In this document: positions 1 to 64,000 of the stretch, piece after piece
Position numbering within the stretch: the first letter of the stretch is position 1
How the letters are laid out: each line of letters begins with the position of its first letter
Source: a virus
Direction: 5' to 3' (one strand)
Virus record (IMG/VR): IMGVR_UViG_3300017684_000001
Span: 1-64,000 of that record
DNA length: 64,000 bases
Position numbers and translations under genes: made by a program
The notes under the pieces: model-generated
What the model saw: only the letters and a program-made list of their open reading frames with translations
What the model was told of the DNA's origin: nothing
Database searches by the model: none

Positions 1-168
1 CTCGATCGCGCCGACCATCGCCGCTTCGAGGCGCTCGGCGAGGTCGACGTTTCCGGATGCGTTCGCGGCGACGGCAACGCCGATCGCGCCGACCCGAACG
101 ATCTCAGAGGCGGACTCGCGCTCGCGGCGCTGAAGGCCGACAGAGCGGAGGATACGGTCGATAGCCAT
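1..168 (-). CDS. hypothetical protein, N-terminal part only (gene runs off left edge)
   Basis: ATG at 168-166 with GGAGG about 9 nt upstream, 4 nt after the stop of 173..604. Frame is open to nt 1 (MAIDRILRSVGLQRRERESASEIV...). Too short for the ORF track. Confidence 0.35.
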   Translation of the reverse strand, partial: MAIDRILRSVGLQRRERESASEIVRVGAIGVAVAANASGNVDLAERLEAAMVGAIE

Positions 169-172
169 TCGC

Positions 173-604
173 TCAAGCCTCCGAGATCGAAGTTGCGGTG
201 TTCAGGAACGGTTGAACGTTCGTGCTCACCGAGAGGTTCGGCGTGATCGGGCCGGAGTACAAGACCGTCCCGGCACCGGAAGCGGTCGTGCCGATCGCGA
301 AATAGGTCTCGGTCTCGGATCCGCCGGTCGCCGCCGGGAAGTTGATGTTTGCGACGGGCGATACGGATCCGGCTGTCGGAACCGTCCATCCCGAAGATGT
401 CCGAGCGACGGCGACGCGAGCGTATCCGGGATAAGCCGCCTCCGATACGCTCTGGGCGCCGCCGACGCCGGGCGCAGCGGTATGAAGTGAGACGTACAAG
501 ACCGTCAGCGGCGAGGTCGTCGCGTTTTGAGCGAGGCCGGTGATCGCCGTTCCCTGAAAAAGAAGGGCGAGAATTGCGTTGTTGAGGAACGTGGACTTGG
601 GCAT
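173..604 (-). CDS. tail-fibre-module protein of unknown function
   Basis: ORF track 173..619. Start moved to MPKSTF (ATG 604) because GGAAGGA lies 6 nt upstream. Follows the fibre and chaperone-position genes. Confidence 0.5.
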   Translation of the reverse strand: MPKSTFLNNAILALLFQGTAITGLAQNATTSPLTVLYVSLHTAAPGVGGAQSVSEAAYPGYARVAVARTSSGWTVPTAGSVSPVANINFPAATGGSETETYFAIGTTASGAGTVLYSGPITPNLSVSTNVQPFLNTATSISEA

Positions 605-663
605 CTGTCGTCCTTCCAAAATCTAAGAAAATTCGAAGACAAATCTACGCCGTAGAAAAATCC

Positions 664-1095
664 TTACGGAGCCGAGGCCGACAGCAGTACGGCAGCGCGC
701 TTGTCATCGAACAAGCCTACCGCCGCATCGTGTAGCAGAGACCACATTTCGTCGTCAGACCGGAAGGTAACCGCGCTCTCGAAGATGCGCCGGATCCGCG
801 TCGGCTGATTGGCCAAGGCCGCATCAATCGCGTCGGCTTCGTCGTCCGTGCAGCGGCGGTAGAGATCGGCGCGGTAGAGGACCACGGGCAACGGCGATGC
901 CGCGGGCTCTGGCGCTGCAAGCGCAGCGATAATCTCCTCGGAAGTCGGCGGATCCTTGTCTTCTACGCGCCAGATCGGGAAACTACAGGTTCCGTCCAGA
1001 TGCATATGAGGCTCTACGAGGGGGCCATCTGCCCCTTCGTAGAGTTCGGCCACCGTTTTTCCGGTGTAGTTCGCGAGGAAGGTTGCGATCTGCAT
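664..1095 (-). CDS. hypothetical protein in tail-fibre assembly/chaperone position
   Basis: ORF track 664..1143. ATG at 1095 (MQIATF...) lies 2 nt after the fibre gene stop. Function is inferred from position only. Confidence 0.45.
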   Translation of the reverse strand: MQIATFLANYTGKTVAELYEGADGPLVEPHMHLDGTCSFPIWRVEDKDPPTSEEIIAALAAPEPAASPLPVVLYRADLYRRCTDDEADAIDAALANQPTRIRRIFESAVTFRSDDEMWSLLHDAAVGLFDDKRAAVLLSASAP

Positions 1096-1097
1096 GT

Positions 1098-2090
1098 TCA
1101 ACCAAACTTCGTAACAGTCATGGTGGCGGCGGTCACAGAACAAACATCAGTCGTTCCGGAGTTACCGAGGTAAGTCCAGCCAGCAAAAGTGCTTCCGGCC
1201 GGGAAATAGCTCGTATAGCTATTGCTTAGTCCGATACTTTGCGTCTGGTTGGTCCAGTTGATGGCTGATTGCTGGCTTAGATTGACGCCGTTGGCGTAGA
1301 TGAAAAAGATCGTAGCGTGAGAAGTTTGGGTGGATGGGGCGATTGATGACGTTGCGATCAGATTGACCGTGTAGATGCCGCCCTTGCTGACCGTCAACGT
1401 CCCGTTAGAAAATGTGCCCCAAGCAGGAGCCGTCCCAGATAAATTGATCTGGGTATTCATGTTATTAGGAATGGACTGTGTACTCGGCAGCGTAAACGTA
1501 GCGGTACTCGCCGCGGCTGGGGACGCGAGGACGTCAGAAGGAAGTGAGCCGGCCGCAGTCCATTGGCCGAGAACCGCGTCGTAAATAAAATGAGCAAACT
1601 GTCCTTGAATAAGATCTCCTGCCGTGAGCGGAAGACCATTTTTTTTAACGACGCCTTTGCTTCCAAGATTATTTAGTGAAAGATTTACTGGTCCGGTATT
1701 CGTATTCGCAACTCGAACAAAAATCCCGCGAAACCCGGTTAAGGACGGAGGAACTGGATCGAGGATGACGGTCAAAATATTAGGCGTTGCTGACTGATCG
1801 ACCGCGAATGCAACGCCGGCCAACATCGCGGCGAAAGACATTCGGAGGTTTGCTTTTAGAGCGGCAACATTTCCATCATCGAGCGCGTCGACAAGACCGT
1901 GATCGACGATGATCTGTCCGAGCGCACTCGTTCCGACAGAGCTTTGCCGCCAAGCCTTGTTCATCATCCCCGACGGGACGATTCCCTTCTGCTGACCGGT
2001 CTGCTGTTGCTGGGAGCCGTTGTAAGCAGCGTCTGACCAAACGTTCGCGCCGGCTGCGATGGCGAACGGGAGATATGAGTTCGTCGGCAT
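1098..2090 (-). CDS. tail fibre protein
   Basis: 330 aa. N-terminus MPTNSYLPFAIAAGANVWSDAAY...NKAWRQSS resembles the conserved anchor of proteobacterial myophage fibres (from memory). The C-terminal half is visibly lower in GC. Confidence 0.7.
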   Translation of the reverse strand: MPTNSYLPFAIAAGANVWSDAAYNGSQQQQTGQQKGIVPSGMMNKAWRQSSVGTSALGQIIVDHGLVDALDDGNVAALKANLRMSFAAMLAGVAFAVDQSATPNILTVILDPVPPSLTGFRGIFVRVANTNTGPVNLSLNNLGSKGVVKKNGLPLTAGDLIQGQFAHFIYDAVLGQWTAAGSLPSDVLASPAAASTATFTLPSTQSIPNNMNTQINLSGTAPAWGTFSNGTLTVSKGGIYTVNLIATSSIAPSTQTSHATIFFIYANGVNLSQQSAINWTNQTQSIGLSNSYTSYFPAGSTFAGWTYLGNSGTTDVCSVTAATMTVTKFG

Positions 2091-2158
2091 GCGCGATTCC
2101 GTCTCGGCGATCTTAAGCGATATAGTCCTAGCGAAACGATGAGGGAAACAAAAGCATG

Positions 2159-3067
2159 TCAGGCGGCGAGGAGCGCCGAGACGTAAGCCGGTGTGTTATC
2201 GGTCGCGCCGAGATCGGCCCCGGAAACGTAGGCGTTATCTATGTCAGCGCCGAAAAGGGGAGCGCCGTCAACAGTCGTAACGAGGGTCTGAACATCAGCA
2301 CCCATTGGCTTAACAGGAAGGATTCCGGCCGTCAGGATCGCAAGGTCGACGGCCGAAGGAATCTTTCCGGCGAAAGCGACGATCCATTGCATCGAGAACG
2401 AGGCAAACGGGGCACCCGCCGCGCCGTCCGGATACGCGACGCCAATATCCGCACCCGCAATCGCATCATCGGCTGCGAAATATAAAGGCGGGCTCGCGCT
2501 TCCGCTCTTATCATCGATAAATACCAAGGTCGCCGGATCGTCGAAATACGACCGCATAATTGCGAGAAGCCCGGAAACGGTCCCGTCCCAACGATTCGCG
2601 AGAATCTTCGCATACAGTAGCTTCCGATAGTACAAATCCGGAAGGTACGAGGTGCCGTAGCCGGACGCGAACGGCTGAGCAGCGTAGCCTTCGTCCGCTC
2701 CGAGCCCGGAAATATCGGCCGAGAAGTAAAGGCTTGGGAGAACGATCGGAACGCCACGACTCTGGCCGATCCACTCGCCCGTCTTATCGAGTTGATCGCC
2801 GACGGCGACGTCGAGATCAAATAAACCAGGCATGCTCGCGATCGCAGCCTGCGAATCGCAGTATGGGGCAACGTTCGCAGAGACGGTCGCGAGAAACCGC
2901 GCCTTGATCGCGTTGCTCTGCCAAGGCGTGATCGCACCGAGATAGTCGTCGACGGTCTTCGCTCGGGTGATCGAAGAAAGAGAATTATCAGCGGTGAACA
3001 GTGTCGAGTCAGCCGTAACGATGGCGCTGTCGGCGGTCAGATAATCTCGAAGATCGATTTCCGACAT
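2159..3067 (-). CDS. baseplate/fibre-attachment protein, DUF2612-like
   Basis: 302 aa. The stretch YYRKLLYAKILANRWDGTVSGLLAIM and the position near baseplate J recall DUF2612. Needs HMM confirmation. Confidence 0.55.
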   Translation of the reverse strand: MSEIDLRDYLTADSAIVTADSTLFTADNSLSSITRAKTVDDYLGAITPWQSNAIKARFLATVSANVAPYCDSQAAIASMPGLFDLDVAVGDQLDKTGEWIGQSRGVPIVLPSLYFSADISGLGADEGYAAQPFASGYGTSYLPDLYYRKLLYAKILANRWDGTVSGLLAIMRSYFDDPATLVFIDDKSGSASPPLYFAADDAIAGADIGVAYPDGAAGAPFASFSMQWIVAFAGKIPSAVDLAILTAGILPVKPMGADVQTLVTTVDGAPLFGADIDNAYVSGADLGATDNTPAYVSALLAA

Positions 3068-3117
3068 TATCAGGCTCCCGGCGAGCAGGGTGAGAGAGTG
3101 GAGGGGTGGGGGAAGGG

Positions 3118-5004
3118 TCAGTTCGGCTCGTTGCGCAGATCGACGGTCAGAAAATTCGATTGATAATCACCCTGCCCGCCAGTCGGCGCCGTGGTCAGCT
3201 CGACGAACGATCGGAACGTCGCGCCAGCCGGGACGCCTTTCAGGGTCACGGATACGAAGGCGTATCCGTTGACTACGGGCGCCCGCGCAATCCGCGTAGA
3301 CCCGTCCCTTAAGATCGACAGCGTGCCTTGAGCCCCTGGAAATGCAAAACCAGCCGAGAACGTCACCTCGCTGACCGCATAGGCCGCGGTGAAGACGCCG
3401 CCCGATTGCCACGCCGCATAGAAAGGGCACTCGTCGACCGTGTCGAGCGTGGCGAACACCATGGTCGTGCCGGACGTGGTCAGCGTCTGCCCCGACCCCG
3501 TGCCCCGGAAAACTTGTCGTCGGTCGTGGCACGCGATACCGCCGGTCGTGCCGCCAATCGGATGTTTAAAGCCTTTCCCGAAAGCCTTCTGTCCAAATCG
3601 AAACTTGGTGTTCGGCGACGTGAAAATCGCGTTCGGCTGTGTTCTTGTTCCTGGGAAGTCGAGATCGTTATTGTCCAGCCAGATCCGACCGGCGAAGGTC
3701 GCATGATCCGTAAGGAACGGCGCCGCGTTGTTGCTGACGTAGCCGGTACAATCATGCGCTGTGAACGCGCCATCAACACCGGCCGTCGAATTGATCGTAA
3801 GATTGTCCGGGTTTGTAATTGATAGGAGCGGGCTCGCCGTCTCGGCGCATACTCCGATCAGCTTGACCTCACCGAAGCGGGTGCCCTCACCGTTCGTGCC
3901 GGCCAGTGGCTGCATCTCGACGAGCACCTGGTCGGTGACGCTCGTCATGATCGCCTCGCCGCCAATCACGGTCGCGAAGCCGCCAATGCACCGGATCGCC
4001 CGACATGGCGCCGTCAGGAAGGCCGATCCGTTCGGCGCCCCGAACCGATCTCCTGAGAAGATGCAGCCGATAAAGCTTAGGTACGTCTCAACGCCGGCCA
4101 CTTCGAGCGCAACTGGGCAGCCGTAGGTCGACACATTCGTAAAGGTCGACTCCGAAATGATCCCAGACGGGTATGCCTTGCTCCCGACTCGCAGCGCAAT
4201 CAAGCAGCCTGTGATATTCAGTGCTTGAAAAAATACGTTCTGCTTTTGCTGCCCTCGGTACCAGACACCACACTTGTAATTGGTATTGTACTGCCCCGCG
4301 ACATACACGCGCCCGCTCGCCGTACAGACGGCGCTCGTCATGTCGAGGATGCAGTCGGTCGGCGTCGTTGCGTTGCCGACGAGGATGCCTGCGCCGTGGA
4401 TCACCGCACCGTCGCTCGGCTTGAACGTCGATACCGAATATGTCCCCGAGAGCGCATAGGGCAGGCTGGCGGCGGTGGCCGCTGCATCGCACGCCTGGAG
4501 TGCCGCAGTATGGTCGGCGACGCCCGCGACGGCGCCGAACCATCCAGGCCGCACCGGGCCGCCGCCGAGCGCCAAATTAAACCACGTCCCGGCGGCGTCC
4601 TGGATCGCCATTAAACCAGACGACGTGCCGAGCACGTAGCGGGCGCCCCCGCCCGCATCACCGGCCGAATAAAACCCGGTCGAGACGAAGGATCGGAACG
4701 GGATGACGCGATTGCCGATCTCACTGCGCGGCACGTCCAAGGTCGGAATGGCATCGCCGAGTTTTGCGGTGCCCCCGCCGAAGATCGGAACACTCGTCCC
4801 CGACGCATCCCCGGTCTTATCGAGCTTGCTCGAGATCGAAAGGTCGATTTGCGCCTTTAATGCCGTCAACGCCGACTGATCAACGAGCGATTGATTGCGG
4901 TCCGCGAGGAGCGCCAAATACGCATTTAGCTTTAGGCAAACGGTGCGAAAATCGTCTCCGGTATGGTCATTAGGAGCGATTCCTATGTTGATGAGGTCCG
5001 GCAC
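3118..5004 (-). CDS. tailspike / tail fibre with pectate-lyase-like beta-helix (putative polysaccharide depolymerase)
   Basis: 628 aa. N-terminal IGIAPNDHTGDDFRT motif is typical of fibre/spike anchors. GWFGAVAGVADHTAALQACDAAA is typical of the start of right-handed beta-helix depolymerases. Confidence 0.6.
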   Translation of the reverse strand: MPDLINIGIAPNDHTGDDFRTVCLKLNAYLALLADRNQSLVDQSALTALKAQIDLSISSKLDKTGDASGTSVPIFGGGTAKLGDAIPTLDVPRSEIGNRVIPFRSFVSTGFYSAGDAGGGARYVLGTSSGLMAIQDAAGTWFNLALGGGPVRPGWFGAVAGVADHTAALQACDAAATAASLPYALSGTYSVSTFKPSDGAVIHGAGILVGNATTPTDCILDMTSAVCTASGRVYVAGQYNTNYKCGVWYRGQQKQNVFFQALNITGCLIALRVGSKAYPSGIISESTFTNVSTYGCPVALEVAGVETYLSFIGCIFSGDRFGAPNGSAFLTAPCRAIRCIGGFATVIGGEAIMTSVTDQVLVEMQPLAGTNGEGTRFGEVKLIGVCAETASPLLSITNPDNLTINSTAGVDGAFTAHDCTGYVSNNAAPFLTDHATFAGRIWLDNNDLDFPGTRTQPNAIFTSPNTKFRFGQKAFGKGFKHPIGGTTGGIACHDRRQVFRGTGSGQTLTTSGTTMVFATLDTVDECPFYAAWQSGGVFTAAYAVSEVTFSAGFAFPGAQGTLSILRDGSTRIARAPVVNGYAFVSVTLKGVPAGATFRSFVELTTAPTGGQGDYQSNFLTVDLRNEPN

Positions 5005-5012
5005 GATCTACC

Positions 5013-6209
5013 TCAACTGACGTAAGAGAATGTAACGTTCGCCGGGACGCAAATCGGCGCCTCGTTGAACGCGAGAACGACGTCCGCGGCGGTCGAGATC
5101 TGTCCATCTCGCGCAGCGATGAGTGAGTTCGGAACGATCTCGAACGTCGATCCAGTCGGCTGATCGGAAAGGTCGGCCGGGACGTAAGCCTTCGAAAGCG
5201 CAACGCCGTTTCCAATTCCGAGATCGGTCGTCCAGGTTGCCAGAGAAGCCTGAATCTGAGCCTCGACGTCCGAGGTGTACCCAGCCTTCGGACGAATCGT
5301 CATCGCATATGTAATCGGAATGATCGTCGGACGAAAGAAGTTGACGTTCCGCGTGATCCCGACGTCATCGGTGATCGGAACGACGGTCGAGCCCCAAGTC
5401 CCGGCAGCGCCCTTCTTGAGCGCGATTAAGGTCGCGATCTGGATCGCGTCGCCGCCCTCTACGACGATCGAAATTCCCTTGCCCGGGATCCCATTCGCGT
5501 CGGGCTGATTCGTGTCGTTCTCGTAGGCCCGAAGACGCGTGACGCCCGAAACAGCATAGAGCGTCCCGACGAGGCCGCCAAGGAGCGTTTGCGACGGAAG
5601 AGCGACCGAGGCGGCCTGGCGCTGGCGAAGCTGGCTATCGCGCTCGACCGGGGCTCCCGGGGCCGCCGCGCTCGGGTTCGTCGCCGATTGCCAGCCGTTT
5701 TGGACGGTCGCAATCGCGCCCTTTCCGTTCGCGGTATCGACAGCGCCAGCCGAAAGCGAGATCGCGCCGATCGTCGTACACGTCCCCGTAACCAAGACCT
5801 GTCCGGCCTCTGGAATCGTAAAATCAGGGAAAGCCCACTGATAGCCCGCTGGGTCCGTGACGAGGCCGCCTGTGACCGTCGTGAACGCGCGACCGACGTG
5901 AAGGAAATCATCGGTCGAGTAGGTCGGAATTTTGCGCCGGATACCGACGTTCTTTACGATCGACGATAGCCCGGCGCCCTGGGCCGAACTCGGCGAATAC
6001 CCATTGTAGGTCGCGAGCGCGGTCCCGTTGACGTCGTCGAGCGCCTGGGCGAGGAGCGCGAGAAATTGGCCGTCCTGGCAGTCGTTCCCGAGATAGGTGT
6101 CCTGGCCGTAGATCGAGCGGTAAACGCCCTGGACGTACGCGAGGCACTCCGCGAGCGTGGGCTTTGCCGCGCCGGCTTCCGTTATCCGAAGGACTGGTGT
6201 CTGACCCAC
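5013..6209 (-). CDS. baseplate J-like protein
   Basis: 398 aa. Size, position and N-terminal region (TLAECLAYVQGVYRSIYGQDTYLGNDCQDGQF) fit the Baseplate_J family. Confidence 0.75.
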   Translation of the reverse strand: MGQTPVLRITEAGAAKPTLAECLAYVQGVYRSIYGQDTYLGNDCQDGQFLALLAQALDDVNGTALATYNGYSPSSAQGAGLSSIVKNVGIRRKIPTYSTDDFLHVGRAFTTVTGGLVTDPAGYQWAFPDFTIPEAGQVLVTGTCTTIGAISLSAGAVDTANGKGAIATVQNGWQSATNPSAAAPGAPVERDSQLRQRQAASVALPSQTLLGGLVGTLYAVSGVTRLRAYENDTNQPDANGIPGKGISIVVEGGDAIQIATLIALKKGAAGTWGSTVVPITDDVGITRNVNFFRPTIIPITYAMTIRPKAGYTSDVEAQIQASLATWTTDLGIGNGVALSKAYVPADLSDQPTGSTFEIVPNSLIAARDGQISTAADVVLAFNEAPICVPANVTFSYVS

Positions 6210-6212
6210 GCG

Positions 6213-6608
6213 CTACCGCCCGAATTCAACCTTCGTGTTCAGCCGCGCCGCCGACGGCGTCAATCCCGAACTCACGTCCGATGAATACGCGGTTTCGATC
6301 TCGACCGAAACTGTGTACTGGCGCGGCCCGGAATCATAGGCGCCGGAATAGGTTTTGATCTGTCGGACGCCGGGGGACGTCAGGATCCGAGTTTGAAGGA
6401 CGGCGTCGCGAACATTCGCTGTATAGCGGCCGAGGACGTTCTGCTCGTACGGCGTCCCGTCTGAGAGGTCCATGTACCACTGACCCTGCCAGAGGTTGAG
6501 CCGGCTCTCGACGATCTGCGCAACCGCATCCGGGGAATTGCGGAGAAACGCGACCTGATCGCCTCCGAAAACCATGTCCCCGTTCTCATCGACGCGACGA
6601 ACTCTCAT
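6213..6608 (-). CDS. small baseplate wedge protein (gpW/XkdS position)
   Basis: 131 aa ORF directly upstream of baseplate J. GAGGAGGAG RBS 4 nt before the ATG at 6608. Confidence 0.5.
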   Translation of the reverse strand: MRVRRVDENGDMVFGGDQVAFLRNSPDAVAQIVESRLNLWQGQWYMDLSDGTPYEQNVLGRYTANVRDAVLQTRILTSPGVRQIKTYSGAYDSGPRQYTVSVEIETAYSSDVSSGLTPSAARLNTKVEFGR

Positions 6609-6627
6609 TGGGTTCTCCTCCTCTGCC

Positions 6628-6781
6628 GAGGTACGGGTTCACTTTTTTGGGTCGAAAGTGGGTACGAGCCGGTTTTATATATATAATATTTCTTCTTCTT
6701 CTAAATTAGAAGTAGAATACAGGAGAGGATATAAAACGGACCCGTACCCACTTTTGACCCAAAAAAGTGAACCCGTACCTC
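6628..6781. repeat. long AT-rich hairpin element, copy A
   Basis: Two ~52 nt arms (GAGGTACGGGTTCACTTTTTTGGGTC...) are reverse complements flanking an AT-rich near-palindromic core. Differs at 2 of 152 positions from the reverse complement of copy C. Confidence 0.9.
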
Positions 6782-6792
6782 CTCCCCTCCTC

Positions 6793-7659
6793 CTACCCCT
6801 CTAGGCTTGTGTAGTCGTCTGGGTCGACTGGATCGTGTTTCGTGTGCGCCGTAAGCGCCGACAAGGCGTCCGAGAGTGGCGCGAGGGCGTCCGGCTGTAC
6901 CAGCGACTGCAAAACCCCCTGAAAGCCTGTGGCGACCCCTTCCTCGCGATTACCTTCGACATCGAAGACCGGCGGTACGGCGAGCGCACCGCCGATCGTG
7001 GCAACCGAGGCGACGAGGGTGTGATTCGCGGCCGACCAAGAGAGCGCAGCATTCGAAGCCGAGACGATCCCGTTGAGTTGCCCACCGACGCCGTCGACCC
7101 AGGCTTGCGCGATTGCCGGGGCGAGGCTCCCCGAGACGACCTGTCCGACGACTTGCGGGAGTACGGTCTGAATCGAGCCGAGAAGGCCGGACGCCGTGAG
7201 CGGTCCGGTCACGACCGACGTCGCTGCGAGATCGGGGAGCGCCGCCCCGGCCATCTGCGCAGTCGTATCGTGAGCGATCATCCCGAGGAACCCGGCGCCG
7301 CCGTTTGTCAAACCGGCAAGCGTGTCGCCGGCCGATTGAAACGCCAAGAGAGTCGCCCCTAGGCCGTTCGCGCCCGTCAACGAGGATATGAGCCCGGCCG
7401 CGCCCGAAACGCTTCCTAGGCCCGCCGCGAGGCCGGGAATCGCCGACGAGATCGCCGACGAGATCGCTGCTTGCGGATTCTGAAGAAGCGACGAGAGGTT
7501 TCCGTCCTGGAGAACCTTCTTCATCAGATCGCCGGCCGCGCCGCCGTCGAGCCGTTTCGTGATCGAGAGCTTCTCCGCGAAGACGCTACCGACCTTCAAG
7601 AGCGGAACGCCGCCGATCAGTTGGAGCGCTTGGGGGAGGGGAACGAAGCCGCCGGCCAT
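6793..7659 (-). CDS. Gly/Ala-rich baseplate-module protein, unknown function
   Basis: 288 aa ORF between the spike and wedge genes. Low-complexity G/A/S/L-rich sequence. Confidence 0.5.
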   Translation of the reverse strand: MAGGFVPLPQALQLIGGVPLLKVGSVFAEKLSITKRLDGGAAGDLMKKVLQDGNLSSLLQNPQAAISSAISSAIPGLAAGLGSVSGAAGLISSLTGANGLGATLLAFQSAGDTLAGLTNGGAGFLGMIAHDTTAQMAGAALPDLAATSVVTGPLTASGLLGSIQTVLPQVVGQVVSGSLAPAIAQAWVDGVGGQLNGIVSASNAALSWSAANHTLVASVATIGGALAVPPVFDVEGNREEGVATGFQGVLQSLVQPDALAPLSDALSALTAHTKHDPVDPDDYTSLEG

Positions 7660-7660
7660 A

Positions 7661-8302
7661 TCAGCAATTCATCAGGATCTTGGACGCGATCTTTTGGATC
7701 GTCATTCCATCGTTGAGGATGCTCGCGCCGCCTTTTTGAAGCCGAGCCAGCGCATCGGTGACTTGTGCGACGGAGGTTCCGCGAACGCTCGTTACGCCTT
7801 TATCGCCGACGTCGTGAACCGTCTGCTTATCGTCCGTCCGGGTCTGGGTCGAATCCTTCGAGACGCCCTTGAGCTTACGCGGATCCGAGCGGACGCCGGG
7901 CATGTAGACCGCGTCCGACATCGCGTGAGAGAGCGTATCAGGCGGGGCCTGGACGCCGCCTTGTTGGTGCCAGGCATCGATCGAGGCGTCAGAGACGATG
8001 ATCCAGCCTTCGTCGCCTTGCTTGTGGGCGTGCGTCATCGTCGTGCCGCCACCGCCGATGTGATGGATCGGGATATCCGGAAGGACAGGGAGCGTCACAG
8101 CCTCCGTCGTCCCATCCGGTTTCCGAACGATCGCCTTAATCAGCGGCTGGAGCTTTACCGTGTGACCATCCTCGGAATCCTCGACGACCGAGACCGGGAT
8201 CGAAGTTCGTGTCTGCTGACGAACGGCGTCCTTGATCGTTTCTAGAAGCTCATCGGGATCCGCGAAGCGGGTTCGAAGGTCGAGCGCGCCTTTATCGGAC
8301 AT
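7661..8302 (-). CDS. baseplate central spike protein (gpV / Gp138-N-like)
   Basis: ORF track 7661..8443. ATG 8302 (MSDKGALDL) lies 1 nt after the upstream stop. VKLQPLIKAIVRKPDG...LPDIPIHHIGGGG fits a spike OB-fold N-domain (from memory). Confidence 0.55.
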   Translation of the reverse strand: MSDKGALDLRTRFADPDELLETIKDAVRQQTRTSIPVSVVEDSEDGHTVKLQPLIKAIVRKPDGTTEAVTLPVLPDIPIHHIGGGGTTMTHAHKQGDEGWIIVSDASIDAWHQQGGVQAPPDTLSHAMSDAVYMPGVRSDPRKLKGVSKDSTQTRTDDKQTVHDVGDKGVTSVRGTSVAQVTDALARLQKGGASILNDGMTIQKIASKILMNC

Positions 8303-8303
8303 A

Positions 8304-9314
8304 TCAGTTCCCCGTCGGAGAAGAATCGGGAAGCGGCACCATCCGCGACGCGAGCGCTGGATTTGCGAGCGCGCCCTTCCGGATGCAGACGATCGCCGTC
8401 TCGAACACGCCGCCACGGGTGTCGCCGACATGCTCGACGACATAGACCTTATAGATACCGTCCGTGGCGAGGCGAGCGGAATCGAGATAGTAGTTCTCGT
8501 TCGCGGAGCCGTAGGCCGGCGAGAAAGACGATTGCTGGATGATCTTCGAATCGATCGAGACCATCGAGCCGACGACGATGTTCCCGTTCAATTGGATCCG
8601 CGCTTCAACGCCCTGGATCGTCTGAACCGGAAGTCCGAGAAGCCCCGTATCGGCGCGGAGCGGGATCACGCCTCCCGGGAGCCCCTTTCCGTTCTCTAGG
8701 ATCTGCGCCTTTCCGCGCTGGATCGAGAAGCTCGTGTTCGTCGCGGCGCAAGTTGCCCGAAGGATGTCCTTCGCCATGCCGAACAGGGCAATCCCGCGTG
8801 GGAACTTCGTCTTCGAGAGCGCGGCAGATGCGATGTAACCCAGACCGACGCCCTGCGCCTTCATCGCATCGATACACGCCATCACGCGATCAGCGTGGGT
8901 GTGACCGGCCGAGAGCGTCTTGTTCGCGACGGCGAAGTTCCGAGCGATCCCGGAATCGGTTGCGAGGATCACGAGCGCCGTGTTCGGGTCGTCCGGCCGG
9001 TCACGAACGTTCGTCCGGGCCTGAATCACCTGACCCTTGAAGATCTCCGCGACCTGTCCGGCGTATCCGGCCGAGATCTTGACCTCGGCGCCACGAACGA
9101 GCGCCGACGCTGCTGCTTTCTCCGAGACGTTGAAGATCCGGATGTTCGCATAGTTCGGTGTCGACGAATCGCGCTGGTGGGTATCGAAGCTGATTCGGAG
9201 ACCGGGGCCGTCACCGCGCCCGTCAGCGAGGTTGTCCGGGATCGTCCCATCGTAGGTGAATTTCGTCCCGCCGACCTCGATCTCAACGGCGCGCAGAAAA
9301 TGCTCACCCATCAC
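8304..9314 (-). CDS. baseplate hub protein (gpD/XkdQ-like position)
   Basis: 336 aa. Size and order (after the tape measure and two small genes, before the spike). Confidence 0.45.
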   Translation of the reverse strand: MMGEHFLRAVEIEVGGTKFTYDGTIPDNLADGRGDGPGLRISFDTHQRDSSTPNYANIRIFNVSEKAAASALVRGAEVKISAGYAGQVAEIFKGQVIQARTNVRDRPDDPNTALVILATDSGIARNFAVANKTLSAGHTHADRVMACIDAMKAQGVGLGYIASAALSKTKFPRGIALFGMAKDILRATCAATNTSFSIQRGKAQILENGKGLPGGVIPLRADTGLLGLPVQTIQGVEARIQLNGNIVVGSMVSIDSKIIQQSSFSPAYGSANENYYLDSARLATDGIYKVYVVEHVGDTRGGVFETAIVCIRKGALANPALASRMVPLPDSSPTGN

Positions 9315-9631
9315 GCGTTGTCCGAGATGTAGAACAGGTGTGCGACAGAACCGAAGTCATCAAAACCAGGGACCTCTCCGGATCCTCGATCGGTCGTCAC
9401 GATCAGGCCGCCCGGAAAGCCGAGGTAGCGATACTGCGCGAGTAGATCGTCGCCCGAGACGAGCGGAACCCCTGCCAGGATCAGGTTGAACGCTGCGTCG
9501 GCGATATCGAGGATCCAGCACGCGCTCTGGGTGCAGTACGTCATCCGAAAGTTGTACCCGATCTCGTCGAGCGTGATCGAGAAGAACGTCGGATTCGACG
9601 GCTGAAGCGGGATCTCGTACGCGGTCTTCAT
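9311..9631 (-). CDS. small tail/baseplate assembly protein
   Basis: 106 aa. ATGA-type overlap with the downstream gene. Position only. Confidence 0.45.
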   Translation of the reverse strand: MKTAYEIPLQPSNPTFFSITLDEIGYNFRMTYCTQSACWILDIADAAFNLILAGVPLVSGDDLLAQYRYLGFPGGLIVTTDRGSGEVPGFDDFGSVAHLFYISDNA

Positions 9632-9634
9632 CGT

Positions 9635-10444
9635 CTACGTTCCCCCGAAGGTGCCGGTTGCGAACGGGTTATACCCTGGAGAAGCCGGAACCGTCGAAAC
9701 GACGTTACCGCCAGGTCCGGTTGCAATCAGCTCGCCGACGTCAGTCGAAACGAGCGGCGGCGCCGAGAGACCAGACAGCCCCGAGCCGACCGCGCCGAAC
9801 GACGAATCGCCGATCGAACCCGGCGCCGCCGCGCTCCCGGGATTTAGGTTCGACCCGGGGCCGTACGCGCCCGCGAACGACTGAGCATCGACCGGCCTTG
9901 CCTCGATCGTGCCGGAATTCGAGACACCGGCCGTCGAGGATGGGTTCGCTTGATCCGCTTGGCTTGCTGCCGGGCTCGCGGTCGTCGGGTCGCTCGCGGC
10001 GGATGCTGTCCGGACGATGTTGATGTTCACGCAAATCGCCGTGAACATTAGAACATTCTCGGACCGCGAATCGGTCGTCACGGCGATCGCTTGGATCACC
10101 ATGTTCTGATAGCCGCGCTTCCCTGTCGAGAGGAAGAACGGCCTCTTCGACGCTTTCAACTTAAGCAGCGCCTGATACTGCTCCTGGACATAACCGACGT
10201 ATCCCGCCGACGAGTTTGAGAACCCGCCGCGGATCTCGACACTCGGGGGCCGGTCGAAGATGTGGTCCGTGACGATCGCGCCGCCTTGGACCGGCTCGGC
10301 GGTAACGATCGATTCGTCGCGGTGCCCCTCCTCGATCACGACATCGGGATAGATCTCGCCGATCGAGCGACCGATCGGTTGAATCGAGGCGATCGCTCCG
10401 GACAGGGCGTTGATCGCAGGGCCGACAAGGTCTGTTAAGGCCAT
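9635..10444 (-). CDS. tail/baseplate protein following tape measure
   Basis: ORF track 9635..10483. ATG 10444 (MALTDLVGP) chosen because the tape measure gene stops at 10455. Confidence 0.5.
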   Translation of the reverse strand: MALTDLVGPAINALSGAIASIQPIGRSIGEIYPDVVIEEGHRDESIVTAEPVQGGAIVTDHIFDRPPSVEIRGGFSNSSAGYVGYVQEQYQALLKLKASKRPFFLSTGKRGYQNMVIQAIAVTTDSRSENVLMFTAICVNINIVRTASAASDPTTASPAASQADQANPSSTAGVSNSGTIEARPVDAQSFAGAYGPGSNLNPGSAAAPGSIGDSSFGAVGSGLSGLSAPPLVSTDVGELIATGPGGNVVSTVPASPGYNPFATGTFGGT

Positions 10445-10454
10445 CTCTGCGTCC

Positions 10455-12887
10455 TCACGCGATCGCCGACTGAGCGTTTTCAAGGCTCATTTGGTGGACG
10501 TTACGAAGGCTGCTCTCGACGACCTTCGCATGATCGGCCGGCCGCTCGACGCCGGAGATCTTCGTATCGTTGTGGATGTGCTGCGTGATCGAGCGCGCGT
10601 CGGTGGAGCTTGAATTCGAAGTCGCCCCTGGTCCAACTCCGGCCGGCATCGAAGGTTTGATCGAGTTCGGGTCGAAACCAGCGGGTGACATATTCGGCTT
10701 ATCGGATTTTGCGACGGGCGTCGCATCGCCCGCCTTCGGAACCGTTGGCGTCGGAGTAGAATTACCCGCCTCCCGCTTTTTCTCTTCTTCAAGCCACGGA
10801 CGGGTGCCGTTCCACTCGAAGTGCATCGGATCCTTCCGGCCCTTCCAATCCATGCCCCAAATCAGGCCGTATTTCTTTGCGAGTTTACGGACGTTGTCAG
10901 GAAGATCCGTGATCTGCGTTCCAAGCGGGTTCTTACCCGGGTTGAGATCGATCGCATTCCCGTAGGCGTGCTGAGACTTCCGATCGCCGCCGCGAACATT
11001 GCGATCATTGAAGCCGCCGAAGTCTTTGATGTTGTAGCCCTGCCCTTCAAGCTCCTTGATGAAGCCTTCGAACGAAGGCGCCGACGCCTTGTTGACGGAA
11101 GCGGAAAGACCGCTCTGGGTCCGAAGCTTGGTCAGGTTCTCGCCGGGCTGACCGTACTGGCCGTTCATCAAATTCGCTCGGACCGGTCCGCTCGTCGTCA
11201 AATCCGATTCGGCCGTTCCAGGCGTCCAACCCTCCTTCCGCTGTTGCGCATCGAGCAAACGGCCGCGCTGCTCCGTGTTCAGCGACGCGAGCGGCGTATC
11301 AACCGGGACGCCGGCCGCCTTCGCGAGGAGCTGTGCATACCCGTTCGGATCGTTGCCATCGCTCGCTGGCGCCCAGGTCTTGATCGCCTCGGCAATCGTC
11401 TTGTCCTTGTAGTTCTTACCTTCAAACAGGAGCTTCTCTTGGGCCTTCCTGCCGGCATCGTACGACGGGAATTTCGCGAAGCCCTTGTCGTCGGCCTCGG
11501 TCGCGCCGAGGCTTCGGGCCAAATCGCCCATCTTGATATTACCGGGGTTGTTGTTTCGCCACGCCCGCGAGCCGTCACCGGCTGCCGGAGCGTCCTTGCC
11601 ACCCATCGACTTCGGGAGGATCTTCTCCATGACCGTCCGGTCGTCCGGCGGAACGGCATTCCCAGTGTTCGCTCCTCCCGGTCCATTTGGCGCGACGGTT
11701 CCGCCCGAGAGCGCGTTCAGGGCCGCGACGGTCCGATCCGACGAGCCGAGGACGGTCTTCGTGTCGGAGAGGAGGTGAAGCATCTTCATGAGCTTCTCGA
11801 CCCCGTAGACGATCCGCTCGATCGTCTCCGCGAACCGAACCACGCGCGCCGTGAACGCGTCCCACTTCTTGATGAACCCGTCGCCGTCGTCGCCCGTGAT
11901 CGAGGCGATGAACTTCGCGATCCCTTCGGCGACCGCGATGATCGCATTCGAGATGTTCGTCAGGATCTTATCGAGCGCGCCGGGATTCGCCTCGACCCAA
12001 GCCTGAAACCGGTCGACGATCGCCGTGATCGCCGGGGCGAGCGCAGTCAGAAGCTTCTCGGCGAGAATACTGACCGTCGCACGGAGTTTACCCATCGCGC
12101 GCTCGAACTTGACCGAGTTGTCCGCGGCCTTCTCGGTATCGAGCCCGAACGTCTTCAGAAGTCCGTCGTACTGCGTCTTGTACGCCTTGATCGCGTCGCC
12201 CTGGCGCAGGAATTGGTTATAATTCTCCTCCGAGATCCCGAGCATCTCGGCGTACTGAACGCCGATCTCCTTTGGCTGTTTTCTCAGCGCGTCGAGCGTC
12301 GCGATGTACTTGTCGACGCCCTGAAGCTTGTCGTCGACGCCGAGTTCGCGGACGAACTGCCGAAGTCCGGGGTTATTGCGGATCTTGGTCGTGAACGAAT
12401 CGACCGAAGCTTGAGCCTGCTGTGCCGACCCTCCGGTCTGGGAGAACGCGTACCCGATCGCCTTGAGCGATTGAACAGACGTCCCGGCGCGTTCGGCCTG
12501 GAAGTACAGGTTGTCGAATGCGCCCGAGATCTTCGAGAGGGCGTACCCGATCGCTGTCGCCGCAGCGGCAGCCGCGATCGCGAGCTTCTCGAAGCCCTTG
12601 ATCAGGGCGGCGGCATCCTCCTTCCGCTTTTTCGCGAGTTCGTCTTCCTGCTTCTTCGCGTCCGCGGCCTTTGCCAACGCCTCGCGGGCGAGTTTTAGGT
12701 TCGTCTCGCGCGTGAGCTTCGCGATCTCTTCCTGGGTCTGCGCGCCGGCCCAGCGCGCGTCCTCGATCGCCTTCTCGGCGTCGACGACGGCCTTCTCGTA
12801 GTCCTTGAGAGAACGCTTGAACTCGGACCCGCCTTTCGTGGCGAATCCGAGCGAGATCAGGTAAGACTTGAGGACGCTGTCAGCCAT
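10455..12887 (-). CDS. tail tape measure protein with C-terminal M15-type peptidoglycan peptidase domain
   Basis: 810 aa. N-terminal coiled-coil/hydrophobic regions. KSQHAYGNAIDLNPG ... DPMHFEW (about 10810-11060) matches the zinc-ligand pattern of VanY/M15 peptidases. Confidence 0.85.
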   Translation of the reverse strand: MADSVLKSYLISLGFATKGGSEFKRSLKDYEKAVVDAEKAIEDARWAGAQTQEEIAKLTRETNLKLAREALAKAADAKKQEDELAKKRKEDAAALIKGFEKLAIAAAAAATAIGYALSKISGAFDNLYFQAERAGTSVQSLKAIGYAFSQTGGSAQQAQASVDSFTTKIRNNPGLRQFVRELGVDDKLQGVDKYIATLDALRKQPKEIGVQYAEMLGISEENYNQFLRQGDAIKAYKTQYDGLLKTFGLDTEKAADNSVKFERAMGKLRATVSILAEKLLTALAPAITAIVDRFQAWVEANPGALDKILTNISNAIIAVAEGIAKFIASITGDDGDGFIKKWDAFTARVVRFAETIERIVYGVEKLMKMLHLLSDTKTVLGSSDRTVAALNALSGGTVAPNGPGGANTGNAVPPDDRTVMEKILPKSMGGKDAPAAGDGSRAWRNNNPGNIKMGDLARSLGATEADDKGFAKFPSYDAGRKAQEKLLFEGKNYKDKTIAEAIKTWAPASDGNDPNGYAQLLAKAAGVPVDTPLASLNTEQRGRLLDAQQRKEGWTPGTAESDLTTSGPVRANLMNGQYGQPGENLTKLRTQSGLSASVNKASAPSFEGFIKELEGQGYNIKDFGGFNDRNVRGGDRKSQHAYGNAIDLNPGKNPLGTQITDLPDNVRKLAKKYGLIWGMDWKGRKDPMHFEWNGTRPWLEEEKKREAGNSTPTPTVPKAGDATPVAKSDKPNMSPAGFDPNSIKPSMPAGVGPGATSNSSSTDARSITQHIHNDTKISGVERPADHAKVVESSLRNVHQMSLENAQSAIA

Positions 12888-13122
12888 TTTTCATCGCCAC
12901 GCGGAGGCGTCCCTGATTCTCGTTCGCGATCGAGATGTAGTCGTTGATCTCCGCGATATCCTCGATCAGAATCGTGCCGTCTTTAAGCTGAGGATACGTA
13001 TAAAAGCCGAGATCTATCGGCTTCATATACCATTCCTCACCATTCGGCATGTAAACGAAGTCTACATTCGGAACGTCTGAGTCGCCCCGCCGGAGAAACT
13101 CGACAGGGCTTCGCGAAAAAGC
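12880..13122 (-). CDS. -1 frame extension of the tail assembly chaperone (candidate G-T type fusion) or an independent 56-aa ORF
   Basis: ORF 12880..13275 is in the -1 frame relative to 13062..13490 and overlaps its 3' end. It lies between the tube and tape measure genes. An alternative ATG is at 13050. Confidence 0.35.
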   Translation of the reverse strand, partial: AFSRSPVEFLRRGDSDVPNVDFVYMPNGEEWYMKPIDLGFYTYPQLKDGTILIEDIAEINDYISIANENQGRLRVAMKNG

Positions 13123-13490
13123 GGTTCGAAATTGAACCCCATAACCCGCGCCGCGATCGCCAACATGAGATAGGCGTCGTCGCCGATCTCGTCGTACATG
13201 AATTCGAGTCGGTCGACCGAGGCGAGGATCTTCGGCCAGCCGCCGTCGCGCTTCACCGAGACGACCGAAAGACACTTCGTCAGAACGTACTCGGTCGAAG
13301 CGTCGTCGAGCTTCGACATATTCGCGATGATCTCTTCGACGAGATCGTCGTGGATCCCGTTCTTTGCCGCCGCAACGAGGGGCGAGATCGCCGGCCCGGC
13401 GCGACGGAGAACGTGGACCTGAACGATCCCGCTCATCTTCTTACACCGGTACGTCTCGCCCCGGATTTCGAACTCGTGCTCGGCGCTCAT
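13062..13490 (-). CDS. tail assembly chaperone
   Basis: 142 aa ORF between the tube and tape measure genes, overlapped by a -1 frame ORF. Confidence 0.55.
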   Translation of the reverse strand: MSAEHEFEIRGETYRCKKMSGIVQVHVLRRAGPAISPLVAAAKNGIHDDLVEEIIANMSKLDDASTEYVLTKCLSVVSVKRDGGWPKILASVDRLEFMYDEIGDDAYLMLAIAARVMGFNFEPLFREALSSFSGGATQTFRM

Positions 13491-13502
13491 CTTCGACCTT
13501 CG

Positions 13503-13961
13503 TTAGGTCGCCAGCGTCCCGTCTCCGAGCACGGTGTCGACCAGAATGAAATTCATGACCCATTCCAGGATACCGCCTTCTTTCGCCTTCGTAAAATCGG
13601 GCTGTTTGACGAAAGCGCCGTACTGACAGATGTGGTCGTCGCCCCAGACCGGATTCGAGACGATCAAGGTGTTCTGGCCGGTCCGGGCCGAGGACTCGGC
13701 CTGGAAATTGTACATATCGTTGATGCGCTTCCGATTCGGCGAGTTCTGAAGGATCCGGATTGTGACCCGGCCGGCCTTCGCGGCGTGCAGCGAGTGCATG
13801 CCGTCGCCCGAGGCGCCCGTCACCATAGAGGTCTTGTCGTCGATCATCGCGACGGTGATTCCCTCGTCGGCGACGCCCTGGTCGGAAAGTGAGAACGCCC
13901 CGCCCGGACCCTTGATCGTGGCGGAGATATCCTTGAACGAGTAGGCGATAGGCGCGGTCAT
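13503..13961 (-). CDS. tail tube protein (DUF3277-like)
   Basis: 152 aa directly after the sheath gene. Sequence recalls DUF3277 tube proteins (from memory). Confidence 0.6.
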   Translation of the reverse strand: MTAPIAYSFKDISATIKGPGGAFSLSDQGVADEGITVAMIDDKTSMVTGASGDGMHSLHAAKAGRVTIRILQNSPNRKRINDMYNFQAESSARTGQNTLIVSNPVWGDDHICQYGAFVKQPDFTKAKEGGILEWVMNFILVDTVLGDGTLAT

Positions 13962-13987
13962 GTCGGGATCCTTAAATCGGGTTGGCG

Positions 13988-15502
13988 TTAGCGATCGAGG
14001 AACGCCGACATATTGATGATGTGGACGGCATCGGCGAGCTTAACGCAGATCTGGAACGGGACCGAGATCCGCGCAGCCCGATCCGAATCCGACAACTGAG
14101 CGACGTCCGGCGCGTAGATGTAGAAACCGGTCGACAGCGTGTCGCCGGTCTTGAGCGTCCCGACCGGAGGGCCGGTCCAGATCCCGCCGGCCGCAAACAG
14201 GCCGTTGTTCACGCCGATCTGGCATGCCGCCGCGATCGTCGTCTTGATCTGGGTCATCCCGTCATTAGTCTGCGGGATCTTGGTCGGTGTCGTGTAGAGG
14301 AGGTTGTAGCAGTCCGTCTGAAGCCGGTTCTGGAACCAGTCCATCCCGACGCGCTCGTCGATGTAGTCCCCGTTCGCCATGATACCGGGGAACACGACCT
14401 GCGTCCCGTTCCGAACCCGAGCGAAGACGTTGCAGTTCTTCGACTTCAGCGTGACGAACTGATTCTCGTTGATCCCGTCGGGGGCGACGCCGGGCTCTTG
14501 CTTGTAGGCGAGGGTAATTGCGGTGTTCGAGCCCTCGTAGTTGACGGTCGCGATCCGAGCGAACAGCGACGCCGCGGCGTACGCGCTTGATCCGGAATAC
14601 TGCGACAGCGTCCGCGCGAGCCCGAGGGACTGGAAGGTCGAGGCGAGGTCCGACGAGGTCGTCCCATCGAGAACGTTCGCGTTGACGATCGTGTCGGCGA
14701 AAATCTTCGCCTGCGAATCCGACAGCGCCTCGATCATCGAAGCGACCGCGATCTGATCCGAATCGGTCGGCGGGGTGACGGCGGCCGGGATCAGGGCGTA
14801 CCAAGCGTTCGAGATCGCGGCGAGCGCGGCGACGGCCGAAAGGAAGCTCTCGGCCGGAACGCCGACGACGGGCGCTGAGGCGTCGAGCGTCGTCAGGTGA
14901 AGAAGTGGACCGAGATCGGTTCCGCTGGGGGCGACCGTCGCGTAACCGACCGAGGATCCTGACCCGCTGGTTCCGGAGGCGACTTCGAAGCGCCGATACG
15001 AGGCGTTCCAGAGAACCACCGCGCCGGGGTTCAGGGCCTGGAATGCCGTCTGAACCGCCGCGGCGACGCCGTTCAGATTGAGCGCGGTCGTCAGATTGAT
15101 CCCGGTCAGGTTCCGCGCCGTACCATCGACGAGGATCGAGAGCGCACCGTTGGAAATCGTGTTGAAGTTCGAAAGCTGCGACTGAACGCCGTTCAGCGTC
15201 GCGCCGCGGATATGGCCCTTCGTCGCGGTCTGCGCCCAACGCGCGATATAGAGGTCGCCGGGCTGCGGGCGCTGCGAGAAATAGATCGTCGCGGCGGCGA
15301 CCTCGGGCGAGTTGACGGGAAAGTCCTGCTGAACGCCCGTCAGATCCGAATAGTACCGGAGACGCTCGGCAGTATCGATCACGGACGGGGTCGAACCGAT
15401 GATCGCGGCGACGCCGAAGTTTCGGTAGAGAGCCGCGGAGGGCGATAGCGTTACGGAGGTCCGGACAAAGTCCGAAACGTTCAGGCCGTCGTTCGCGAGC
15501 AT
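13988..15502 (-). CDS. contractile tail sheath protein (DUF3383-like)
   Basis: 504 aa. Position before the tube gene. N-terminus ...VRTSVTLSPSAALYRNFGVAAIIG recalls DUF3383. Confidence 0.65.
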   Translation of the reverse strand: MLANDGLNVSDFVRTSVTLSPSAALYRNFGVAAIIGSTPSVIDTAERLRYYSDLTGVQQDFPVNSPEVAAATIYFSQRPQPGDLYIARWAQTATKGHIRGATLNGVQSQLSNFNTISNGALSILVDGTARNLTGINLTTALNLNGVAAAVQTAFQALNPGAVVLWNASYRRFEVASGTSGSGSSVGYATVAPSGTDLGPLLHLTTLDASAPVVGVPAESFLSAVAALAAISNAWYALIPAAVTPPTDSDQIAVASMIEALSDSQAKIFADTIVNANVLDGTTSSDLASTFQSLGLARTLSQYSGSSAYAAASLFARIATVNYEGSNTAITLAYKQEPGVAPDGINENQFVTLKSKNCNVFARVRNGTQVVFPGIMANGDYIDERVGMDWFQNRLQTDCYNLLYTTPTKIPQTNDGMTQIKTTIAAACQIGVNNGLFAAGGIWTGPPVGTLKTGDTLSTGFYIYAPDVAQLSDSDRAARISVPFQICVKLADAVHIINMSAFLDR

Positions 15503-15510
15503 TTCGAATC

Positions 15511-15526
15511 CGCCGGCCGACCGGCG
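15511..15526 (-). other. GC hairpin just upstream of the sheath start codon
   Basis: CGCCGG-CCGA-CCGGCG, 6 bp stem, in the 53 nt gap before ATG 15502. No U-run. Confidence 0.4.
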
Positions 15527-15555
15527 CCCCTTATCTGAGTGAATATGTCTTTACG

Positions 15556-16221
15556 TTACGAGCCGCCACTGGTCGAGGGAGATGGTAGGCGGGTCTTGAA
15601 CGGTTGAATTTTCGTGTCCGGATCTTCCGGCGGTCCGTTGGCAGAAACAACAGCCCCGCGTGCGCCAAGAATATTGCGGATAAGATACACACGCTCGATC
15701 GACTGCACGAGACGGAACGAAAGATCCGATCGACGCCGGATCCCGGCCGCTACGAGACCGGGAACCTTCCGAATTGGCTCGACGTCGAGAAAATTGAGCC
15801 CGAGGGCGCGAAGAGCGAAACGGTTCTGATCGATATCGAACGCATCGAAAATAAGGCGCGCAATGCCGTTGCTCTTCGGTCCGTAACAGGACACGAGGAC
15901 GTCAAGTGTGTAGTACTGGTGAAGTGCAGTCGAGCCATCACCGTCCGAATTGTGCGCCTGAATCGCTCGGGTCGACATCGGCGTTGACGTCATGACCCCG
16001 ACAGAAACCCAGTTGTACTGGACGTCGGGCTCGCGAAAGCCCGAGCCGGGCTGATCACGAGGGATCACGAGCGACTGATCCATGCCCGTGATCCCGGCAA
16101 TCACGGCGGCAAGCGCCGAATCGAGCGCGAGATCGTCGAGAACGTTCGGAGATGCCGGACCGAGCGGCCCGGGGGACGCCGAAGAGTTCGTCGGGTTCCC
16201 GATCGGGATGTTATTGATCAA
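15556..16221 (-). CDS. neck / tail terminator-position protein
   Basis: 221 aa ORF between connector-type genes and the sheath. Position only. Confidence 0.4.
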   Translation of the reverse strand: MINNIPIGNPTNSSASPGPLGPASPNVLDDLALDSALAAVIAGITGMDQSLVIPRDQPGSGFREPDVQYNWVSVGVMTSTPMSTRAIQAHNSDGDGSTALHQYYTLDVLVSCYGPKSNGIARLIFDAFDIDQNRFALRALGLNFLDVEPIRKVPGLVAAGIRRRSDLSFRLVQSIERVYLIRNILGARGAVVSANGPPEDPDTKIQPFKTRLPSPSTSGGS

Positions 16222-16666
16222 GGAACCCTCCCGACGCGGGAGGGAGCGAGGGCGTCGTATCGCCGGCCGGTGTCTCGGGAACCGGGTTGATCGAGGTCAT
16301 CTTCGCCTGAGCTTTCACCCAGCCAGATCCGTAGAGGTACGGTTTGACCGAGATCACGCGATACTCACGTCCGGCATATCGAACGAGGTCGGCCGTGTAG
16401 CCTGTCCCACCGAGCGAGAGCGGGAAACGGGTGATGATCTTTATGTCAGCCTGGATCCCGACGCCATTCGAGGAGATGACGAGATCGCGGCCCGGGTCGG
16501 GCGTTACGATCGCGTTGACGACGACGCCGCCTGGAACCGTCGCGGTCACGAGCGCGAGACCGCCGGGGCCGATCTGTTCAGTCGAGCGGAGGACCGCGAT
16601 CGGCGTGATGAAATCCGGATCGTCGATGACGTCCGAGGCCGGATCGAAGGCGGCGTAGACGCTCAT
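16211..16666 (-). CDS. head-tail joining protein (position-based)
   Basis: 151 aa. Overlapping start/stop with neighbours. Confidence 0.4.
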   Translation of the reverse strand: MSVYAAFDPASDVIDDPDFITPIAVLRSTEQIGPGGLALVTATVPGGVVVNAIVTPDPGRDLVISSNGVGIQADIKIITRFPLSLGGTGYTADLVRYAGREYRVISVKPYLYGSGWVKAQAKMTSINPVPETPAGDTTPSLPPASGGFLDQ

Positions 16667-17184
16667 ACGCCTCTCCGCGCGACGACGTAGGTCACAGCCT
16701 GCCGGAATTGTCCGCTGTCGATAAGCGGCTTGGTCGACGTCCGGCCGCGCGATAGGCGAGCCTTGATCGTCCGATCGGCGAGCGGCGCGAACGTTCCGTC
16801 GGTGATCTCGGCACGAACCGACGCCTGTCCAATGAGGCCGGCCGCCGCGAGACCGGCATCGACGCCCGCCGAATCGCCTGAGATCGCAGCGATCGCCGCC
16901 TTCGCGAGTTGCTTCTCGATTCGCTCAGAAGCCTTCTCGATCCCGGGAACGAGCGTCGGCCGGGCCGGCATGTTCTTGTCCGGGGCGCCGGTCTCCATGA
17001 GATAGCCGATCAGGGCATTCGACGGAGGCGTGCCCTCTTCGCCGTCCTCGGGCTGGCGCTCGGCGCCAGTGTCCGGAATGCCGATCAGGACGCGCGACTT
17101 TACTAGGGCGTCGATATCCCGGAACAACTCGGACGTCGCATCGGTGACGATCTTCAGGGTCACTACAGCCTCCGCGGTCCGCAA
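16663..17184 (-). CDS. head-tail adaptor-position protein
   Basis: 173 aa. An alternative GTG start at 17163 overlaps the upstream TAG by 1 nt. Confidence 0.4.
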   Translation of the reverse strand: MRTAEAVVTLKIVTDATSELFRDIDALVKSRVLIGIPDTGAERQPEDGEEGTPPSNALIGYLMETGAPDKNMPARPTLVPGIEKASERIEKQLAKAAIAAISGDSAGVDAGLAAAGLIGQASVRAEITDGTFAPLADRTIKARLSRGRTSTKPLIDSGQFRQAVTYVVARRGV

Positions 17185-17597
17185 GGGAATGCGCGCGGCG
17201 AGACCCGATACAGCGGTCCGGTATTCGCACCCTGAAGCATCTTATAGAGCCGCTGACCGTACGACGTCGCGTTCCAGGGGCCAGCCCCGGAAATCGCCAC
17301 GAGGCCGTTGTCGTACGACTTCGAGATGCCATCGACCGCCTTGGATGCGACCGGGGCGAGAGATACGGCCGCGGCCCCGCCGGGGGCGATCGCTTCTGCG
17401 CGTTTCGCGGGGACGGAGAGGGCGAGGTTGTGGGCTGCGAACAGCATGATCGCGAGATCGATCTGGCGCCCGAACCGAGCGGGCGCCAGAGAGAGCGAAG
17501 CTTGATTGATCCAGAACGCGACTTGGGCGTCCGGGTACGTATCGACGTTCCCGAACTCCGGGAACGCGACGACGAGCGCGTCCCTGTCGACGGTCAT
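17163..17597 (-). CDS. head-tail connector protein, DUF4054-like
   Basis: 144 aa. VVAFPEFGNVDTYPDAQVAFWINQA...LFAAHNLAL recalls DUF4054. Confidence 0.5.
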   Translation of the reverse strand: MTVDRDALVVAFPEFGNVDTYPDAQVAFWINQASLSLAPARFGRQIDLAIMLFAAHNLALSVPAKRAEAIAPGGAAAVSLAPVASKAVDGISKSYDNGLVAISGAGPWNATSYGQRLYKMLQGANTGPLYRVSPRAFPCGPRRL

Positions 17598-17606
17598 CTC
17601 GACCCC

Positions 17607-18089
17607 TTACTTCTTCGCGGGCTCGCCGACGGGAGCGACAGTGGCGCCGGTCTTCGGCTCGGCCTCGCCGGGCTGGGAGGCCTTGCGGGGCTCGCCAGGG
17701 CCGTCGTTCGGCTTGCCCGGACCCTTCTCGGTCATGTCCTGAGCCTTGACCTTGCCGGCCGAAGCCTTCTCGGTCGAGCCGGAACCCTTGGCGCCCTTCA
17801 GGAACGCCTCATGGCCGAACTCTTCCTCGCCCTGGGCTTCGTCGCCGACGGAGATGACGCCGGAGCGCATCAGGTCGCCGTTCTTGTTCTCCTTGGCCCA
17901 AGCCTCGAACGCCTCGGCCTCGTCGCCGGTCAGTTCGGTCACGGCAGCGACGCCGGGCCGGCCCGAAGAGGCGAGGGTGAAGGAACGCAGAGGAGCCGCG
18001 TCGCCGGGCTTATCCGGGTTCGGGTTCGGCTCCATCAGGGTCAGACCGGTGTGAGCCGTGCTGCTGACGAAAATCGACTTCTTGGACAT
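17607..18089 (-). CDS. capsid-module protein, unknown (charged, Pro/Gly/Lys-rich C-terminus)
   Basis: 160 aa ORF in the head gene block. Confidence 0.45.
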   Translation of the reverse strand: MSKKSIFVSSTAHTGLTLMEPNPNPDKPGDAAPLRSFTLASSGRPGVAAVTELTGDEAEAFEAWAKENKNGDLMRSGVISVGDEAQGEEEFGHEAFLKGAKGSGSTEKASAGKVKAQDMTEKGPGKPNDGPGEPRKASQPGEAEPKTGATVAPVGEPAKK

Positions 18090-18099
18090 GGGTCGCGCC

Positions 18100-18543
18100 T
18101 CACTTCTTCTCGTCGGGCTTGATCTTCCCTGAGAACTCGGTCGGAAGATCGGTCATGCGGATGCCTTCGAGGCCGGAGAACCCGGCCGCGCCCTCACGGG
18201 CGTATCCCTTCGCGCGAGACTCGCTCTCGAACGCCGCGACGAGGCCGCGCTTGATCGGCTCCCAGTCCTCGTTGTCCCGGAGGAACGCGTCCCAGAGATC
18301 CTTCGGGACGTCAGGTGTGATCCCGTAACCGGCGACCACGGTCTGACGCTCGGTCTCGTCGGCCGGATCTCGGGAGACCGCGAACCCCGCCACCCGGAAT
18401 TTCTGGCCGGTATAGCGCGAACGCTCCACCTTCCGAGACGGGTCCGACTGCGTCGGCTCCGCGACGGCGAATCGCTCCTGCGCTTGCAGGACGAAGCCGT
18501 GAGGAAGCCGACAGGCAATGGCGACGGTGTTCGAGGTTCCCAT
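18100..18543 (-). CDS. capsid-module protein, unknown
   Basis: 147 aa ORF directly after the major capsid gene. Confidence 0.5.
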   Translation of the reverse strand: MGTSNTVAIACRLPHGFVLQAQERFAVAEPTQSDPSRKVERSRYTGQKFRVAGFAVSRDPADETERQTVVAGYGITPDVPKDLWDAFLRDNEDWEPIKRGLVAAFESESRAKGYAREGAAGFSGLEGIRMTDLPTEFSGKIKPDEKK

Positions 18544-18549
18544 AGGATC

Positions 18550-19593
18550 TTAGACTCCGAGCATCTGAGAGACGGCGACAGGGTAACGAATGATCGCGCC
18601 CCAGGTGCCGCTGGTCTTCTTCTGGCGGTAGGCCGACAGGTCCCGAACGATCTGGTGATCCCGGAGCTTCTCGACGAACGCACAGATCCCGGTCTTATTG
18701 CCCTGGAATCGATCCGCCCACAACTGAACGACGTTACCCGCAGAGGTCGCGTACCGGTACGATGTGACGATCTTCAGATTCGGGTAGTTTTCCTTCAGGA
18801 GCGCGTAGACGTTGATGCCGTAGACGTTGGTCGCGGTCAGAGCGACGCGCGCCTGGGGAGGCATCACGAGGGTCGCGGCGTCGCCTTCCTTGAACAGGCC
18901 GGCCGAACGGGTGACAATATCGAGGAGCAGAGCCTGGATATCGGCGTAGATCTCGTTCGCGGTCGCGACGATGGCGCCGTTGTTGATCCACTTCGAGCCG
19001 CCCGCGGCCTTGACCGACGGGACGAGCGCCGCGGGAAGCGACGGGTCGTTCAACAGGCCGTAGTTCATCAGGCCGGCGATACCGAAGTGGTAGGAATAGT
19101 CGAGGAACTTGTCGAGCGTCAGCGCGGCCGACGTCTGAAGTTCGCCGACCCAGTTGAGGCGGGCGAGGCCGGCCCGGTCGACCTGAAGGTCGCCGTACTC
19201 GACGATCGTCTGAAACAGGTAGCTCTGGCGGTTCGTCCAGGTGACGTTCGCGTCGGAGCGACCGTTCGTGTTGAAGTCGCCGTAGGGACCGACGAAGCCG
19301 GTATTCTCGACGACCATGAAGGTCGCGGTCTGGGTGGTCCAGTCGCCTTCCTTCTGCTCGCCGAGGATCTCGGCGCCAGCGTTCGGGGCCTGAAGGACAC
19401 GAATGACCTCCGGGTCGACGAAGGTCGAGAGCCAGAACGGGATACCCGAAGACGCGGTCGTCACGAGCGACGGCTGAGCGTCGGTCGCGAGTTCGAAATT
19501 GCGCTTCATTCCCGGCTCGATGAGCTGGGAATCGGCCCCGAGCATGATGCCCCAGGTCTCTTCGAGGGTGGGACGGATGAGTTCGAGCTTCAT
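18550..19593 (-). CDS. major capsid protein (DUF2184-like)
   Basis: 347 aa. Position after the protease/scaffold and decoration-position genes. Overall resemblance to DUF2184-type capsid proteins (from memory). Confidence 0.75.
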   Translation of the reverse strand: MKLELIRPTLEETWGIMLGADSQLIEPGMKRNFELATDAQPSLVTTASSGIPFWLSTFVDPEVIRVLQAPNAGAEILGEQKEGDWTTQTATFMVVENTGFVGPYGDFNTNGRSDANVTWTNRQSYLFQTIVEYGDLQVDRAGLARLNWVGELQTSAALTLDKFLDYSYHFGIAGLMNYGLLNDPSLPAALVPSVKAAGGSKWINNGAIVATANEIYADIQALLLDIVTRSAGLFKEGDAATLVMPPQARVALTATNVYGINVYALLKENYPNLKIVTSYRYATSAGNVVQLWADRFQGNKTGICAFVEKLRDHQIVRDLSAYRQKKTSGTWGAIIRYPVAVSQMLGV

Positions 19594-19616
19594 GACGGTT
19601 CTCTTTCCCTTCCGGA

Positions 19617-20129
19617 TCAGCCGATCGGCGTGTCGGACATGCCGACCAACTCACCGGGGAGACCGGTTCCGCCATTGATGAGAGAGACGCAGTACCACTT
19701 CGTCTCGGTCGAGCCGGCAACGGTGGCGCCCGCATTTGCGAACGAGATCGTTCCGTTCGTGTTGTTCGCGAACGCCTTCTGGCCGACGACCGCGGTCGTC
19801 GAACCGGCGTTCAGGACCTGGAAGTCGCCGCCGTTGAAGGCGCCGCCGACCCGCTGACCAGCGGGAATCGTCATGCCGAACTCGGCGAGGTAGGTCGTGA
19901 TATCCGCCGCCATCTCGCGGTGCATGAAGCACGACGGGGCGCCGGTTCCGGAGTTGTTGAGCAGGGTGCCGTCGGCATTCTGCCAAGCGAACAGGCCGAC
20001 GGTCAGACCGTTCGGGCCGGCCTGGAGCGTGCCGGCCGCGGCCGGCTTCGACGAACGCGGGTTCGCCGTGAGGAAATCGCCCGCGACGCCGGGCGCCTGA
20101 ACGAGGTTGACGGAACGCTGGAAGGTCAT
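19617..20129 (-). CDS. head decoration / cement-position protein
   Basis: 170 aa ORF between the scaffold/protease and capsid genes. Confidence 0.45.
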   Translation of the reverse strand: MTFQRSVNLVQAPGVAGDFLTANPRSSKPAAAGTLQAGPNGLTVGLFAWQNADGTLLNNSGTGAPSCFMHREMAADITTYLAEFGMTIPAGQRVGGAFNGGDFQVLNAGSTTAVVGQKAFANNTNGTISFANAGATVAGSTETKWYCVSLINGGTGLPGELVGMSDTPIG

Positions 20130-20144
20130 AACGGTGCGGCCCCC

Positions 20145-21614
20145 TTAAGCCGAGATACGGTTCATGTTCGGGAACAGAGCCGAGACCTCGGAGGTCGCGG
20201 CGGCGTCCATGGCGACCCGCTTCGGGGCCGGCTTGGCGTCGCTCGGCTTCGTCTTCATCTCGATCAGGGTCTTCAGCGCCGAAGCGTGAACGCCGCGATG
20301 CGGGATCTTCAGGACATCGCAGGCACCGCGATAAACGTCCTCGGCCGAATCCATCGCCGGGAGGTTGCCGGCGAACGGGCGGACGAACGCCTCGGCCTCG
20401 CGCAGCGCCTTCGCGTTCTCGCGCTCCTCGGCGCGGGCGGTCGCGATCGCAGAATCGAGGGCGGGCTTCGTGACGAGATTGGCGGGGAGCTTCGGAGCGA
20501 CGGTCTTCGCCGGAACGACGATCGCGGCATCCTTGCCGAGTCCGAGACCCTTGGTCAGGTTCTTCGCGCCGGTCGCGACGTCCTGGGCCGGGGGCATCGG
20601 ATTCTCGTCCGGACCGTCGAGCATCTCCTTCACCTTCGCCATGTCTTCCTCGGACAGCTTGCCGTCGAGGAAGGAAATCAGTTCGGCGTTGGTGGCATCG
20701 TCCTCGGCGCCGGGCTCGCCCTCGGGCGCATCGCCCTTCGCGTCGTCGACGGCGTCGGAGAGATTCTCGACCGCAACCTCGATCTGATCGACGAGCGACT
20801 CGACGTCGGCCATATCCTCATCCTTCGCGAGGCCGTGAAGGCTGCCCTTCATGCCGAGAACGAGGAGCGGCTTGCGGCCAGCGAAGTTCTTCTTCGTCAG
20901 ACCCTCGAAGATCGGGGCGACGTCGATTGAGGCATCGGTCGCGATCTTCGTGCGAGCGAACTGGGAGGCGAAGCCCTGCGCGAGGGCGGAAACGACGGTC
21001 GGCTTCTTCATGATCTTGATCTCGATCCTATGCGAGGGGCCGGCGATCGCCGAATCCGCTACAACTACGTCGGGACCCGCCCGACCCTTCTTAACGAGCG
21101 AGACGTGATTGCAGCGTATATTACGCATCACGCCGTCGTAAGCTACACCCTCGAATTCTCCGGGGGTCATGTCGGCGTCGTATCGGTAAGCCGACGAGAT
21201 CTCTTTCTGACTTCCGTCGTCGATCTTCTTGATCGCCGGGCCGGACCAGCAGGCGAGATCGGCAAACAAGTACGGATGCTCGAACTCGGGATTCGATAAC
21301 CCGCCGACGGTCCGGTCGTGGTCGTGAGCGTCAGCCGTCACCGGGTTGTGGTCGAAGAGCAGCGGCTTGTTGTTGAAGGTCGAGGCCGCCTTCTTCAGTT
21401 CTTCTGGATCGCGAAGAAGCTTGTAGCGGCGGTTCGGTTCGAGGCCAAGTTCTTTGCCGCGCGGGATCTCCGAACCGAGATACTCGTTCACCGCAGCTTT
21501 CGAGATCGGCGTCCGCTTGACATGCAAATGGCCGTCGTCATCGTAGGACCGCGCCGAGCCGGCGAAGTCGAGGGCGATACGATCCTGATCCTTGACGCGG
21601 AAGATTTCGGTCAT
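20145..21614 (-). CDS. prohead protease/scaffold protein, DUF2213-like
   Basis: 489 aa. N-terminal region (KPLLFDHNPV...ISSAYRYDADMTPGEFEG...CNHVSLVKKGRAG) recalls DUF2213. The C-terminal half is acidic/Ala-rich and scaffold-like. Confidence 0.6.
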   Translation of the reverse strand: MTEIFRVKDQDRIALDFAGSARSYDDDGHLHVKRTPISKAAVNEYLGSEIPRGKELGLEPNRRYKLLRDPEELKKAASTFNNKPLLFDHNPVTADAHDHDRTVGGLSNPEFEHPYLFADLACWSGPAIKKIDDGSQKEISSAYRYDADMTPGEFEGVAYDGVMRNIRCNHVSLVKKGRAGPDVVVADSAIAGPSHRIEIKIMKKPTVVSALAQGFASQFARTKIATDASIDVAPIFEGLTKKNFAGRKPLLVLGMKGSLHGLAKDEDMADVESLVDQIEVAVENLSDAVDDAKGDAPEGEPGAEDDATNAELISFLDGKLSEEDMAKVKEMLDGPDENPMPPAQDVATGAKNLTKGLGLGKDAAIVVPAKTVAPKLPANLVTKPALDSAIATARAEERENAKALREAEAFVRPFAGNLPAMDSAEDVYRGACDVLKIPHRGVHASALKTLIEMKTKPSDAKPAPKRVAMDAAATSEVSALFPNMNRISA

Positions 21615-21705
21615 CGTGATTGGGAATTAACCTATTGACGGGAGGGCCGTCTAGGGAGTTGTCCGGAGGCCGATTTCTTTCGGATCAAAAAAAACGGCTT
21701 CGTTC

Positions 21706-21771
21706 GAAAAAGAAGCTTTTCTTTTCCGTCGGGATGTGGCTATATCTCTGGGCGGCCGGGAGACCGCACCC
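21706..21771 (+). promoter_or_regulatory. early-type promoter cassette 1
   Basis: GAAAAAGAA A-tract. GCTTTTCTTTT box at 21715-21725. CTATAT at 21740-21745. Hairpin GGGCGG-CCGGGAGA-CCGCaCCC at 21750-21771. Same architecture at four other plus-strand sites. Confidence 0.55.
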
Positions 21772-21796
21772 TTCCTCTCTCCCCTCGGAGGCTTCA

Positions 21797-22072
21797 ATGC
21801 CCTTCTCCATTCCCACCCTCGGCACTCCGGCCCGCGAGGCCCTCGGCGCCGACCTCTCGGCGGTCGCCGAAATCCTCAACCCGGCGAACGCCGCTCGCCT
21901 GCCCGTCCGCTTCGAGGCGAAGCGCAACGCGCGCCGATTCTTCAAGGCCAATCCGGCCGCGAAGGCGATCTTCGTCATCGTCATGAATTCGTCGAACGAC
22001 GAGCGCCATCTCGTGAAGATCGGCCCGCGTGGCGGGTGCACAAAAGTTTGGAATTTCGGCGACGGGCAATAA
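21797..22072 (+). CDS. moron-like small protein, opposite strand to the late genes
   Basis: Part of ORF 21620..22072. ATG 21797 (MPFSIPTLG) with GGAG 6 nt upstream. Own promoter cassette and own terminator. Confidence 0.55.
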   Translation: MPFSIPTLGTPAREALGADLSAVAEILNPANAARLPVRFEAKRNARRFFKANPAAKAIFVIVMNSSNDERHLVKIGPRGGCTKVWNFGDGQ

Positions 22073-22079
22073 GCGCCCA

Positions 22080-22108
22080 GACCTCAACAGAGGCCCTCCG
22101 GGGCCTCT
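22080..22108 (+). terminator. rho-independent terminator
   Basis: AGAGGCCC-TCCG-GGGCCTCT followed by a run of about 9 T. Confidence 0.75.
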
Positions 22109-22127
22109 TTTTTTTATGAATAACGCC

Positions 22128-22940
22128 TCAGTCTTTTATAATCGGATCTGCCGTGCAACGGCAGTTCCAAATTCCTCCAGGCAAAGCTCTATGACCCGGA
22201 TCGCATTCCGGCGGGTCATCCCAGCGAAAAACCTTTCCATCTAGCTTTCGATGCGACGGCCTGACGTCGGAATCCTTTGCCGTACGCCAAACGAAGTGCG
22301 TAGAACCAACGTGCATCGCCCGCGCCTTGGTGAACTCGGTGGCCGTCCGGCTGACCTCCGTGCGTGCGATCAGTGTCGCGCGCGCCTTCGAGACGTCGCC
22401 AGTCTTCAAGATTTCCTTGGCGATCTCGTCGTACCGCTTACCCTTCGCGATTCCGTCGATCGTCAGTTTGTGGACTCGCTCGGCGGCATCGCGCGGGATC
22501 GATGTGATCAGGTCGACCTGGCGCGCAAGCGCATCTTGGGTCGCGCGGCCGGTCGGGGCGTCCGAGATCTCCCGGGCCAGTGGCCTGCCGATCTCCCCGG
22601 CGATCTTGCGCCAACCGGTCCGGTCCGCGGCGCCGACCTCGGCGATCATACGCTCTGAGACCTTGCGCGCCCAGGGTCGGAGAATCTCGGCATATCGACG
22701 AAGCGCGTTTCCGAGCATCGGCGCGACTTCGGGCGGATTCGAGAGGTCGAAGCCCGAGACGATATGCGCGATCGTCCGCGCGATGCCCCGGAGGCGCTGA
22801 GCGTACTGAAGTTCGAGCCGACGTGCGCGTTTCAGGGCCGAGCGGGGCGAGATCGAAGCGCGATCCTGAGCGATTCGCGGGCGCGGAACCCGCTTCGTCC
22901 GGGCGCGGGCGTAGACGGCCTTCGGATCATGATACGTCAC
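22128..22940 (-). CDS. head morphogenesis protein (SPP1 gp7 / Mu F family)
   Basis: 270 aa after the portal gene. C-terminal ...RTAKDSDVRPSHRKLDGKVFRWDDP...WNCRC is typical of the family. Confidence 0.75.
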   Translation of the reverse strand: MTYHDPKAVYARARTKRVPRPRIAQDRASISPRSALKRARRLELQYAQRLRGIARTIAHIVSGFDLSNPPEVAPMLGNALRRYAEILRPWARKVSERMIAEVGAADRTGWRKIAGEIGRPLAREISDAPTGRATQDALARQVDLITSIPRDAAERVHKLTIDGIAKGKRYDEIAKEILKTGDVSKARATLIARTEVSRTATEFTKARAMHVGSTHFVWRTAKDSDVRPSHRKLDGKVFRWDDPPECDPGHRALPGGIWNCRCTADPIIKD

Positions 22941-24589
22941 GCGGCGACCCGCTCCTGTTCGTCCTCGCGATCCTGGGCGTCTTCATCGCGCTCGTCTTCC
23001 GGCAGCGGCGGCAGGTTCTCCCCGTCCGCCTCTTCATTCTCGTCGGCCGGCGGCGCGATCTCGATCGTCAGGTCGAGACCCGGATACAGCGATCCCTCAT
23101 CGCCTGCGAGCCGGGCGCGCTCCTCGTCTGGCAGGATGACGCCGCCGTCAATGTAGGTCGTCGCGGTCTCGGCATCCAACTTCCGGATCTCGGCCGCCTC
23201 CTTCTCGCTCGGGGTCCAGAGCGGCTCGAACACGAATCCGATCTCTGGATAAACCTCGCCGAAGAGATCGAGTTGGATCACGCCGAGAACGACTTCGAGG
23301 TTTGGCCGAAAGAACCGCTCCTGGTACGCGAGGACGGTGTCGTAGAAGGTTCGAACCTCGCCGTCGGACGACGCATTGAGGCCCGACGGCGTCACGCCGA
23401 GGAGCTTCACGAGCGGGATCCCGCAGATCGAGGCCATCTGACCCTGAACCTGATCCTGAAGCTCGGCGAGCCCAGAGAGCGGGGTCGAGACGTTGAAGAA
23501 CTCTTCCGCCGGGGTCTCGCCGCCGCCCTTGTCCAGAACCATGCAGTTCCGGTTATCCCGGAGCGCGACGAACGCGTCGATCCGGGCCGAGAGCAGCGCG
23601 CCGCCCTCTTCCGTCAGAGCATCGGTCAGGTTCGTCGTGAAGCCCGACACCGAGAACGACTTGATCAGGTCTGAGATCGAACGCCGGGTCCTGATCCAGT
23701 TGTCGACGTACGGCTTCACCATTTGCGACATCGACAGGCCGCCGAACGCATACAGCGGCTTGAACAGGTCCGGGACCGGCCGGCCGACGAAGGTCAGCAG
23801 CCGCGTCGAGTGGATCGCCGTCCCCATCGAGAGCCAGGACTGCGGGTTGTACCAGTTCGGCGCGAGTGGGTTCGTCGTGTTGTAGTCGCCGCCGCGCGGG
23901 TAGGTCCAAACCGGCTCGACCGTCCGGAAGCCTTGAAGCTTCCCCTTCTCGACCTTCAGCTTCGACGTGGAATCGCGACCGTTTCCAAGCGGGGTCTTGA
24001 GTTCCTCGACGTCATCGGTGCAGCCGGTATCGATATAGAGGTGAGCCCGACCGAAGAACGAATCCTGCTCCGAGAGCTTCCGGAAGATGTCGCGGACGCA
24101 ATGCTTCTTCAACGCGTCCTCGATCAGCTTGATCTCGTTCGACCGATCGATATCTCCGGTCGTCGTGATCTTGATCCAGTGGCGCGTAGCCTCCTGCGCG
24201 AAGACCTCCGCGATCCGGCGGTACTCAGGCCGCTGCGCGAGTTCGGCGAGCGATGGGAAGCCGAGGAACGCCTCGAACTCCAAGTCTTCGCCGTAGCACT
24301 CCTCGGCCCAATCGAGCGCGACTTTGATCTCGGCGTCCTGCGCGATACCGTCGCTCTCGGGGACGACGCCAGGCGGCATGCTCGGGACGACGAATCGCTC
24401 GCGCCCCTCGGGCTTCTTCTCGCCGCCACGCGCCCAAGACGCGATCGAGCGCCAGAGATGAGCGAGCATCGGTCGGCCGGCCGGTCGCGGTGCTTGGACC
24501 GTACCAGCGGAGACAGCCTCGGCGCGAATTTCGGCTGAGCGTTCGGCCTTCTGGATTCGCGCGCTGCGACGTTCGCGGGACGTGGTCAT
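22937..24589 (-). CDS. portal protein (DUF1073-like)
   Basis: 550 aa directly after the large terminase gene. Acidic C-terminus. Confidence 0.75.
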   Translation of the reverse strand: MTTSRERRSARIQKAERSAEIRAEAVSAGTVQAPRPAGRPMLAHLWRSIASWARGGEKKPEGRERFVVPSMPPGVVPESDGIAQDAEIKVALDWAEECYGEDLEFEAFLGFPSLAELAQRPEYRRIAEVFAQEATRHWIKITTTGDIDRSNEIKLIEDALKKHCVRDIFRKLSEQDSFFGRAHLYIDTGCTDDVEELKTPLGNGRDSTSKLKVEKGKLQGFRTVEPVWTYPRGGDYNTTNPLAPNWYNPQSWLSMGTAIHSTRLLTFVGRPVPDLFKPLYAFGGLSMSQMVKPYVDNWIRTRRSISDLIKSFSVSGFTTNLTDALTEEGGALLSARIDAFVALRDNRNCMVLDKGGGETPAEEFFNVSTPLSGLAELQDQVQGQMASICGIPLVKLLGVTPSGLNASSDGEVRTFYDTVLAYQERFFRPNLEVVLGVIQLDLFGEVYPEIGFVFEPLWTPSEKEAAEIRKLDAETATTYIDGGVILPDEERARLAGDEGSLYPGLDLTIEIAPPADENEEADGENLPPLPEDERDEDAQDREDEQERVAA

Positions 24590-25986
24590 CGGCGGCGAAT
24601 CCCTACCATCCCGCGAGCGGGCTTCTTCGGCGCGAGGCGCTGGATCAGTTCGGGCGTGAACTTGATCTCACGCGGCTGCTCATCGAGCATCAACTCCGTC
24701 AACGCCCAGACGAGCGCATCGACGCGGTTCGGGGATCCCTCGCCCGTGAACCCGTCGCGCGTCATCTGACACATCTCGTCTTCGAGTTCGTCGAACGGCT
24801 GAACGTGGGTGACGCGCCCTTGCTCGTACAAGGCCGAGACCGGCTCCGCACGAACGACCTTACCCCGAGAGGCGTGGACCTCGGAATAGGGAACCTTCGC
24901 GTCAGCGGTCCTGATCGTGCTCTCGACCATCGCCCCGCCGTAGTTCGTCTCGGCGACGATCCGATCGGCCTCGAATGCCCGGTACGCATCGACTGCCCGA
25001 CGCGCCCATCCATTCGGGGAGAGCTTACAGGTCCGGTCCGAGAGCACGTACGCGCGCCCATCGATGCCCTTCCCGGCCACGACGATGCCGATCGCGTCGC
25101 CGTCGTCCTGGTCTTCGCCACGCGTGCCCGAGGGGTCGACCGCGACGACGACCCGCTTCATGTCGGGGATCGTCCGCTTCGCGTTCGCCTTCTCGATCAT
25201 CTCCCGATCCCAGAGCGCACCGGGGGTGTCTTCGAGGACGATCGCGTCGAGTTCCTGTTTGCCGAGCCGGGTCCCGGCGTAGCGCTTCTTCAGCTTGTCG
25301 AGAAATTGCTTCGGGAGGTTGCCGGCGTTGTCGAAGGTCGATCCGCGCGTGACCTCCGTCGTCGGATCCTTGATGATCTCTTTCAGGACCGGGATCGGAC
25401 GCGGCGTCGTGGTCACGAACACGCGAGGATCGGGACCCGAGCGCATGGTGAACATGAGCATGTCCCAAAGCTCACGAGCGTAGCGATACTTCGCCAACTC
25501 ATCGACCCAGGCGGTATCGAACTCGGGTCCGCGAAGCTGATTCGGTTCGGTGCCGTTATAGCCGTACGCGATCGCCCCATTCGGCCACATCAGACGGACC
25601 GGCTTGTACCGAACGGCCGGCGCTTCGTCAGGCGGATAGATCGAGACGAGGCGCTTCACCATCACCTCTTCGAGATCCTTCTGAGTCTCGGCGACGAGCG
25701 CGATCATTCGGGCGCCGTTCTCGACCCGTTGGCGGATCCACTGCGCCCCGGCCTCGGTCTTTCCGAATCCGCGTCCGGCGAGTGCGAGCCATGTCATCCA
25801 GTCGCCGCGCTCGTCGTCCTGATCGCGGACCGGGGCGAGTTGATTCGGGCGAGCCCAGAACTTCCAGTCATGGAGGAGTTCGGCCGCCTGATCCTTCGTC
25901 AGGGATCCGAGGAGTTGCGCTCGATCCTCAGGGGAGAGCGCGGCGACGTTCTGAGCGAGGGATCGATTCGAGATCGGGGCGCCCAT
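24586..25986 (-). CDS. terL: terminase large subunit
   Basis: 466 aa. Walker A-like LAGRGFGKTEAG. Nuclease-half acidic motifs. Position before the portal gene. Confidence 0.9.
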   Translation of the reverse strand: MGAPISNRSLAQNVAALSPEDRAQLLGSLTKDQAAELLHDWKFWARPNQLAPVRDQDDERGDWMTWLALAGRGFGKTEAGAQWIRQRVENGARMIALVAETQKDLEEVMVKRLVSIYPPDEAPAVRYKPVRLMWPNGAIAYGYNGTEPNQLRGPEFDTAWVDELAKYRYARELWDMLMFTMRSGPDPRVFVTTTPRPIPVLKEIIKDPTTEVTRGSTFDNAGNLPKQFLDKLKKRYAGTRLGKQELDAIVLEDTPGALWDREMIEKANAKRTIPDMKRVVVAVDPSGTRGEDQDDGDAIGIVVAGKGIDGRAYVLSDRTCKLSPNGWARRAVDAYRAFEADRIVAETNYGGAMVESTIRTADAKVPYSEVHASRGKVVRAEPVSALYEQGRVTHVQPFDELEDEMCQMTRDGFTGEGSPNRVDALVWALTELMLDEQPREIKFTPELIQRLAPKKPARGMVGIRRR

Positions 25987-26433
25987 CTAGGCGTCCCCGT
26001 CTTCGTCCTCGGTCTCTTCCGGCTCAGGCGCCGGGGCGAGGCGTGCCAGCCGCGCGGTGAGAAGCTCGCGCGCGCTCGTGGTCTTCATCTCGATCGGAGC
26101 GCCGCCCGGACCAGAGACTTCCTGTTTCGTGAGATCGGACCACTCGCCCTGGCCGGTGTTGCGAAGGCCGAAGGTGATCATCGTCGCGCGTGATCCAGCG
26201 CCGCCGTTCGCGGCGACGTCGAGGGCGGCCTTCTCCCAATGCAGAAGGCGTTTGGCCTGCGCACGGTCGATCGCGGCCCGGAAATCGGGGTACGTTTTCG
26301 CCCAGTGCGAGATCGACGCCTTGGAGACGCCGATGATCCCGGCGACCGCCGTGAACGAGAAACCCTCCCCCATCTTCTCTTCGATGAGGTCGCAATATTC
26401 CGGGCGATAGAGAAGGGTGTTGCCGCCGGCCAC
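25987..26433 (-). CDS. terS: terminase small subunit (HTH)
   Basis: 148 aa. N-terminal HTH (FTAVAGIIGVSKASISHWAK), acidic tail, abuts terL. Confidence 0.6.
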   Translation of the reverse strand: MAGGNTLLYRPEYCDLIEEKMGEGFSFTAVAGIIGVSKASISHWAKTYPDFRAAIDRAQAKRLLHWEKAALDVAANGGAGSRATMITFGLRNTGQGEWSDLTKQEVSGPGGAPIEMKTTSARELLTARLARLAPAPEPEETEDEDGDA

Positions 26434-26434
26434 G

Positions 26435-26647
26435 TTATGCGGCCTTCTCGACAGCGACGGCCGCGCTCAGCGCCGAGTTCTGATCGGCGAGAACGTTGAG
26501 TCGGTCTTCGACTGCGGACAGGCCGCCGAGGAACTTCGCCGGGAGACCGGCACGACGGAGCTTGATCATCTCGGCATGGATCTCGCCGACCGTCTTCGCG
26601 ATATCGAGGGCGAGATCGGCGGCGGTCTTCTCGGGCGCGTCGGACAT
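26435..26647 (-). CDS. hypothetical protein
   Basis: 70 aa ORF, 1 nt upstream of terS. Confidence 0.45.
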   Translation of the reverse strand: MSDAPEKTAADLALDIAKTVGEIHAEMIKLRRAGLPAKFLGGLSAVEDRLNVLADQNSALSAAVAVEKAA

Positions 26648-26691
26648 TTGGCAGGGCTCCGGGGTCGGTGGTCGTCGAATTGAGACGTTCG

Positions 26692-26721
26692 ATATAGGCC
26701 GAAACGCGCGAGAGCGAAAGC
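26692..26721 (-). promoter_or_regulatory. candidate promoter upstream of the packaging genes
   Basis: Minus strand reads GCTTTCG-N17-CTATAT in the 78 nt gap. Weak resemblance to the early box geometry. Speculative. Confidence 0.25.
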
Positions 26722-26725
26722 GGCC

Positions 26726-26974
26726 CTAATCGTCGTGCGCTGGCGGCGCCTTCGGGACGACTTTCTTCGGGACGGCGTCGTACAGGAGGCTCGCGATCCG
26801 TGAGGCGTCGGCGAGGAGCCGTACCGCGTCCTCGTCGTACCGATTTTGCGCGACGCGAGTTCCGAGATCGCCGGCCGCACGGCAAACCGCCTTGAACAGG
26901 AGTTCGGCTTGGGCGCCCGAGAGCATCTCGCCGCCGATCGAGACGACCTTCAGCGGTGCAGGCTCGTCCGCCAT
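26726..26974 (-). CDS. hypothetical protein
   Basis: ORF track 26726..27130. ATG 26974 (MADEPAPLK) has GGAGGGG upstream and lies 1 nt after the upstream stop. Confidence 0.45.
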   Translation of the reverse strand: MADEPAPLKVVSIGGEMLSGAQAELLFKAVCRAAGDLGTRVAQNRYDEDAVRLLADASRIASLLYDAVPKKVVPKAPPAHDD

Positions 26975-26975
26975 A

Positions 26976-27206
26976 TCACACCCCTCCGCTTGCGATTCGA
27001 TCGAGCGCCTCAGCGAGATCGTCGGCGCGCTTCTTCTCGGCGTTGATCGCCTTGAGGATATCTTGTTCAAGAAGGAATCGAGCATGATCGCGCGAGTTCC
27101 GGGCGGACGCACTTTTCGGAAGCATGGCAACGTCGCGCTCGAACGTGAGAAGTGCCGACAGCCGCGCTGAAACGATCTCGGGAAGTTGATTCTTCTTCGT
27201 AGCCAT
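26976..27206 (-). CDS. hypothetical protein
   Basis: ORF track 26976..27431. ATG 27206 (MATKKNQ) forms an ATGA overlap with the upstream ORF. The upstream part of the ORF is an Arg-rich artefact. Confidence 0.45.
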   Translation of the reverse strand: MATKKNQLPEIVSARLSALLTFERDVAMLPKSASARNSRDHARFLLEQDILKAINAEKKRADDLAEALDRIASGGV

Positions 27207-27397
27207 CACGAACCCCCGAGCAAAAACACCAGGATCGTCCCGATCAGGGCGAGGACCGCGATCCCGATTCCGAGTATGACGAAGATCGCGCCGCCGACGG
27301 CGACGTCTGGGGAGACGTCGGTCCGATCCATCTCGCGGACACCGATCAAGGCGAAGAACGCAGCGACGCCGAAGGCGACGAGGATGAGGATCTTCAC
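27206..27397 (-). CDS. small membrane protein, two predicted TM helices
   Basis: 63 aa. MKILILVAFGVAAFFALIGV ... GGAIFVILGIGIAVLALIGTILVFLL. Confidence 0.5.
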   Translation of the reverse strand: MKILILVAFGVAAFFALIGVREMDRTDVSPDVAVGGAIFVILGIGIAVLALIGTILVFLLGGS

Positions 27398-27918
27398 TTC
27401 TGCGGATCCTTCTTCGCGACGAACGCGGCATGGTTCGCGCGCAACTGCGCCTTGAACTCGGGCTCGGAAAGGATCGCCGGCTTTACAGCGGGAGCGAACG
27501 CCGCCGTAAAGAGGTCGAGGGGCGGACGGAGCCTGGGGAAGGTCGAGTGAAAGAGATTCCCTGCGAGAGCGGCGATCTGCTCAGGTGTCACGCCGACGAC
27601 GCCGCTTCGATTGATCGCCTTCTGAATGGCCCTCGCGAAGTCGTCGACCGTAATGGTCGCCGGGATCAAGACGTTGAACCGAGGCGAGCGACGCGCCTTT
27701 CGATCCTCTTCGGAAAGCGGCGCGGCCTCGATCTTGATCGCCTCATCGGACGCTGACGATAATTCCATCCCGCCGAACGAGAGCGAGACATCATCGAACG
27801 TGTACGGCCGCGCATTCTCGATGGCGACCGTCGCGGGTGCGGTAACCTCGGGTTCCGGCGCGACGGCCTTAGCCTCCCCGAGACGCAGGACCGGGCCGGT
27901 ATCGAACAGGCCTCTCAT
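27394..27918 (-). CDS. hypothetical protein
   Basis: 174 aa ORF with overlapping stop/start on both sides. Confidence 0.5.
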   Translation of the reverse strand: MRGLFDTGPVLRLGEAKAVAPEPEVTAPATVAIENARPYTFDDVSLSFGGMELSSASDEAIKIEAAPLSEEDRKARRSPRFNVLIPATITVDDFARAIQKAINRSGVVGVTPEQIAALAGNLFHSTFPRLRPPLDLFTAAFAPAVKPAILSEPEFKAQLRANHAAFVAKKDPQK

Positions 27919-28277
27919 AACTTAACTCCAACTTCGATACGACGGATCAACTCGGAAGCGAGCTTATCCTCAGACGACCAAGCGTTCCTGTTCTCCGCGC
28001 GTTTGCGAAGTGCATCGAGATAAACCGCACGGTCGTACTCCTCCGGCTCGAACTGACCTTCCAGGCCGTAGCAAGAGCAATGACCGCCCGTGACCTCGTA
28101 AATCTTGTCGCCATTCCGATAGACGACGATCGCGTCGCCCGAATAATCCTCGTACTCATACGCAGCGAGATAGACCTGTTCGGGCTCCGGTACATCGGTT
28201 ACGAACTCGCTTTGCACATCTGTCCAACCGTCACGGAATAAATCGAAATAGATCGCATCTGAATTTACGGTCAACAT
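27915..28277 (-). CDS. hypothetical protein with GGHCSCYG motif
   Basis: 120 aa, acidic. Conserved-looking Cys motif. Confidence 0.55.
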   Translation of the reverse strand: MLTVNSDAIYFDLFRDGWTDVQSEFVTDVPEPEQVYLAAYEYEDYSGDAIVVYRNGDKIYEVTGGHCSCYGLEGQFEPEEYDRAVYLDALRKRAENRNAWSSEDKLASELIRRIEVGVKL

Positions 28278-28278
28278 A

Positions 28279-28551
28279 TCAGCCTCCTAAAACAGTAAAT
28301 CGATTCGAAATTAAATTGGGCAATAAGTAGACCCCTTGAGCAAGTTTAATTGTAACAGGACCAGATCGATCGAGATTATTTATCAATGAGATTGCTTCCT
28401 GAATTGTACGAAAATAACCATTGGCGCCACTCGAATCAACGTAAATCGTAATTGACGGATCGAGAGGCTTTTCTGGGAGAATGTCCAACGTCGCTGCTGC
28501 TAAGGCTGTCGCCGATGATCCAAGGAAAAAACGCCGAGACATCCGGTTCAT
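28279..28551 (-). CDS. small Tat-signal protein, possibly a truncated beta-helix enzyme
   Basis: 90 aa. MSRRFFLGSSATALAAA twin-arginine signal, then YFRTIQEAI, typical of pectate-lyase-fold N-termini. The ORF ends after about 55 mature residues. Marked low-GC patch. Confidence 0.5.
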   Translation of the reverse strand: MNRMSRRFFLGSSATALAAATLDILPEKPLDPSITIYVDSSGANGYFRTIQEAISLINNLDRSGPVTIKLAQGVYLLPNLISNRFTVLGG

Positions 28552-28555
28552 TGGA

Positions 28556-28714
28556 TCAGCCTCCGATGGCGACGAGCGTCCCCGCGAGGACCAGGAAGCC
28601 CGGGACCGCGAGAATGAGGACGAACGGCAGAAGCGCGAGCGCGAGCAGCGCGGCGAAGAACCCGTACCGGGCGATGAACGAAGCCGCGAACAGCGCGGCG
28701 ATGAGCCAGACCAT
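28556..28714 (-). CDS. small hydrophobic membrane protein
   Basis: ORF track 28556..28744. ATG 28714 (MVWLIAALFAAS...) preceded by AGGAGG. Almost entirely hydrophobic. Confidence 0.4.
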   Translation of the reverse strand: MVWLIAALFAASFIARYGFFAALLALALLPFVLILAVPGFLVLAGTLVAIGG

Positions 28715-28724
28715 GACGCGACCT

Positions 28725-28740
28725 CCTAAAAGAAAAGCGC
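28725..28740 (-). promoter_or_regulatory. orphan copy of the early box
   Basis: Minus strand GCGCTTTTCTTTTAGG is identical over 16 nt to cassette 2 (41302-41317). It lacks the A-tract, -10-like element and hairpin, and overlaps the RBS of 28714. Confidence 0.4.
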
Positions 28741-28779
28741 ACAATCCCGTAGATACGAAAACCGCGGGCGCGTCTAGCC

Positions 28780-28995
28780 CTACAGCTTCGCAACCTTGTA
28801 ATATCGCCGCGCGCGGATCCCGGCGACCTCGGAAACGATATCGCCGGTCTGTTCGAGGCGCGCGAGCGCGATCGTGACGTCGACGATCGATTCGCCGAGA
28901 TGCCCCTTGATCTCGTTCGCCGACAGCGGGAGCCGGATCTTGCGGAGAAGCTCGACGATGCGATCCGAGAGGTCGTTCGATTCCTGGGTCGTCAT
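28780..28995 (-). CDS. small winged-helix-like DNA-binding protein
   Basis: 71 aa. RIVELLRKIRLPLSANEIKGHLGESIVDVTIALARLEQTGDIV looks like a wHTH. Confidence 0.45.
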   Translation of the reverse strand: MTTQESNDLSDRIVELLRKIRLPLSANEIKGHLGESIVDVTIALARLEQTGDIVSEVAGIRARRYYKVAKL

Positions 28996-29258
28996 TTTCC
29001 GTCCGTCAGGTAGGCAAGGATTCGATTCGAGACATTGATCAGGTCCGGAAATTGAAATTCTTCGGCCTGATCCGACTGCCCTGCGAGCTTCATCGCGAGT
29101 TCGAAGGCGCGGGCGCGGGCATCGACGAGTTCGGCGCGCGAGAGCGGTGGTTTTTTGACGGCAGGTTCACCGGACGGAGGTTGAGGCAATATCGTTCGAG
29201 GATGCTGTCCGTATCCAAGATACTCAGCGCGACCCACGGTGATTCGATCTTCGCTCAC
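28992..29258 (-). CDS. hypothetical protein
   Basis: 88 aa ORF with overlapping stops/starts. Confidence 0.45.
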   Translation of the reverse strand: MSEDRITVGRAEYLGYGQHPRTILPQPPSGEPAVKKPPLSRAELVDARARAFELAMKLAGQSDQAEEFQFPDLINVSNRILAYLTDGK

Positions 29259-29512
29259 GACAATCCTCCTCCGGTTCTTGGGTCGACGCGCACGGTGTTG
29301 ATCTCGCGCATCACCTCGACCCGCTCTGGCATCTCCATGAGGCCCATCGCCTCGGAGAACGCTTCGGGCGAGACCCCGCGCCGAATTGCGACGGTCTTCA
29401 CCTTCGCCATGGTGCGCTCGACGAGGGCCGATTGCTCATCGCGCGGGTAGAACGGGTTCAGCGGCCGGAAGTGCTGCGCGATGAACGCCTCGACCTCCTC
29501 GGCGTCGGTCAT
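29255..29512 (-). CDS. hypothetical protein
   Basis: ORF track 29255..29665. ATG 29512 (MTDAEEVEAF) forms an ATGA overlap with the upstream ORF. Confidence 0.45.
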   Translation of the reverse strand: MTDAEEVEAFIAQHFRPLNPFYPRDEQSALVERTMAKVKTVAIRRGVSPEAFSEAMGLMEMPERVEVMREINTVRVDPRTGGGLS

Positions 29513-29718
29513 AGCCCATTCGCCAACTTGCGGACGTCCTCGGGCCGGAAGTCCGGGGGAAGGCCGTTCACGAGATTGCACCGGACCTCGAACGATACCG
29601 TGACCCCATCTGTCGAGATCCGATTGACCTCGCACGAGACCGATTCGTAACCGAACGCCGCCCATCGGCGCTCGATCCGACGGGCGAGCTTCGTCGCCTC
29701 GCGCTCTTCGCCGATCAT
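29509..29718 (-). CDS. hypothetical protein
   Basis: 69 aa ORF. Confidence 0.45.
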   Translation of the reverse strand: MIGEEREATKLARRIERRWAAFGYESVSCEVNRISTDGVTVSFEVRCNLVNGLPPDFRPEDVRKLANGL

Positions 29719-30515
29719 CGCTGGCCTCCGCCCATCGGCAGGTTCGCGAGCTTCCGGAGATCCGGCGCCAGGCCCGGCATCGGGTCGATCCCGAACTTCG
29801 CCGTCAGCGCGTCGATCGAGATGATCTCGGGGGTCGCGTCCTCGGCGTTGTCGACGACATAGGCGCCCGCGAGGGTCGGCGCGTTCGTCGAGGGGTCGCC
29901 GGGGATGTAGACCGCCTTCCAGAGCCGGGCCGGGACCGCGACGCGCCCCTTGAGCTTCGTCGTCAGACCGGAATACGCCGGGCCGGTCACGATCCAGCCC
30001 TCGCCGCCGATCCGCAGGACGACCTCGCGCCGGACCCGCTCCTCGATCCGGGACCAGACGCCCCGGTTATTGTTCGGGATCTGCGGGACCATGTTCGAGA
30101 GCGCGAAACTCTCACGCTGCGCCGAGGCGGTCGGCATGTCGCCGGCCGGGGCCATGTGGCCGCGATCGTATGGGGCGCCCTTGTAATCGTTCATCTCGGC
30201 GCGGAATTCGATCGGCACCTTCGCATCGGCGTGGAAGGCATCGACGCGGTCGAGGTGATTGGCGGCGATCAGGCCGGCGACCGTGAGATGCTCGGCGGCG
30301 TAGGCCGGTCCGTACGACCACGGCGAGACCGCGTTCGCGAATGCCTGGTTGCAGATCTCCAACGAGCCGACGTCCGCGGGCGGGAGATCGGGGGCCTTCC
30401 CGGCGAGGTAGTGCGCGGGACAGGCGGTGTCCGCGGCGTATGCGGGGAGGCGATCGAGGCCGAATAGAGCCGAGGCCGCGAGAATCATGGCTAGGACGGG
30501 CGAGACGGGCTTCAC
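29715..30515 (-). CDS. secreted DNA/RNA non-specific endonuclease (NucA/EndoG beta-beta-alpha-Me family)
   Basis: 266 aa. Sec-type signal MKPVSPVLAMILAASALFGLDRLPAYA. Catalytic-type motif YDRGHMAP ... SNMVPQIPNNNRGVW. Confidence 0.8.
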   Translation of the reverse strand: MKPVSPVLAMILAASALFGLDRLPAYAADTACPAHYLAGKAPDLPPADVGSLEICNQAFANAVSPWSYGPAYAAEHLTVAGLIAANHLDRVDAFHADAKVPIEFRAEMNDYKGAPYDRGHMAPAGDMPTASAQRESFALSNMVPQIPNNNRGVWSRIEERVRREVVLRIGGEGWIVTGPAYSGLTTKLKGRVAVPARLWKAVYIPGDPSTNAPTLAGAYVVDNAEDATPEIISIDALTAKFGIDPMPGLAPDLRKLANLPMGGGQR

Positions 30516-30630
30516 GCGGGGAATCCTCGGGATTGAACGGGTCGGGCTTCTGCGGGGCGTTTCTGACGATTTCGGTTTTAACGGCTGATTGCGGGCTGTG
30601 GGAAGGGGTCGGAGGGAAGAAATCTGAGTA

Positions 30631-30803
30631 GGGGAGGGGGAGGTACGGGTTCACTTTTTTAGGTCAATTCTGGGTACCGCCCCGTTTTAAGTATATATAT
30701 ATTCTTCTTCTTCTTAAATTAGAAGTAGAATACGTAGGAGAAGAAAAAACGGACCGGTACCCAGAATTGACCTAAAAAAGTGCACCCGTACCTCCCCCTC
30801 CCC
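30631..30803. repeat. long AT-rich hairpin element, copy B (divergent, G/C-extended stem)
   Basis: Same architecture and plus-strand orientation as copy A. The stem is extended by GGGGAGGGGGAGG / CCTCCCCCTCCCC. Four arm substitutions relative to A/C are each compensated in the other arm. Confidence 0.9.
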
Positions 30804-30827
30804 CTCCCCCTTTGTCGTGTATTTTTC

Positions 30828-31247
30828 TCACTTTATCGCTGCGGAACAGTCACTTACGATTTTCCCCATGATCTTGCCCCACGTTTCGGGGTCCTCGGCG
30901 TCCCAAGTCTCGGCCTGAAAAGCGAGCGCTGTCTCTCGCTTGATCAGAAGCGGGTCGCTCGTCACGAAAAGTCGGGTGCCGTAGCCGACGAGAAGGCCGA
31001 CCCGAGCCCAGGCCCCCCGGAGATTTCGGATCTCGCGGTTCTGCCCCGGACGCATCTTCCAGGTCAGTCGACCGGTTCCGGGATCGAAGTCGCCGTTTTT
31101 CAGTTCGAGCCACGCCCCGCCCATATCCGCGACCCAAACATCCGGCGTCCCGACCGTCGAGCCCCGGGTCGGCTCGATCCATTGTGGGGCGGTCGCCCAA
31201 GCCTTGACCCACTTTCGGACGTCGGCTTCTGAAGCGAAGGGCTTCAC
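30828..31247 (-). CDS. PD-(D/E)xK nuclease, VRR-NUC-like
   Basis: 139 aa. GTPDVWVADMGGAWLELKNG ... MRPGQNREIRNL resembles the VRR-NUC core (from memory). Confidence 0.45.
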   Translation of the reverse strand: MKPFASEADVRKWVKAWATAPQWIEPTRGSTVGTPDVWVADMGGAWLELKNGDFDPGTGRLTWKMRPGQNREIRNLRGAWARVGLLVGYGTRLFVTSDPLLIKRETALAFQAETWDAEDPETWGKIMGKIVSDCSAAIK

Positions 31248-31489
31248 TCCAATTCTCCGTTCTCAAACGACGCGTTCAGTCGGCTCGTCGCGACGAACGC
31301 GAGACAGACTCCACTGACCGCGAATCCACCGACGTCAGTCAGAGCCGTTAAGATCCCTTCGATCAGGGCGATCGCGTAGAGCAGGACCGCCCATCGCAGA
31401 TCGAGCCGTCGCTCACGGCGGAAGGCCCGACGCTGATCGTCGATGCGCCTCTTCCAGCCGGCGTCGTCCCAACGATCCGTATTTTCCAT
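31244..31489 (-). CDS. small membrane protein
   Basis: ORF track 31244..31519. ATG 31489 (MENTDRWDD) forms an ATGA overlap with the primase-helicase stop. Two hydrophobic segments. Confidence 0.4.
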   Translation of the reverse strand: MENTDRWDDAGWKRRIDDQRRAFRRERRLDLRWAVLLYAIALIEGILTALTDVGGFAVSGVCLAFVATSRLNASFENGELE

Positions 31490-33741
31490 CACATCTCTCC
31501 GTCGATGATCTCGCCGCACTTCGTCATCCGGTCCCGGATCAGGGAGTTTTGTCCGACCTCCTTCAGCCGATCCCGTTCCTTCTTCTCCATCTCCGGAAAC
31601 TCACGGTCCTTCGCATCGCCTAAGGCCCGAAGCTCCTCGACCAACTCGGCGTTGACGATCACGTACTGCAACCGCCCGTTGACCTTGATCCGTCCGCCCC
31701 AGGCGAAGACCCCGCAATCGACCATCGCCTTCCGGATCTCGTAGTCCGAATCGAACACGCGCCCCTGCGCATGAGCCCTGACGAAACCGACCACGTCCTT
31801 CAGCGCCACGGCCGCCGGCCGCTTCAAATCCCGCAACGCCTCGGCGACCGCGGCAGCCTCCGATTGGCCCTCGGACCGCGAGCCCTCGATCATCTCCTTC
31901 TTCCGCTCGGTCATCGGCGCTTGTTCGGCCGGCTCAACGTAATCCCCAAACTCATGGGCCCACCGTTTAACTATAGAAAGCCCTCCGGCCTCGATCCATT
32001 CGCGAAAATAATTGAACTGCTTTTTCGTCCAAGGTATTTCCGTGACTTCTGGATAGAACCATCTCCGGTCGTCATTTTCCATTTTCAGGGCGCGCATGGA
32101 GTTACTACACGCCAAAACGTGGCACCAATTATCAATAACGTATTGCCGTGTATATTTTTGATTTACCATCACCTCTTTATCTGTGATGACAGACTTAAGC
32201 GCGTTGTAAGCTTTCCAACTTGAACCGGAATATATTTCGTTAACGACGGCAAGACGTTTATGAGCGACCCATTCATTGAACGTCGCCGTCACATCGTTCT
32301 CGCCCGGATATCCGACGTTCGAGACCCCGACCAAGGGAGCCAGGATCCCGGCCCCGAGCGTCGTCTTTCCGACGCCCTGCTTCTCCGAGATCAGCAAGAG
32401 TCCGTAGCTCATCCGGATATCTGGCCGCGCGATCAGCGTGGCGCACCACCGCTCGACCTCGCGCCGCTCGCCTGCGTTCGGAAACAGGTACGCGAGGAAT
32501 TCGAGGAACGGCTCGACGTTTCCCGGGGCGGGCTTGATCGGTCCCGGGACGTGGAGGTTGATCGCCGAAGAGCCCCGGAACGTGACCGACAGCCCCTCGT
32601 GATCCGGCCGGTAGCACAGCCGGGTCGCGCGCCCCTGATACGCCTTGACGATCAGCCGCGAGGTCTCGTTCACATGCGAGAACGGCGCGAGCATCTTGTT
32701 CAGGATCGCTTCTGCACGGAGGATCTCCGGCATCTCGCGACAGACGAACAGATCGGCCTCCTCGACGTAGGCCCACATGTTCCGGAAGCTCTCGCGCAGG
32801 ACCGTGACCGGTCGCCCCTTGCCGTCGGCCGGCGGGATCTGATCCGTCGCCCAGGTCGCGGGATGCTGGCATTCCCGGAACGCCGGCCCGGTATAGTACG
32901 CCCCGCCGAACATCTTCTCCGGGAACCGGTCGGCGAGATCGAAGCTCGACGGGAACTCGTCGGTAAACTGGATCGTGAACGTCGCGCAGCGCAGCGCCTG
33001 GGCGATTTTCGGGACCGCCGAGCGACCGGCTTCGTCGTTGTCCGCAACGATGAACGCCCGCGTCACCCCGGCCCGCTTCAGCGCGCCCCAGTCCGTCCGC
33101 GCCGGGCTCATCGCCCCGCCGATCCAGCCGAGGTGGACCGCCCCGCTCAATTCCGCGCCCCACGGGTGGGCCTTCAGCGCGTCCCGGTCCTCGCGCGTCT
33201 TCCCGTCGACGAGGCGCTGAATGTAACGGGCCGCCTTCGCACCCTCGTGGATGAACACCGTCGATGATCCCTTCAGCAGATGGGCGTTGTAGATCGGCAA
33301 CGGCCCGTCGGGCTCGGCGCAGCGCCACTGGTCGTCGTCCCAGTACGTCCACGGGACGTAGGCCCGCTCGCCGTCGCGCTCGATCCGAACCTGGACCATG
33401 ACGACGTCGTTCGCCTCGTCGCGAAACTCGTAGACGTCTTTCGGGTCGGCCTCGCGGATCATAGGCGGCGGATCGGCGACGACGCTGAGTTTCTTGATCT
33501 GCGGCCACGTGTACCCGGCGCAGTCCTCGACGATCGCGGCGAGTTCCTTCTCGGTCGGCGCGTACTCGGTCGGCGCGTCGATCGCCCCGTTCGGCGCGAC
33601 CCGGATCACGGCGAGGTCACGCCAGTACTTCCCCGAGACCTCCTTGACGACCGCGGTGCGGAGCGACCGCGGTTCGGCGCCGATCCGGGAGAAGTAATCC
33701 CGCAGCGCCGGGACGTCGGTCAGGATCTTAAGTCGGTTCAT
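31489..33741 (-). CDS. DNA primase/helicase (Toprim-like N-half, D5/P4-type SF3 NTPase C-half)
   Basis: 750 aa. FIHEGAKAARY...FIVADNDEAGR is Toprim-like. Walker A is LLISEKQGVGKTTLG. Walker B-like motif is LAVVNEI. Confidence 0.75.
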   Translation of the reverse strand: MNRLKILTDVPALRDYFSRIGAEPRSLRTAVVKEVSGKYWRDLAVIRVAPNGAIDAPTEYAPTEKELAAIVEDCAGYTWPQIKKLSVVADPPPMIREADPKDVYEFRDEANDVVMVQVRIERDGERAYVPWTYWDDDQWRCAEPDGPLPIYNAHLLKGSSTVFIHEGAKAARYIQRLVDGKTREDRDALKAHPWGAELSGAVHLGWIGGAMSPARTDWGALKRAGVTRAFIVADNDEAGRSAVPKIAQALRCATFTIQFTDEFPSSFDLADRFPEKMFGGAYYTGPAFRECQHPATWATDQIPPADGKGRPVTVLRESFRNMWAYVEEADLFVCREMPEILRAEAILNKMLAPFSHVNETSRLIVKAYQGRATRLCYRPDHEGLSVTFRGSSAINLHVPGPIKPAPGNVEPFLEFLAYLFPNAGERREVERWCATLIARPDIRMSYGLLLISEKQGVGKTTLGAGILAPLVGVSNVGYPGENDVTATFNEWVAHKRLAVVNEIYSGSSWKAYNALKSVITDKEVMVNQKYTRQYVIDNWCHVLACSNSMRALKMENDDRRWFYPEVTEIPWTKKQFNYFREWIEAGGLSIVKRWAHEFGDYVEPAEQAPMTERKKEMIEGSRSEGQSEAAAVAEALRDLKRPAAVALKDVVGFVRAHAQGRVFDSDYEIRKAMVDCGVFAWGGRIKVNGRLQYVIVNAELVEELRALGDAKDREFPEMEKKERDRLKEVGQNSLIRDRMTKCGEIIDGEM

Positions 33742-33892
33742 GAATCGCTCGCTCGGAACGTTAATGCTTCATCGGATAGTTTAGGGAGAAGGCGCCGGAA
33801 AGCGTACTCGGTCGCGGGCGGCGGCGCTAGTCTACCAAGGAGACCTCGGCATCGGCTGCTGTCCTGCGAGGGGGGGCTTAGGACTCTCGCGG

Positions 33893-34144
33893 TCATGATG
33901 CCTTCTCCCGGGACAGGGCCTGGCGGCCGGCGGGCAGATGCCCGAGAATGACGGCCTCCAAGGCGATCCGAGCATCGTCCCACGTCGTTCTTGCTCGATG
34001 GAGAGCGTTGCCGCTGATCCCCTCGCTTGCCTCTCGGCTATGCTCGATCGCGGCATTCTCTAGCGCCTCGATCGCATCGGAGATGGCATGGGGCAGTTTC
34101 CCGCCCCGCCCCTCTGCTGCGGTGGATGGTGTATCGGACTGCAT
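33893..34144 (-). CDS. hypothetical protein
   Basis: ORF track 33893..34258. ATG 34144 (MQSDTPST) lies 1 nt after the upstream stop. Confidence 0.35.
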   Translation of the reverse strand: MQSDTPSTAAEGRGGKLPHAISDAIEALENAAIEHSREASEGISGNALHRARTTWDDARIALEAVILGHLPAGRQALSREKAS

Positions 34145-34145
34145 G

Positions 34146-34331
34146 TCATGTCTCCGGGGTGAGGGATGTCGTTTTCCTGATCGCTTCGAAGGTCGCCCTG
34201 CTGAGGCAGACCACATCACCCGGCCGATAGTGATCCGACAGGTTGCCGACCGGCCCAACCATCACGACGCTGCCATCGCGGACCAAAGCGTAGCGGCCGA
34301 CTGGGATCAGATCGCTGCCGTGGATCTTCAT
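34146..34331 (-). CDS. hypothetical protein
   Basis: 61 aa ORF. Confidence 0.35.
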   Translation of the reverse strand: MKIHGSDLIPVGRYALVRDGSVVMVGPVGNLSDHYRPGDVVCLSRATFEAIRKTTSLTPET

Positions 34332-34341
34332 GGCTCAGGTC

Positions 34342-34578
34342 TTACCTGTTAGTGCCCACAGGATGAGGCGCACTGGTCGATCCAGTGGGCTCCTCTCCGG
34401 CGGGCTGTGGTTGATGGGTTAGAGATGGCTCCAGAGCGAACGCGGCCCTCAGAGCCGCAGCCATCGCGTGAACGTCGGTCACTTCGAACGGCTCGCGTGC
34501 GAGGGCTTCCCAGCTACGCTTGTTGAACGCAGCGACTGCGGCTTCAATCTGCTCATTCGTTGGTTCAAAGCTGCTCAT
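34342..34578 (-). CDS. hypothetical protein
   Basis: 78 aa ORF. AAGAGGG upstream of the ATG. Confidence 0.4.
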   Translation of the reverse strand: MSSFEPTNEQIEAAVAAFNKRSWEALAREPFEVTDVHAMAAALRAAFALEPSLTHQPQPAGEEPTGSTSAPHPVGTNR

Positions 34579-34636
34579 GGTGCAGCCCTCTTAGTGCCTC
34601 GCCGGATGTGGCGGTTCGGTTGATCCAGGGCGCCCA

Positions 34637-34756
34637 TCACAGCTTTCCGTTGCTGACGACCCACATTGCAATGCCAGCCAAGGCCAAGCACGCCCCGGCC
34701 AGCTTAAGTAGAATGAATGCCTGCGATAAATCGCTGAAAGGTATGAAATTGTACAT
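34637..34756 (-). CDS. 39-aa hydrophobic peptide (candidate)
   Basis: Hand-translated: MYNFIPFSDLSQAFILLKLAGACLALAGIAMWVVSNGKL. Below the ORF-track cutoff. Lies in a lower-GC gap after dnaE. Confidence 0.25.
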   Translation of the reverse strand: MYNFIPFSDLSQAFILLKLAGACLALAGIAMWVVSNGKL

Positions 34757-34983
34757 CTTATGGGTCGCCTATTCGGGCCGATCCGCAGGGCACGGGAAAC
34801 CATTACCGCTCATCTCAGTGCTCCATGTTCTTCCGAGCTTCGCGTCTCTCATGTCGATAAACCCAATCCCCAACGTAAGGCAGAAGCGCAAAGCTCAGCC
34901 AATGCAAAGGCGCGTGCAGCTCGTTCTCTCCTAGATGGCCTTGAAGGTTCAGCCGGGGTCTGTGCCGCGCCCGACCTGTGTGT

Positions 34984-37869
34984 TTAAACGGCATTCGTCG
35001 GCGCCAGCGTCACGTCCTCACCGACGTCGCCGATGTAGCGGATCGCCTTGACGTTGATCATCCGGAAATCGTCCGATCCCCAGACGGTCCCTTTCACGGC
35101 GTAGAGCGAGCGCAGCCCTTTGCCGCGCTCGATCACGGGCTTTCCCATCGTCTCGAAATCGTAGCGGCCGATCTTCGCAAAGATCGTGTCCGTGTCGTCC
35201 TGGAGGAACAGCCCCAGGCTTGTGGTCGGCCCCTCGAACACCCGGCCGCCGCGGCGATCGACTTTCGCCGGGTCGTTCTCGTCGCCGGGATTGATCTTCG
35301 CGAGGACGCAGAAGACCATGACCTGAGCATCCGATCCGTCGGACTGGATGGTGACGATCGGGACCGGCTCCGTGCGGATGTTCCGCTCCCGCGGATCCGG
35401 CATCACCCGTGCGAACGCATCCCGGATCGGCCACAGCGAATCGATCGCGGTCTTGGGTTCGGTCAGGAGCTTGCGCGCCCGGTCCGTGAGCCGCTCGCCG
35501 CGGGCGCGGGCGCCGATGATCGTCGAGATCATCTTCGGGCCGATGCCCTTCACGACCGAGAGCGGACCGACGAGGACGCGCTTCCCGTCCTTGGCGCCGA
35601 CGGTCCATTTCTCGCCCGACAACTCGGGATCGATCGGGACGTAATCGTACCCTTCGGTCGACATCTCGCGCAGGATCTTGATCTGCTTGTCCGGATCCGG
35701 CTCGTGCGAGAGCGTCGCCGCGGCGAACTCGAACGGGTGGTAAGCCTTCAGCCACAAGCACCAGTACGAGACGATCCCGTACGCGACGGAATGGGCGAGA
35801 TTGAAGCCGTATTGCCCGAACGCGACGAGATCGTTCCAGACCTTGTCCGCCGTCTCCTGATCGAGACCCCGCTCCAGGGCGCCGGCCTTCCACGGGATCT
35901 CGAACCGGCTCAACGCCTCACGGCCCATGGTCTTCGACATCATCTTTCGGAGCGCGGTGACATCCTCCCACGACATGCCGCCGATCTCGCGACCGATCGT
36001 CATGATCTGCTCTTGGAACACGAGAATCCCCAGGGTGTCCTTCAGGAGCCCTTCGAGGAGCGGGTGCGGGTAAGTGACCGCCTTCGCGCCCGTGCGCCTG
36101 TAGACCCATTCCTGCGCGCCGCCAGACTGCATCGGGCCGGGGCGGGCGAGTGCCGTCACCGTGACGATGTCGTTGAAGCACGTCGCGGTAAATTGCTTCG
36201 TGATCCCCTGGAGGGCGCCTCCGTTGAACTGGAAGATCCCAGACCACCGACGCGCGTTAAGGATCTCGAACGCCGCCGGGTCGTCGAGCGGGAGCTTCTC
36301 CAGCGTGTCACGGGGCAGGCCTGCGAGTTCGAGCGCGTCCTCGAACACGGACAACTGGGTCAGCCCGAGCGCATCGATCTTCAGGAGCCCGTAGCCGTCC
36401 TCGGCATCCTTCTTGTCGCACATCGTCGCCCCGGTTCGGCGGTCGATCGCGACGGTCTCGATGATCGGCCGCTCGGAGATGACGACGCCGGCCGCGTGGA
36501 TGCCAGCGTGCCGCGGGTGCCCCTCGAACCGTGTCGCGATCCGCATCTCCGGATTCGTGCGCATCAGGTCCCGGCCGACGGACGTCGTATCGAGGGTGTC
36601 GGCCAGGGTGTCGAGGGCGCGGGCGTCACCGGCCGGCCGGACGATGAGCGAATCGGCGACCGGTTCGGTCTTGTAGCGCCCCACCCGGAGCGCGGCCCCG
36701 CATTCCTGAAGCGCCGAGCGCGGCTTGAACATCGCGACCGTCCCGAGCCGGGCGACGCGCTCCGGGCCGTAGGTGTTGCGCAGGTATTCAAAGACGAGGT
36801 CTCGTTGCTGATCGCTGAAGTCGATGTCGACGTCCGGCATGTCGAATCGGTTGACGTCGATGAACCGCTCGAAGATCAGACCGTACGGGATCGGATCGAC
36901 GGTCGTGATCTTCAGGAGGTAGCAGACGAGCGAACCGCACGACGACCCGCGCGCCGGCCCGACGATCATCCGGGCGCGCGCCCACTGGCAGAGGTCCGCG
37001 ACCAGATAGAAGTAATCCTCGAACGCCTTGTCGGCGATCAGGGCGAGTTCCCGATCGAGCCGGGCGGCGTAGTCCGGCCGGGTAAGGTCGCACCCGAGAT
37101 CGGCGGCGCCCCGGACGCACATCTCCCGCAACGTAGCCGGCCGCGGAGGCGCGACGAGAACAGCACGGGTGAGATCGGCCGTCGAACCGCGGCGCACGGC
37201 GTCAGCGGCCCCAATCGCGTCGTACGTCACCGAAACCGGCAGATTGAGTCGCACTATCGATCGCTCCCACTCGTCGAATGAGAGAATGTGCTGCGGGTAG
37301 GTCTGCGTCTCGGCGTTCCGGCCGGTCAGGACCTCGTAGAAACCGCGGTCGGATTCGCGCGGGTAGCGATTGTCCGACGAGGCGATAAACGGGATCCCGC
37401 GCGCGATCGCGAGCCTGGCGAGCCCGAGCGGCGTCGACGGCCCGAGGGCGAGGAATGTGTCCGGCGGCGGCTCTAGGTCGGCGATCTGGGCGCGGTGGCC
37501 CAGGATCCGATAGACCCCCTCGGCCGCGTACGCCTGGACGTCCGTGAGCAACGGGCGATACCGGAACTGCGAGGTCGCGAGTTCGACGAGGCGGTTGATC
37601 GGCGCGAGGCTGTCTTTCGCGACGAACGTGACGTGATCGAAAGTCGGCTTCTTCTCGTTGAGCGACCGCGTCACCGCGAGTTCGACGCCGAAGATCGGCC
37701 GGAGCCCGGCTTTCTTCGCCGCCTTGCTCCACCGGTAGAACCCGAATGTGCTTGCGCGGTCGGTGAGCGGCGCCTCGGTCATCCCGATCTCGACGAGGCG
37801 CGAGAGGACGTCGTCGATTGAACCGGCGGCTTCCCGGAAAGAGTAGCCCGAGCGGCAACGAACGGTCAT
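34984..37869 (-). CDS. dnaE: DNA polymerase III alpha subunit-like replicative polymerase
   Basis: 961 aa. N-terminal PHP-type region. LLKIDALGLTQLSVFEDALE and the following palm/fingers-like blocks are typical of DnaE. Confidence 0.85.
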   Translation of the reverse strand: MTVRCRSGYSFREAAGSIDDVLSRLVEIGMTEAPLTDRASTFGFYRWSKAAKKAGLRPIFGVELAVTRSLNEKKPTFDHVTFVAKDSLAPINRLVELATSQFRYRPLLTDVQAYAAEGVYRILGHRAQIADLEPPPDTFLALGPSTPLGLARLAIARGIPFIASSDNRYPRESDRGFYEVLTGRNAETQTYPQHILSFDEWERSIVRLNLPVSVTYDAIGAADAVRRGSTADLTRAVLVAPPRPATLREMCVRGAADLGCDLTRPDYAARLDRELALIADKAFEDYFYLVADLCQWARARMIVGPARGSSCGSLVCYLLKITTVDPIPYGLIFERFIDVNRFDMPDVDIDFSDQQRDLVFEYLRNTYGPERVARLGTVAMFKPRSALQECGAALRVGRYKTEPVADSLIVRPAGDARALDTLADTLDTTSVGRDLMRTNPEMRIATRFEGHPRHAGIHAAGVVISERPIIETVAIDRRTGATMCDKKDAEDGYGLLKIDALGLTQLSVFEDALELAGLPRDTLEKLPLDDPAAFEILNARRWSGIFQFNGGALQGITKQFTATCFNDIVTVTALARPGPMQSGGAQEWVYRRTGAKAVTYPHPLLEGLLKDTLGILVFQEQIMTIGREIGGMSWEDVTALRKMMSKTMGREALSRFEIPWKAGALERGLDQETADKVWNDLVAFGQYGFNLAHSVAYGIVSYWCLWLKAYHPFEFAAATLSHEPDPDKQIKILREMSTEGYDYVPIDPELSGEKWTVGAKDGKRVLVGPLSVVKGIGPKMISTIIGARARGERLTDRARKLLTEPKTAIDSLWPIRDAFARVMPDPRERNIRTEPVPIVTIQSDGSDAQVMVFCVLAKINPGDENDPAKVDRRGGRVFEGPTTSLGLFLQDDTDTIFAKIGRYDFETMGKPVIERGKGLRSLYAVKGTVWGSDDFRMINVKAIRYIGDVGEDVTLAPTNAV

Positions 37870-38406
37870 CTACACGTACCCCAATCGCCGAAGTTCGAGG
37901 AAGCAGCGGGTCAGCGCCTCGACGTCGACCCGTGCGCGGTGGGCTCCGGCGAACTTCTCGCCGAAGAGGTGTTCGTGCAGCGCGCCGAGCGAGAGCCGGT
38001 AGCCTTTGATCCACTCGGTCGCCTCGACCGTGCAGATCCGGCCGGCGGGCCATGGCACGACGAGGCCGCATCGTTCGAACTCGACGTCGATCATGGCGAC
38101 GTCAAAGCTCAGGTTATGGGCGACGACCTCGTCGGCGCGCTGCACGATCCTCGATAAATCGGGCGCATGAGCCGAGAACGGCTTCGCGCCCTTCAACATC
38201 TCGTCTGTGATACCAGTTATAGACGAGATCTTAGGCGAGAGCTTCTCGCCGGGGTTGGCAAAGAATTCTATCTCGTCGACCTTCCGGCCGTCTTCAAGAA
38301 GACAGCCATATAATTCTGTGACTTTAGGTTGGTGTTTTAGTGGAAGAAGACTTGCGCCAACGAGATCTGTGGTTTCCGTATCCGCGATAAATGAATAGAT
38401 ACTCAT
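37870..38406 (-). CDS. DnaQ-like 3'-5' exonuclease (DEDDh)
   Basis: ORF track 37870..38526. ATG 38406 (MSIYSFIADTETTDL = ExoI). AHNLSFDVAM = ExoII. HRARVDVEAL = ExoIII. Abuts the dnaE start. Confidence 0.8.
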   Translation of the reverse strand: MSIYSFIADTETTDLVGASLLPLKHQPKVTELYGCLLEDGRKVDEIEFFANPGEKLSPKISSITGITDEMLKGAKPFSAHAPDLSRIVQRADEVVAHNLSFDVAMIDVEFERCGLVVPWPAGRICTVEATEWIKGYRLSLGALHEHLFGEKFAGAHRARVDVEALTRCFLELRRLGYV

Positions 38407-38413
38407 TTTCGGA

Positions 38414-38863
38414 TCACCTAACCGGGAAATCATACGTCGGTTCACGCCGCGGCACGACCGGCTCGATCTCGACTTCCGGCTTCCAAGGCGGGGCCGTTTT
38501 GGGACTCTGAGCGAGCGGTCCGCCATCTTTGAAAGCCCAATCGATCGGATCTAACTTGTCGATTTTGTCTTGAGATTCCGCATCGAGTTCCCGCAGCATC
38601 GCCGCGTAGGTCGAAAGGTCGAGAAGCGAATCGTCGTGGCCGCCTGCCTCGAACTGGTTGGCGTACCGAACGATCTTCATGACGATCTGTGTGAGGACGC
38701 CGAGGCGGTTCGCGTCCTCGATGTTCCGGATCGCGAAGCCATTCGGCCGAAGCGCCATGAGCACATGGCCGAAGTTCTTATACGCGTCGCCGTAGACCTT
38801 TCCGCGCTCCTCGAAAACGTCGGCGCTCTCGCGTAGGGAATCTTGGGGTTTCATTTTCACCAT
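38414..38863 (-). CDS. all-alpha NTP pyrophosphohydrolase-like protein (uncertain)
   Basis: ORF track 38414..38908. Starts possible at 38863 or 38854. ERGKVYGDAYKNFG...KIVRYANQFEAGGHDDSLLDLSTYAAM recalls MazG-like phage proteins. Confidence 0.4.
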   Translation of the reverse strand: MVKMKPQDSLRESADVFEERGKVYGDAYKNFGHVLMALRPNGFAIRNIEDANRLGVLTQIVMKIVRYANQFEAGGHDDSLLDLSTYAAMLRELDAESQDKIDKLDPIDWAFKDGGPLAQSPKTAPPWKPEVEIEPVVPRREPTYDFPVR

Positions 38864-39333
38864 CCTGTCGCTTGAACCTGCCAACAGCAGTATCCGAGAT
38901 TGCGCCACGCCTCGACGACCTTGTCTCGGTCTTCGAGGATGAAGGCGACGTCTGGCCTTCCATCGTAAAAAAGTGATTTATCTTCTAGAAACTTATCCAG
39001 CATCGCCGGCTTAACCTCGACGTCCGGCCTCCAGTCGCCGTCCGACCGCATCAGGATCGTGTCGAAGACCGCTAGATCATGCTTGATCAGCCATTCAAGC
39101 GTCGTTTGGCGGTATCGCTCGTTCCGGCCGGTACAGGCGACGAGGAGGATCTTGTCGAGGACCGACCACCAGCAGAGGACGGAGAGAAAGAACGCCACAT
39201 CCGACCGAGGCCGATCGTCCTTGGCCGCTTGATGAAATTGATCCCATTCTTTAGCTTGTGCGAAATGATCTCTATGCGAAGAATCACAAAGAGTTCCGTC
39301 TAAATCGACCACTATGACTTTCACGAGGTACAT
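38857..39333 (-). CDS. HAD-superfamily phosphatase (nucleotidase/polynucleotide phosphatase-like)
   Basis: 158 aa. Motif I VVDLDGTLCD. Motif II-like LLVACTGR. C-terminal acidic motif ILEDRDKV. Confidence 0.6.
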   Translation of the reverse strand: MYLVKVIVVDLDGTLCDSSHRDHFAQAKEWDQFHQAAKDDRPRSDVAFFLSVLCWWSVLDKILLVACTGRNERYRQTTLEWLIKHDLAVFDTILMRSDGDWRPDVEVKPAMLDKFLEDKSLFYDGRPDVAFILEDRDKVVEAWRNLGYCCWQVQATGW

Positions 39334-39727
39334 CCTTCTGAGTTCTAGTTAAGCCTCTTAATTTATGATCTTTTTCTTCTTTTGTCATTTTATCCCAACT
39401 TAATTTTATTCCCTTAGATACGTTTAATCTCCAATTATGATTTCTTAAAACTCTTTCAATCGTATTTCTTTTCGAAGACCCAATGGAGAGATGATCTGGG
39501 TTTATGCACCATCCATTATCACAACTATGCAGGACCAATCCCTCTTTCAGATTAGGAGGACGACAAGGAATGTCTTCGCAATTAAGCCTATAGCTAAGAC
39601 GATGAGCAAACCAATTTTCTCCTCTCCACCTAAGTTTCTTTCGATTAGTAAGACGAGGAGCATCTACTTCGATGCAATCACCAACTTGTTTAAGAGGAAG
39701 AGGGAAAATAACGTTCTTAATATCCAT
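39284..39727 (-). CDS. HNH homing endonuclease
   Basis: 147 aa. AHRLSYRL...VLHSCDNGWCINPDHLSIGSSKRN is HNH_3-like. Strongly AT-rich island 39335-39760. The 3' end overlaps the HAD gene by 50 nt. Confidence 0.75.
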   Translation of the reverse strand: MDIKNVIFPLPLKQVGDCIEVDAPRLTNRKKLRWRGENWFAHRLSYRLNCEDIPCRPPNLKEGLVLHSCDNGWCINPDHLSIGSSKRNTIERVLRNHNWRLNVSKGIKLSWDKMTKEEKDHKLRGLTRTQKDVPRESHSGRFRRNSL

Positions 39728-39765
39728 TTGAACGGTCTTTCATCTCTCCACCCACAACCCGAGAG

Positions 39766-39785
39766 CCCCGGCGCGTGCGCCGGGG
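39766..39785 (-). other. GC hairpin at the upstream border of the HNH island
   Basis: CCCCGGCG-CGTG-CGCCGGGG, 8 bp stem, no U-run. Confidence 0.4.
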
Positions 39786-39803
39786 TCCGTCATCGGTTCG
39801 AAC

Positions 39804-40361
39804 TTACTTCTTGATCTTGGCGACGCGGCCGGTGAAAAGCCCGAGAACCTCGGGATCGATCGGGTCGCCGTTCCGGATCCGCTCGCGGGCGAACGCGCAC
39901 AGCGTTTGCGAGTGGACCGATTCGGCGACCTTCGGAGACAACCCGGCCTCCCGCAGCGTCGCCGCCGTCGAGAGCGCCTCGTTGTGCTCCGAACGGCCGA
40001 ACTCGACCTCGACCGCGGTCTTGATCAGGTCCGAGCCGCCGTTCTCGACGAGCCAGGACACCGCCGCGGCCCGCCGGACCGGATCGCTTGGGATCGATCC
40101 CGAGACGAACGGCTCGATCGAGATCATCCGCCCTTTGAACTTGAGCGCGTCGACGCCGAGTTCGGCCATCTTGTCGGGGACGGTCGCGGTCTTGAGCCGC
40201 TGTAGGAGGTTCTTCGCCGCCTTCAGGTCGGCGTCGAGATTGGCCACGATCTCTTCTTGCCGAAGCATCTGGTCGAGGAGACCGTTAAGCTCGGAGAGAT
40301 CGGAGGCCGGCGCCGCTGCGGCGCCGACATCGAAGTCGGAAGCGTTCGCAGTGCCGGCCAT
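39804..40361 (-). CDS. coiled-coil protein in recombination-module position
   Basis: ORF track 39804..40550. ATG 40361 (MAGTANASDF) lies 2 nt after the upstream stop. The upstream extension is Arg/Gly-rich noise. Confidence 0.5.
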   Translation of the reverse strand: MAGTANASDFDVGAAAAPASDLSELNGLLDQMLRQEEIVANLDADLKAAKNLLQRLKTATVPDKMAELGVDALKFKGRMISIEPFVSGSIPSDPVRRAAAVSWLVENGGSDLIKTAVEVEFGRSEHNEALSTAATLREAGLSPKVAESVHSQTLCAFARERIRNGDPIDPEVLGLFTGRVAKIKK

Positions 40362-40363
40362 GA

Positions 40364-41161
40364 TCACATCGCCCCTTCGGTGGAGGCCGCGCCCTGGAGA
40401 TCGGTCTCCGAGTTGTCGGCCCGAACCTCGCCGGCCTGAAGCGACACGAGGAACTTCGCCGCCTCCTCCTTCACGACCTTCCAGTCGAACCCGAACGGCT
40501 CGCCAAGCTCGGGGAGCGTCGGGCCGCGGTTGATGACCCAGTTCGCCCACTCGCCCTCGGCGTTGCTCTCGGTCCCGGTCGTGAGGTTGTAGCCGCGATA
40601 GAAGAACGGCGGCGAGAACTCCGATCCGTCCGCGCGCTTGAGGCGCTCAGAGGTAGCGATCGTCATCCACTGCCGGCTCTTCTTCAGCGCAGTCGAAGCC
40701 ATCGGAATGAAGCACTTCCGGCGGTCGGCCGTCAGGTTCAGGCCGAACCACTGCGCCGTCTCGGCGATGTAGTTTCCGTTCGGGAGGACGTCCTTCTTCC
40801 GGTCGTCCCGCTTGGTCTGCTTCATGATCTCCGGATCGGTGTGAACGGCGATCAGGCCCTTGCCCGACGAGCGCGGCGCCCATTCGAGGTAGTCCTTCCG
40901 GTAGTACACCGGCAGGAACAGAACCCCGTTCGGGAACATCTCGCCCGTACCAACGTCGACAATGGTGCCGATCTCGGCGCCGTCGATGAACTCGGCCTTC
41001 TTCTTGTTGAGTTGTGGTGAGAGCGACTGAAGGATGGTCAGTCGGGGGATGAGAACGTCGTTCGATCCGACGTTTTCGAGTCCGGCGCCTGCGAACTCTT
41101 CGAACCCATCCCCGGAGATCGCGGGGAGATTCGCGGAAGTCTTCGTGACTTCTTTAGCCAT
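40364..41161 (-). CDS. first gene of leftward operon, possible ssDNA-binding/annealing protein (uncertain)
   Basis: 265 aa. NDVLIPRLTILQSLSPQL motif and acidic C-terminus. The functional guess rests on position only. Confidence 0.5.
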   Translation of the reverse strand: MAKEVTKTSANLPAISGDGFEEFAGAGLENVGSNDVLIPRLTILQSLSPQLNKKKAEFIDGAEIGTIVDVGTGEMFPNGVLFLPVYYRKDYLEWAPRSSGKGLIAVHTDPEIMKQTKRDDRKKDVLPNGNYIAETAQWFGLNLTADRRKCFIPMASTALKKSRQWMTIATSERLKRADGSEFSPPFFYRGYNLTTGTESNAEGEWANWVINRGPTLPELGEPFGFDWKVVKEEAAKFLVSLQAGEVRADNSETDLQGAASTEGAM

Positions 41162-41222
41162 GATGTCTATTCCCTTTCGGTTCGCCGAATTCTTGAGACC
41201 GACGGCGAGACGGTGGACCCCG

Positions 41223-41261
41223 ATCTAAGCCGATCCGGCCGCAAAAGGAAAGCGATTTTTT
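41223..41261 (-). promoter_or_regulatory. leftward early-type promoter (box variant)
   Basis: Minus strand reads AAAAAATC-GCTTTCCTTTT (10/11 match to the box), T at offset 10, TTAGAT at offset 15-20. About 60 nt upstream of ATG 41161. Confidence 0.4.
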
Positions 41262-41294
41262 GTGCGTTTCGGCAGAAAAAATGTACCTCGATTT

Positions 41295-41358
41295 GAAAAG
41301 GGCGCTTTTCTTTTAGGCCAGAATGCTATCTAAAGGTGTGGGGCCGGAGACGAGGCCC
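41295..41358 (+). promoter_or_regulatory. early-type promoter cassette 2 (rightward)
   Basis: GAAAAG. Box at 41304-41314. TATCTA/TCTAAA at 41327-41334. Hairpin GGGGCC-GGAGACGA-GGCCC at 41340-41357. ATG of the XRE gene at 41376. Confidence 0.55.
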
Positions 41359-41375
41359 GCCCGGAGACAATTTTA

Positions 41376-41729
41376 ATGAACGCCAAAACCGCCCTCCCCG
41401 CCGACGCCCAGATCGGCGCGCGCGTCGCAGCGATCCGCCGGGCTCACGGCCTGTCGCAGGACGCCCTCGGCGCCGTTCTCGGCGTCTCGTTCCAGCAAAT
41501 TCAGAAATACGAGACCGGTAAGAATCGGATCTCGGCCGGCCGCCTCGTCGAGATCGCAAAGCGGTTCGGCATCTCAGTCGCACAACTTTACAGTGATGAG
41601 AGCGGCTATAACGATCCGCTCGCCCTCGAACTCGCTGCGGTGTTCGCGTCGATCCCGGACGTCGCGACCCAACGCAAGATCCTGGGCGTCGTCAAGGCGA
41701 TGGTCTCCGACGATGGGAAGGATTCGTGA
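41376..41729 (+). CDS. XRE-family HTH transcriptional regulator
   Basis: 117 aa. IGARVAAIRRAHGLSQDALGAVLGVSFQQIQKYETGKNRISAGRLVEIAKRFG is a canonical HTH_3. Confidence 0.8.
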   Translation: MNAKTALPADAQIGARVAAIRRAHGLSQDALGAVLGVSFQQIQKYETGKNRISAGRLVEIAKRFGISVAQLYSDESGYNDPLALELAAVFASIPDVATQRKILGVVKAMVSDDGKDS

Positions 41730-42070
41730 ACCGCCTCGAACCCAGGAAGCTCGGCGCGAGCCCGACCTATCGCCAGATTTGGCGCGTCGTCGATGGAGCT
41801 GTCGATCTAGCCCTTTCGGCGCATCCCGAATATATTGCCCCGGGTAAGAACCCGCGCACGGTCAGAAACTCGATCGTGAAACGCGTGGTCGGGGCGATTG
41901 TCGGATACCAGTCCGAAAAAGAGCCTCGGAGTGAAATTAAATGTTCGACCTCGCAAGAGGGCGAAGTCCGGTCCGAGTTTAGCCCGGCGGACGAAGAAGC
42001 CGGTCCCTCGGCTGTCACAGGGCCGGCCGCTGATGGCACTGCCTCCGCGTGCGATCAGCAATCCGAGTGA
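41726..42070 (+). CDS. hypothetical protein
   Basis: 114 aa. GTGA/ATGA-type overlap with the XRE gene. Confidence 0.45.
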   Translation: MNRLEPRKLGASPTYRQIWRVVDGAVDLALSAHPEYIAPGKNPRTVRNSIVKRVVGAIVGYQSEKEPRSEIKCSTSQEGEVRSEFSPADEEAGPSAVTGPAADGTASACDQQSE

Positions 42071-42117
42071 CCGTGCATCACTCGGATGGCGGGAGGGGCG
42101 GCTAGGCCCCTCCCGCC
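42062..42117 (+). other. tandem GC hairpins overlapping/after a stop codon
   Basis: TCCGAGTGA-N7-TCACTCGGA (42062-42086), then GGCGGGAGGGGC-N6-GCCCCTCCCGCC (42088-42117). No U-run. Confidence 0.6.
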
Positions 42118-42143
42118 TCTCCCAAAACCCCGGAGAATCACAG

Positions 42144-42377
42144 ATGACCAACGCGCCCCGTCCCGATCTCGTCGGCGAGCCGATAAGCCTTGAAAACATG
42201 ACCCGCGACGAGCCCAGAAAGGCGACGCCGAAGCCGCGGCCGACGAAGCCATTTCCGGACGCCGACCGGCTCGACGAGACAGAGAAGGTCGAGGTCGTCG
42301 TGACGAATTTCGATGGAGATCCTCTTTACGAAAAGGACAAGGGGAAGCTCCCGTCGAAAACGGAGGACGGACGATGA
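42144..42377 (+). CDS. hypothetical protein
   Basis: Part of ORF 41898..42377. ATG 42144 (MTNAPRPDL) with GGAG upstream. Confidence 0.45.
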   Translation: MTNAPRPDLVGEPISLENMTRDEPRKATPKPRPTKPFPDADRLDETEKVEVVVTNFDGDPLYEKDKGKLPSKTEDGR

Positions 42378-42463
42378 GCCTCGGAAACCTCGCAGTCATC
42401 GTGTCGTTGGCATCGCTCGCGCTGCTGATCTTCGACGAAATCTCGCGCGGATTTGGGGAGTGA
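42374..42463 (+). CDS. 29-aa single-TM peptide (candidate)
   Basis: Hand-translated MSLGNLAVIVSLASLALLIFDEISRGFGE. ATGA overlap with the upstream gene. Confidence 0.3.
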   Translation: MSLGNLAVIVSLASLALLIFDEISRGFGE

Positions 42464-42468
42464 TCGGG

Positions 42469-42624
42469 ATGCCCTTCGTCTTCGCCGCGCTGATCGTCTC
42501 CGGGTTCGTCCTGGTCCTCGCCTTGCTCGGGGTCCGCGCGATGAACGCCGTGCTATTCGTGCTCATGGCGATGCCGTTCGCCTACGTCCTCGCGGTCCTC
42601 GCGCGGATGGTCTTGGCTCAATGA
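42469..42624 (+). CDS. 51-aa two-TM peptide (candidate)
   Basis: MPFVFAALIVSGFVLVLALLGVRAMNAVLFVLMAMPFAYVLAVLARMVLAQ (tail of ORF 42313..42624). Confidence 0.4.
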   Translation: MPFVFAALIVSGFVLVLALLGVRAMNAVLFVLMAMPFAYVLAVLARMVLAQ

Positions 42625-42791
42625 TCACCTACCTCGCTGTCTCGCTCGGGCTCCTCGCAGCGCTCTGCGTGACGGCGTCGATCGAGAGCCGGGCCGAACA
42701 GCGTGCGCGGCGTAACCTCGACCGGCTCCGGCATCTCGCCGGGGTCGATGGACATGGGGCCGAGCGGTATGGCCCAAGGATTCTGCTATGA
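42621..42791 (+). CDS. 56-aa N-terminal-TM protein (candidate)
   Basis: MITYLAVSLGLLAALCVTASIESRAEQRARRNL... (tail of ORF 42453..42791). ATGA overlap. Confidence 0.4.
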   Translation: MITYLAVSLGLLAALCVTASIESRAEQRARRNLDRLRHLAGVDGHGAERYGPRILL

Positions 42792-43042
42792 TTGGCAGAG
42801 GGGAAATCCGCCGGCAGGGCGCGGGAGGCGTGATGCAGTGGGATTATGACATGGCCGGAGCGCCAAGAGACGGGACGCCGATCCTAGTATTTCGGGACAA
42901 CGGATGCGGCTTTGACTACTATGCCGTGTGGTGGAGCAGGCATGATGCCGAGTATCCATGGCGCGAGGAAAGCGGCAACGCTTATCCGGCCGACCGCTTC
43001 GACGGTTGGACCTCGATTAAGCCGCCAGCCGCCACGGATTGA
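42788..43042 (+). CDS. hypothetical protein
   Basis: 84 aa ORF. Alternative start M16 at 42833. Confidence 0.45.
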   Translation: MIGRGEIRRQGAGGVMQWDYDMAGAPRDGTPILVFRDNGCGFDYYAVWWSRHDAEYPWREESGNAYPADRFDGWTSIKPPAATD

Positions 43043-43047
43043 GGGCT

Positions 43048-43166
43048 AGAATGTGGGGCAACGGCATCCGCCATTTTACCCCACATTTCCGAGGCGGCGA
43101 CAGAGCGTGCAGGGCCATCGGGCGGCATCCGTCCAGCCCGCGCAAATCGTGGGGCAGAATGTGGGG
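43048..43166. repeat. AGAATGTGGGG repeat cluster in a non-coding gap
   Basis: Direct copies at 43048-43058 and 43156-43166. Inverted copy CCCCACATTTC at 43079-43089. Degenerate AAATCGTGGGG at 43144-43154. GGCATCCG occurs twice (43063, 43123). Confidence 0.7.
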
Positions 43167-43223
43167 TGAGGCCGTTTTTCGGCCCTCCGCGACGCCCTGA
43201 AATGACGGCAGAGGGGGCAGGGT

Positions 43224-43433
43224 TTGACGATGCAGAACGAGAGACTTGAACCCCGCGAGGGCTGGCGGATCAACCCGCTCCGGCGGTGTTACGAGCGAGG
43301 CCCGGAGGAGGAGCCAATCCGGGTTTACCCCATCGCAGGCGAGTTCGTGGCGTCGGTTTTTGGTTGCTGGATTGAGGGTGTCTGGTCGACGTTCGAAGAG
43401 GCCACTGCGGCGGCCGAGAAGGAAGCCAGTTAG
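43224..43433 (+). CDS. hypothetical protein
   Basis: 69 aa ORF. Confidence 0.45.
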   Translation: MTMQNERLEPREGWRINPLRRCYERGPEEEPIRVYPIAGEFVASVFGCWIEGVWSTFEEATAAAEKEAS

Positions 43434-43450
43434 GTTCCGGGGGCAGAAAC

Positions 43451-43619
43451 CATGTCGGTTCAAACGAACGTTTGGGACAGAAATTGCGAATGGATGAAAG
43501 ACAAGGATAAGTCGTGCTGCAATCCTATAGGCTGCCACTGTAAGGAAATATCGAAGTTGCGATCGCGCGTTCGCGATCTCGAAAAGAAGGTTTCGCGGGC
43601 TCGCGCTATTCTTGAGTGA
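43451..43619 (+). pseudogene. small Cys-rich/coiled-coil ORF interrupted by a frame change (or non-coding)
   Basis: Frame 0: MSVQTNVWDRNCEWMKEQG-stop at 43508. The +1 frame continues KNKDKSCCNPIGCHCKEISKLRSRVRDLEKKVSRARAILE-stop at 43617. Lower-GC 215 nt gap. Confidence 0.25.
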
Positions 43620-43648
43620 GCGGAAGGGGGGGGGGCAGGAGCTGGGTC

Positions 43649-43819
43649 ATGGATTATCGCGCGATCCTACAACGATACATGAGACTTATTATCAGCGAGG
43701 AGGGAACAGCTTTCCTTGAGTTTGCGGATCCTGACCTTTTTATAGAGGCAGAAGTACTGGATCTTGAAGCCATAGCGCGAGAGATTTTTAACGACCGTGC
43801 GCGGGCAAAGCCTGAGTAG
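43649..43819 (+). CDS. hypothetical acidic protein
   Basis: Part of ORF 43616..43819. ATG 43649 (MDYRAILQ) preceded by a G10 tract and AGGAG. Confidence 0.45.
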   Translation: MDYRAILQRYMRLIISEEGTAFLEFADPDLFIEAEVLDLEAIAREIFNDRARAKPE

Positions 43820-43851
43820 CGCGGAGGGGGGGGGCATCCACTTGTTCTCTA

Positions 43852-43916
43852 ATAAAACGCTTTTCTTTTACGAGAAAATGGCGCATACCTCCGTCGGGGC
43901 CGGAAACGAGAGCCCC
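43852..43916 (+). promoter_or_regulatory. early-type promoter cassette 3
   Basis: ATAAAAC. Box at 43859-43869. CATACC at 43884-43889. Hairpin GGGGC-CGGAAACGAGA-GCCCC at 43896-43916. GGAG RBS and ATG at 43932. Confidence 0.55.
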
Positions 43917-43931
43917 GACGGAGAGCCCGCG

Positions 43932-45419
43932 ATGACCCCGACCGCCCAGCAGACCGCCTTCCTCGAAGCCCTGACCTCGACCCGCTCGAACCTCGCCCTC
44001 GTCGCCCGCGCCGGTTGCGGGAAGACCTCGACGATCCTACTCGGGGTCGACGCCGTCCGTCGGGCCAATCCGCGCTCCGAGGTCCTGGTCTGCGCGTTCA
44101 ACAAGGCGATCGCCGACGAGGTCTCCGAGAAGCTCAAGAAGGCCGGCCACGCCGACTGGCGCGCCGTCCAGGCCTCGACCCTCCACGGCCTCGGCTTCGG
44201 CCTCCTGAAATATGCCTTCAAGCCAAAGGTCGACGAGAAGAAGGTCCCGATGATCGTCGACGGCGCGAACAAGGAGATTTTCGCGACCTACCGCTCGCAG
44301 ATCATCGCGCTCGTCAAGTACGCGAAGCAGGCCGGCTTCGGTTTCTTCCCGGACCTACCGATCAACGACGATCGCCCCTGGTTCGATCTCGCCGACCACT
44401 TCGACGTGAACGGCTTCGAGGAGACCGACGACGCGACTGACGTCGTCGCCGCGGCCCGGTTCGTCTACAAGGCATCGCTCGCCCAGACCGACGTCGTCGA
44501 CTTCGACGACATGATCCTGTTCCCGCTCGTGAAGAACCTCGTCGTCAAGTTCGGGAAAGACGTCGTCTTCCTCGACGAGGCCCAGGATCTCTCCCGCGCC
44601 AGACAGGCGCTCGCCCGGAAGTTTGTGAAGCGCGGCGGCCGGATGGTCGTCGTCGGCGACGACCGACAGGCGATCTACGGCTTTTCGGGCGCTGATGCCG
44701 CGGCGCTCCCGAACCTGATCGAGAGCCTCGATGCGACCGTCCTCCCGCTATCTGTGACTTGGCGTTGTCCGAAAGCCGTCGTCGAAATCGCCCGGACGCT
44801 CGTCCGAGATATCGAGGCGGCCCCCGGTGCGCCCGAGGGTAAGGTTTCCCGGGTTGGTAAGCTCCCGGGCGATCTTGGACCCGGCGACGCGATCCTCTGC
44901 CGGAATACCGCACCGCTCGTGAAGACCGCATACGCTCTGATCCGCTCGGGTAAGCCGGCGAAGGTCGAGGGCCGGGCAATCGGCGACGGCCTGAAGGCGC
45001 TCGCGTCGCGCTGGAAGGTCTCGACCGTCGACGCGCTTCTCCGGAAGCTCGACGACTACCGCGAACGCGAGATCCAGAAGGCGATGGCGAAGGGGAACGA
45101 GGCGAAAGCCGAAGAGGTCGAGGATCGGGTCGGGACCCTGGTCGAGGTCTGTGCGGCCTGCCTCGCTGCTGGGAAGACGAGCGTCGCCGACGTCAGATCG
45201 TTCATCGATGCCTTGTTCGCCGATGACGCGAAGGGAGCGATCGTCCTCGCGACCTATCACCGCTCGAAAGGCCGTGAGTGGCCACGGGTTTACCTGTTCG
45301 AGCATGCCCTACGGTGCCCGTCGAAAGCGGCTAAGAAGGCTTGGCAGTTCGAGCAAGAGGCGAACCTCGCCTACGTCGCCTTTACCCGCGCTCAATCCGA
45401 ACTGACGTTCGTCGGTTGA
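43932..45419 (+). CDS. UvrD/Rep-type SF1 DNA helicase
   Basis: ORF track 43797..45419. ATG 43932 chosen downstream of the cassette. Motifs ARAGCGKTST, VVFLDEAQDL, VGDDRQAIYGFSGAD, TYHRSKGREW. Confidence 0.85.
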   Translation: MTPTAQQTAFLEALTSTRSNLALVARAGCGKTSTILLGVDAVRRANPRSEVLVCAFNKAIADEVSEKLKKAGHADWRAVQASTLHGLGFGLLKYAFKPKVDEKKVPMIVDGANKEIFATYRSQIIALVKYAKQAGFGFFPDLPINDDRPWFDLADHFDVNGFEETDDATDVVAAARFVYKASLAQTDVVDFDDMILFPLVKNLVVKFGKDVVFLDEAQDLSRARQALARKFVKRGGRMVVVGDDRQAIYGFSGADAAALPNLIESLDATVLPLSVTWRCPKAVVEIARTLVRDIEAAPGAPEGKVSRVGKLPGDLGPGDAILCRNTAPLVKTAYALIRSGKPAKVEGRAIGDGLKALASRWKVSTVDALLRKLDDYREREIQKAMAKGNEAKAEEVEDRVGTLVEVCAACLAAGKTSVADVRSFIDALFADDAKGAIVLATYHRSKGREWPRVYLFEHALRCPSKAAKKAWQFEQEANLAYVAFTRAQSELTFVG

Positions 45420-45430
45420 AGATCAAACCG

Positions 45431-45450
45431 CCGGGGCCTTCGGGCCTCGG
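45431..45450 (+). other. UUCG-loop GC hairpin after the helicase gene
   Basis: CCGGGGCC-TTCG-GGCCTCGG, 8 bp including one G-T pair, no U-run. Confidence 0.45.
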
Positions 45451-45468
45451 CTATCAGAGGATAATCCA

Positions 45469-45777
45469 ATGAACGAAAACGACCAAAACGGAGAACGAGC
45501 TTTGCTCGAAATCTTCTCCGACCCGGCTACGCTGATGATGATCGAAGGAGGGGTTCTGGCTGAGAAAGAGTTTTTTCTCGCCCGCAATTACGTAACCGAG
45601 GCAATCGCCTCGTTCCAAAGCGATCCGGCCGACAGCGACTTTCAACGCGGCTATCTCGCGGCCCTCGAAGTCGTCGGGAAAGAGGCGCTCGGGATGGACA
45701 TCGACCTAGGCCCGAAGGATTCCGAGATCGAGATCCGTGAACGTCGGGCCATGTTTCGCCTCGTAGAAAAGGATTGA
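45469..45777 (+). CDS. hypothetical protein
   Basis: 102 aa ORF. Confidence 0.5.
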   Translation: MNENDQNGERALLEIFSDPATLMMIEGGVLAEKEFFLARNYVTEAIASFQSDPADSDFQRGYLAALEVVGKEALGMDIDLGPKDSEIEIRERRAMFRLVEKD

Positions 45778-46238
45778 CCGACATGTCTTTGAACATCCCG
45801 AACCTCGACAAGCTGATCGCGCATCTAGAGGCGCAGCCGCCGGAGCGGATCAATATGGCGTGGGCCTTCTTCAAGAAAACGCCTCTTTACGGGGAATGCG
45901 GCTGTATCATCGCGCACGCTAACGAAGTATTCCCAGGAAATCACATATCACCCATCTTCGGCGACAAACGAATTAGTGATGCTCTATTCATGCCTCCTCA
46001 CTACTATGATGAGGATGAGATTTTACAGAAGCGTTACCCCGCCCACCGCGTCATCGCCACCCTCAAGCGCCTCCGCGACCGGTTCTTGGCGACGGGCGAG
46101 ATCGTCGTAGATTGGGGAGCTGAGCCGGGATCCGAGCCTGCGCAGCCCTGGGCCGCCCCGCGCGCCGTCGAGATCACGCCGCCGGCCCTGCCCGAGACGC
46201 TGACCCGTCTCCTCACCGCCCAGCGTGAGGAGGCCTGA
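45774..46238 (+). CDS. hypothetical protein, Cys-motif paralogue 1
   Basis: 154 aa. ...INMAWAFF...YGECGCIIAHA ... LRDRFLATGE. Shares motifs with 51755..52276. Confidence 0.5.
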   Translation: MTDMSLNIPNLDKLIAHLEAQPPERINMAWAFFKKTPLYGECGCIIAHANEVFPGNHISPIFGDKRISDALFMPPHYYDEDEILQKRYPAHRVIATLKRLRDRFLATGEIVVDWGAEPGSEPAQPWAAPRAVEITPPALPETLTRLLTAQREEA

Positions 46239-46241
46239 GCC

Positions 46242-46910
46242 ATGGCCGAGAACGTCCATTGCGCGGCCGAGTCCGCATCCGAGAACATGGCGCTCCTGAA
46301 GCGCGAGAACGCCGAGTTGCGCGCCTACCTCAAGGCGTTCTGCGTGGCGACGATCGACCCCGAAGACCTCGGCCGGGACGTGGGCGCGCACGAGGCCAAC
46401 CCGTTCATCACCTACGCCTTCCAACTCGTCGAGGAGGGCGACCCCCAGGCCGATCGTGCCATCTCAGGCGGCCAGGTTCGGCGCGCCATGGAGCTGGTCG
46501 GGTTCGACAAGCTCAAGATCCAGCCGTCCGACCAGACCATCGCCGACGAGCTGACCGAGGCGCGCGATCTGCGGCGCGCGGTCAAGGACTTCTCTGCGAG
46601 CGTCACCATCCCCGGCCCCGGCGACGAGGAGCGCGACTTCTGGCTGATGGCGGCCGAGCAGCACGGCTTCCAGGAGGCGGCCGACGGCTCGCTCTATACC
46701 GCCGACCCGGACGAGGTGCTGAAGCTCATGGCTGCGGCCCGGGAGCAGGGGCGCAAGGACGTGCTCGACGCGCTCGCGACGGAAGCTGCCCGTGACGACG
46801 TGAAGTGCCATTGCGTCAGCGTGTTCGGGCCGAACCCGGAATGCGGGGCCTGCGGCGGATCGGGATGCGTCTCGGAGACCACTGTCAGCACCTCCGGAGC
46901 CGCCCGATGA
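46242..46910 (+). CDS. hypothetical protein with C-terminal Cys cluster
   Basis: 222 aa. ...KCHCVSVFGPNPECGACGGSGC. Confidence 0.5.
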   Translation: MAENVHCAAESASENMALLKRENAELRAYLKAFCVATIDPEDLGRDVGAHEANPFITYAFQLVEEGDPQADRAISGGQVRRAMELVGFDKLKIQPSDQTIADELTEARDLRRAVKDFSASVTIPGPGDEERDFWLMAAEQHGFQEAADGSLYTADPDEVLKLMAAAREQGRKDVLDALATEAARDDVKCHCVSVFGPNPECGACGGSGCVSETTVSTSGAAR

Positions 46911-47308
46911 CGGACCTCACCCTTGAGGAGAAGGTTTCCGGCGCCGAACAGCGCGCACGCGAGCTCGCGGCCGAGAAGCACTTCTACGCCGCCGCCCAGC
47001 CGTTCTTTCCGCTCGGATTTTCGGTCAACTACCGCAATCCAGGCCACTGGGACGTGATGGCGGAACAGTGCCCTGGCAGGCTCTCGGCTTGGCAGCACGC
47101 CAACCCAGGCGGCCGGGCGAGCGGCGGAGATGGCGGCATAGAGCGCGCCTTCCGCATCCGCGGCGAGCCGGGCCGCGTGACCATGCTCGACGAACGCTGG
47201 GATCCGAACCGGCCGCACCCACGCGAGACCCTGACCTTCCGCAGCGTCACCGGCGCGATGCTCTGGATCGTCGAAGAGCTGATGCAGGAACCGGAGTCCG
47301 CCCGATGA
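46907..47308 (+). CDS. hypothetical protein
   Basis: Part of ORF 46805..47308. ATG 46907 forms an ATGA overlap. Confidence 0.45.
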   Translation: MTDLTLEEKVSGAEQRARELAAEKHFYAAAQPFFPLGFSVNYRNPGHWDVMAEQCPGRLSAWQHANPGGRASGGDGGIERAFRIRGEPGRVTMLDERWDPNRPHPRETLTFRSVTGAMLWIVEELMQEPESAR

Positions 47309-48009
47309 CGAATCCCATCACCCCACCCACCACGGACCTGGCCGCACGCTTCGAGGCCAAGCGCGAGGAGTGCTGGAAACTCGCGGCCATCGGCGAAGGC
47401 AGAAACGGCGTCGACTTTTGGGCTGGCGGTGCATCCGCCTTCGCCGAAGCCAGGGACATGGCCCGCGCAGGTGCCGCCGGGGGAGCGGATGGCTTCGTGC
47501 TGGTGCCGCGCGAGCCGACGCCGAAGATGGTCGCATCGACCTGGAATGACCATGTCGACGCGAACGGCGGGATCGAGAGCCAGAACGCGCGGAACAAGCG
47601 GATCTACCGCGCCATGATCGCCGCCGCCGCCCCCGCCGCTCCGCCCCCTCCCGCCCAGCAAGTGGACAAGCAACGGCGCGACGAAGACGGCTTCGTCTGC
47701 GAGTACGACCAGGGCTGCAAGCCAGAGACCGACACCTACACGATCTGCTGGGATGGCGGCGCGCGCTGGCTCATCGTGGACCGTCACGGCCTGATCACCA
47801 TAGGCCAGTCCCCTGCTGACGACCGCCCGGTTCAGCAGACGACGTGGCAAGCCCTCATGTCGCCCCCTCCCGCCCAGCAAGGATCCTCGCCCCCTCCACT
47901 CACCGCAGAGCGGGTGGATCTGCCACCTCCGCTCACCTCGTTGAAAGCGATGGTGCGGGAGCGCCTGTCCGAGATCAAAGAAACGACCTCCAGCGATGCA
48001 GATCGATGA
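47305..48009 (+). CDS. hypothetical protein (Pro/Ala-rich linkers)
   Basis: Part of ORF 47068..48009. ATG 47305 forms an ATGA overlap. Confidence 0.45.
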   Translation: MTNPITPPTTDLAARFEAKREECWKLAAIGEGRNGVDFWAGGASAFAEARDMARAGAAGGADGFVLVPREPTPKMVASTWNDHVDANGGIESQNARNKRIYRAMIAAAAPAAPPPPAQQVDKQRRDEDGFVCEYDQGCKPETDTYTICWDGGARWLIVDRHGLITIGQSPADDRPVQQTTWQALMSPPPAQQGSSPPPLTAERVDLPPPLTSLKAMVRERLSEIKETTSSDADR

Positions 48010-48012
48010 GAC

Positions 48013-48753
48013 ATGGGGGATTGGCTCTGGGCCCAGTTGATGGACTGGTGCAAGAAGCGCGGCGTCGCGCCCGCAAACTACGACGACCTGTTCGACATCG
48101 TCAGGGGTATCCGCCACCTCGTCCCCGCATCTCTCCCAGCAGGAACGGGATCGGCCGATGAGGGGACGGGACTGGGCGCGCCGGCTGTTGCGCAGACTGG
48201 ATGGCACCGCACGGCGACAGACGGAAAGCCCCGATACAATGGCGAGTGGGGCGAAAGATATCTTCTGACGTGGAGCGAAAGGACAGCTACGGCCGACATC
48301 AACTGTATCGACGGGGAATGGGAGCACGGCCAGGCGATCGCCCTGACCGGCATGGACTGGTGGTGCTGGCTCGACGCGCCGCCGTATTCTGACGCTGAGG
48401 GCGATAGCGCTGCTGCCGAAGGTCAGGCTCCCGGCATTTTCGTCGAAGGCTACCTGAACGACCTCTGCCTTGCGGGGAAGCATCCTGCGCAACAGCAAAC
48501 GCCCACCTCCCCTCAGGAGGTTGAGGTCAAGTCGCCCACCCCCGATCCTGTAGGGGAGGCAAAGGCGCTGCTGGAGGGGCTACCGAAAAATCGCACACCG
48601 GAGCAGCACATCGCGTCTTTCCGCAGGGCCTCGCTCGGCATGACGAGAGTCGAGAATGCTGACAAGTGCCTCGCCAAGGCCGACGCCATCGAAGCCGCTC
48701 TAGTCACCCTCCATGCGAGCCAGGATCAGGCCGGGGAGGTGCGCCGTGGATAA
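48013..48753 (+). CDS. hypothetical protein
   Basis: 246 aa ORF. Confidence 0.45.
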   Translation: MGDWLWAQLMDWCKKRGVAPANYDDLFDIVRGIRHLVPASLPAGTGSADEGTGLGAPAVAQTGWHRTATDGKPRYNGEWGERYLLTWSERTATADINCIDGEWEHGQAIALTGMDWWCWLDAPPYSDAEGDSAAAEGQAPGIFVEGYLNDLCLAGKHPAQQQTPTSPQEVEVKSPTPDPVGEAKALLEGLPKNRTPEQHIASFRRASLGMTRVENADKCLAKADAIEAALVTLHASQDQAGEVRRG

Positions 48754-49171
48754 CCAGCGCATCGCCACTGCCGTGCTAGGCTCTAGCGAAATCGACATGG
48801 AGAAGGTCTGGGACGCCGTTCGCGGCTCACCTGCGGACCTTCGTGCCAAGGGCTGCACCGTCGCCGTGCATAACGACTACCGGCTCGGCGGGAAGGCAAT
48901 GACCTTCTGGTTGCTGACCTACGATACCGGCAAGCAGGACACCTTTGGCCGGCCGATTACCCGCTCGTTCAAGGGCGAGGGCGAGACCGACGCGGAGGCG
49001 CTGGACAAGGTGAGAGCCGAATTCGCTGCCGTCACCGACAACCACAAGCACGCTCCGATGTGCCCGGCCAATCACTACCACGGCGCCCGCGCACCTACTG
49101 GTTCTTGCACCTGTGGAGCCATCCGTATCGGCGTGTTCATGTACGGAAAGCGGGAGAACACCTGTGGCTGA
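48746..49171 (+). CDS. hypothetical protein
   Basis: ORF track 48713..49171. GTG 48746 with GGGGAGG 6 nt upstream, overlapping the previous stop. Confidence 0.45.
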   Translation: MDNQRIATAVLGSSEIDMEKVWDAVRGSPADLRAKGCTVAVHNDYRLGGKAMTFWLLTYDTGKQDTFGRPITRSFKGEGETDAEALDKVRAEFAAVTDNHKHAPMCPANHYHGARAPTGSCTCGAIRIGVFMYGKRENTCG

Positions 49172-49997
49172 ACCCGCCCCCGTTACTGCCGATCAGGAAG
49201 AGGCCCTGCGGGAGGACGAAGCTGAGTTCCGACAGCCAGCGCCGCCCCCGATCCCAGTCCGCAAGCGCTACTACATCACCGAGTGCGAGCACTGCGCATG
49301 GGTCGGCTCATCCGAGCAGTGCGGAAGCTACGACGACAGCATGTCCTGCCCGGTATGCTGCTCGGAGATGTGCGGCGACGAACCGGATGAGGCTGAGATC
49401 GCCAAGCATGGCGAGGCCGTCATGCAGCGCATCATCGCCACCGAAGCCAAGGTCGACCAGCTCGCCTCCGAACTGCGCGAGGCACGGGAAGAGCGGCACG
49501 GCATGATCGACGACTACGCGGCGCTCGTCATGAGAAAGGTTGAGCAGAGACTTCGCGCGGAAGCCGCCGAAGCCAACCTGATTGACCTCGCCAAGATGTA
49601 CGGCGAGGCGTGCGGCAGACTTGCTACGGCGCGATACGAGCGGTTCCGTACAGACCGTCGCATCCGGCTTCAGCGGTTCGCCCTCCGAGAGGCCAACAAG
49701 TACACCGACAAGGGCACCGGAAGCCGAGCCTACGTCCACCTGTTTCAGTACGCGCAGAAGATGTCTCGGCGCGCTCACTCGGCCGCCGCCGAGATCGCCT
49801 CTCTGCGCTCGGCTACCGGCGACGGGGGCGAGGCGAAGGAACCCCACGACTACGAGGTGATCGGCACGACCTACGACGGCGTGAAGGTGCTTCGCGCGAT
49901 CAGCGAGCCGACGAACTTCACCCGGGAGGAGATTCGGGCCGCCGTGGAGGCCGCCCTTCAGCCCCGCTCCACGAAGATCGAGGGGGCGGGCGAATAA
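49164..49997 (+). CDS. zinc-ribbon plus coiled-coil protein
   Basis: ORF track 49113..49997. GTG 49164 with GGGAG upstream. CEHCAW...CPVCC motif, then a long helical region. Confidence 0.45.
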   Translation: MAEPAPVTADQEEALREDEAEFRQPAPPPIPVRKRYYITECEHCAWVGSSEQCGSYDDSMSCPVCCSEMCGDEPDEAEIAKHGEAVMQRIIATEAKVDQLASELREAREERHGMIDDYAALVMRKVEQRLRAEAAEANLIDLAKMYGEACGRLATARYERFRTDRRIRLQRFALREANKYTDKGTGSRAYVHLFQYAQKMSRRAHSAAAEIASLRSATGDGGEAKEPHDYEVIGTTYDGVKVLRAISEPTNFTREEIRAAVEAALQPRSTKIEGAGE

Positions 49998-50011
49998 AAA
50001 CGTATCTCGTC

Positions 50012-50078
50012 TTTAAAAACGCTTTTCTTTTTAATCAATCTGGCGTCTTATGGCGGCGGGGCCGGAGACGATCGCCCC
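50012..50078 (+). promoter_or_regulatory. early-type promoter cassette 4
   Basis: TTTAAAAAC. Box at 50021-50031. TCTTAT at 50046-50051. Hairpin GGGGC-CGGAGACGATC-GCCCC at 50058-50078. ATG at 50104. Confidence 0.55.
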
Positions 50079-50103
50079 ATGCTTAAACCGAGGAACGAAA
50101 GCC

Positions 50104-50910
50104 ATGTCAAAAACCGGAATTCAAGGGATCTCAACCGGGCGATCGGACACGTTCCGGATCAGCCTTGACGATCTCTATGTTCGAGAAGGATGGAACGCGC
50201 GCGACGTCGACTTCAACCCGAATGATGAAGACGATCTGGCTCTCGCTCAGTCGATCGCTGAAGTCGGCGTCAAGGAGACGATGACGGCGATCTGGGAGGA
50301 CGGGCGGGCCTACATCACGAACGGACATCGTCGCCGGGCCGCCGCTCTCTACGCCCGCGACGTCCTAAAAGCCGAGATCAAGTCCGTCCCGGTTCAGACC
50401 GAGCCGCGGTATTCGAGTGAGGCCGAACACGTCCTCTCTCAGATCGTCCGGAACGCCGGCAAACCGCTTACCCCATTCGAGAAGGGCAAGGTGTTCAAGA
50501 AACTTCTCGACCTCGGCTGGAGCGAGACGGAAATCGGTCAGAAGACCGGGATCACCCGTACGCGCGTCGTGCAACTTCTCGAAGTCCAATCGGCCCCGGA
50601 GCCCGTCAAGGCGATGGTTCGATCGGGTGAGGTCTCAGCCGATCTTGCCATGAAGACGATCCGAGCAGCCGACGGCGACACCGGAAAGGCCGTCGCCGAT
50701 CTCGCAGGCGCGATCGGCACGGCGAAGAAGGCCGGGAAGACCCGAGCCACGGCCAAGCACGTCGAGGGCGGCGAGCCTCGATCATCTCTCAAGAAGACCG
50801 CCGGGGAATTGCTCCGCGTTTCCGAGGTTGAGATCTCAGGCGACGACGTGGTCACGCTGACCATGCCGAAAAGCTACTTCGAGCAATTCAAGAAGGCCGC
50901 TGGGTACTGA
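50104..50910 (+). CDS. ParB/Srx-fold N-terminal domain protein with HTH
   Basis: ORF track 50050..50910. ATG 50104 (MSKTGIQG). ITNGHRRRAAAL is a ParB GxxRxxA-type box. GWSETEIGQKTGITRTRVVQLLEV is an HTH. Confidence 0.75.
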   Translation: MSKTGIQGISTGRSDTFRISLDDLYVREGWNARDVDFNPNDEDDLALAQSIAEVGVKETMTAIWEDGRAYITNGHRRRAAALYARDVLKAEIKSVPVQTEPRYSSEAEHVLSQIVRNAGKPLTPFEKGKVFKKLLDLGWSETEIGQKTGITRTRVVQLLEVQSAPEPVKAMVRSGEVSADLAMKTIRAADGDTGKAVADLAGAIGTAKKAGKTRATAKHVEGGEPRSSLKKTAGELLRVSEVEISGDDVVTLTMPKSYFEQFKKAAGY

Positions 50911-50911
50911 A

Positions 50912-51496
50912 GTGCCGATCGAGGATCTCGCAAAAGCCGCTCTCTCGACGTGGGAGATGGATCGCCTCGTCGAGATCCTTATCGGGCGAGATATCGAGCC
51001 GACCGCAGACCGGCTCTCATCGCTTCATCGGTTCAAGAACACGATCAACACCCTACTGCCGGATATCGGAGAGGAGGTCGGAAACGAGATCCTACGGACG
51101 CGGCCGTTCAAAGAAGCAGAAGCGCTGACGGAACTGGCTCTCATGGCCTCGAAAGTTCCGAAAGAACCGATTCGCTTCGATTTCCCGCTTCCAGTCATGG
51201 CCAATCTGAAGACGACCAAGCAGAAAGGCATTCTGAAAAGGAAAGGGAGCGGTAAGCCAAAGAACCGCCCGTACAGACCAGACGGTACGAAAAGAGGAAT
51301 CCTGTCGCAGTATGCCGGCATGAGGCTCTATCCGGTCAAAGGCGCGAGACCTTCATCCCCTGGGACTTTGGACGCGCTTTCCCTTGAGATCGTCACGCAA
51401 AATCCAGGGATCACATACCGAGAGTTTAAAGAGAAGGGAGGTCAGGGGAGGCGACTTACCAGAGAAGTCAAAAACAAACGTATCCGTGTGAAGTGA
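50912..51496 (+). CDS. hypothetical basic protein
   Basis: 194 aa, GTG start, Lys/Arg-rich middle. Confidence 0.45.
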   Translation: MPIEDLAKAALSTWEMDRLVEILIGRDIEPTADRLSSLHRFKNTINTLLPDIGEEVGNEILRTRPFKEAEALTELALMASKVPKEPIRFDFPLPVMANLKTTKQKGILKRKGSGKPKNRPYRPDGTKRGILSQYAGMRLYPVKGARPSSPGTLDALSLEIVTQNPGITYREFKEKGGQGRRLTREVKNKRIRVK

Positions 51497-51514
51497 TGTG
51501 AAAAGGAAAACGAC

Positions 51515-51742
51515 ATGCCACCCTGGATCCTCATCATAACGACCCTTGCGTCGAACTCAGCGAACATATCAACGACGAATCCATCGATCGAGACCGCGAC
51601 CGTTCGCCTTGCGAACGAGATCACTTGCCGGACGATGGAGAACGATCTGACATACGACCGGACGCTGAATGGCGTCCGCATCACCGGCCGGGCGCGCTGC
51701 TACCTCGATGCGCCCGACGTCGCCCTTCCCGGAAGACCCTGA
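51515..51742 (+). CDS. small protein with N-terminal hydrophobic segment
   Basis: 75 aa ORF. Confidence 0.4.
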   Translation: MPPWILIITTLASNSANISTTNPSIETATVRLANEITCRTMENDLTYDRTLNGVRITGRARCYLDAPDVALPGRP

Positions 51743-51754
51743 AAGGAACGAACT

Positions 51755-52276
51755 ATGAAGACGCATATCGAACTCGGAATCTCGAAAAGTGAATATGACG
51801 CCCTGATCGCGACGGCGGCGTATCTCCGCGCGGATGAGGATTTATGGATCGACGAAATGGAAGTCGACGATGGAATCGAAGAAGAACGAGAGAGACCGTT
51901 TTTTAATATGCTCCACACTTGCGAAGGCTATGCTTGTGGAACCGTAGCTTGCATCGGCGGACACGTTTCGATCTTCCAAGAACTAGGTCGAATTCCGGAA
52001 TACGTCGAAGCGGACGTCCGCGATCGCGCCGACAAATACGTCTCAAAGAAGAACTTCCAGGACTATATGGACTCGGGAGAGGTCGCGCGGGAGAGGTACG
52101 AAGCAGCCTCCGGTCTCGCTAAGCTCTTCTACCCAGCCCCAATCTCGAATTGGAATGGCTTAACCCCGGTCGTCGCGGCCGACGCGATCGACCGATTTCT
52201 CGCGACCGGCGATCCGGGTTGGGTCGAGATCGCGAAAGAAAAAGGGTTTGTCCTCGCACCAGGGTGGAATCGATGA
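51755..52276 (+). CDS. hypothetical protein, Cys-motif paralogue 2
   Basis: 173 aa. FFNMLHTCEGYACGTVACIGGH ... AIDRFLATGD. Confidence 0.5.
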   Translation: MKTHIELGISKSEYDALIATAAYLRADEDLWIDEMEVDDGIEEERERPFFNMLHTCEGYACGTVACIGGHVSIFQELGRIPEYVEADVRDRADKYVSKKNFQDYMDSGEVARERYEAASGLAKLFYPAPISNWNGLTPVVAADAIDRFLATGDPGWVEIAKEKGFVLAPGWNR

Positions 52277-52554
52277 GCGCCAACGACGGCGGCCCGACAA
52301 TCCGAGTCTCGCGCGCGCCGGTCGATCGGCCGCGGATCCCGCGCGGAATCGTATCGGTCCCGGTGTGCCCCTCGGAGTGCGAGAATAGCCCTGTAGCTGG
52401 CGAGCGCGCCGATTTCAGCCTCCGGGTCATCGACGACGCCGGACGGGTCTACGAGGCCCACTATCACGGCGCGCGGGCCGTATCCATCGAGGATGGGGAT
52501 CGCGCGCTCTTCGAAGTCGGCCCGGAGGTCGTCGTGACCTGGGATCCGGCATAG
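52273..52554 (+). CDS. hypothetical protein
   Basis: Part of ORF 52150..52554. ATG 52273 forms an ATGA overlap. Confidence 0.45.
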   Translation: MSANDGGPTIRVSRAPVDRPRIPRGIVSVPVCPSECENSPVAGERADFSLRVIDDAGRVYEAHYHGARAVSIEDGDRALFEVGPEVVVTWDPA

Positions 52555-52566
52555 GGGGGAGTGGAG

Positions 52567-52720
52567 GAGGTACGGGTTCACTTTTTTGGGTCAAAAGTGG
52601 GTACGGGTCCGTTTTATATCCTCTCCTGTATTCTACTTCTAATTTAGAAGAAGAAGAAATATTACATATATAAAACCGGCTCGTACCCACTTTTGACCCA
52701 AAAAAGTGAACCCGTACCTC
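52567..52720. repeat. long AT-rich hairpin element, copy C
   Basis: Reverse complement of copy A with 2 substitutions in 152 nt. About 53 bp outer stem (1 mismatch, 2 G-T pairs) plus an inner TTCTACTTCTAA/TTAGAAGAAGAA stem. Confidence 0.9.
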
Positions 52721-52741
52721 GCCAGAGAAGGAGAAGCAGTG

Positions 52742-53341
52742 ATGGAATGGGACGCATACCTCTACGGATTCGCGGAACACGCCGCTAAGAAATCGAAGGA
52801 CTCGACCCAGGTCGGCGCCGTCCTCGTCGCCCCGAACGGCCGCAGCGTCCTGCTGACGGCGTTCAATGGCCCGCCGCCCGGCGTCCTCGATCTCCCGGAA
52901 CGTCGGGAGCGGCCGGAGAAGTACCGCTACGTCTGCCACGCCGAGCGCAACTTGATCGCGACAGCGGCCCGCCACGGGATCCGCACGGATGGGACGACGG
53001 TCTACTGTACCCACCGATGTTGCTCGCCGTGTGCCGCGGAGATGATCGCCGCTGGCGTCCGGACCTTCGCCTACGGCCCCGGCCGATTCGTCGGCGACGG
53101 TGAGCAGTGGGAGGCTTCGGCGACGATGTTCGCAGAAGCTGGCGTCAAGACTAAAGAAATTATCGCGAGGGCGCCCGCGGATCCTGATCGCGATTGGTGC
53201 GAAAGAGCGTTCGCTCTTTTCCGGTCTCTGGCGCCTCACCGTCCTCTCACGCCGACCGACGATGCCGAGCTTCTCGTTGGGCTCGAACTGAAAGAAGAGC
53301 CATCAAAGACCGTTCTCCGCATTCTTAAGGTCCGTCCATGA
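52742..53341 (+). CDS. dCMP (deoxycytidylate) deaminase
   Basis: ORF track 52706..53341. ATG 52742 after AAGGAG. Zinc motifs CHAERNLI and CSPCAAEM. Confidence 0.8.
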   Translation: MEWDAYLYGFAEHAAKKSKDSTQVGAVLVAPNGRSVLLTAFNGPPPGVLDLPERRERPEKYRYVCHAERNLIATAARHGIRTDGTTVYCTHRCCSPCAAEMIAAGVRTFAYGPGRFVGDGEQWEASATMFAEAGVKTKEIIARAPADPDRDWCERAFALFRSLAPHRPLTPTDDAELLVGLELKEEPSKTVLRILKVRP

Positions 53342-54975
53342 TCCTCGAACTCACCGATACCTCCGCGCTTCTGCGGACGTCCGCCAGCCCCGACGTCCTC
53401 CTCGTCGCGTCCGGACTAGAGGGGCGGCGCCGATGGAGCCCAGCGGGACTGCATTTCGAACCTACGGGGCACAACCTGTCCCGGGTCCGCGCGCTCCGGC
53501 CCGAGGAGCCCGAGCCGACGCCCGAGGTCGAGGCTTTCGAGGAAGTCCGCGAGCCGTACGCGTCGAAGACGGTCGCATTCCCGCACCAGGACGAAGCAGC
53601 CCGGCGGATGACCGACCTGTTCGCGCTGTTCATGGAGCAGGGCACGGGGAAGACGAAGGTCGCGATCGACCGCGCCGGGCGATTGTGGGCCGCCGGCCGG
53701 ATCGATGCCGTCCTCGTCGTCTCGAAGAAGGGGCCGCATCGGCAATGGATCGAGGAGCAATTCCCGACGCACTTCGGCTCGGATCGGTACGACGCCGCGT
53801 TCTGGCCGGTGAAGCGGATCCCCGAAACGCTCCTGAACAAGGACGGCCGGCTCAAGGTCTTCTCGATCAACTACGACGGCGCGAAGGCCGAGAAGGGGAA
53901 GCGCGCCGTCCTCGATTTCGTCCTCGCGCACCGAGGTCGGGTCTTCACGATCCTCGATGAGAGCCAGGAGATCAAGAACGTCGCCTCGGCGCGCTGGAAG
54001 GCGATGAGCGAGATCAAGGCGAAGGCCGGGACCGAGATCCGGGCGCTCCTGACCGGAACGCCGATCGCCAAGGATCTCACCGACGAATGGGCGCAGTTGA
54101 AGTGGCTCGACGAATCGATCCTCGGGATCCGATATGTGACGACCTTTCGGGCGCGGTATTGCCAGATGGGTGGATACGAAGGCCGCGAGGTCGTCGGCCA
54201 TAAGAATCTCGATGAGTTCCGAGCGGCGACCGCGCCGGTCTCGTACCGCGTGACCCAGGAGGAGATCGGCCTCGTGCCGCCGGTCTTCGAGGAATGGGCG
54301 TTCGACCTCGATCCGCGGCAGATCGCGGCGATGCGCGCGCTCAAGACCGAGCTTCTCACGGAACTCGATTCCGGCGCCCTCGTCACGGCGGCGAACGCGG
54401 CGGTCGCGATCGCGAAGGTTCAGCAGATCTCGAACGGCTTCATCCTCGACGAGGACAAGCGCGTTCACCAGATCGTCGAACCAGCGAACAACCCCAGGCT
54501 CGCGGCACTCGAAGAATACGTCGACGCCCATGACGGCCGAAAGATCATCGTCTGGGCTCGGTTCCGGGCGGATATCGCCCTGATCGCCGAGCGGCTGGAG
54601 CGGATGGGCGTCAGCCATGTCGAGTACCACGGCGGCGTCTCGGACGCGGCGCGGGCCGAGAACGTCGCCTCGTTCCTCGCGAAAGGTGGCGCCCAGGTCT
54701 TCCTCGGGAACCCGCAGTCCGGCGGGACTGGGCTGAACCTTCAGGGCGGCGGATGCCTCGCGGCTCTGTACTATTCGAACGGCAACAACGCGATCGACCG
54801 GTGGCAGTCACAGTTCCGGATCCAGCGGATCGGGACGAACGGTCTCGTCACCTACACCGACCTCGTCGCGCGGAAATCGGCCGACCGCGGAATCCTCGCG
54901 AATCTTAAAAGAAAAAAGAGTATATCCGATCTCGGGATCGGCGAGATCCGCGACCTCCTGGAGGCCATACCGTGA
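53338..54975 (+). CDS. SNF2-family (SF2) helicase/translocase
   Basis: 545 aa. MEQGTGKTKVAI (motif I), TILDESQEIKN (DExx), C-terminal helicase lobe (LGNPQSGGTGLNLQ, QFRIQRIGT). Confidence 0.85.
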   Translation: MILELTDTSALLRTSASPDVLLVASGLEGRRRWSPAGLHFEPTGHNLSRVRALRPEEPEPTPEVEAFEEVREPYASKTVAFPHQDEAARRMTDLFALFMEQGTGKTKVAIDRAGRLWAAGRIDAVLVVSKKGPHRQWIEEQFPTHFGSDRYDAAFWPVKRIPETLLNKDGRLKVFSINYDGAKAEKGKRAVLDFVLAHRGRVFTILDESQEIKNVASARWKAMSEIKAKAGTEIRALLTGTPIAKDLTDEWAQLKWLDESILGIRYVTTFRARYCQMGGYEGREVVGHKNLDEFRAATAPVSYRVTQEEIGLVPPVFEEWAFDLDPRQIAAMRALKTELLTELDSGALVTAANAAVAIAKVQQISNGFILDEDKRVHQIVEPANNPRLAALEEYVDAHDGRKIIVWARFRADIALIAERLERMGVSHVEYHGGVSDAARAENVASFLAKGGAQVFLGNPQSGGTGLNLQGGGCLAALYYSNGNNAIDRWQSQFRIQRIGTNGLVTYTDLVARKSADRGILANLKRKKSISDLGIGEIRDLLEAIP

Positions 54976-55211
54976 AGCTGACCAAGTCTGAGGAGAAGAT
55001 CCGGGAGGCGCTCGAAGCCGGCCCCCTCGACGCCGAGGGGATCGCGGCGATCCTGTACGTCGACCGCCCCCGGCCGGCGTTCTGGCGCTCGTCGGTCTCG
55101 GCGATCATGCGCTACCTCCGGGTGAAGACCATGAACGATTCAAAGCCGGTCGTTCGATCCTCCGCGCTCGGGCGCGGGCGGAAGGCCGAGTACGCACTGG
55201 GGGAGCGATAA
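54972..55211 (+). CDS. small wHTH-like protein
   Basis: 79 aa. GTG start overlapping the SNF2 stop. Confidence 0.45.
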   Translation: MKLTKSEEKIREALEAGPLDAEGIAAILYVDRPRPAFWRSSVSAIMRYLRVKTMNDSKPVVRSSALGRGRKAEYALGER

Positions 55212-55226
55212 AATCGCTCTCTGATC

Positions 55227-55266
55227 GAAAAAGACGCTTTTCTTTTCGGTCGGAATAGGGTCTACT
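55227..55266 (+). promoter_or_regulatory. early-type promoter cassette 5 (no +1 hairpin)
   Basis: GAAAAAGAC. Box at 55236-55246. TCTACT at 55261-55266. AGGAG at 55284 and GTG at 55296. Confidence 0.5.
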
Positions 55267-55295
55267 CACTCTCGTACCCAACCAGGAGAACGACA

Positions 55296-55403
55296 GTGGC
55301 TCCCGAGATCCTCGCCTTCCTCTGCGGCGGCGCCGCGATGTCCCCCGCCATCGCCTTCTGGGCGGTGTTCAACTTCATCGACAACCGGGGAAACGCGCGA
55401 TGA
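55296..55403 (+). CDS. 35-aa hydrophobic peptide (candidate)
   Basis: Hand-translated VAPEILAFLCGGAAMSPAIAFWAVFNFIDNRGNAR. AGGAG 7 nt upstream. ATGA overlap with the next ORF. Confidence 0.3.
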   Translation: MAPEILAFLCGGAAMSPAIAFWAVFNFIDNRGNAR

Positions 55404-55609
55404 GCCGCCGTGAGATCGACGAAGCCGACGCCCTCGCCCTATCGTACGAGGCTCAACAAGCCGCCGACTACGCCGAGGAGGTCGCGATGCTCGATGCGAT
55501 CTACGCCGCGACCGAACGGCTCCTCTCGAGCGGCGACCCGGCGCTCTCGAACCGGGACGCGGTCGTCCGCCGCGTCCTCGCGAAGCTCGACGAACTTGGG
55601 ATGGAGTAA
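55400..55609 (+). CDS. hypothetical acidic protein
   Basis: 69 aa ORF. Confidence 0.45.
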   Translation: MSRREIDEADALALSYEAQQAADYAEEVAMLDAIYAATERLLSSGDPALSNRDAVVRRVLAKLDELGME

Positions 55610-55614
55610 GAACC

Positions 55615-56001
55615 ATGAACAAAGAATTCGCGGACCGCTGGGTCGCCGACCTTCGCGACCCGAACAATAAGCAGTGCCAGTCCGTCCTTCACGACGGCGT
55701 CGGGTACTGCTGCCTCGGCCGGGCGCTCGTTGTTGGCGGGTTTAAGCTCGTGCAAATCGACGAAAGTTCGTTCGTTATCGAAGGATCTCAGGACCCTGAG
55801 GAAGGGGGTGGCGAGTACGAGACCCTCGATGAGCGTACAATGGCGGCTCTGGGATTCTCAGAGACCGACGGCTCTCCGAGTGAAGGGAAGGTATGTATCG
55901 AAGGTCGCGGTACGTTCGAAGGTCTAGCCGACGCGAACGATAAAGGCGCGACCTTCGCCGAGATCGCCGACTGGGTCGAGAAAAATTGGGAGCGCCTTTA
56001 A
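55615..56001 (+). CDS. hypothetical protein with GYCCLG motif
   Basis: 128 aa ORF. Confidence 0.5.
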   Translation: MNKEFADRWVADLRDPNNKQCQSVLHDGVGYCCLGRALVVGGFKLVQIDESSFVIEGSQDPEEGGGEYETLDERTMAALGFSETDGSPSEGKVCIEGRGTFEGLADANDKGATFAEIADWVEKNWERL

Positions 56002-56003
56002 TC

Positions 56004-56354
56004 ATGATCCAACTCAGCCCCGAAGACCACACCGCCGCCGCGGCCCTCGCGAACCGGATGAAGGCCGAGTTTCCCTCGGTCACGCCGAAGATCGCGATCG
56101 CAGCGGTCCACATGTTGAACCTCGAAATCGCCGTGCAGCTTTCGATGGGGAAGAAGAAGGCCGCGCTCGATTACCTCAAGGCCATGGCCCATGACGGCCG
56201 GGACTCGATCCGGCGGTATTTCGCCGCGGTCGAGGAGCGGTCGAAGGCGAAGGCTGAGGAATCCGCGGGTCGGGTCGTTCTCGACGAAGCCTCTTCGATC
56301 TCGCCCCATGTCCTCGATCAGATCCAGAACCGCGTGAAGGAGATCGTATCGTGA
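56004..56354 (+). CDS. hypothetical protein
   Basis: ORF track 55986..56354. ATG 56004 (MIQLSPED) lies 2 nt after the previous stop. Confidence 0.45.
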   Translation: MIQLSPEDHTAAAALANRMKAEFPSVTPKIAIAAVHMLNLEIAVQLSMGKKKAALDYLKAMAHDGRDSIRRYFAAVEERSKAKAEESAGRVVLDEASSISPHVLDQIQNRVKEIVS

Positions 56355-56587
56355 TCAAGTCGACAGCAGTCGGAAATACCCGACAACCACAAGATTTCCC
56401 TAAATTAATGGTTTCTAAAACCGGAGGGATGATTGTTCTTTTTGATCGATCTGAACACGGAATCGTCATTGTCCCAGATTCTTCCCCCGCATTGTCTGGA
56501 TACGGAGGATTTGGATATAAATCGGCGTCTTGGGATATGGATTGCTTCGAGCCATGGTCCGGTAAAGTCGTGATCGAGCAGGATTGA
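56351..56587 (+). CDS. hypothetical protein (lower-GC ORF)
   Basis: 78 aa, GTG start. Confidence 0.4.
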   Translation: MIKSTAVGNTRQPQDFPKLMVSKTGGMIVLFDRSEHGIVIVPDSSPALSGYGGFGYKSASWDMDCFEPWSGKVVIEQD

Positions 56588-56592
56588 CTACT

Positions 56593-56970
56593 ATGAAGCC
56601 CCTCTTTCAGATCGTCACCGATGTCTCTCTCGCAGCCCTCCGGGTCGCAAATCTCGCGCGTCAGAAGGAATGGTGCGCCACAGGCGATTCGGAGCCAGAC
56701 CTGACGTTCCGCGGGGTCGAACTCGGCGGCGAGACCGGTGAGGCGCTCAACGTGATCAAGAAGCTCGAACGTGAGCGGCACGGTTGGCGCGGCTCACGGG
56801 CGACGAAACAGGATCTCGCCGATGAACTCGCCGACGTCGTCATCTGCGCCGACCTCGCTGCGATGGCAGCCGGGATCGATCTCGCCGAAGCCGTCGCCCG
56901 GAAGTTCAACGCGACCAGCGAGAAGGTTGGTCTCGCGACCCGGCTCGAATTGAACGAGAGGGTTACGTGA
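56593..56970 (+). CDS. MazG-like nucleoside triphosphate pyrophosphohydrolase
   Basis: ORF track 56584..56970 (TTG). ATG 56593. GVELGGETGEALNVIKKLER and LADELADVVICADL fit the EExxE/ExxD helices of MazG. Confidence 0.65.
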   Translation: MKPLFQIVTDVSLAALRVANLARQKEWCATGDSEPDLTFRGVELGGETGEALNVIKKLERERHGWRGSRATKQDLADELADVVICADLAAMAAGIDLAEAVARKFNATSEKVGLATRLELNERVT

Positions 56971-57254
56971 CGCTCCTCGAACGCCTTCTCGACGGCGCCC
57001 CGGCCCACGAACCGGAATTCGAGGCGTGGATCTACGATTTCCTCGGTCGGCTTGTCGCGATCCTTCCGATGGAGAAGACGGCCGGCGTTCACTATCGATC
57101 GGAGGTGTATGCTGGACCGGCGCTTTTCGGGATCGTCGCCTTGGTCCGCGATGGGGCCGATTCGCAGATCCTGTTCCGCGGCTTCGAGATCAAGCCCGGG
57201 TACTCGGTCGGCGCCGATATCCCGGAGCCGAACGTACGGATCTGGAAGCCGTGA
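56967..57254 (+). CDS. hypothetical protein
   Basis: 95 aa. GTG start overlapping the previous stop. Last gene of the rightward block. Confidence 0.45.
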   Translation: MTLLERLLDGAPAHEPEFEAWIYDFLGRLVAILPMEKTAGVHYRSEVYAGPALFGIVALVRDGADSQILFRGFEIKPGYSVGADIPEPNVRIWKP

Positions 57255-57262
57255 TAGCTCGC

Positions 57263-57296
57263 AAAAAACCCGCCGGGAGCGCCCGGCGGGAGTTTA
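57263..57296. terminator. convergent-operon terminator (strong for the minus strand)
   Basis: CCCGCCGGG-AGCG-CCCGGCGGG with A6 on the left, which is a U6 tail for minus-strand transcripts. It sits between convergent genes. Confidence 0.75.
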
Positions 57297-57357
57297 GGGG
57301 AGGAAACGGTCCGAGAGGATCGTCCAGCACGTTCTAGACCGGTTTCTCGCGATTCGT

Positions 57358-58362
57358 CTAGTTGCACCACGCCTCGATGAAAACGGTCGGTGTCCCGGTC
57401 GTCGCGAGATTGAGCGACAGGACGCCGAGAAGCGAGACCGTCGCCGCCTGCGAGACGTTCCCCGATACCGTCGTCGTCGTCACAGTCGAGACGTTTCCCA
57501 TCCGGACGCCAGCCGCGGTCGCGTCGACGCCCTGGGCCTGAACCTGGACGTTGTACGGCGCGGCGGTACACCCTGCCGAGGCGATCGATACGGACCAGAG
57601 CCCGTTCGTCGCGACCGTTGATCCGACCCAGACCTTTGCCCCGGTGCGCGCGCCGGACGGCCCGTAGACCGGAATGGATCCTGCGGGTCCGATTGCGCCA
57701 GTTAGTCCCGTCGGCCCCGTTGGGCCGGCTGGCCCTGTCGCTCCAGTCGCACCTGCGGAGCCCGTGGCCCCCGCATCACCCTTCGTCCCGGTCGCGCCTT
57801 GCTGACCCGTCGCTCCAGCAGGACCAGTTGCTCCAGCAGATCCCGTGTCTCCCTTCGCGCCCTGAATACCCTGAGGCCCTTGGGCACCTGTTGAGCCCGC
57901 ATTTCCCGTCGCCCCCGTTAAGCCTTGAGGCCCGCTCGGACCCGTCGCTCCCACCGGACCAGGATTACCCTGCACCCCTTGAGCGCCAGCCGGTCCAGTA
58001 GGCCCGGCGACCCCTGTCGCTCCAGTCGGGCCAGGCTGGCCCTGTAATCCTCGATCGCCCTGAGCGCCCTGCGGCCCCGTAGCTCCCGTTGCTCCGGTGT
58101 CCCCCTTCGGCCCAGCATTGCCCGTCGCTCCCTGGATTCCCTGCGGGCCTGTGGCCCCGGCCGCGCCCGCATCCCCCTTCGGCCCCTGAACGCCCTGGCT
58201 TCCCGCCGGCCCCGGGGCTCCGTCTGCGCCGGGGTTGCCTGGCGGCCCAACACCATTCTGCCGGATGTAGGCGAGCGCCGGCCCCGTTCCGAAGTCGGGG
58301 ATCGCTTCGAGACTGAGAAGCCCGAGCGCGAGCGAGAATGCGATCCTACTGACCGAAGCCAT
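57358..58362 (-). CDS. collagen-like (G-X-Y repeat) protein with N-terminal hydrophobic leader and globular C-domain
   Basis: 334 aa. About 60 uninterrupted GXY triplets ([19 protein letters not shown]...). N-terminus [18 protein letters not shown]. Confidence 0.85.
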
Positions 58363-58777
58363 ACGACCACTCCAATGGCGCGTAAGTCGTCGAGCCCGTT
58401 ATCGGAAAGTTCGGCATCGAGACCGCGAGCGTCGAACCGCAAAGCGGGTACTGGGTCGCGAATACCGCGGTGAAGCCCGGCGGAACAAGCCAGCCGGTCG
58501 TCGGCGTCACGTTCAGGTTCGCGCAGTCGGAGGCGGTGCTGTAGCCCTTGAACCGGACGTAGACCGAGTTCGGGTTGATGACGTAGAAGCTCGTCAGCTT
58601 CTGGCCGCTCTTCGGATCCTTGAGCGAATCTTGCGGCACCATCGTCGTCCGCGCGGTCGGGCCGACGGCCAGTTGAACCGGCTCGCTCATCCGTCGAAAT
58701 GGAATCCCCTGGGTGCTCTGCGCGAGCGCCGGGCCGGAGGCGATCAACAAGAGGAAGAGGGCGAGCGCGCGCATCAT
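58346..58777 (-). CDS. Sec-signal secreted protein, unknown
   Basis: 143 aa. [21 protein letters not shown]. Confidence 0.55.
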
Positions 58778-59478
58778 TGATATCCGAGTTGGAACGCCGT
58801 GATCGCCCCGGCGTCGATCCCCGTCCCGTCGCTATCGTCCGGAGACGCCCCGAAAGCGTAAACGAGACCGTTCACGACGGAAATCCCGGACATGCCGGCG
58901 AAGTTCGTCGAGGCGACGCAATTGTTCGGAGGGAAGGCGTATGGGCCGGCGTAGACCGGTGTCGTTCCGGGCGTCACGGAATCAGTCGTCGCGGCGTCGT
59001 AGATCTTCAGGAACAGCGTCGTCGCGGACGTATTGCAGCCTTGGTACGAGTACGCGCGTGTCGGCCCTGACTTGGCGAGCATGGCGCTGTTTCCGGCTGC
59101 CGACGACGGGAGCCGGGAGAGCGACATCGGCATATTGAACGCGCCGCTTCCGGCAGTTCCCGAGGCGACCACGCCCGTCCCGGGAATCGATCCGACCGAA
59201 GATCCGGCAGAGATCGCCCGCGCGTAGACGTGCGACCCCGACGAGGTGTTTGGGAAGAGGCCGTTCTCGGGCGTCCAACCGATCGCCGGAGCATCGATCG
59301 AGGCCGGCGGCGCCGTTCCGATGAACAACCCGGCGATTCCGGATAGGACCGAAACCGAACATGGCGCCACGCAGACGTCGACCCAGGCCGACTGAGAAAG
59401 CGGCGTCCGCGTCGTCTGCGCGAGCGCTGCGTCAGTGAAGAAGAGTGAACAGAGGAGAAGGAACGCTCGTCGTTTCAT
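58774..59478 (-). CDS. Sec-signal secreted protein, unknown
   Basis: 234 aa. MKRRAFLLLCSLFFTDAALAQT. Confidence 0.55.
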   Translation of the reverse strand: MKRRAFLLLCSLFFTDAALAQTTRTPLSQSAWVDVCVAPCSVSVLSGIAGLFIGTAPPASIDAPAIGWTPENGLFPNTSSGSHVYARAISAGSSVGSIPGTGVVASGTAGSGAFNMPMSLSRLPSSAAGNSAMLAKSGPTRAYSYQGCNTSATTLFLKIYDAATTDSVTPGTTPVYAGPYAFPPNNCVASTNFAGMSGISVVNGLVYAFGASPDDSDGTGIDAGAITAFQLGYQ

Positions 59479-60118
59479 AGCGGGAAACTCCCGGCTCCGA
59501 GGGGCCTAAAGAGGACGAACGTCCGGGAACGAACAGCGACCCGGTTCGGAAGGTGTCGATCGTCCACTTTGGCAGACTTTCGATCGCGGGTCTCAGATTC
59601 GGCTTGTAGGTGACGAGGGCAGCAGCGAGCGAGAATGCCACGATCAGGGTAATCCCGAGGCCGTAACGCGATGGGGCCGGGACGCTCTCCCTCCCGTCGC
59701 GCTGAATCGCTCCGGCCGCAACGACATGGCAGATCGCCGCGAAGATCGTAAAGATTTTTACCCACCCGAAGAACTCGGAATTGAGCCACATGGGATCGAA
59801 AGCTGACAGGCGCGACACGACGCTTCCCGCGGCTCGGCCGGACTGCGTCAGCCACGACAGAAACACGCCGACGATCAGGAAGCTTCCGGAATCGGCCTCG
59901 CCCGAGAAGATCGCGAGCGTCGACTTGACCGAATATTTTAGGACGACGTAGAGCGATAGAACAAAGATGATGGCGTCGAGGGCGATGTTGACATCGTTGT
60001 TCGCGAAGAACGCGTTGAACGCGACGTACGCGAATCCCATCAAAAAACAGGACCAGATGATCGTCGAGCGGACGTTCGCGCGCTCGTTATATTCGCCAGC
60101 GTATCGGTTGACCCACAT
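59432..60118 (-). CDS. polytopic membrane protein, unknown
   Basis: 228 aa with about 5 hydrophobic segments. Lower GC than neighbours. The 3' end overlaps the next gene by 47 nt. Confidence 0.5.
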   Translation of the reverse strand: MWVNRYAGEYNERANVRSTIIWSCFLMGFAYVAFNAFFANNDVNIALDAIIFVLSLYVVLKYSVKSTLAIFSGEADSGSFLIVGVFLSWLTQSGRAAGSVVSRLSAFDPMWLNSEFFGWVKIFTIFAAICHVVAAGAIQRDGRESVPAPSRYGLGITLIVAFSLAAALVTYKPNLRPAIESLPKWTIDTFRTGSLFVPGRSSSLGPSEPGVSRYETTSVPSPLFTLLH

Positions 60119-60139
60119 TTCGTCCTCGACCCTTGCCGC

Positions 60140-60421
60140 TCAGTGCTTCTGAACGCGTTCGAGAGCGGTCCGAGCGAGCCGGAGGACGTCCCCTGTTCGC
60201 GGCTCACTGAAGGTGCACTTTTCCTTTTCGGTAATCTGCTCGATCTCGTTCCGAATAGCTTTTAACCGCTCGCTGCTCGCATCGGAAGCCACTTTGACTT
60301 TCCGCGAAGAGACCACGCTTCGCGCGTGCGCCTCAATGTTTTCCGCGAATAGTTTCTCGACCTCCGCGAGCTTTACTGCCGCAGTTCGTCCGAGAAAAAG
60401 GTCCATTGCGCGCTTCCACAT
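60140..60421 (-). CDS. helical soluble protein, unknown
   Basis: ORF track 60140..60505. ATG 60421 (MWKRAMDLF) lies 1 nt after the upstream stop. Confidence 0.4.
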   Translation of the reverse strand: MWKRAMDLFLGRTAAVKLAEVEKLFAENIEAHARSVVSSRKVKVASDASSERLKAIRNEIEQITEKEKCTFSEPRTGDVLRLARTALERVQKH

Positions 60422-60422
60422 C

Positions 60423-60827
60423 TCAAGTGCGCCCCCCGCCGCGTCTCTCGTATTCGATAAGACGAACGAAGGATTCTTGGGCCTGAGCAATATTGCCAAA
60501 TCCATGGGTCATTTTCTCGGAAAGGATCTGGACGCGGGTCGAGAGTTCAAGGACGGCGGCGTGCCTCTGGTCGAGGTTCGCGATCAGGCTTTTTTGTGAT
60601 TCTTCAAGATCTTCGCTCGACTGCTTGCTCGATTGAAGCTGCGTCGAAAGCTGACCAAGGAGGCCGATGTATGCTTTCTGACTGTCTTGTAAGAGCTTGA
60701 AGAGAAATATCACGACGCCGCAGAGCAGGGCACAAAAGCCCGTAAGCCCGTACTCTTTTATCAACCCTGCTATATCGAGCGGCGTCATGAAGTTACTTTT
60801 TCGCGTCGTCGCGGGGTCCGACGACAT
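60423..60827 (-). CDS. N-terminal TM plus coiled-coil protein
   Basis: 134 aa. TM segment GLTGFCALLCGVVIFLF, then Q/S/E/L-rich helix. Alternative ATG at 60788. Confidence 0.45.
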   Translation of the reverse strand: MSSDPATTRKSNFMTPLDIAGLIKEYGLTGFCALLCGVVIFLFKLLQDSQKAYIGLLGQLSTQLQSSKQSSEDLEESQKSLIANLDQRHAAVLELSTRVQILSEKMTHGFGNIAQAQESFVRLIEYERRGGGRT

Positions 60828-61125
60828 TGCTCGGAAGCTTGTCTGCCGTCGCCTGATCCGAGACGATGATGACGCCGTCGGATCCGATCGCCCGAGACGC
60901 GGACTTCAGGATCCCGGTCTTGCGCCGGGACCAGAGAACCCAGGCGAAGGCGACGAGAAGCGTCGCGAGACCGCTGACGATCTCGTTCATCGAGCCCTGG
61001 TCGCTGTAACCGCGATTCACGAGCCATCCGCCGGCCGCGCCGAGGATCAGCCGAAGCGTCCCCGAAGCTTGGCTCATCGTCGCCTGTTCAAAGGCGCTCG
61101 GGGTCGGGATATCGTCGTCGGACAT
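60793..61125 (-). CDS. holin-like two-TM protein (tentative)
   Basis: ORF track 60793..61173. ATG 61125 (MSDDDIPT). TM segments LRLILGAAGGWLV and GLATLLVAFAWVLW followed by a basic RRK. Confidence 0.4.
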   Translation of the reverse strand: MSDDDIPTPSAFEQATMSQASGTLRLILGAAGGWLVNRGYSDQGSMNEIVSGLATLLVAFAWVLWSRRKTGILKSASRAIGSDGVIIVSDQATADKLPSNVVGPRDDAKK

Positions 61126-61138
61126 GGGAGGCCCTTGA

Positions 61139-61369
61139 TCAGAGGTGAGGGGTGAGCTTCGCCCAGAGGTCATCGGGGATGCCGTCGAAGTCGGCCTTCG
61201 AGAAGCTCTCCTCGTGGAAGAAGCTACAGGCTCGAAGCTTCGCGACGAGCTTCGGTTTCAGCCGAGGGAGAGCGTCGTGAACTTCCTTCGAGTTGAGGGC
61301 CGCGCTGACGAGCGAGCCCTTGAGGCCGGTCACGACGAACGGGAACGCGATCGCGTATTTGCGGGCCAT
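61139..61369 (-). CDS. hypothetical protein
   Basis: 76 aa ORF. Confidence 0.45.
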   Translation of the reverse strand: MARKYAIAFPFVVTGLKGSLVSAALNSKEVHDALPRLKPKLVAKLRACSFFHEESFSKADFDGIPDDLWAKLTPHL

Positions 61370-61382
61370 CGTTCGGGCTCCT

Positions 61383-61622
61383 TTACGCGGTGATCGACTT
61401 GACGGCCCACATGACCGCCTCTTCGACCTTCGTCTTCGCGAGCGAGTTCTCGCGGGTTGGCTTCAGCGTTCCGAGGAGATCGAGAAACTCGGCGCCCTTG
61501 TCCTTCACGGCGACCATGTTCGCCTTTTCCTGATCATTCAGGGTTCGGTAGTTGTGCCGAACGGTATCCGGACCGTTGTTCACGGTCCGAGCGTCCGAGG
61601 CGGAATCGACTTTATCGGTCAT
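61383..61622 (-). CDS. small helical phage protein with R-x-N-S-L-A-K-T-K-x-E-E-A-V-M-W-A-V-K signature
   Basis: 79 aa. YRTLNDQEKANMVAVKDKG...RENSLAKTKVEEAVMWAVKSIT. I recall this signature from a widespread small phage protein family. Confidence 0.55.
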   Translation of the reverse strand: MTDKVDSASDARTVNNGPDTVRHNYRTLNDQEKANMVAVKDKGAEFLDLLGTLKPTRENSLAKTKVEEAVMWAVKSITA

Positions 61623-61634
61623 CGAGATCTCTCC

Positions 61635-62144
61635 TTACTTCTTGACGCCCGGAACGACGATCGTCCGGCCATTCACGTCGACGAATCCTTCGACTTCCTG
61701 GCCGGGGGCAGGCTCGGGCGCAGCATCCTTCTTCGGGGCGGTCTTGGCGGCCGGCTTCTTCGGGGCTTCGAGCGCGCTGTACGCCTTCAGGGGCGTCGCA
61801 GCGATCCGATTCTTGTAGGCGGTGCAGGCGAGGCCAGCAATTTTCGCGACCGAGATCGCAGGCGAGGCCGGGGGATAGTACGCGGCGACGAGCGCGGCGA
61901 TTCCCTCGAAGCTCGGCTCGAACGAACAGGCCAGCGTCGCGGTCGTCTGGACCTTCGTCGCGAACGCCGCGGCTTCCGGCGAATCGATCCCGATCGACTG
62001 GAGATTGCCGGGGGTCAGGGAGCCTACGACGATTGCCGCCGGGGTCACGGCTGCCTGGGCGGCCTGTTGGCCGGCCGTCAGGTTACAAGCCCCGAGCGAA
62101 AACCCGAGGGCGACGAGCGCGGCGAGACGGAAGCGGTTCATCAT
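61635..62144 (-). CDS. lipoprotein (lipobox LGAC), lysis-cassette neighbour
   Basis: ORF track 61635..62204. ATG 62144 (MMNRFRLAALVALGFSLGAC). Ala/Pro/Lys-rich C-terminal part. Confidence 0.55.
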   Translation of the reverse strand: MMNRFRLAALVALGFSLGACNLTAGQQAAQAAVTPAAIVVGSLTPGNLQSIGIDSPEAAAFATKVQTTATLACSFEPSFEGIAALVAAYYPPASPAISVAKIAGLACTAYKNRIAATPLKAYSALEAPKKPAAKTAPKKDAAPEPAPGQEVEGFVDVNGRTIVVPGVKK

Positions 62145-62155
62145 CGGTGCGGTCC

Positions 62156-62278
62156 TTAGATCAGACTTGAGAAAACGAAGAGAAGGATCGCGGCGATCGC
62201 GCAACTCCAGCCGAACAGAAACGTCGCCGCGAAAAGGTACTGAACGAAAGCCTTACGATCGCCTCGATCGTCGATCAA
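62156..62278 (-). CDS. 40-aa single-TM peptide (candidate, TTG start)
   Basis: Hand-translated (L/M)IDDRGDRKAFVQYLFAATFLFGWSCAIAAILLFVFSSLI. In frame with the lysozyme gene, one codon after its TAG stop. Confidence 0.3.
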   Translation of the reverse strand: MIDDRGDRKAFVQYLFAATFLFGWSCAIAAILLFVFSSLI

Positions 62279-62281
62279 CAG

Positions 62282-62854
62282 CTATGCCCTTTTTCGAGTC
62301 CGTGGCTTATGGGTCGTGACGGGGTGCGCCTTCGCCACGACTTTCTTCGCAGCGACCTTCAAAGCCGGACTTTTCGCTGCGGGCTTCACGGCCGCTTTAG
62401 CAGGCGCGGCCGACGATCCGGTTCGGATCGTGTATGCCTTGTGAGCGAGCGCGACGCGCTGGCCCATCGCCTTGACGCCCGCGCCCTCGTACAGCGTCTC
62501 GACGGTCGTCGTCGCGCTCTCGATCGTCTTACACTTCTTGACGGCGGTCACGACCGACTTGTAGGCGCCGTGAAGCTCGACAAGGACGTACGCATACGAC
62601 GACGCATCGGCCTTCGGATCGAGTTTATGCGCCGTGCAGTACCCGAGGAAGGCGACCCGGCGCGGCCCGGTCCACTGCGCCCATCCGCGTCCGCCGGTAT
62701 TCGCTCGGCTTCCGATCTCTTGGTAGTGCTGGAATTCACCGGTTTCTCGGGCGAAATTGCCCCAAAAGCCCGAAGCCTGAATCGTCGTAAACCCGAACTC
62801 TTTTTCGAGCATCGGGCCGTAGGTCGAAACAACCTGGACGAACTTGGCGGTCAT
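62282..62854 (-). CDS. phage lysozyme / muralytic enzyme (phage tail lysozyme-like fold)
   Basis: 190 aa. GFWGNFARETGEFQ...GGRGWAQWTGPRR...AYVLVELHG recalls the Phage_lysozyme2 pattern. Basic Ala/Lys-rich tail. Confidence 0.6.
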   Translation of the reverse strand: MTAKFVQVVSTYGPMLEKEFGFTTIQASGFWGNFARETGEFQHYQEIGSRANTGGRGWAQWTGPRRVAFLGYCTAHKLDPKADASSYAYVLVELHGAYKSVVTAVKKCKTIESATTTVETLYEGAGVKAMGQRVALAHKAYTIRTGSSAAPAKAAVKPAAKSPALKVAAKKVVAKAHPVTTHKPRTRKRA

Positions 62855-62923
62855 ATCGGGAAGCCTTCGGCAGATTTCGTTCTCTGTCCGCTATAACCGC
62901 TTTTTTCTTTTCCCGAAACCGGA

Positions 62924-63352
62924 TCAGGCCGCGGCTTCGAGTGTCGCGAACGACGGCTCGATCGAGAGTTGACCCTCCTCGATCGTCGTCGGCTCGCCGT
63001 TCGGGTCGTACACGATCGCCTGCTGCCAGTACGGACGCACCGTGAGGCCGATCGTCTCGGCCTTTACGATTGTAAAAGCGAGCCGCCAGATTCCGGCGAC
63101 TTGGACGATAGCGAGGCTGCCTGCATCGGTCGACTTCTTCAGAATGATCCGCGGCTTCGCGTACGATGCGCTCTCGATATTGAGACGCTCTGGGTTCGAC
63201 GGAATGCCGAAAAACCAGGTCGCCGAGAACCCGGACAGGTCGCGATTCGGGACGGATATCGTCCAGACCTTCTTGTCGCCCGCGCGCATACTCCGCTTCG
63301 CTTGGCGAACGCCGGGCTCGCTCGACGGCTCTACGTTCCAACCCGCACTCAT
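62924..63352 (-). CDS. hypothetical structural-module protein
   Basis: 142 aa ORF. ATGA-type overlap with the upstream repeat protein. Confidence 0.5.
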   Translation of the reverse strand: MSAGWNVEPSSEPGVRQAKRSMRAGDKKVWTISVPNRDLSGFSATWFFGIPSNPERLNIESASYAKPRIILKKSTDAGSLAIVQVAGIWRLAFTIVKAETIGLTVRPYWQQAIVYDPNGEPTTIEEGQLSIEPSFATLEAAA

Positions 63353-64000
63353 TGCGATCCCCCGCTCCCGGAAACGATCTCGACCCGATCGTCGTATGCC
63401 CCGATGAGATCGACGTTATCGTTAAAGACGCCCGAGATCTCTACATCGGCCTTCGCGAGTCGAACACCGGCCGAGCCGACGACCGACGAGGAACCGAACG
63501 ATGACCCCATGGCGCCGATCGCCGCCGCCGCGGTTTGCCCAGAAACAGTGCTAACGCCGGACGCTGATCCCGTCGCACTCGATCGAGCGGACGCCAAACC
63601 CGCCACCGCCGCGGATCCTGCGGAAGACCCGGAAGCCGAGGTTCGCGCGCCGGGGGCAGCGACCGCCGTGCCGATGCCGCTGGCCGACCCCGAAGCCGAA
63701 GTGAACGTTCCGGCTGTCGCGGAAACTGTCGCGCTACCGATCGCGGAGCCCGAGGCGCCGAGGGGGATCGTATTCGCCGCGGAGGCCGCCGCCGTACCGG
63801 CACCGGATGCCGTGCCCGATGCGCCTGCCGTCGATCCGCTCGGAGCAAAAGTAGTCGCGGATCCTGACGTTACACCGGTCGCGCCGACACGAGTTCCGCC
63901 AGAGGCCGACACGGTCGAAGAGCCGTCCGCCGCCCCGGAACCGATTGCGGGGGCCGTATTGGACGCCGAGGCATTGGCCGCGCTCGCGCCAGAAGCCGTG
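63349..64000 (-). CDS. Ser/Ala/Gly-repeat fibre-like protein, C-terminal part (5' end beyond right edge)
   Basis: ORF track starts at GTG 63912, but the frame stays open to nt 63999 (TASGASAANASASNTAPAIGSGAADGSSTV...). Many SASG/SATG-type repeats. Confidence 0.6.
   Translation of the reverse strand, partial: TASGASAANASASNTAPAIGSGAADGSSTVSASGGTRVGATGVTSGSATTFAPSGSTAGASGTASGAGTAAASAANTIPLGASGSAIGSATVSATAGTFTSASGSASGIGTAVAAPGARTSASGSSAGSAAVAGLASARSSATGSASGVSTVSGQTAAAAIGAMGSSFGSSSVVGSAGVRLAKADVEISGVFNDNVDLIGAYDDRVEIVSGSGGSQ

Follow-up and report, generated by a model that had tools for sequence, protein, structure and literature searches.

What is the 154-nt palindrome that fills the gap between two genes of the tail module in this phage, and why does the same unit lie at two other gene junctions in the 64-kb window (the whole stretch of DNA analysed here)? 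The phage is a myovirus with Pam3-like and PB1/Carpasina-like genes, including proteins resembling Pam3 gp33 and gp34; its baseplate J protein is ~47% identical to those of Burkholderia phages and its Pol III alpha is 37% identical to that of Xanthomonas phage Carpasina. The window makes up nearly the whole of a 65.7-kb phage contig (ENA ERZ27250440 k141_369820), and its gp25 and deaminase have homologues in Methylobacterium-type prophages, which offer a hint as to the host. A sequence-only reading had singled out positions 6628–6781, and the sequence and coordinates it gave for this element (copy A, minus strand) are accurate. The two reverse-complementary arms, described there as ~52 nt long, are 53 nt each (6628–6680 and 6729–6781) and 92% complementary; they surround an AT-rich core (6681–6728), and the whole is a near-perfect 154-nt palindrome. 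The gene-sense (minus-strand) RNA of 6613–6793 is predicted to form one hairpin of −95.1 kcal/mol, compared to −47.4±4.0 kcal/mol for 200 dinucleotide shuffles (z = −11.9), and the plus-strand RNA of copy A folds at −92.4 kcal/mol (z = −12.6 against dinucleotide shuffles), so that on both strands the fold is far more stable than its controls. The single long hairpin that had been proposed is thus recovered, with ~61 pairs rather than ~65–70. Some of these belong to a short apical hairpin that the core forms imperfectly, so the description of the core as a near-palindrome in its own right is true only in part. There is no further hairpin of comparable size anywhere in the 64-kb window.

The base composition is as had been described. 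The 50-mer of lowest GC content in the window, which is 62% GC overall, is at position 6672, and the cores of the three copies (GC 0.18–0.20) are three of its four most AT-rich 50-mers. Each arm was also thought to carry two GTAC-centred boxes (GGTACGGGT) about 31 nt apart; this is the case for the right arm of copy A, where the spacing is 31 nt, but the left arm has an imperfect inner box (GGTACGAGC). We considered solitary GGTACGGGT boxes elsewhere as operator sites and rejected them: there is a single exact match outside of the three elements, at 28660–28668 (minus strand; context CCGGTACGGGTTC), which is in a coding region (a small ORF) and is probably there by chance.

Both of the further copies that had been claimed, at 30631–30803 and 52567–52720, are present, although the first is better delimited as 30640–30794. 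This copy B (minus strand) is the most diverged of the three, with ~80–84% identity to copy A; its inverted repeat runs to 30631–30803 with 58-nt arms that are 95% complementary, and its substitutions relative to copies A and C are identical in both arms (AAAGTG to ATTCTG). Copy C (plus strand) has arms at 52567–52619 and 52668–52720 that are 94% complementary, and a core at 52620–52667. The elements are 154–155 nt long with no ATG and no ORF, and a 24-nt arm motif occurs six times in the window, twice per copy, where none are expected. A 181-nt segment at 6613–6793, made up of copy A with 12–15 nt of flank at either side, is 97% reverse-complementary to 52555–52735, and we read it as a homogenisation tract between copies A and C. 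We note that these two segments are also inverted repeats, 97% identical and 45.7 kb apart, and recombination between them could therefore invert most of the genome; genome isomers generated in this way could be present in the phage population.

All three copies are between co-directional genes, and all point the same way with respect to the genes around them. Copy A was said to fill almost all of a 184-nt gap between two baseplate genes. The gap is indeed 184 nt, between ORFs at 6213–6608 and 6793–7659 (both minus strand), and the downstream gene is a gp25-like sheath initiator or baseplate wedge gene (phrog_120 / PF10934); the upstream gene encodes a 288-aa tail-module protein with no family match, and only the downstream gene can be shown to belong to the baseplate. 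The stop codon of the upstream gene is 11 nt before the element, and directly after the foot of the hairpin there is a spacer (6609–6627, minus strand) with the Shine-Dalgarno sequence (GAGGAGGAG) of the gp25-like gene, which is unpaired in the predicted fold. Copy B is between small ORFs downstream of the primase-helicase gene and an NS-type endonuclease gene (DNA/RNA non-specific endonuclease, 29715–30515, minus strand), which starts 124 nt past the element. Copy C is between a small gene (52273–52554, plus strand; the start is inferred from a 93-aa homologue in the related contig L035) and a dCMP deaminase/SNF2 helicase pair, with the Shine-Dalgarno sequence (AAGGAGAAG) of the deaminase gene (52742–53341, plus strand) just past the element. 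At both copies A and C the ribosome site of the next gene thus begins a few bases from the foot of the hairpin and is unpaired in the predicted folds.

We have not been able to match the element to a known signal. Rfam gives no matches at the gathering threshold, and in E-value mode only plant and animal miRNA-precursor hairpin models are returned, on both strands and at no more than about half of their thresholds. A search for tRNA and tmRNA genes gave nothing. The earlier statement that it matches no named repeat family stands, there being no fit to Rfam, Correia or ERIC. An intrinsic terminator can be discounted since there is no U-run past the hairpin (the next bases are GGCAGAGG, GCCAGAG and CCCCTCC) and there is no terminator-like site at any of the copies. 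A decoy for restriction enzymes can also be dismissed, as neither GTAC nor GGATCC, both of them recurrent in the arms, departs from its expected frequency genome-wide. Inspection of the core by eye reveals no IHF consensus (WATCAANNNNTTR).

Two other repeats in the window are of note. One is the motif GAAAARNNCGCTTTTCTTTT, a small GAAAAG/CTTTTC hairpin followed by a T-run, which is present seven times (at 21706, 28728 on the minus strand, 41243 on the minus strand, 41295, 43850, 50012, and 55227) compared to 0.09 expected; two copies are back to back in a divergent control region (41162–41375), and it may represent the phage's own promoter/operator or terminator motif. The other, at 57716–58248 inside an ORF at 57358–58362 (minus strand), is collagen-like, with a period of 9 nt and 14 copies that are shifted in register, and is presumably a Gly-X-Y tail-fibre segment.

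Related phages were found using the flanking proteins as anchors together with patterns of the element termini, and their junctions between the 288-aa protein gene and the gp25-like gene are informative. In L001 (gp25 92% identical to that of the window) the junction contains a window-type element. At 82% identity L017 has an element of another arm type, with the contig beginning inside of it, and in L002 (identical to L013; 80%) there is a 168-nt element whose arm sequence is unrelated to that of the window and which is 98% self-complementary. An L002-type element is present in L023 (76%), where the contig begins in the core, and elements of other types are found in L025 (76%; right end only), L022 (75%), and L018 (71%). 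In L024 (76%) the junction is empty and the upstream stop codon is 2 nt before the next ATG; it is also empty in the more distant L021 (58%), L008 (50%), and L010 (39%). In the two relatives L009 and L019 (69%) a 67-aa ORF takes the place of the element; this Cys-rich ORF is at L009:1206–1409, L019:9798–10001 and, in a third contig at the same level of gp25 identity, L020:720–923. The site of copy A therefore accepts different insertions. The deaminase junction, corresponding to copy C, is filled in contig 634 (L012), L035/L036, L037, and L038. Seven of the contigs, assembled from short reads by Logan, begin inside of the element or exactly at it (L016:1, L017:1, L018:1, L023:1, L025:1, L037:1, and L038:1), and the repeat systematically breaks short-read assemblies of the related phages right at its ends.

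Comparison of the different types defines the unit. The termini are related across all types, with the form (G)AGGT(A/T)C..GT(A/T)C, i.e. GAGGTWC...GWACCTC, and there is a common AT-rich centre of the form GTTTATAT-(TTC)n-centre-(GAA)n-ATATAAAC. A member of the family thus has conserved 13–14-bp termini (GAGGTWC..GTWC and its complement), long GC-rich arms, an AT-rich quasi-palindromic centre and no coding capacity, and it is positioned at the junction between the stop codon of one gene and the ribosome site of the next in co-directional genes. The arm sequence changes freely between types yet stays largely self-complementary. All eight members that were folded form hairpins with z-scores of −11 to −17 relative to shuffles, and in a plain MAFFT alignment 15 of the 27 consensus pairs have changes on both sides with the pairing kept. 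In six of the eight members the hairpin is more stable on the sense strand than on the antisense strand; counted by hand on the alignments, G.U and A.C mismatches number ~7 and 5, with no strand bias. The polarity of the core is a weak signal, with alignment scores slightly favouring the same orientation in all members, whereas by eye the L002 element looked flipped.

The identity of the elements is out of step with that of their flanks. Copy A and its L001 counterpart are identical at 152 of 154 positions, whereas the adjoining gp25 genes have an identity of only 0.77 at third codon positions and 0.80 at four-fold sites. Likewise, the L002 and L023 elements are identical at 102 of 104 positions, compared to 74% nucleotide identity of the adjoining gp25 genes and 58% at four-fold sites. 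In this second pair the identity ends at the end of the element, and the spacer with the Shine-Dalgarno sequence, directly past GTACCTC, is unrelated; between the window and L001 it is ~74% identical. Elements also resemble others in the same genome more than those at the same junction in different genomes, the within-genome identities being 0.99 for A and C, 0.84 for A and B, and 0.80 for L002 and L012, compared to 0.63 for A and L002 and 0.65 for C and L012. L017 and L038, which are contigs from one sequencing run and are assumed to be from one genome, also have a common arm type. Taken together, the filled and empty junctions, the sharp boundary in L002/L023, the near-identity of elements in diverged phages and the related termini in unrelated modules indicate a self-contained unit subject to gain, loss and exchange, as opposed to a site maintained by purifying selection.

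That genome-specific types are present at the same two junctions points to long residence together with homogenisation, and the filling of these two junctions in three genomes fits long residence and conversion better than repeated transposition. We infer that element-to-element gene conversion occurs both within a genome and between co-infecting genomes; conversion of this kind would also end where the element does, since copies at non-orthologous sites share no homology in their flanks. Not all members are equally well kept. The arms of the L035 element are only 75% complementary, the pairing across L035, L022, and L012 is ~75–85%, and the L012 and L022 elements contain mismatch blocks. When copy C is compared with L035, 44 of 48 core positions are identical, compared to 45 of 53 in the left arm and 39 of 53 in the right arm, and the neighbouring genes are 61–72% identical at four-fold sites. 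That the core is better conserved than silent sites, even in members with decayed arms, is a hint that its particular sequence has a function. This is the observation that least fits a selfish element, and it keeps a protein-binding, origin-like or promoter-like role alive.

The family extends beyond the close relatives. When the surroundings of primase homologues were searched for long inverted repeats, a degenerate 109-nt element came to light in a phage contig of 52% GC, with termini (AGGTTCCAAGTTCC) near to those of the L017 type and a centre of TTCTTCTTCT...GAAGAAGAAGA; the genes beside it are not homologous to those of the window. Scanning with terminus patterns identified a second copy in the same contig, a copy in another 52% GC contig that is beside a DUF932 gene, as is the second copy of the first contig, and a copy in the HK97-type head module of a 66% GC phage, between Bbp16-like and gp6-like connector genes. 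Every one of these is at a junction of co-directional genes. The type-2 terminus pattern AGGTTCCAGT..ACTGGAACCT has no match in the viral contigs. The element in the HK97-type head module, found in two different metagenomes (L039:3946–4055 and L041:2884–2993), is a 110-nt palindrome with tandemly doubled termini (AGGTTCCAAGTTCC AGGTTCCAAGTT) and a centre that is GC-rich rather than AT-rich.

A MITE-like mobile repeat was among the options raised by the sequence-only reading, and it is the one that we favour, in a restricted form. The inverted repeats are well beyond the 10–15 bp usual as a minimum for MITEs, with arms of 53–58 nt that are 92–95% complementary and termini that are conserved across types. 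The unit is non-coding, of suitable size (154–155 nt, in a range of 50–800 bp) and multi-copy: the window has three, and two further contigs have two apiece. Its insertion is polymorphic, with the junction filled in L001, L002, L018, L022, L023, L025, and L017 and empty in L024, L021, L008, and L010. Two other properties of MITEs are not seen. There is no consistent direct repeat of 2–10 bp at the copies that would represent a target-site duplication, the best being an imperfect 10/13 match in L012; around copy B and the L039 element the flanking bases prolong the inverted repeat rather than duplicating a target, and the requirement for a Shine-Dalgarno sequence could by itself account for the purine-rich direct repeats seen at the baseplate junction. 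Nor was a cognate transposase or a host copy found. Among ~50 window proteins scanned against Pfam or PHROGs there is no transposase, integrase or recombinase, and the two exact window-type terminus patterns have no matches in 185,579 reference genomes (one per species) or in JGI metagenome contigs. The element thus has no source population in cellular genomes as ordinary MITEs have, and a host-derived MITE was rejected on these grounds. Queries with three element types found no similarity in 50,697 GenBank phage records, nor did the window type in 72,556 PLSDB plasmids. We therefore call the element MITE-like and do not file it as a MITE: the filled and empty junctions, the near-identity despite diverged flanks and the occurrence of the termini in unrelated modules bear the suggestion out, whereas membership of the Correia or ERIC families, a target-site duplication and a cognate transposase or host copies do not. 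The gene-relative orientation common to the three window copies, and probably to those of the relatives, also counts against it.

We also sought a partner enzyme in the window and found none, the sole nuclease-type mobile gene being an AT-rich HNH ORF that is distant from the copies. This HNH endonuclease ORF (39284–39727, minus strand) has 50-mers with GC content down to 0.20 in a 62% GC genome and adjoins a polynucleotide kinase/phosphatase pair (38414–39333); it looks like a recently acquired homing-type gene.

We therefore propose, with a probability of about one half, that the element belongs to a family of non-coding foldback (MITE-like) repeats restricted to phages, whose members are passed on horizontally and become homogenised inside each genome. 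The family is previously undescribed: it is real and unusual, and it matched nothing in the libraries searched. Horizontal spread or replacement would occur either by transposition, with a putative trans-acting enzyme reading the termini, or by element-to-element conversion during co-infection; copies within a genome would then be homogenised, and an element would persist only where the upstream stop codon and the downstream Shine-Dalgarno sequence are left intact. Transcribed with its operon, it would form a ~60-bp hairpin that leaves the ribosome site of the next gene free, and in a proteobacterial host such a hairpin would be an expected substrate for RNase III, uncoupling the two cistrons. 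This consequence at the RNA level is drawn from the gene arrangement, the predicted folds (stem z = −12) and general knowledge of RNase III, and transcription across the element only from the co-directional flanks and the lack of terminator-like sites. We regard the RNA effect as something that the phage tolerates or gains slightly from, and not as the element's reason to exist. A bolder version, which we put forward only tentatively, is that the element is mobile solely among phages with no host reservoir, moving, or overwriting its own kind, between co-infecting phages without a transposase of the kind that forms target-site duplications, and that it has been adopted as a standard intercistronic module. 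Candidate routes would be conversion through the hairpin or by recombination, anchored on the GAGGTWC termini and the TTC/GAA centre, or the action of an unrecognised phage enzyme.

Two kinds of small repeats come closest to the element. Correia elements (CREE; ~104–157 bp) and ERIC elements (127 bp) are non-coding intergenic MITEs with terminal inverted repeats that form long hairpins, and they are co-transcribed with their neighbours and can alter mRNA processing or stability (PMC3184786). The phage family is similar in size and in being non-coding and intergenic, with inverted ends and a long hairpin. However, it is unrelated to them in sequence, has no clean target-site duplication (TA or otherwise), has arms of 45–58 bp rather than ~26 bp, and is present two to three times in a genome, where they number tens to hundreds; it is also seen only in phage contigs and not in cellular genomes, and it evolves in concert at conserved junctions. 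MITEs have also been reported in viral genomes, and these vMITEs are described as rare (0.2% of viruses), sometimes multi-copy in one phage, and mostly tied to MITEs of host genomes, and they were used to pair viruses with hosts (PMC11602168). The resemblance lies in MITE-shaped elements within phage genomes; going by that description, our family is set apart, as no cellular counterpart of it was found. The very long arms, low copy number, fixed junctions, concerted evolution and lack of a clean target-site duplication likewise distinguish it from the vMITEs.

Much of the same evidence could be read as a selected intercistronic RNA module, in which the transcribed hairpin is itself the function: an RNase III site, a stability barrier, or an insulator by which the two cistrons are uncoupled and the ribosome site of the second stays accessible. 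On this reading, recombination of a useful cassette would account for the horizontal pattern. The T7 RNase III sites are short irregular hairpins of ~50–60 nt with internal loops, and are conserved in place. Like these, the element forms an intercistronic hairpin within a phage operon, a short way before the next ribosome site, and the very stable hairpin in all members folded, the arms that change sequence with pairing retained, the constant position between co-directional genes directly upstream of an unpaired Shine-Dalgarno sequence, the advantage of the sense fold in six of eight members and the shared gene-relative orientation of all window copies all suit such a role. However, it differs from the T7 sites in having a near-perfect ~60-bp stem with a conserved AT-rich apex, in being gained and lost among close relatives, and in that cleavage here is only expected. 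Conservation is highest in the apical core, on which such a role would place no constraint, and the pairing is down to ~75–85% in L035, L022, and L012, which together make RNase III processing an unlikely reason for the conservation. In addition, the hand count of mismatches (~7 G.U, 5 A.C) has no strand bias, some relatives have empty junctions with genes that overlap or are adjacent, and the only likeness in Rfam is to generic miRNA-precursor models far below threshold on both strands. We consider it unlikely that selection as an RNA module is the explanation.

Sequence conservation well above that of silent sites would also fit a site acting in the DNA, with symmetric protein-binding arms around an easily melted AT-rich centre, for example as one of several redundant replication origins or priming sites or as a protein-bound cruciform. 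The candidate user is the phage primase-helicase (31489–33741), and if the arms co-evolve with a binding protein this would explain why arm types are genome-specific. The two GGTACGGGT boxes per arm, 31 nt apart and mirrored around a centre with a GC content of 0.18–0.20, the single arm type common to all copies in a genome, the phage's own primase-helicase-like protein, Pol III alpha and helicases, and the restriction of the family to phages are all compatible with this. Herpes simplex oriL, a 144-bp palindrome with an AT-rich centre in a genome with several origin copies, is built along similar lines, the element likewise being a long palindrome that is AT-rich in the middle, has mirrored boxes in its arms and is present several times in a genome. 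It differs from oriL in having boxes that are not common to other types at the same junction and in being dispensable in relatives, and skew offers no evidence of initiation here. The boxes are limited to the window type and missing from other types at the same junction, just one solitary box is found elsewhere in the window, close relatives have no element at the copy A junction, and related termini are present in phages of different module content; a DNA site as the primary explanation is thus rather improbable. Still more doubtful, and in our judgement very improbable, is a promoter cassette in which the AT-rich right half of the core (TTTAGA..N16-18..TATATA / TATAAAAC) drives the downstream gene with the arms as operators. 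A scan for sigma-70 promoters with 16–18 nt spacing finds one 9/12 match in copy B, on the gene strand and inside the core, and most members retain a TATA(T)AAAC box where the core ends on its downstream side. However, the same scan gives nothing at copies A and C, the −10-like hexamers have no conserved final T, the symmetric centre would give rise to an equal antisense promoter, and the divergent control region of the phage is marked by a different repeated motif.

Transposable elements are notably rare in the genomes of virulent phages, and the few MITEs there are usually traced to the host. The phage-restricted MITE-like family stands out in being seemingly confined to phages, in keeping its palindrome during turnover of the arms, and in that no transposase or target-site duplication was found. 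Near-identity of the elements in phages whose flanking genes have diverged by 20–40% at silent sites is a further unusual feature. These properties together make it a tractable case for studying how short selfish or semi-domesticated DNA may spread among co-infecting phages, and the element also lets one ask what role a 60-bp hairpin plays inside a structural operon.

Follow-up and report, generated by a model that had tools for sequence, protein, structure and literature searches.

A repeated promoter-like cassette built around a near-invariant T-rich box in an uncultured phage and its relatives

A short sequence box, GCTTTTCTTTT, recurs between the genes of a phage known from metagenomes, and we consider it very probable that this box forms the -35-region part of a strong, modular promoter cassette, which the phage and its relatives place before each early or non-structural unit. 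This reading is drawn from DNA sequence, as are the "early" timing of the units, the strength of the promoter and the position of the start site, all of which are predictions. A preliminary description of the same DNA had already called the feature a promoter-like cassette, and that view is upheld by its orientation with the genes, by a positional test passed by most strong sites, by orthologous placement in related phages, and by one complete transcription unit at 21715-22116. Repeated phage promoter motifs are an already known kind of feature, and when they recur genome-wide they are the usual first way into a phage transcription programme. The box together with a TGGCG element further downstream appears, within the searches made, to be undescribed.

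The window, by which we mean the whole stretch of 64,000 nucleotides that was analysed, is a phage genome with 62% G+C. It belongs to the metagenomic ENA contig k141_369820 (65.7 kb), and the sequence has been assembled from SRR6988717 as well. Structural and packaging genes (portal, TerL and DUF2213) are found on the minus strand, as is a replication block encoding a DnaE-type polymerase, a DUF5906 primase-helicase, an exonuclease, and Pam3 gp33/gp34-like proteins. Between 41.3 and 57.3 kb the plus strand encodes an XRE regulator, a UvrD-like helicase, a ParB-like protein, a dCMP deaminase, a SNF2 helicase and MazG, and from 57.3 kb onward the genes are again on the minus strand. There are no tRNAs in the window. 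A search for cultured relatives by near-identity of the 41-52 kb region to a phage collection gave no match, and the best DnaE match was 37% identical; a search with a consensus 66-mer returned chance matches only. Canonical TTGACA/TATAAT promoters number 0 in the 17-kb early region (41-58 kb), against 2.7 expected, and show no excess elsewhere.

Copies of the box and architecture of the cassette

The 64-kb window holds 6 exact copies of GCTTTTCTTTT, where dinucleotide shuffles predict 0.01. The preliminary description had listed five exact copies, all on the plus strand (21715, 41304, 43859, 50021 and 55236); these five coordinates stand, but the total does not, as a sixth exact copy on the minus strand at 28728-28738 had been missed. 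When up to one mismatch is allowed the count becomes 7 sites against 0.49 expected, and the extra site is GCTTTCCTTTT at 41243-41253 on the minus strand, the 10/11 variant that had been reported there. All seven copies lie between genes, in line with the earlier placement of the sites in gaps ahead of gene blocks, and none lies within a called gene (P ~1e-6, given that ~14.5% of the window is uncalled). Equal frequency of the 11-mer inside genes had been named at the outset as evidence against a promoter, and with 0 of 7 copies intragenic this is not what we see. The orientation of the cassette is that of the downstream gene at every site.

A full cassette is present at the five plus-strand copies and at the minus-strand variant. 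Each of the five boxes is preceded by the A-tract ascribed to it, these being GAAAAAGAA, GAAAAG, (A)ATAAAAC, TTTAAAAAC and GAAAAAGAC in the order 21715, 41304, 43859, 50021 and 55236. The T that had been noted 10 nt past the box is seen at every one of the five sites, and so are the hexamers at offsets 15-20 (CTATAT, TCTAAA, CATACC, TCTTAT and TCTACT). The claim that the cassette heads every early unit goes further than the sequence can show: six units in the window carry it, but the dCMP-deaminase/SNF2 block at 52742, for example, has none before it. The preliminary description made no mention of a TGGCG-like pentamer, of a second A/T tract ~20 nt further upstream, or of a leader motif, GGCCGGAGACGA.

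Sites from the window and from relatives were aligned and numbered such that the first base of the -10 hexamer is -12. On this scale the cassette opens with A/T tracts at -65..-60 and -45..-41, followed by a G or C at -37 and by CTTTTCTTTT at -36..-27, which together make up the whole box (-37..-27). The next 9 nt (-26..-18) are a spacer in which the C at -22 is conserved, the TGGCG-like pentamer occupies -17..-13 and starts at the T 10 nt after the box, and the -10 hexamer, cATAAt, occupies -12..-7. Downstream of -7 there is a G+C-rich stretch, often with a 5' stem-loop, which is the predicted start region; a Shine-Dalgarno (SD) sequence and a start codon then follow.

Across 55 sites, the positions of the box are conserved at 80-100%. 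The hexamer has A at -11 in 44/55 sites, T at -10 in 43/55, A at -9 in 48/55 and T at -7 in 29/55, and with a mean match to TATAAT of 3.6/6 over the same sites it qualifies as a canonical sigma-70 -10 element. We also see A at each of -45..-41 in 30-37 of the 55 sites, and this sequence, with the second tract at -65..-60, fits an UP element. In a 43-position scan using a PWM built from relatives, the five plus-strand sites of the window score 24-52 bits and the minus-strand variant 11.4 bits. The maximum on shuffled sequence averages ~7 bits and can reach 15.8 bits, so the case for the 41243 variant depends on its ortholog in the related contig L170 and not on its score.

Individual cassettes and their leaders

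The cassette at 21687-21745 on the plus strand (31.0 bits) consists of a distal A8 (21687-21694), a proximal A-tract (21706-21714), the box (21715-21725), TGTGG (21735-21739) and CTATAT (21740-21745). Its G+C-rich leader, GGGCGGCCGGGAGACCGCACCC (21750-21771), folds as a weak stem-loop and is followed by the SD sequence GGAGG and the ATG of a 91-aa ORF (21797-22072). An intrinsic terminator on the same strand at 22089-22116 comprises an 8-bp stem (22089-22108) with 6 G-C pairs, and then T8. The region 21715-22116 is in this way a self-contained promoter-ORF-terminator unit on the plus strand, embedded in the minus-strand late operon. Another true terminator lies at 57290-57269 on the minus strand.

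Two cassettes diverge from one another near 41.3 kb, with a T6/A6 palindrome (41255-41282) in between. The leftward one (41223-41262, minus strand, 11.4 bits) is the variant cassette of the gp34-like/DnaE replication operon, has an ortholog in L170, and comprises an A-tract (41254-41262), the box GCTTTCCTTTT (41243-41253), TCGGC (41229-41233) and TTAGAT (41223-41228). The rightward one (41274-41334, plus strand, 24.3 bits) serves the XRE-regulator block and comprises a distal AGAAAAAAT (41274-41282), GAAAAG (41295-41300), the box (41304-41314), TGCTA (41324-41328) and TCTAAA (41329-41334). Its leader contains the stem-loop GGGGCCGGAGACGAGGCCC (41340-41358), after which come the SD sequence GGAGAC and the ATG at 41376 of the XRE gene (PF01381).

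The remaining three cassettes are all on the plus strand. Ahead of the UvrD-like helicase block, at 43851-43889 (41.8 bits), we find AATAAAAC (43851-43858), the box (43859-43869), TGGCG (43879-43883) and CATACC (43884-43889), and orthologous cassettes precede UvrD in both L170 and L031. The leader stem-loop here, CGGGGCCGGAAACGAGAGCCCCG (43895-43917; z = -2.0, -15.7 kcal/mol), is followed by the SD sequence GGAG and an ATG at 43932. The best score in the window, 51.9 bits, belongs to the cassette of the ParB-like block (49992-50051; ortholog at L170 6135), which has a distal GAATAAAAAC (49992-50001), TTTAAAAAC (50012-50020), the box (50021-50031), TGGCG (50041-50045) and TCTTAT (50046-50051), with the leader stem-loop GGGGCCGGAGACGATCGCCCC at 50058-50078. 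The ATG of the longest ParB-like ORF (50050) falls within the -10 hexamer, and the true start of this gene is likely the ATG at 50104, which has the SD sequence GAGGAA before it. Finally, the cassette of the small-ORF/MazG block (55207-55266, 34.4 bits) comprises a distal GATAAAAT (55207-55214), GAAAAAGAC (55227-55235), the box (55236-55246), TAGGG (55256-55260) and TCTACT (55261-55266); it precedes a GTG start at 55296, lacks a leader hairpin, and has an ortholog in L170 (position 14611) that precedes the same ORF of 35-37 aa.

Copies of the leader motif GGCCGGAGACGA that differ from it by 0-1 mismatches are found at 41342, 43898 and 50060, and the motif folds as a stem-loop at the predicted 5' end; the leader at the 21715 site is an indel variant of it that folds weakly. 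A leader hairpin was rejected as a universal part of the cassette, given a mean z of -0.63 and its absence at 55236 and in the relatives L010 and L022.

The cassette in related phages

A protein search with DnaE yielded 53 viral contigs at 45-62% identity. At a threshold of 18 bits the cassette is found in 13 phage loci, including the window, and at 14 bits there are 55 distinct cassette sites, including those in L170 and in metagenome contigs. At 25/27 of the strong sites (18 bits; window and relatives), an ORF of 35 aa or more, with an SD sequence and a start codon, follows on the same strand, and its start lies 25-66 nt (median 41) past the hexamer. Random positions pass this SD/start/ORF distance test in 6.7% of cases (P ~1e-27). 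The first ORFs after the cassettes form orthologous groups across the phages, and in some relatives the upstream tracts are T-tracts in place of A-tracts.

The closer relative L170, a 68-kb JGI contig found via its homologue of the window's gene g50912, carries 7 exact boxes on its early strand. On the opposite strand, ahead of the gp34-like operon, it has the same T-to-C box variant, orthologous to the GCTTTCCTTTT site. Its cassettes precede the UvrD-like, ParB-like, g50912-homolog, small-ORF and gp34-like operons. When the window and L170 are compared pair by pair (UvrD-like, ParB-like, small-ORF and leftward cassettes), the box is the same, and the 9-nt spacer and the upstream flanks have diverged. 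More widely, the box stays near-invariant among phages that share only 50-60% identity in their polymerases.

Within the viral collection the cassette is specific to this clade: a strict 19-base pattern gave 5 matches there, of which at least 4 fall on two contigs of the related set, and the reversed control pattern ATANGCGGTNNNNCNNNNTTTTCTTTTC gave 0 matches in that collection. No cassette was found in the cultured roseophage R5C. As it stands, the cassette provides a ready map of early units in an uncultured phage clade, with six such units here and eight in L170. With a length of ~90 bp it is also compact, and a candidate for use as a strong promoter in hosts with high G+C, which are probably alphaproteobacterial. 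The best plasmid matches of the phage endonuclease are all alphaproteobacterial, which lends weak support to a host from this group.

Proposed mechanism and candidate readers of the box

We propose that host RNA polymerase would be recruited by the two phased UP-element-like A/T tracts (-65..-60 and -45..-41), probably through contact with the C-terminal domain of its alpha subunit. The sequence fit of the cATAAt-type -10 hexamer suggests that a polymerase with the primary sigma factor would open the DNA there. Specificity beyond that of canonical sigma region 4 would come from CTTTTCTTTT at -36..-27 and TGGCG at -17..-13, read by a factor that is probably already there at infection and most likely host-encoded. 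The transcript would start ~6-9 nt past the hexamer, in the G+C-rich discriminator, and in about half of the transcripts the 5' end would be formed, and probably protected, by a stable stem-loop. The leftward replication operon would be served by the conserved weaker variant GCTTTCCTTTT. As the recognisable early units carry the box, and no gene for a sigma factor, a polymerase or an activator is seen, the reader likely pre-exists infection. A reversed layout, with the A-tract as the real -10 and the box as the transcript start, was rejected, since AAAAAG does not have the T and A pattern of a -10 and T-tracts replace the A-tract in relatives.

The preliminary description had judged the box unlike a TTGACA-type -35, and this is correct: the best match to TTGACA is 3/6, in 50/55 sites, short of a canonical -35 element. 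The best-conserved -35 base in alphaproteobacterial promoters is the G at -33 (PMC5756330). This G is found in only 2/55 phage sites, so that a plain sigma-70 reading leaves the invariance of the box unexplained. Changes towards TTG should strengthen an ordinary promoter, and their near-absence speaks for the T's themselves being required. The constraint on the box must be something besides ordinary recognition by sigma region 4.

The -10 half is nonetheless close to alphaproteobacterial sigma-70 promoters. The CTATAT of the S. meliloti consensus (CTTGAC-N17-CTATAT, PMC2873474) is matched exactly at 21740-21745 and at L170 1794 and 2114, and the G. oxydans pattern ttGnnn/nAtnnn (PMC5756330) shares with the phage hexamer the dominance of A at -11 and T at -10 and the laxness of the first position. 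Further upstream, the phage CTTTTC shares 4/6 positions with the S. meliloti CTTGAC at a spacing of 17-18, but the third-position G of the alphaproteobacterial -35 is replaced by T in 53/55 phage sites. The phage promoters further differ in having ten near-invariant consecutive positions rather than a hexamer, and in the extra TGGCG at -17..-13. There is no T-rich box in the S. meliloti de novo motif list, and literature searches on the box sequence with phage/promoter or with Rhodobacter gave nothing relevant.

The UP element consensus of Estrem et al. 1998 is said to be AAAWWTWTTTT...AAAA. As in UP-dependent promoters of the E. coli rrnB P1 type, the phage cassette has its A/T tracts ahead of the -35 region (for example GAAAATAATTT in relatives), and its G+C-rich discriminator is like that of promoters under stringent control. 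The phage tracts are about two helical turns apart; they differ from those of rrnB P1 in that the distal tract is ~10 bp further upstream and that some relatives have T-tracts, and contact with alpha is here a prediction.

To look for the same element in cells, 185,579 reference genomes were scanned with the pattern CTTTTCTTTT-N4-C-N4-TGGCG-NN-TA. This returned 53 stretches, most of them random-looking. Six of the stretches, in Rhodobacteraceae/Paracoccaceae, are at one locus, where they are intergenic, upstream of and co-oriented with rpsT-dnaA-dnaN, and represent three lineages with differing spacers and flanks. Rfam gave no match at the six Rhodobacteraceae rpsT loci. In Verrucomicrobiia, matches upstream of and co-oriented with lpdA occur in three variants, again with differing spacers. 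The rpsT and lpdA matches hint at a host-encoded reader, although they could be due to chance. They are a lead only, because by our own estimate ~1-4 random matches are expected across high-G+C genomes, because intergenic DNA is where T-rich runs accumulate and terminator tails account for several of the matches, and because they have nothing in common with the phage cassette beyond the positions required by the pattern.

A more specific proposal is that cellular RNA polymerase has an undescribed determinant of promoter specificity, either a host factor or an unrecognised sigma/alpha contact, for which CTTTTCTTTT and TGGCG form the recognition element. This determinant would be used at rpsT in Rhodobacteraceae and at lpdA in Verrucomicrobiia, and its element would have been copied, at near-consensus strength, by a widespread uncultured clade of DnaE-encoding phages to capture the host polymerase; we put this forward tentatively, as something possible but rather doubtful. 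If the reader is a component of the host, the cassette would define a new bacterial promoter class and provide a host-prediction marker for these phages.

The preliminary description saw no factor in the window that could read the box, and Pfam and PHROGs scans agree with this. They found no sigma factor and no MotA/AsiA among the proteins predicted outside the structural block (2-26 kb), although divergent analogues, such as a divergent phage sigma factor, or an injected factor could escape the HMMs, and no RNA polymerase domain that would place the phage with the T7, N4 or phiKZ types, the 2-26 kb block being partly scanned. We nevertheless weighed a phage-encoded sequence-specific protein, which would bind the box as a stoperator-type monomeric repressor, a shut-off factor or a MotA-like activator, while sigma-70 would use the -10 and the UP-like tracts. 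We think this unlikely. The box is asymmetric, points in the direction of transcription and is far better conserved than the -10 half, much like operator or activator boxes that overlap the -35, and the scarcity of drift to TTG (2/55) suggests selection other than by sigma region 4. Other sub-lineages of the phage clade have different repeated motifs. There are candidate DNA-binding proteins in the XRE regulator (41376-41729), the ParB-HTH protein, the g50912 protein (194 aa), whose small modelled helix/strand C-terminal domain matched no solved fold, and a weak HTH-like small ORF at 28780, beside the orphan box (E = 0.07). None of these candidates is conserved throughout the relatives that carry the cassette: L170 has no XRE, and g50912 occurs in 4/12 cassette-bearing loci versus 1/40 others, a comparison confounded by partial loci and shared ancestry. 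As a candidate reader of the box, g50912 gained no structural support (AlphaFold pLDDT 70.6; no match with E < 0.8 in a PDB fold search).

Known phage systems offer a further comparison for such a protein. T4 middle promoters, in which a MotA box replaces the -35, likewise combine a conserved asymmetric non-TTGACA box near -30 with an ordinary -10 at many genes, but the phage box is unrelated in sequence and the MotA/AsiA families gave no matches. Since the box stands ahead of all recognisable early units, an activator made by the phage could not set off the cascade, unlike in T4, and a required activator is excluded if every visible early unit, including the activator's own, bears the box. 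The L5-type stoperators of mycobacteriophage are likewise short, asymmetric, near-invariant, intergenic, oriented with transcription, and overlapping the -35. They differ in number (20-30 copies versus 7 here), all phage copies except that at 28728 have a complete -10, UP-like tracts and a leader, and no integrase or immunity repressor is evident in the phage. The occurrence of the pattern at conserved cellular promoters also speaks against a phage-encoded binder. Were the reader a phage protein, the cassette would amount to a new regulatory system whose operator is short and portable.

It is quite improbable that the cassette is read not by the primary sigma but by a host alternative sigma factor of group 3 type, or by a cryptic phage sigma. 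The -10 element of sigma-28 is GCCGATAA. The extended phage -10, GC(G/C)(G/C)ATAA, resembles it (GCCGATAG in L012 and GGCGGATA in L022; GCGCATAA matches at 6/8), and the distance of 11 nt from the end of the box to this octamer is that of TAAAGTTT-N11-GCCGATAA. The non-canonical -35 would also suit an alternative sigma, and one cellular match precedes lon, a heat-shock gene. However, the box is unlike both the TAAA of sigma-28 and the CTTGAA of sigma-32: in the sigma-28 pattern TAAA(GTTT)-N11-GCCGATAA, TAAA has no counterpart in the phage, and TTTCTTTT agrees with TAAAGTTT at 4/8 positions. Sigma-54 (TGGCAC-N5-TTGC, with GG and GC 10 bp apart) was rejected, as cATAA comes after the phage TGGCG and a GC at the required distance is absent; sigma-32 and sigma-B-like readings, judged by eye, were rejected or left as weak resemblances. 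The consensus hexamer over 55 sites is ordinary for sigma-70, both rpsT and lpdA have housekeeping functions, the window yielded no sigma domain, and it would be unusual for a lytic phage to put all of its early genes under a stress or flagellar sigma.

We regard it as highly improbable that the box is no promoter element at all, but the T-tail of a weak terminator or insulator, or an RNA-level pyrimidine tract that enhances translation. An A-tract, a G/C and then a T-tract could pair weakly, in several cellular matches this 10-mer serves as the T-tail of a hairpin terminator, and the 28728 copy lies directly before an SD sequence. Against termination, the terminator scan calls no box, and the six cassettes of the window have no G+C-rich hairpin before the box, as an intrinsic terminator would; pairing is not conserved, since T-tracts replace the upstream A-tracts in relatives. 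Nor does termination explain why TGGCG and the -10 follow at a fixed spacing of 9 nt, or why start codons lie 25-66 nt away. The 60-80 nt from box to start codons are too far for a ribosome-binding enhancer.

The orphan sixth box (28728-28738, minus strand) adjoins the 5' side of the AGGAGG and ATG of a 52-aa membrane ORF (28556-28714). At this site the rest of the cassette, including any -10 part, is absent, and the score in the 43-position scan is below threshold. This copy is not a promoter of the cassette type; it may act as a U-rich enhancer of translation or as a stand-alone site for the box reader, or it may be a remnant. The orphan box and its flanks are kept in two relatives that are 96-97% identical (L171 and L172), in one of them with an upstream insertion.

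Probable gene starts and a palindrome at the cassettes

For the ParB-like gene, the ATG that gives the longest open reading frame (50050) falls within the -10 hexamer of the promoter-like cassette, and a second ATG is found in frame at 50104, with GAGGAA upstream of it. ATG 50104 is likely to be the true start, rather than ATG 50050. The UvrD gene likewise likely starts at 43932, and not at GTG 43797.

Exactly between the divergent cassettes that head the replication operon and the XRE block, we see the palindrome ATTTTTTGTGC-N6-GCAGAAAAAAT (window 41255-41282), which has a T6...A8 counterpart at ~1741-1794 of L170, a 68-kb contig from a closer relative. It is possible that this palindrome serves as an operator for the XRE regulator, or it may merely represent the A-tracts of both promoters.

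Other motifs in related phages and in Rhodobacteraceae

Repeated motifs that differ from the cassette are seen in other phages of the DnaE clade. In the viral contig L024, six copies of GAAGCCTGCAACATGGAGAG lie directly 5' of start codons (14334-17302, plus strand), a placement similar to that of start-associated sequences, and a seventh copy at 19223 is without GGAGAG. The motif of contig L015, GGAACTTGGAACTTGGACCGG, resembles the -35 element of ECF sigma factors and occurs four times (4978 and 15864 on the plus strand, 7049 and 17935 on the minus strand).

In the six Rhodobacteraceae species whose rpsT upstream regions match the cassette pattern (L060, L063, L067, L079, L094 and L096), the DNA just 3' of the putative rpsT -10 hexamer includes a 28-nt block, CACATGCGCGTGGGCCCGCTTAAGGCAT, that does not differ between the species. 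Rfam gave no match for these upstream regions. The block possibly acts as a leader of S20 or in its autoregulation.

Repeats, an AT-rich insert and other minus-strand genes of the window

A near-perfect palindromic element of ~150 nt is present in three copies (6628-6780, 30639-30790 and 52566-52710), all intergenic and each in a different gene module. Its arms, GAGGTACGGGTTCACTTTTTTGGGTCAAAAGTGGGTACGG..., flank an AT-rich centre, TTCTTCTTCT..TTAGAAGTAGAATAC, which at 30702 scores 14.7 bits with the cassette position-weight matrix, inside the range obtained for shuffled sequences. Possible readings of the element are a promoter, a terminator that acts in both directions, and a mobile element of the MITE-like kind.

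The AT-rich island at ~38200-39800 (51-56% G+C) contains a minus-strand gene for a His-Me/HNH-type homing endonuclease (39284-39727; PF05551, E = 7e-07). This low-G+C insert is flanked by PNKP-phosphatase-like and gp33-like genes, and the endonuclease gene appears to be a selfish element that was gained recently.

A convergent terminator (57290-57269, minus strand) separates the end of the plus-strand block from the gene for a collagen-like Gly-X-Y repeat protein (57358-58362, minus strand; PF01391, E = 3e-31), which is probably a fibre. The lysis and late region includes a minus-strand gene (61383-61622) whose 79-aa product carries an Acb2/Tad1 hairpin domain (PF24729, E = 1.4e-18). This protein is probably an anti-CBASS/Thoeris sponge that takes up cyclic-nucleotide immune signals.

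Follow-up and report, generated by a model that had tools for sequence, protein, structure and literature searches.

Palindromic intergenic repeats at three syntenic junctions of a tailed phage genome, with arms possibly kept alike by DNA-level copying

A palindromic element of about 155 bp is present in three copies in the genome of a tailed phage, and the three gene junctions that it occupies are syntenic with those of a related phage, 634. Homologous elements are found at these junctions in a small set of GC-rich relatives. We tentatively interpret it, with a probability of roughly 45%, as a Correia/ERIC-like intergenic repeat of phages, whose arms would be kept alike mainly by copying at the DNA level and which, by analogy, would act in the transcript as an RNase III or mRNA-stability hairpin.

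While familiar from bacteria, palindromic intergenic repeats have rarely been described in phages. Such repeats and phage MITEs are kinds of elements already known (PMC11602168, PMC2649163, PMC4122927), and in the literature we found no description of the present combination, in which three large palindromes occupy fixed junctions, their termini compensated, their centre conserved and their arms turning over in concert. The family is small and clean, and therefore tractable for the question whether the symmetry of a long palindrome is maintained by hairpin selection or by arm-to-arm conversion. A second question that it poses is whether these elements are processing sites, or recombination points at which phage modules are shuffled or inverted.

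Results

Phage genome and other repeats

The analyzed stretch of DNA, here called the window, comprises 64,000 nt (positions 1-64,000 of the IMG/VR virus record IMGVR_UViG_3300017684_000001) of a tailed phage genome of 65,697 nt with 62% G+C. Its gene products include portal, large terminase, tape-measure protein, baseplate J and sheath initiator, as well as a DUF5906 primase, a Pol III alpha subunit, helicases of the UvrD and SNF2 types and a dCMP deaminase. Neither the window nor the element matched anything in INPHARED, and the phage has no close relative among deposited phages.

Several other features of the window were recorded. A low-GC patch at 38000-40000 (0.53 vs 0.62) looks like an acquired cassette; it contains two ORFs, one resembling His-Me-finger homing endonucleases (39284-39727) and one resembling PNKP phosphatases (38857-39333), and is adjoined by an RNase_T-type exonuclease gene (37870-38526). 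Collagen-like Gly-X-Y repeats, with 14 register-shifted copies of a 9-nt-periodic unit, are found on the minus strand at 57716-58248 inside what is probably a tail-fibre gene (57358-58362). Another repeat found between genes has the form GAAAA-N4-GCTTTTCTTTT; it includes a small palindrome, GAAAAG/CTTTTC, and is located on the plus strand at 21706-21725, 41295-41314 and 55227-55246, with weaker sites at 41243-41262 on the minus strand, at 43850-43869 on the plus strand and around 50016. Five matches were observed against 0.02 expected, two of them flanking a divergent region beside a Cro/C1-type HTH gene (41376-41729), and the repeat is probably an operator or promoter motif.

Position and anatomy of the three copies

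An arm profile search of the window returned exactly six arms, hence three copies of the element. Copy A (6628-6781, minus strand) lies between the stop codon of a tail gene (6793-7659) and the Shine-Dalgarno (SD) sequence and ATG of the sheath-initiator gene (6213-6608). The core element of copy B occupies 30640-30794 on the minus strand, its sense orientation being that of the minus-strand genes on both sides. Copy C (52567-52720, plus strand) follows the stop codon of a small ORF (52273-52554) and precedes the dCMP deaminase gene with its SD and its ATG at 52742. Copy C is reversed in the window relative to A and B, and all three copies lie between co-directional genes in the same orientation relative to local transcription. 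Similarity between copies A and C, counted over 181 nt with the flanks, is 97%. The core element begins 11 nt after the upstream stop codon in A, 12 nt in C and 33 nt in B (24 nt for the extended stem of B), and family-wide the start ranges from overlapping the upstream stop codon to 33 nt past it. In A and C the flanks are purine-rich on the sense strand, the 3' flank carries the SD, and SD and next start codon fall within 19-21 nt 3' of the element. The 3' flank of B is the complement of its 5' G-run, and no start codon follows there.

On the 65,697-nt genome the gaps between copies are nearly even, at 24.0, 21.9 and 19.8 kb. Three points placed at random on a circle would all lie at least 0.30 of its length apart with P ~0.01 by our own arithmetic, which is post hoc. 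The corresponding gaps in phage 634 are 18.8, 23.1 and 26.1 kb.

Both neighbours of copy B had been proposed to be nuclease genes. The upstream gene (30828-31247, minus strand) encodes a 139-aa protein which was called VRR-NUC-like. The label is unconfirmed. In the motif E...PD...ExK of the protein, E25, P35-D36 and E48-x-K50 are invariant in five homologues and typical of PD-(D/E)XK nucleases; assignment goes no further than this PD-(D/E)XK-like motif, with no Pfam or PDB sequence match and an AF2 model (pLDDT 52) too low for fold search. The downstream gene (29715-30515, minus strand), whose start lies 124 nt past the element, was correctly described as a secreted nuclease: it matches Endonuclease_NS at 1.4e-33 and has a signal-peptide-like N-terminus.

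The element measures 154-168 bp, and phage 634 has three copies of it, as does the window. Reading frames across copies are not conserved, as read directly from the sequence, and the element is non-coding. Its anatomy in the family consists of terminal inverted repeats of 13-14 bp, two arm segments of about 30 bp each that change fast, and a conserved AT-rich centre which carries a small (TTC)n/(GAA)n hairpin of its own. In B, the terminal inverted repeats of 13 bp read GAGGTACGGGT[T/G]C and are followed by the variable arms and by the AT-rich centre (30689-30745) with its (TTC)n...(GAA)n mini-hairpin. The arms of B, 30631-30688 and 30746-30803, are 58 nt each and 95% complementary, so that the full stem extends over 30631-30803.

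The original prediction for copy B was based on sequence strings that were all found at the positions given for them, and its central observation was reproduced. Compared with A and C, copy B carries G>A and AAG>TTC in one arm and C>T and CTT>GAA in the other; the changes are exactly mirrored, so all four pairs are kept. The compensation in B is less than perfect: T30651 opposite C30783 is a mismatch that had been overlooked, and another sample of this phage carries the pairing base at that position. The arm of copy A, TTGGGTCGAAAG, has a private mismatch too. A 32-nt core was said to be shared by the copies, and as written it matches only B at up to 3 mismatches, with A and C shifted by one base; the exact common part is AAATTAGAAGTAGAATAC plus (TTC)4. 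Likewise, the 13-bp stem extension ascribed to B does pair, but four of its pairs (GAGG/CCTC) belong to every copy. The B-specific part is 9 bp, namely the G-run half GGGGAGGGG at 30631-30639 and the C-run half CCCCTCCCC at 30795-30803.

Relatives and occupied junctions

Elements of relatives were found by fetching the DNA beside homologues of the flanking proteins; the comparison rests on about five independent lineages and includes several half-copies. At junction A, between tail gene and sheath initiator, palindromes are present in L001, L071 (phage '634', 68 kb) and L090. The element of L087 is complete but for about nine bases, and L086, L091 and L093 have right halves only; these four are incomplete because the Logan assemblies stop inside the repeat. 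Junction C, between the small ORF and the dCMP deaminase gene, holds elements in L080 (634) and in L151/L152. At junction B, a copy designated B' follows the homologue of the 139-aa gene and precedes the nuclease gene in L095 (phage 634, the closest complete relative), and two more distant phages (L062 and L064) have decayed versions whose termini still resemble those of the family and whose centre is of the (TTC)n/(GAA)n kind. Occupation of the three junctions extends to phages with primases only ~60% identical, and every occurrence found of the element is at one of the three syntenic junctions, with none at a non-orthologous site.

Occupation is not obligatory. Junction A is empty in L092, where it reads stop-AG-ATG and the start codon comes 2 nt past the stop, and in L088 the site is taken up by a 67-aa ORF. 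In L153 (1-1498; ENA ERZ24825746 k141_38338) an element joins the ortholog of A's upstream gene (...DPDDYTSLEG*) to the dCMP deaminase gene; this may be a real product of recombination or inversion between A and C, or a chimera assembled through the repeat, the contig being from a k141 assembly. At 4140-4185 of L095, in an intergenic spacer upstream of the 634 primase region, a single arm matches weakly (E = 0.11) and may be the remnant of a fourth copy. The Logan contigs L067, L086, L087, L091, L093 and L154 end within or right beside the element, and a 21,819-nt contig of the same phage seems to span exactly C to B. The element therefore fragments de Bruijn assemblies of this phage clade.

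Larger collections were scanned with the window-type arm and with short words. No two-armed copy was found in 185,579 species-representative genomes, where the window-type arm gave single-arm chance matches only. Two exact-pattern scans of the metagenome collection were both empty. In viral contigs the core 18-mer returned L001 and seven chance matches in AT-rich coding DNA, and the arm 17-mers gave single-arm chance matches only in the genome and viral collections.

Covariation and turnover of the arms

A plain MAFFT alignment of whole elements placed gaps in one arm only, and was replaced by arms aligned ungapped from the termini. In the alignment of nine full copies, standard pairs make up 89.4% of cells, and 31 of the 45 arm pairs have changed on both sides, a number reached by none of 500 shuffles. 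Sliding the 3' partner by 1-3 columns reduced pairing to 27-49%. Complementarity of an arm to its own partner is 80-93%, against 28-60% for arms of different variants. The two-sided changes and the shuffle and slide controls together indicate that palindromic symmetry is maintained well beyond chance.

Conservation is unevenly distributed along the element. The outer 13-14 bp pair in every full copy, with compensated terminus variants GAGGTACGGGTTC, GAGGTACCAGTTC, GAGGTACGAGTTCG and GAGGTTCCAGTAC, and co-variation of the termini persists in copies whose inner arms are unpaired. The ~30 bp inside the termini are almost wholly different between variants, yet paired within most copies. Between the window and L151/L153, 60 of 64 centre positions are identical (94%), against 37/45 and 30/45 in the arms (67-82%). 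A possible loop inversion in the window lineage relative to 634, L087 and L090 was dropped, since the centres are quasi-palindromic and both orientations score alike in the alignment.

The original prediction read the mirrored substitutions of B as evidence that the pairing itself is under selection. Two-sided change is indeed family-wide, but G·U wobbles, a strand-specific kind of pair tolerated by RNA only, number 6 sense versus 6 antisense after collapsing dependent copies, and thus show no strand bias. Homologues with uncompensated changes, named in that prediction as a refutation, do exist: B', L151 and L153 are paired at only 24, 33 and 36 of the 45 arm positions, respectively; L090 is paired at 36 of 45. 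Copy B' pairs only at the 13-bp termini and in the small central hairpin, and looks like a hybrid of a 634-type left arm with a window-type right arm. Covariation in a DNA palindrome cannot separate a selected RNA or DNA hairpin, symmetric protein half-sites and arm-to-arm gene conversion from each other, and mirrored substitutions of this kind should not be taken as RNA covariation without further evidence.

The arms also turn over independently of their surroundings. The element is 98.7% identical to that of L001, where both flanking genes are ~90% identical. Between 634 and L093 the flanking protein has 76% amino-acid identity and the arm 96%, whereas between L091 and L090 the values are 88% and 54%. 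Element type, as judged from these comparisons, is decoupled from the phylogeny of the flanking genes, and copies within a genome are much more alike than orthologous copies across genomes.

Folding, G-quadruplex motif and expression signals

The sense RNA of B is predicted to fold at -126.9 kcal/mol (z = -16.8), and no shuffle folds as well; the antisense RNA reaches -120.4 kcal/mol and the same stretch as DNA -75.5. Predicted hairpins range from -78 to -127 kcal/mol across copies, apart from the poorly paired B' at only about -60 (-59.8). Their uninterrupted stems have 26-43 predicted pairs, above the ~20 bp of double-stranded RNA named for RNase III sites. In 6 of 8 copies, corresponding to about 3 of 5 independent lineages, the sense strand has a slight folding advantage over the antisense strand.

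The G-run of B had also been suggested as a possible G-quadruplex. A canonical motif (four G-runs of at least 3, loops of 1-7) is present on the minus strand at 30785-30810 as G5-A-G5-A-G5-AGGTAC-G3, overlapping the 5' arm of the hairpin, with which it would compete according to this motif-level prediction. The same scan found none upstream of A or C. Since the motif is missing from A, C and the relatives, it is confined to B and is not a feature of the family. Three of the ten canonical G-quadruplex motifs in the window lie within 300 nt around B, at 30518-30546 and 30593-30616 on the plus strand and 30785-30810 on the minus strand, and five of the other seven are in the collagen-like repeat at 57.7-58.2 kb.

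The centre of B contains a single sigma-70-like match, TTAAGA-16-TATACT, from 30717 to 30690 on the minus strand, and no such match passed the scan in A or C. A sigma-70 promoter in the centre, or a -35 TTGACC in the arm, was rejected as a family feature, because only B passes and TTGAC is not conserved in 634-type arms. An intrinsic terminator was rejected as well: the hairpin is not followed by a U-tract on the sense strand, and no terminator-like site was found in any copy. An Rfam search of the whole window gave no family at the gathering threshold; in E-value mode there were sub-threshold matches only, to plant miRNA-precursor models on both strands, which are generic long-hairpin matches.

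Discussion

Proposed copying of arms and a predicted hairpin in the transcript

The lack of wobble bias, the decoupling from the flanks, the likeness of copies within a genome and the extension into the flank argue that the mirrored changes are not simple RNA covariation. Arm symmetry could instead be kept by gene conversion or recombination, from arm to arm or from copy to copy, or by hairpin-templated repair. One copying event would yield the mirrored AAG>TTC block of B and at the same time push the palindrome 9 bp into the flank. In the other copies the place of these 9 bp is ordinary flank outside the element, which fits copying better than selection for lengthening a stem that already has 49 bp, and three adjacent flipped pairs together with a flank extension are expected from a copying process in few events. 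Such homogenisation appears incomplete, to judge from B', L151 and L153, and this counts against the reading.

The position of the element inside operons makes it almost certain that it is transcribed. It would be co-transcribed in polycistronic mRNA and fold there into a hairpin which, by analogy with CREE/ERIC elements or T7 intercistronic sites, would be a substrate for RNase III and a block to 3' exonucleases. The hairpin would thereby separate the message of the upstream cistron from that of the downstream one, or uncouple them. Two further observations weigh against our reading. The centre is more conserved than the arms, which pure hairpin function does not predict and which points to a sequence-specific role, and the occupation of the same three junctions in phages with ~60% identical primases is hard to square with a purely passive element.

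Other explanations

These two observations are best accommodated by the strongest rival, a functional site at the DNA level, although we still consider it unlikely. The termini and the AT-rich centre would be recognised by a protein of phage or host, or the palindrome would extrude as a cruciform, and the site would be a promoter or operator, a replication-initiation site, or a site of recombination or inversion; copies would co-evolve within each genome. Such a site agrees with a 94% conserved centre between arms at 67-82%, with termini that co-vary even without inner-arm pairing, with the same three junctions in relatives and with the unbiased wobbles. The near-even spacing (24.0, 21.9 and 19.8 kb, P ~0.01) speaks for it too, though that statistic is post hoc and concerns one synteny. 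L153, with A's upstream gene and C's downstream gene joined via the element, is what an A x C inversion would give, unless it is a chimera of its k141 assembly. The sigma-70-like match in the centre of B has no counterpart in A and C. Moreover, L092 and L088 show single sites to be dispensable, the analysis yielded no candidate for a binding protein, and cruciform extrusion would have to open an imperfect centre of 48-86 nt. A more elaborate proposal, and a distinctly speculative one that we hold to be very improbable, is that the three near-evenly spaced palindromes are functional sites of the phage chromosome, for instance cruciform-forming sites of initiation or recombination: recombination between the inverted copies A and C would flip a segment of ~20 kb and give two viable isomers, while centre and termini would co-evolve with a phage factor and the arms be renewed by hairpin-templated copying.

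An origin as a MITE appears improbable; the element would then be a non-autonomous transposon, and a transposase acting in trans, encoded by the host or by another element, would bind its 13-bp terminal inverted repeats. The element is small, non-coding and multi-copy, with a variable interior and conserved terminal inverted repeats of the length that the definition asks for (at least 10-15 bp); it shows presence/absence polymorphism, its type is incongruent with the flanks, and such elements are known in phages (PMC11602168). Direct repeats are seen around 634C (GCCCAACCCGACC and GCCCAGCCGAACC) and around A (GGTAGGAGGAG and GGCAGAGGAGGAG), but those flanking A, C and 634C are imperfect (purine-rich or matching at 10 of 13 positions), the flanks of B are inverted rather than direct, and no exact target-site duplication was seen. 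Mobility is disfavoured by the restriction of all occurrences found to three syntenic junctions without any new site, by the absence of a transposase or integrase domain among ~45 window ORFs scanned, and by the lack of any two-armed copy in the 185,579 genomes (window-type arm) or the metagenome collection. The original view, an RNA element with pairing under purifying selection, compensations fixed pair by pair and the G-run serving as a G-quadruplex switch, is similarly improbable in our assessment. It can draw on the strong covariation, on the slightly better folding of the sense strand, on the shared orientation of the three window copies relative to transcription and on the G-quadruplex motif of B. 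The folding preference, however, shrinks from 6/8 copies to ~3/5 lineages, wobbles stand at 6 vs 6, inner pairing is lost in B' and reduced to 73% in L151, the G-quadruplex motif is missing from all other copies, and no Rfam family matches. The three adjacent flipped pairs and the flank extension look like single multi-base events.

Protelomerase sites, pac/cos sites, retrons, CRISPR-repeat mimics and ParB-parS were rejected, as copy number, size or a missing partner gene or motif did not fit. A protein with a ParB-HTH domain is encoded on the plus strand at 50050-50910, 1.7 kb upstream of copy C, and window-type arms contain GTTCAC/GTGAAC, resembling parS half-sites, but these half-sites are not conserved in the 634-type arms of relatives.

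Comparison with known systems

Viral MITEs (vMITEs) are rare in viruses and are defined by counterparts in host genomes (PMC11602168). The phage element resembles them as a small non-coding phage element with terminal inverted repeats; it differs in that no counterpart turned up in the genomes scanned with the window-type arm, and in showing no sign of transposition to new sites.

A closer likeness is to the CREE/NEMIS elements of Neisseria and to ERIC-type repeats, which likewise lie between genes, encode no protein, measure about 154 bp and have a characteristic core enclosed by inverted-repeat ends. CREE are 153-157 bp in length, create promoters, bind IHF and are cut by RNase III, and their arms form mRNA hairpins, with arm symmetry deciding whether RNase III binds or cuts them (PMC2649163). 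They are co-transcribed with their neighbours, are possible recombination hotspots, and most copies are positionally conserved between strains (PMC2649163). There is no sequence relationship, however. The core ends of CREE are CCGGTACGG and TCAGGACAA (PMC2649163), and TCAGGACAA is missing from all three window copies when these are read directly; GGTACGG is present in the element but too short for CREE homology. CREE also differ in their number, with more than 100 copies per bacterial genome against three per phage genome, and in their repeats of 26 bp against arms of 45-58 bp. The phage element shows no exact target duplication, was not found in bacterial genomes scanned with the window-type arm and is restricted to three syntenic junctions.

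Intercistronic RNase III hairpins of the T7 group are positionally conserved between cistrons, with the next ribosome-binding site just 3', and are imperfect hairpins of ~60 nt with a defined internal loop. The phage element would share with them the location of a hairpin between cistrons of a long phage transcript, both transcript and cleavage being predicted for it. T7 sites are neither DNA palindromes with a conserved AT-rich centre nor near-identical repeats.

PeSL (promoter-early stem-loop) cassettes of T4-like phages are short intergenic repeats which combine a stem-loop with expression signals and act as recombination points between otherwise unrelated sequences (PMC2839356, PMC4122927). 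They are many small terminator-plus-promoter composites in hyperplastic regions, whereas the element described here forms three large palindromes in conserved operons, without a U-tract terminator or a consistent sigma-70 promoter (a promoter-like site is present in B only). Both are short repeated intergenic motifs in a myovirus, and the hybrid copy B' and the L153 junction hint at the same recombination behaviour.
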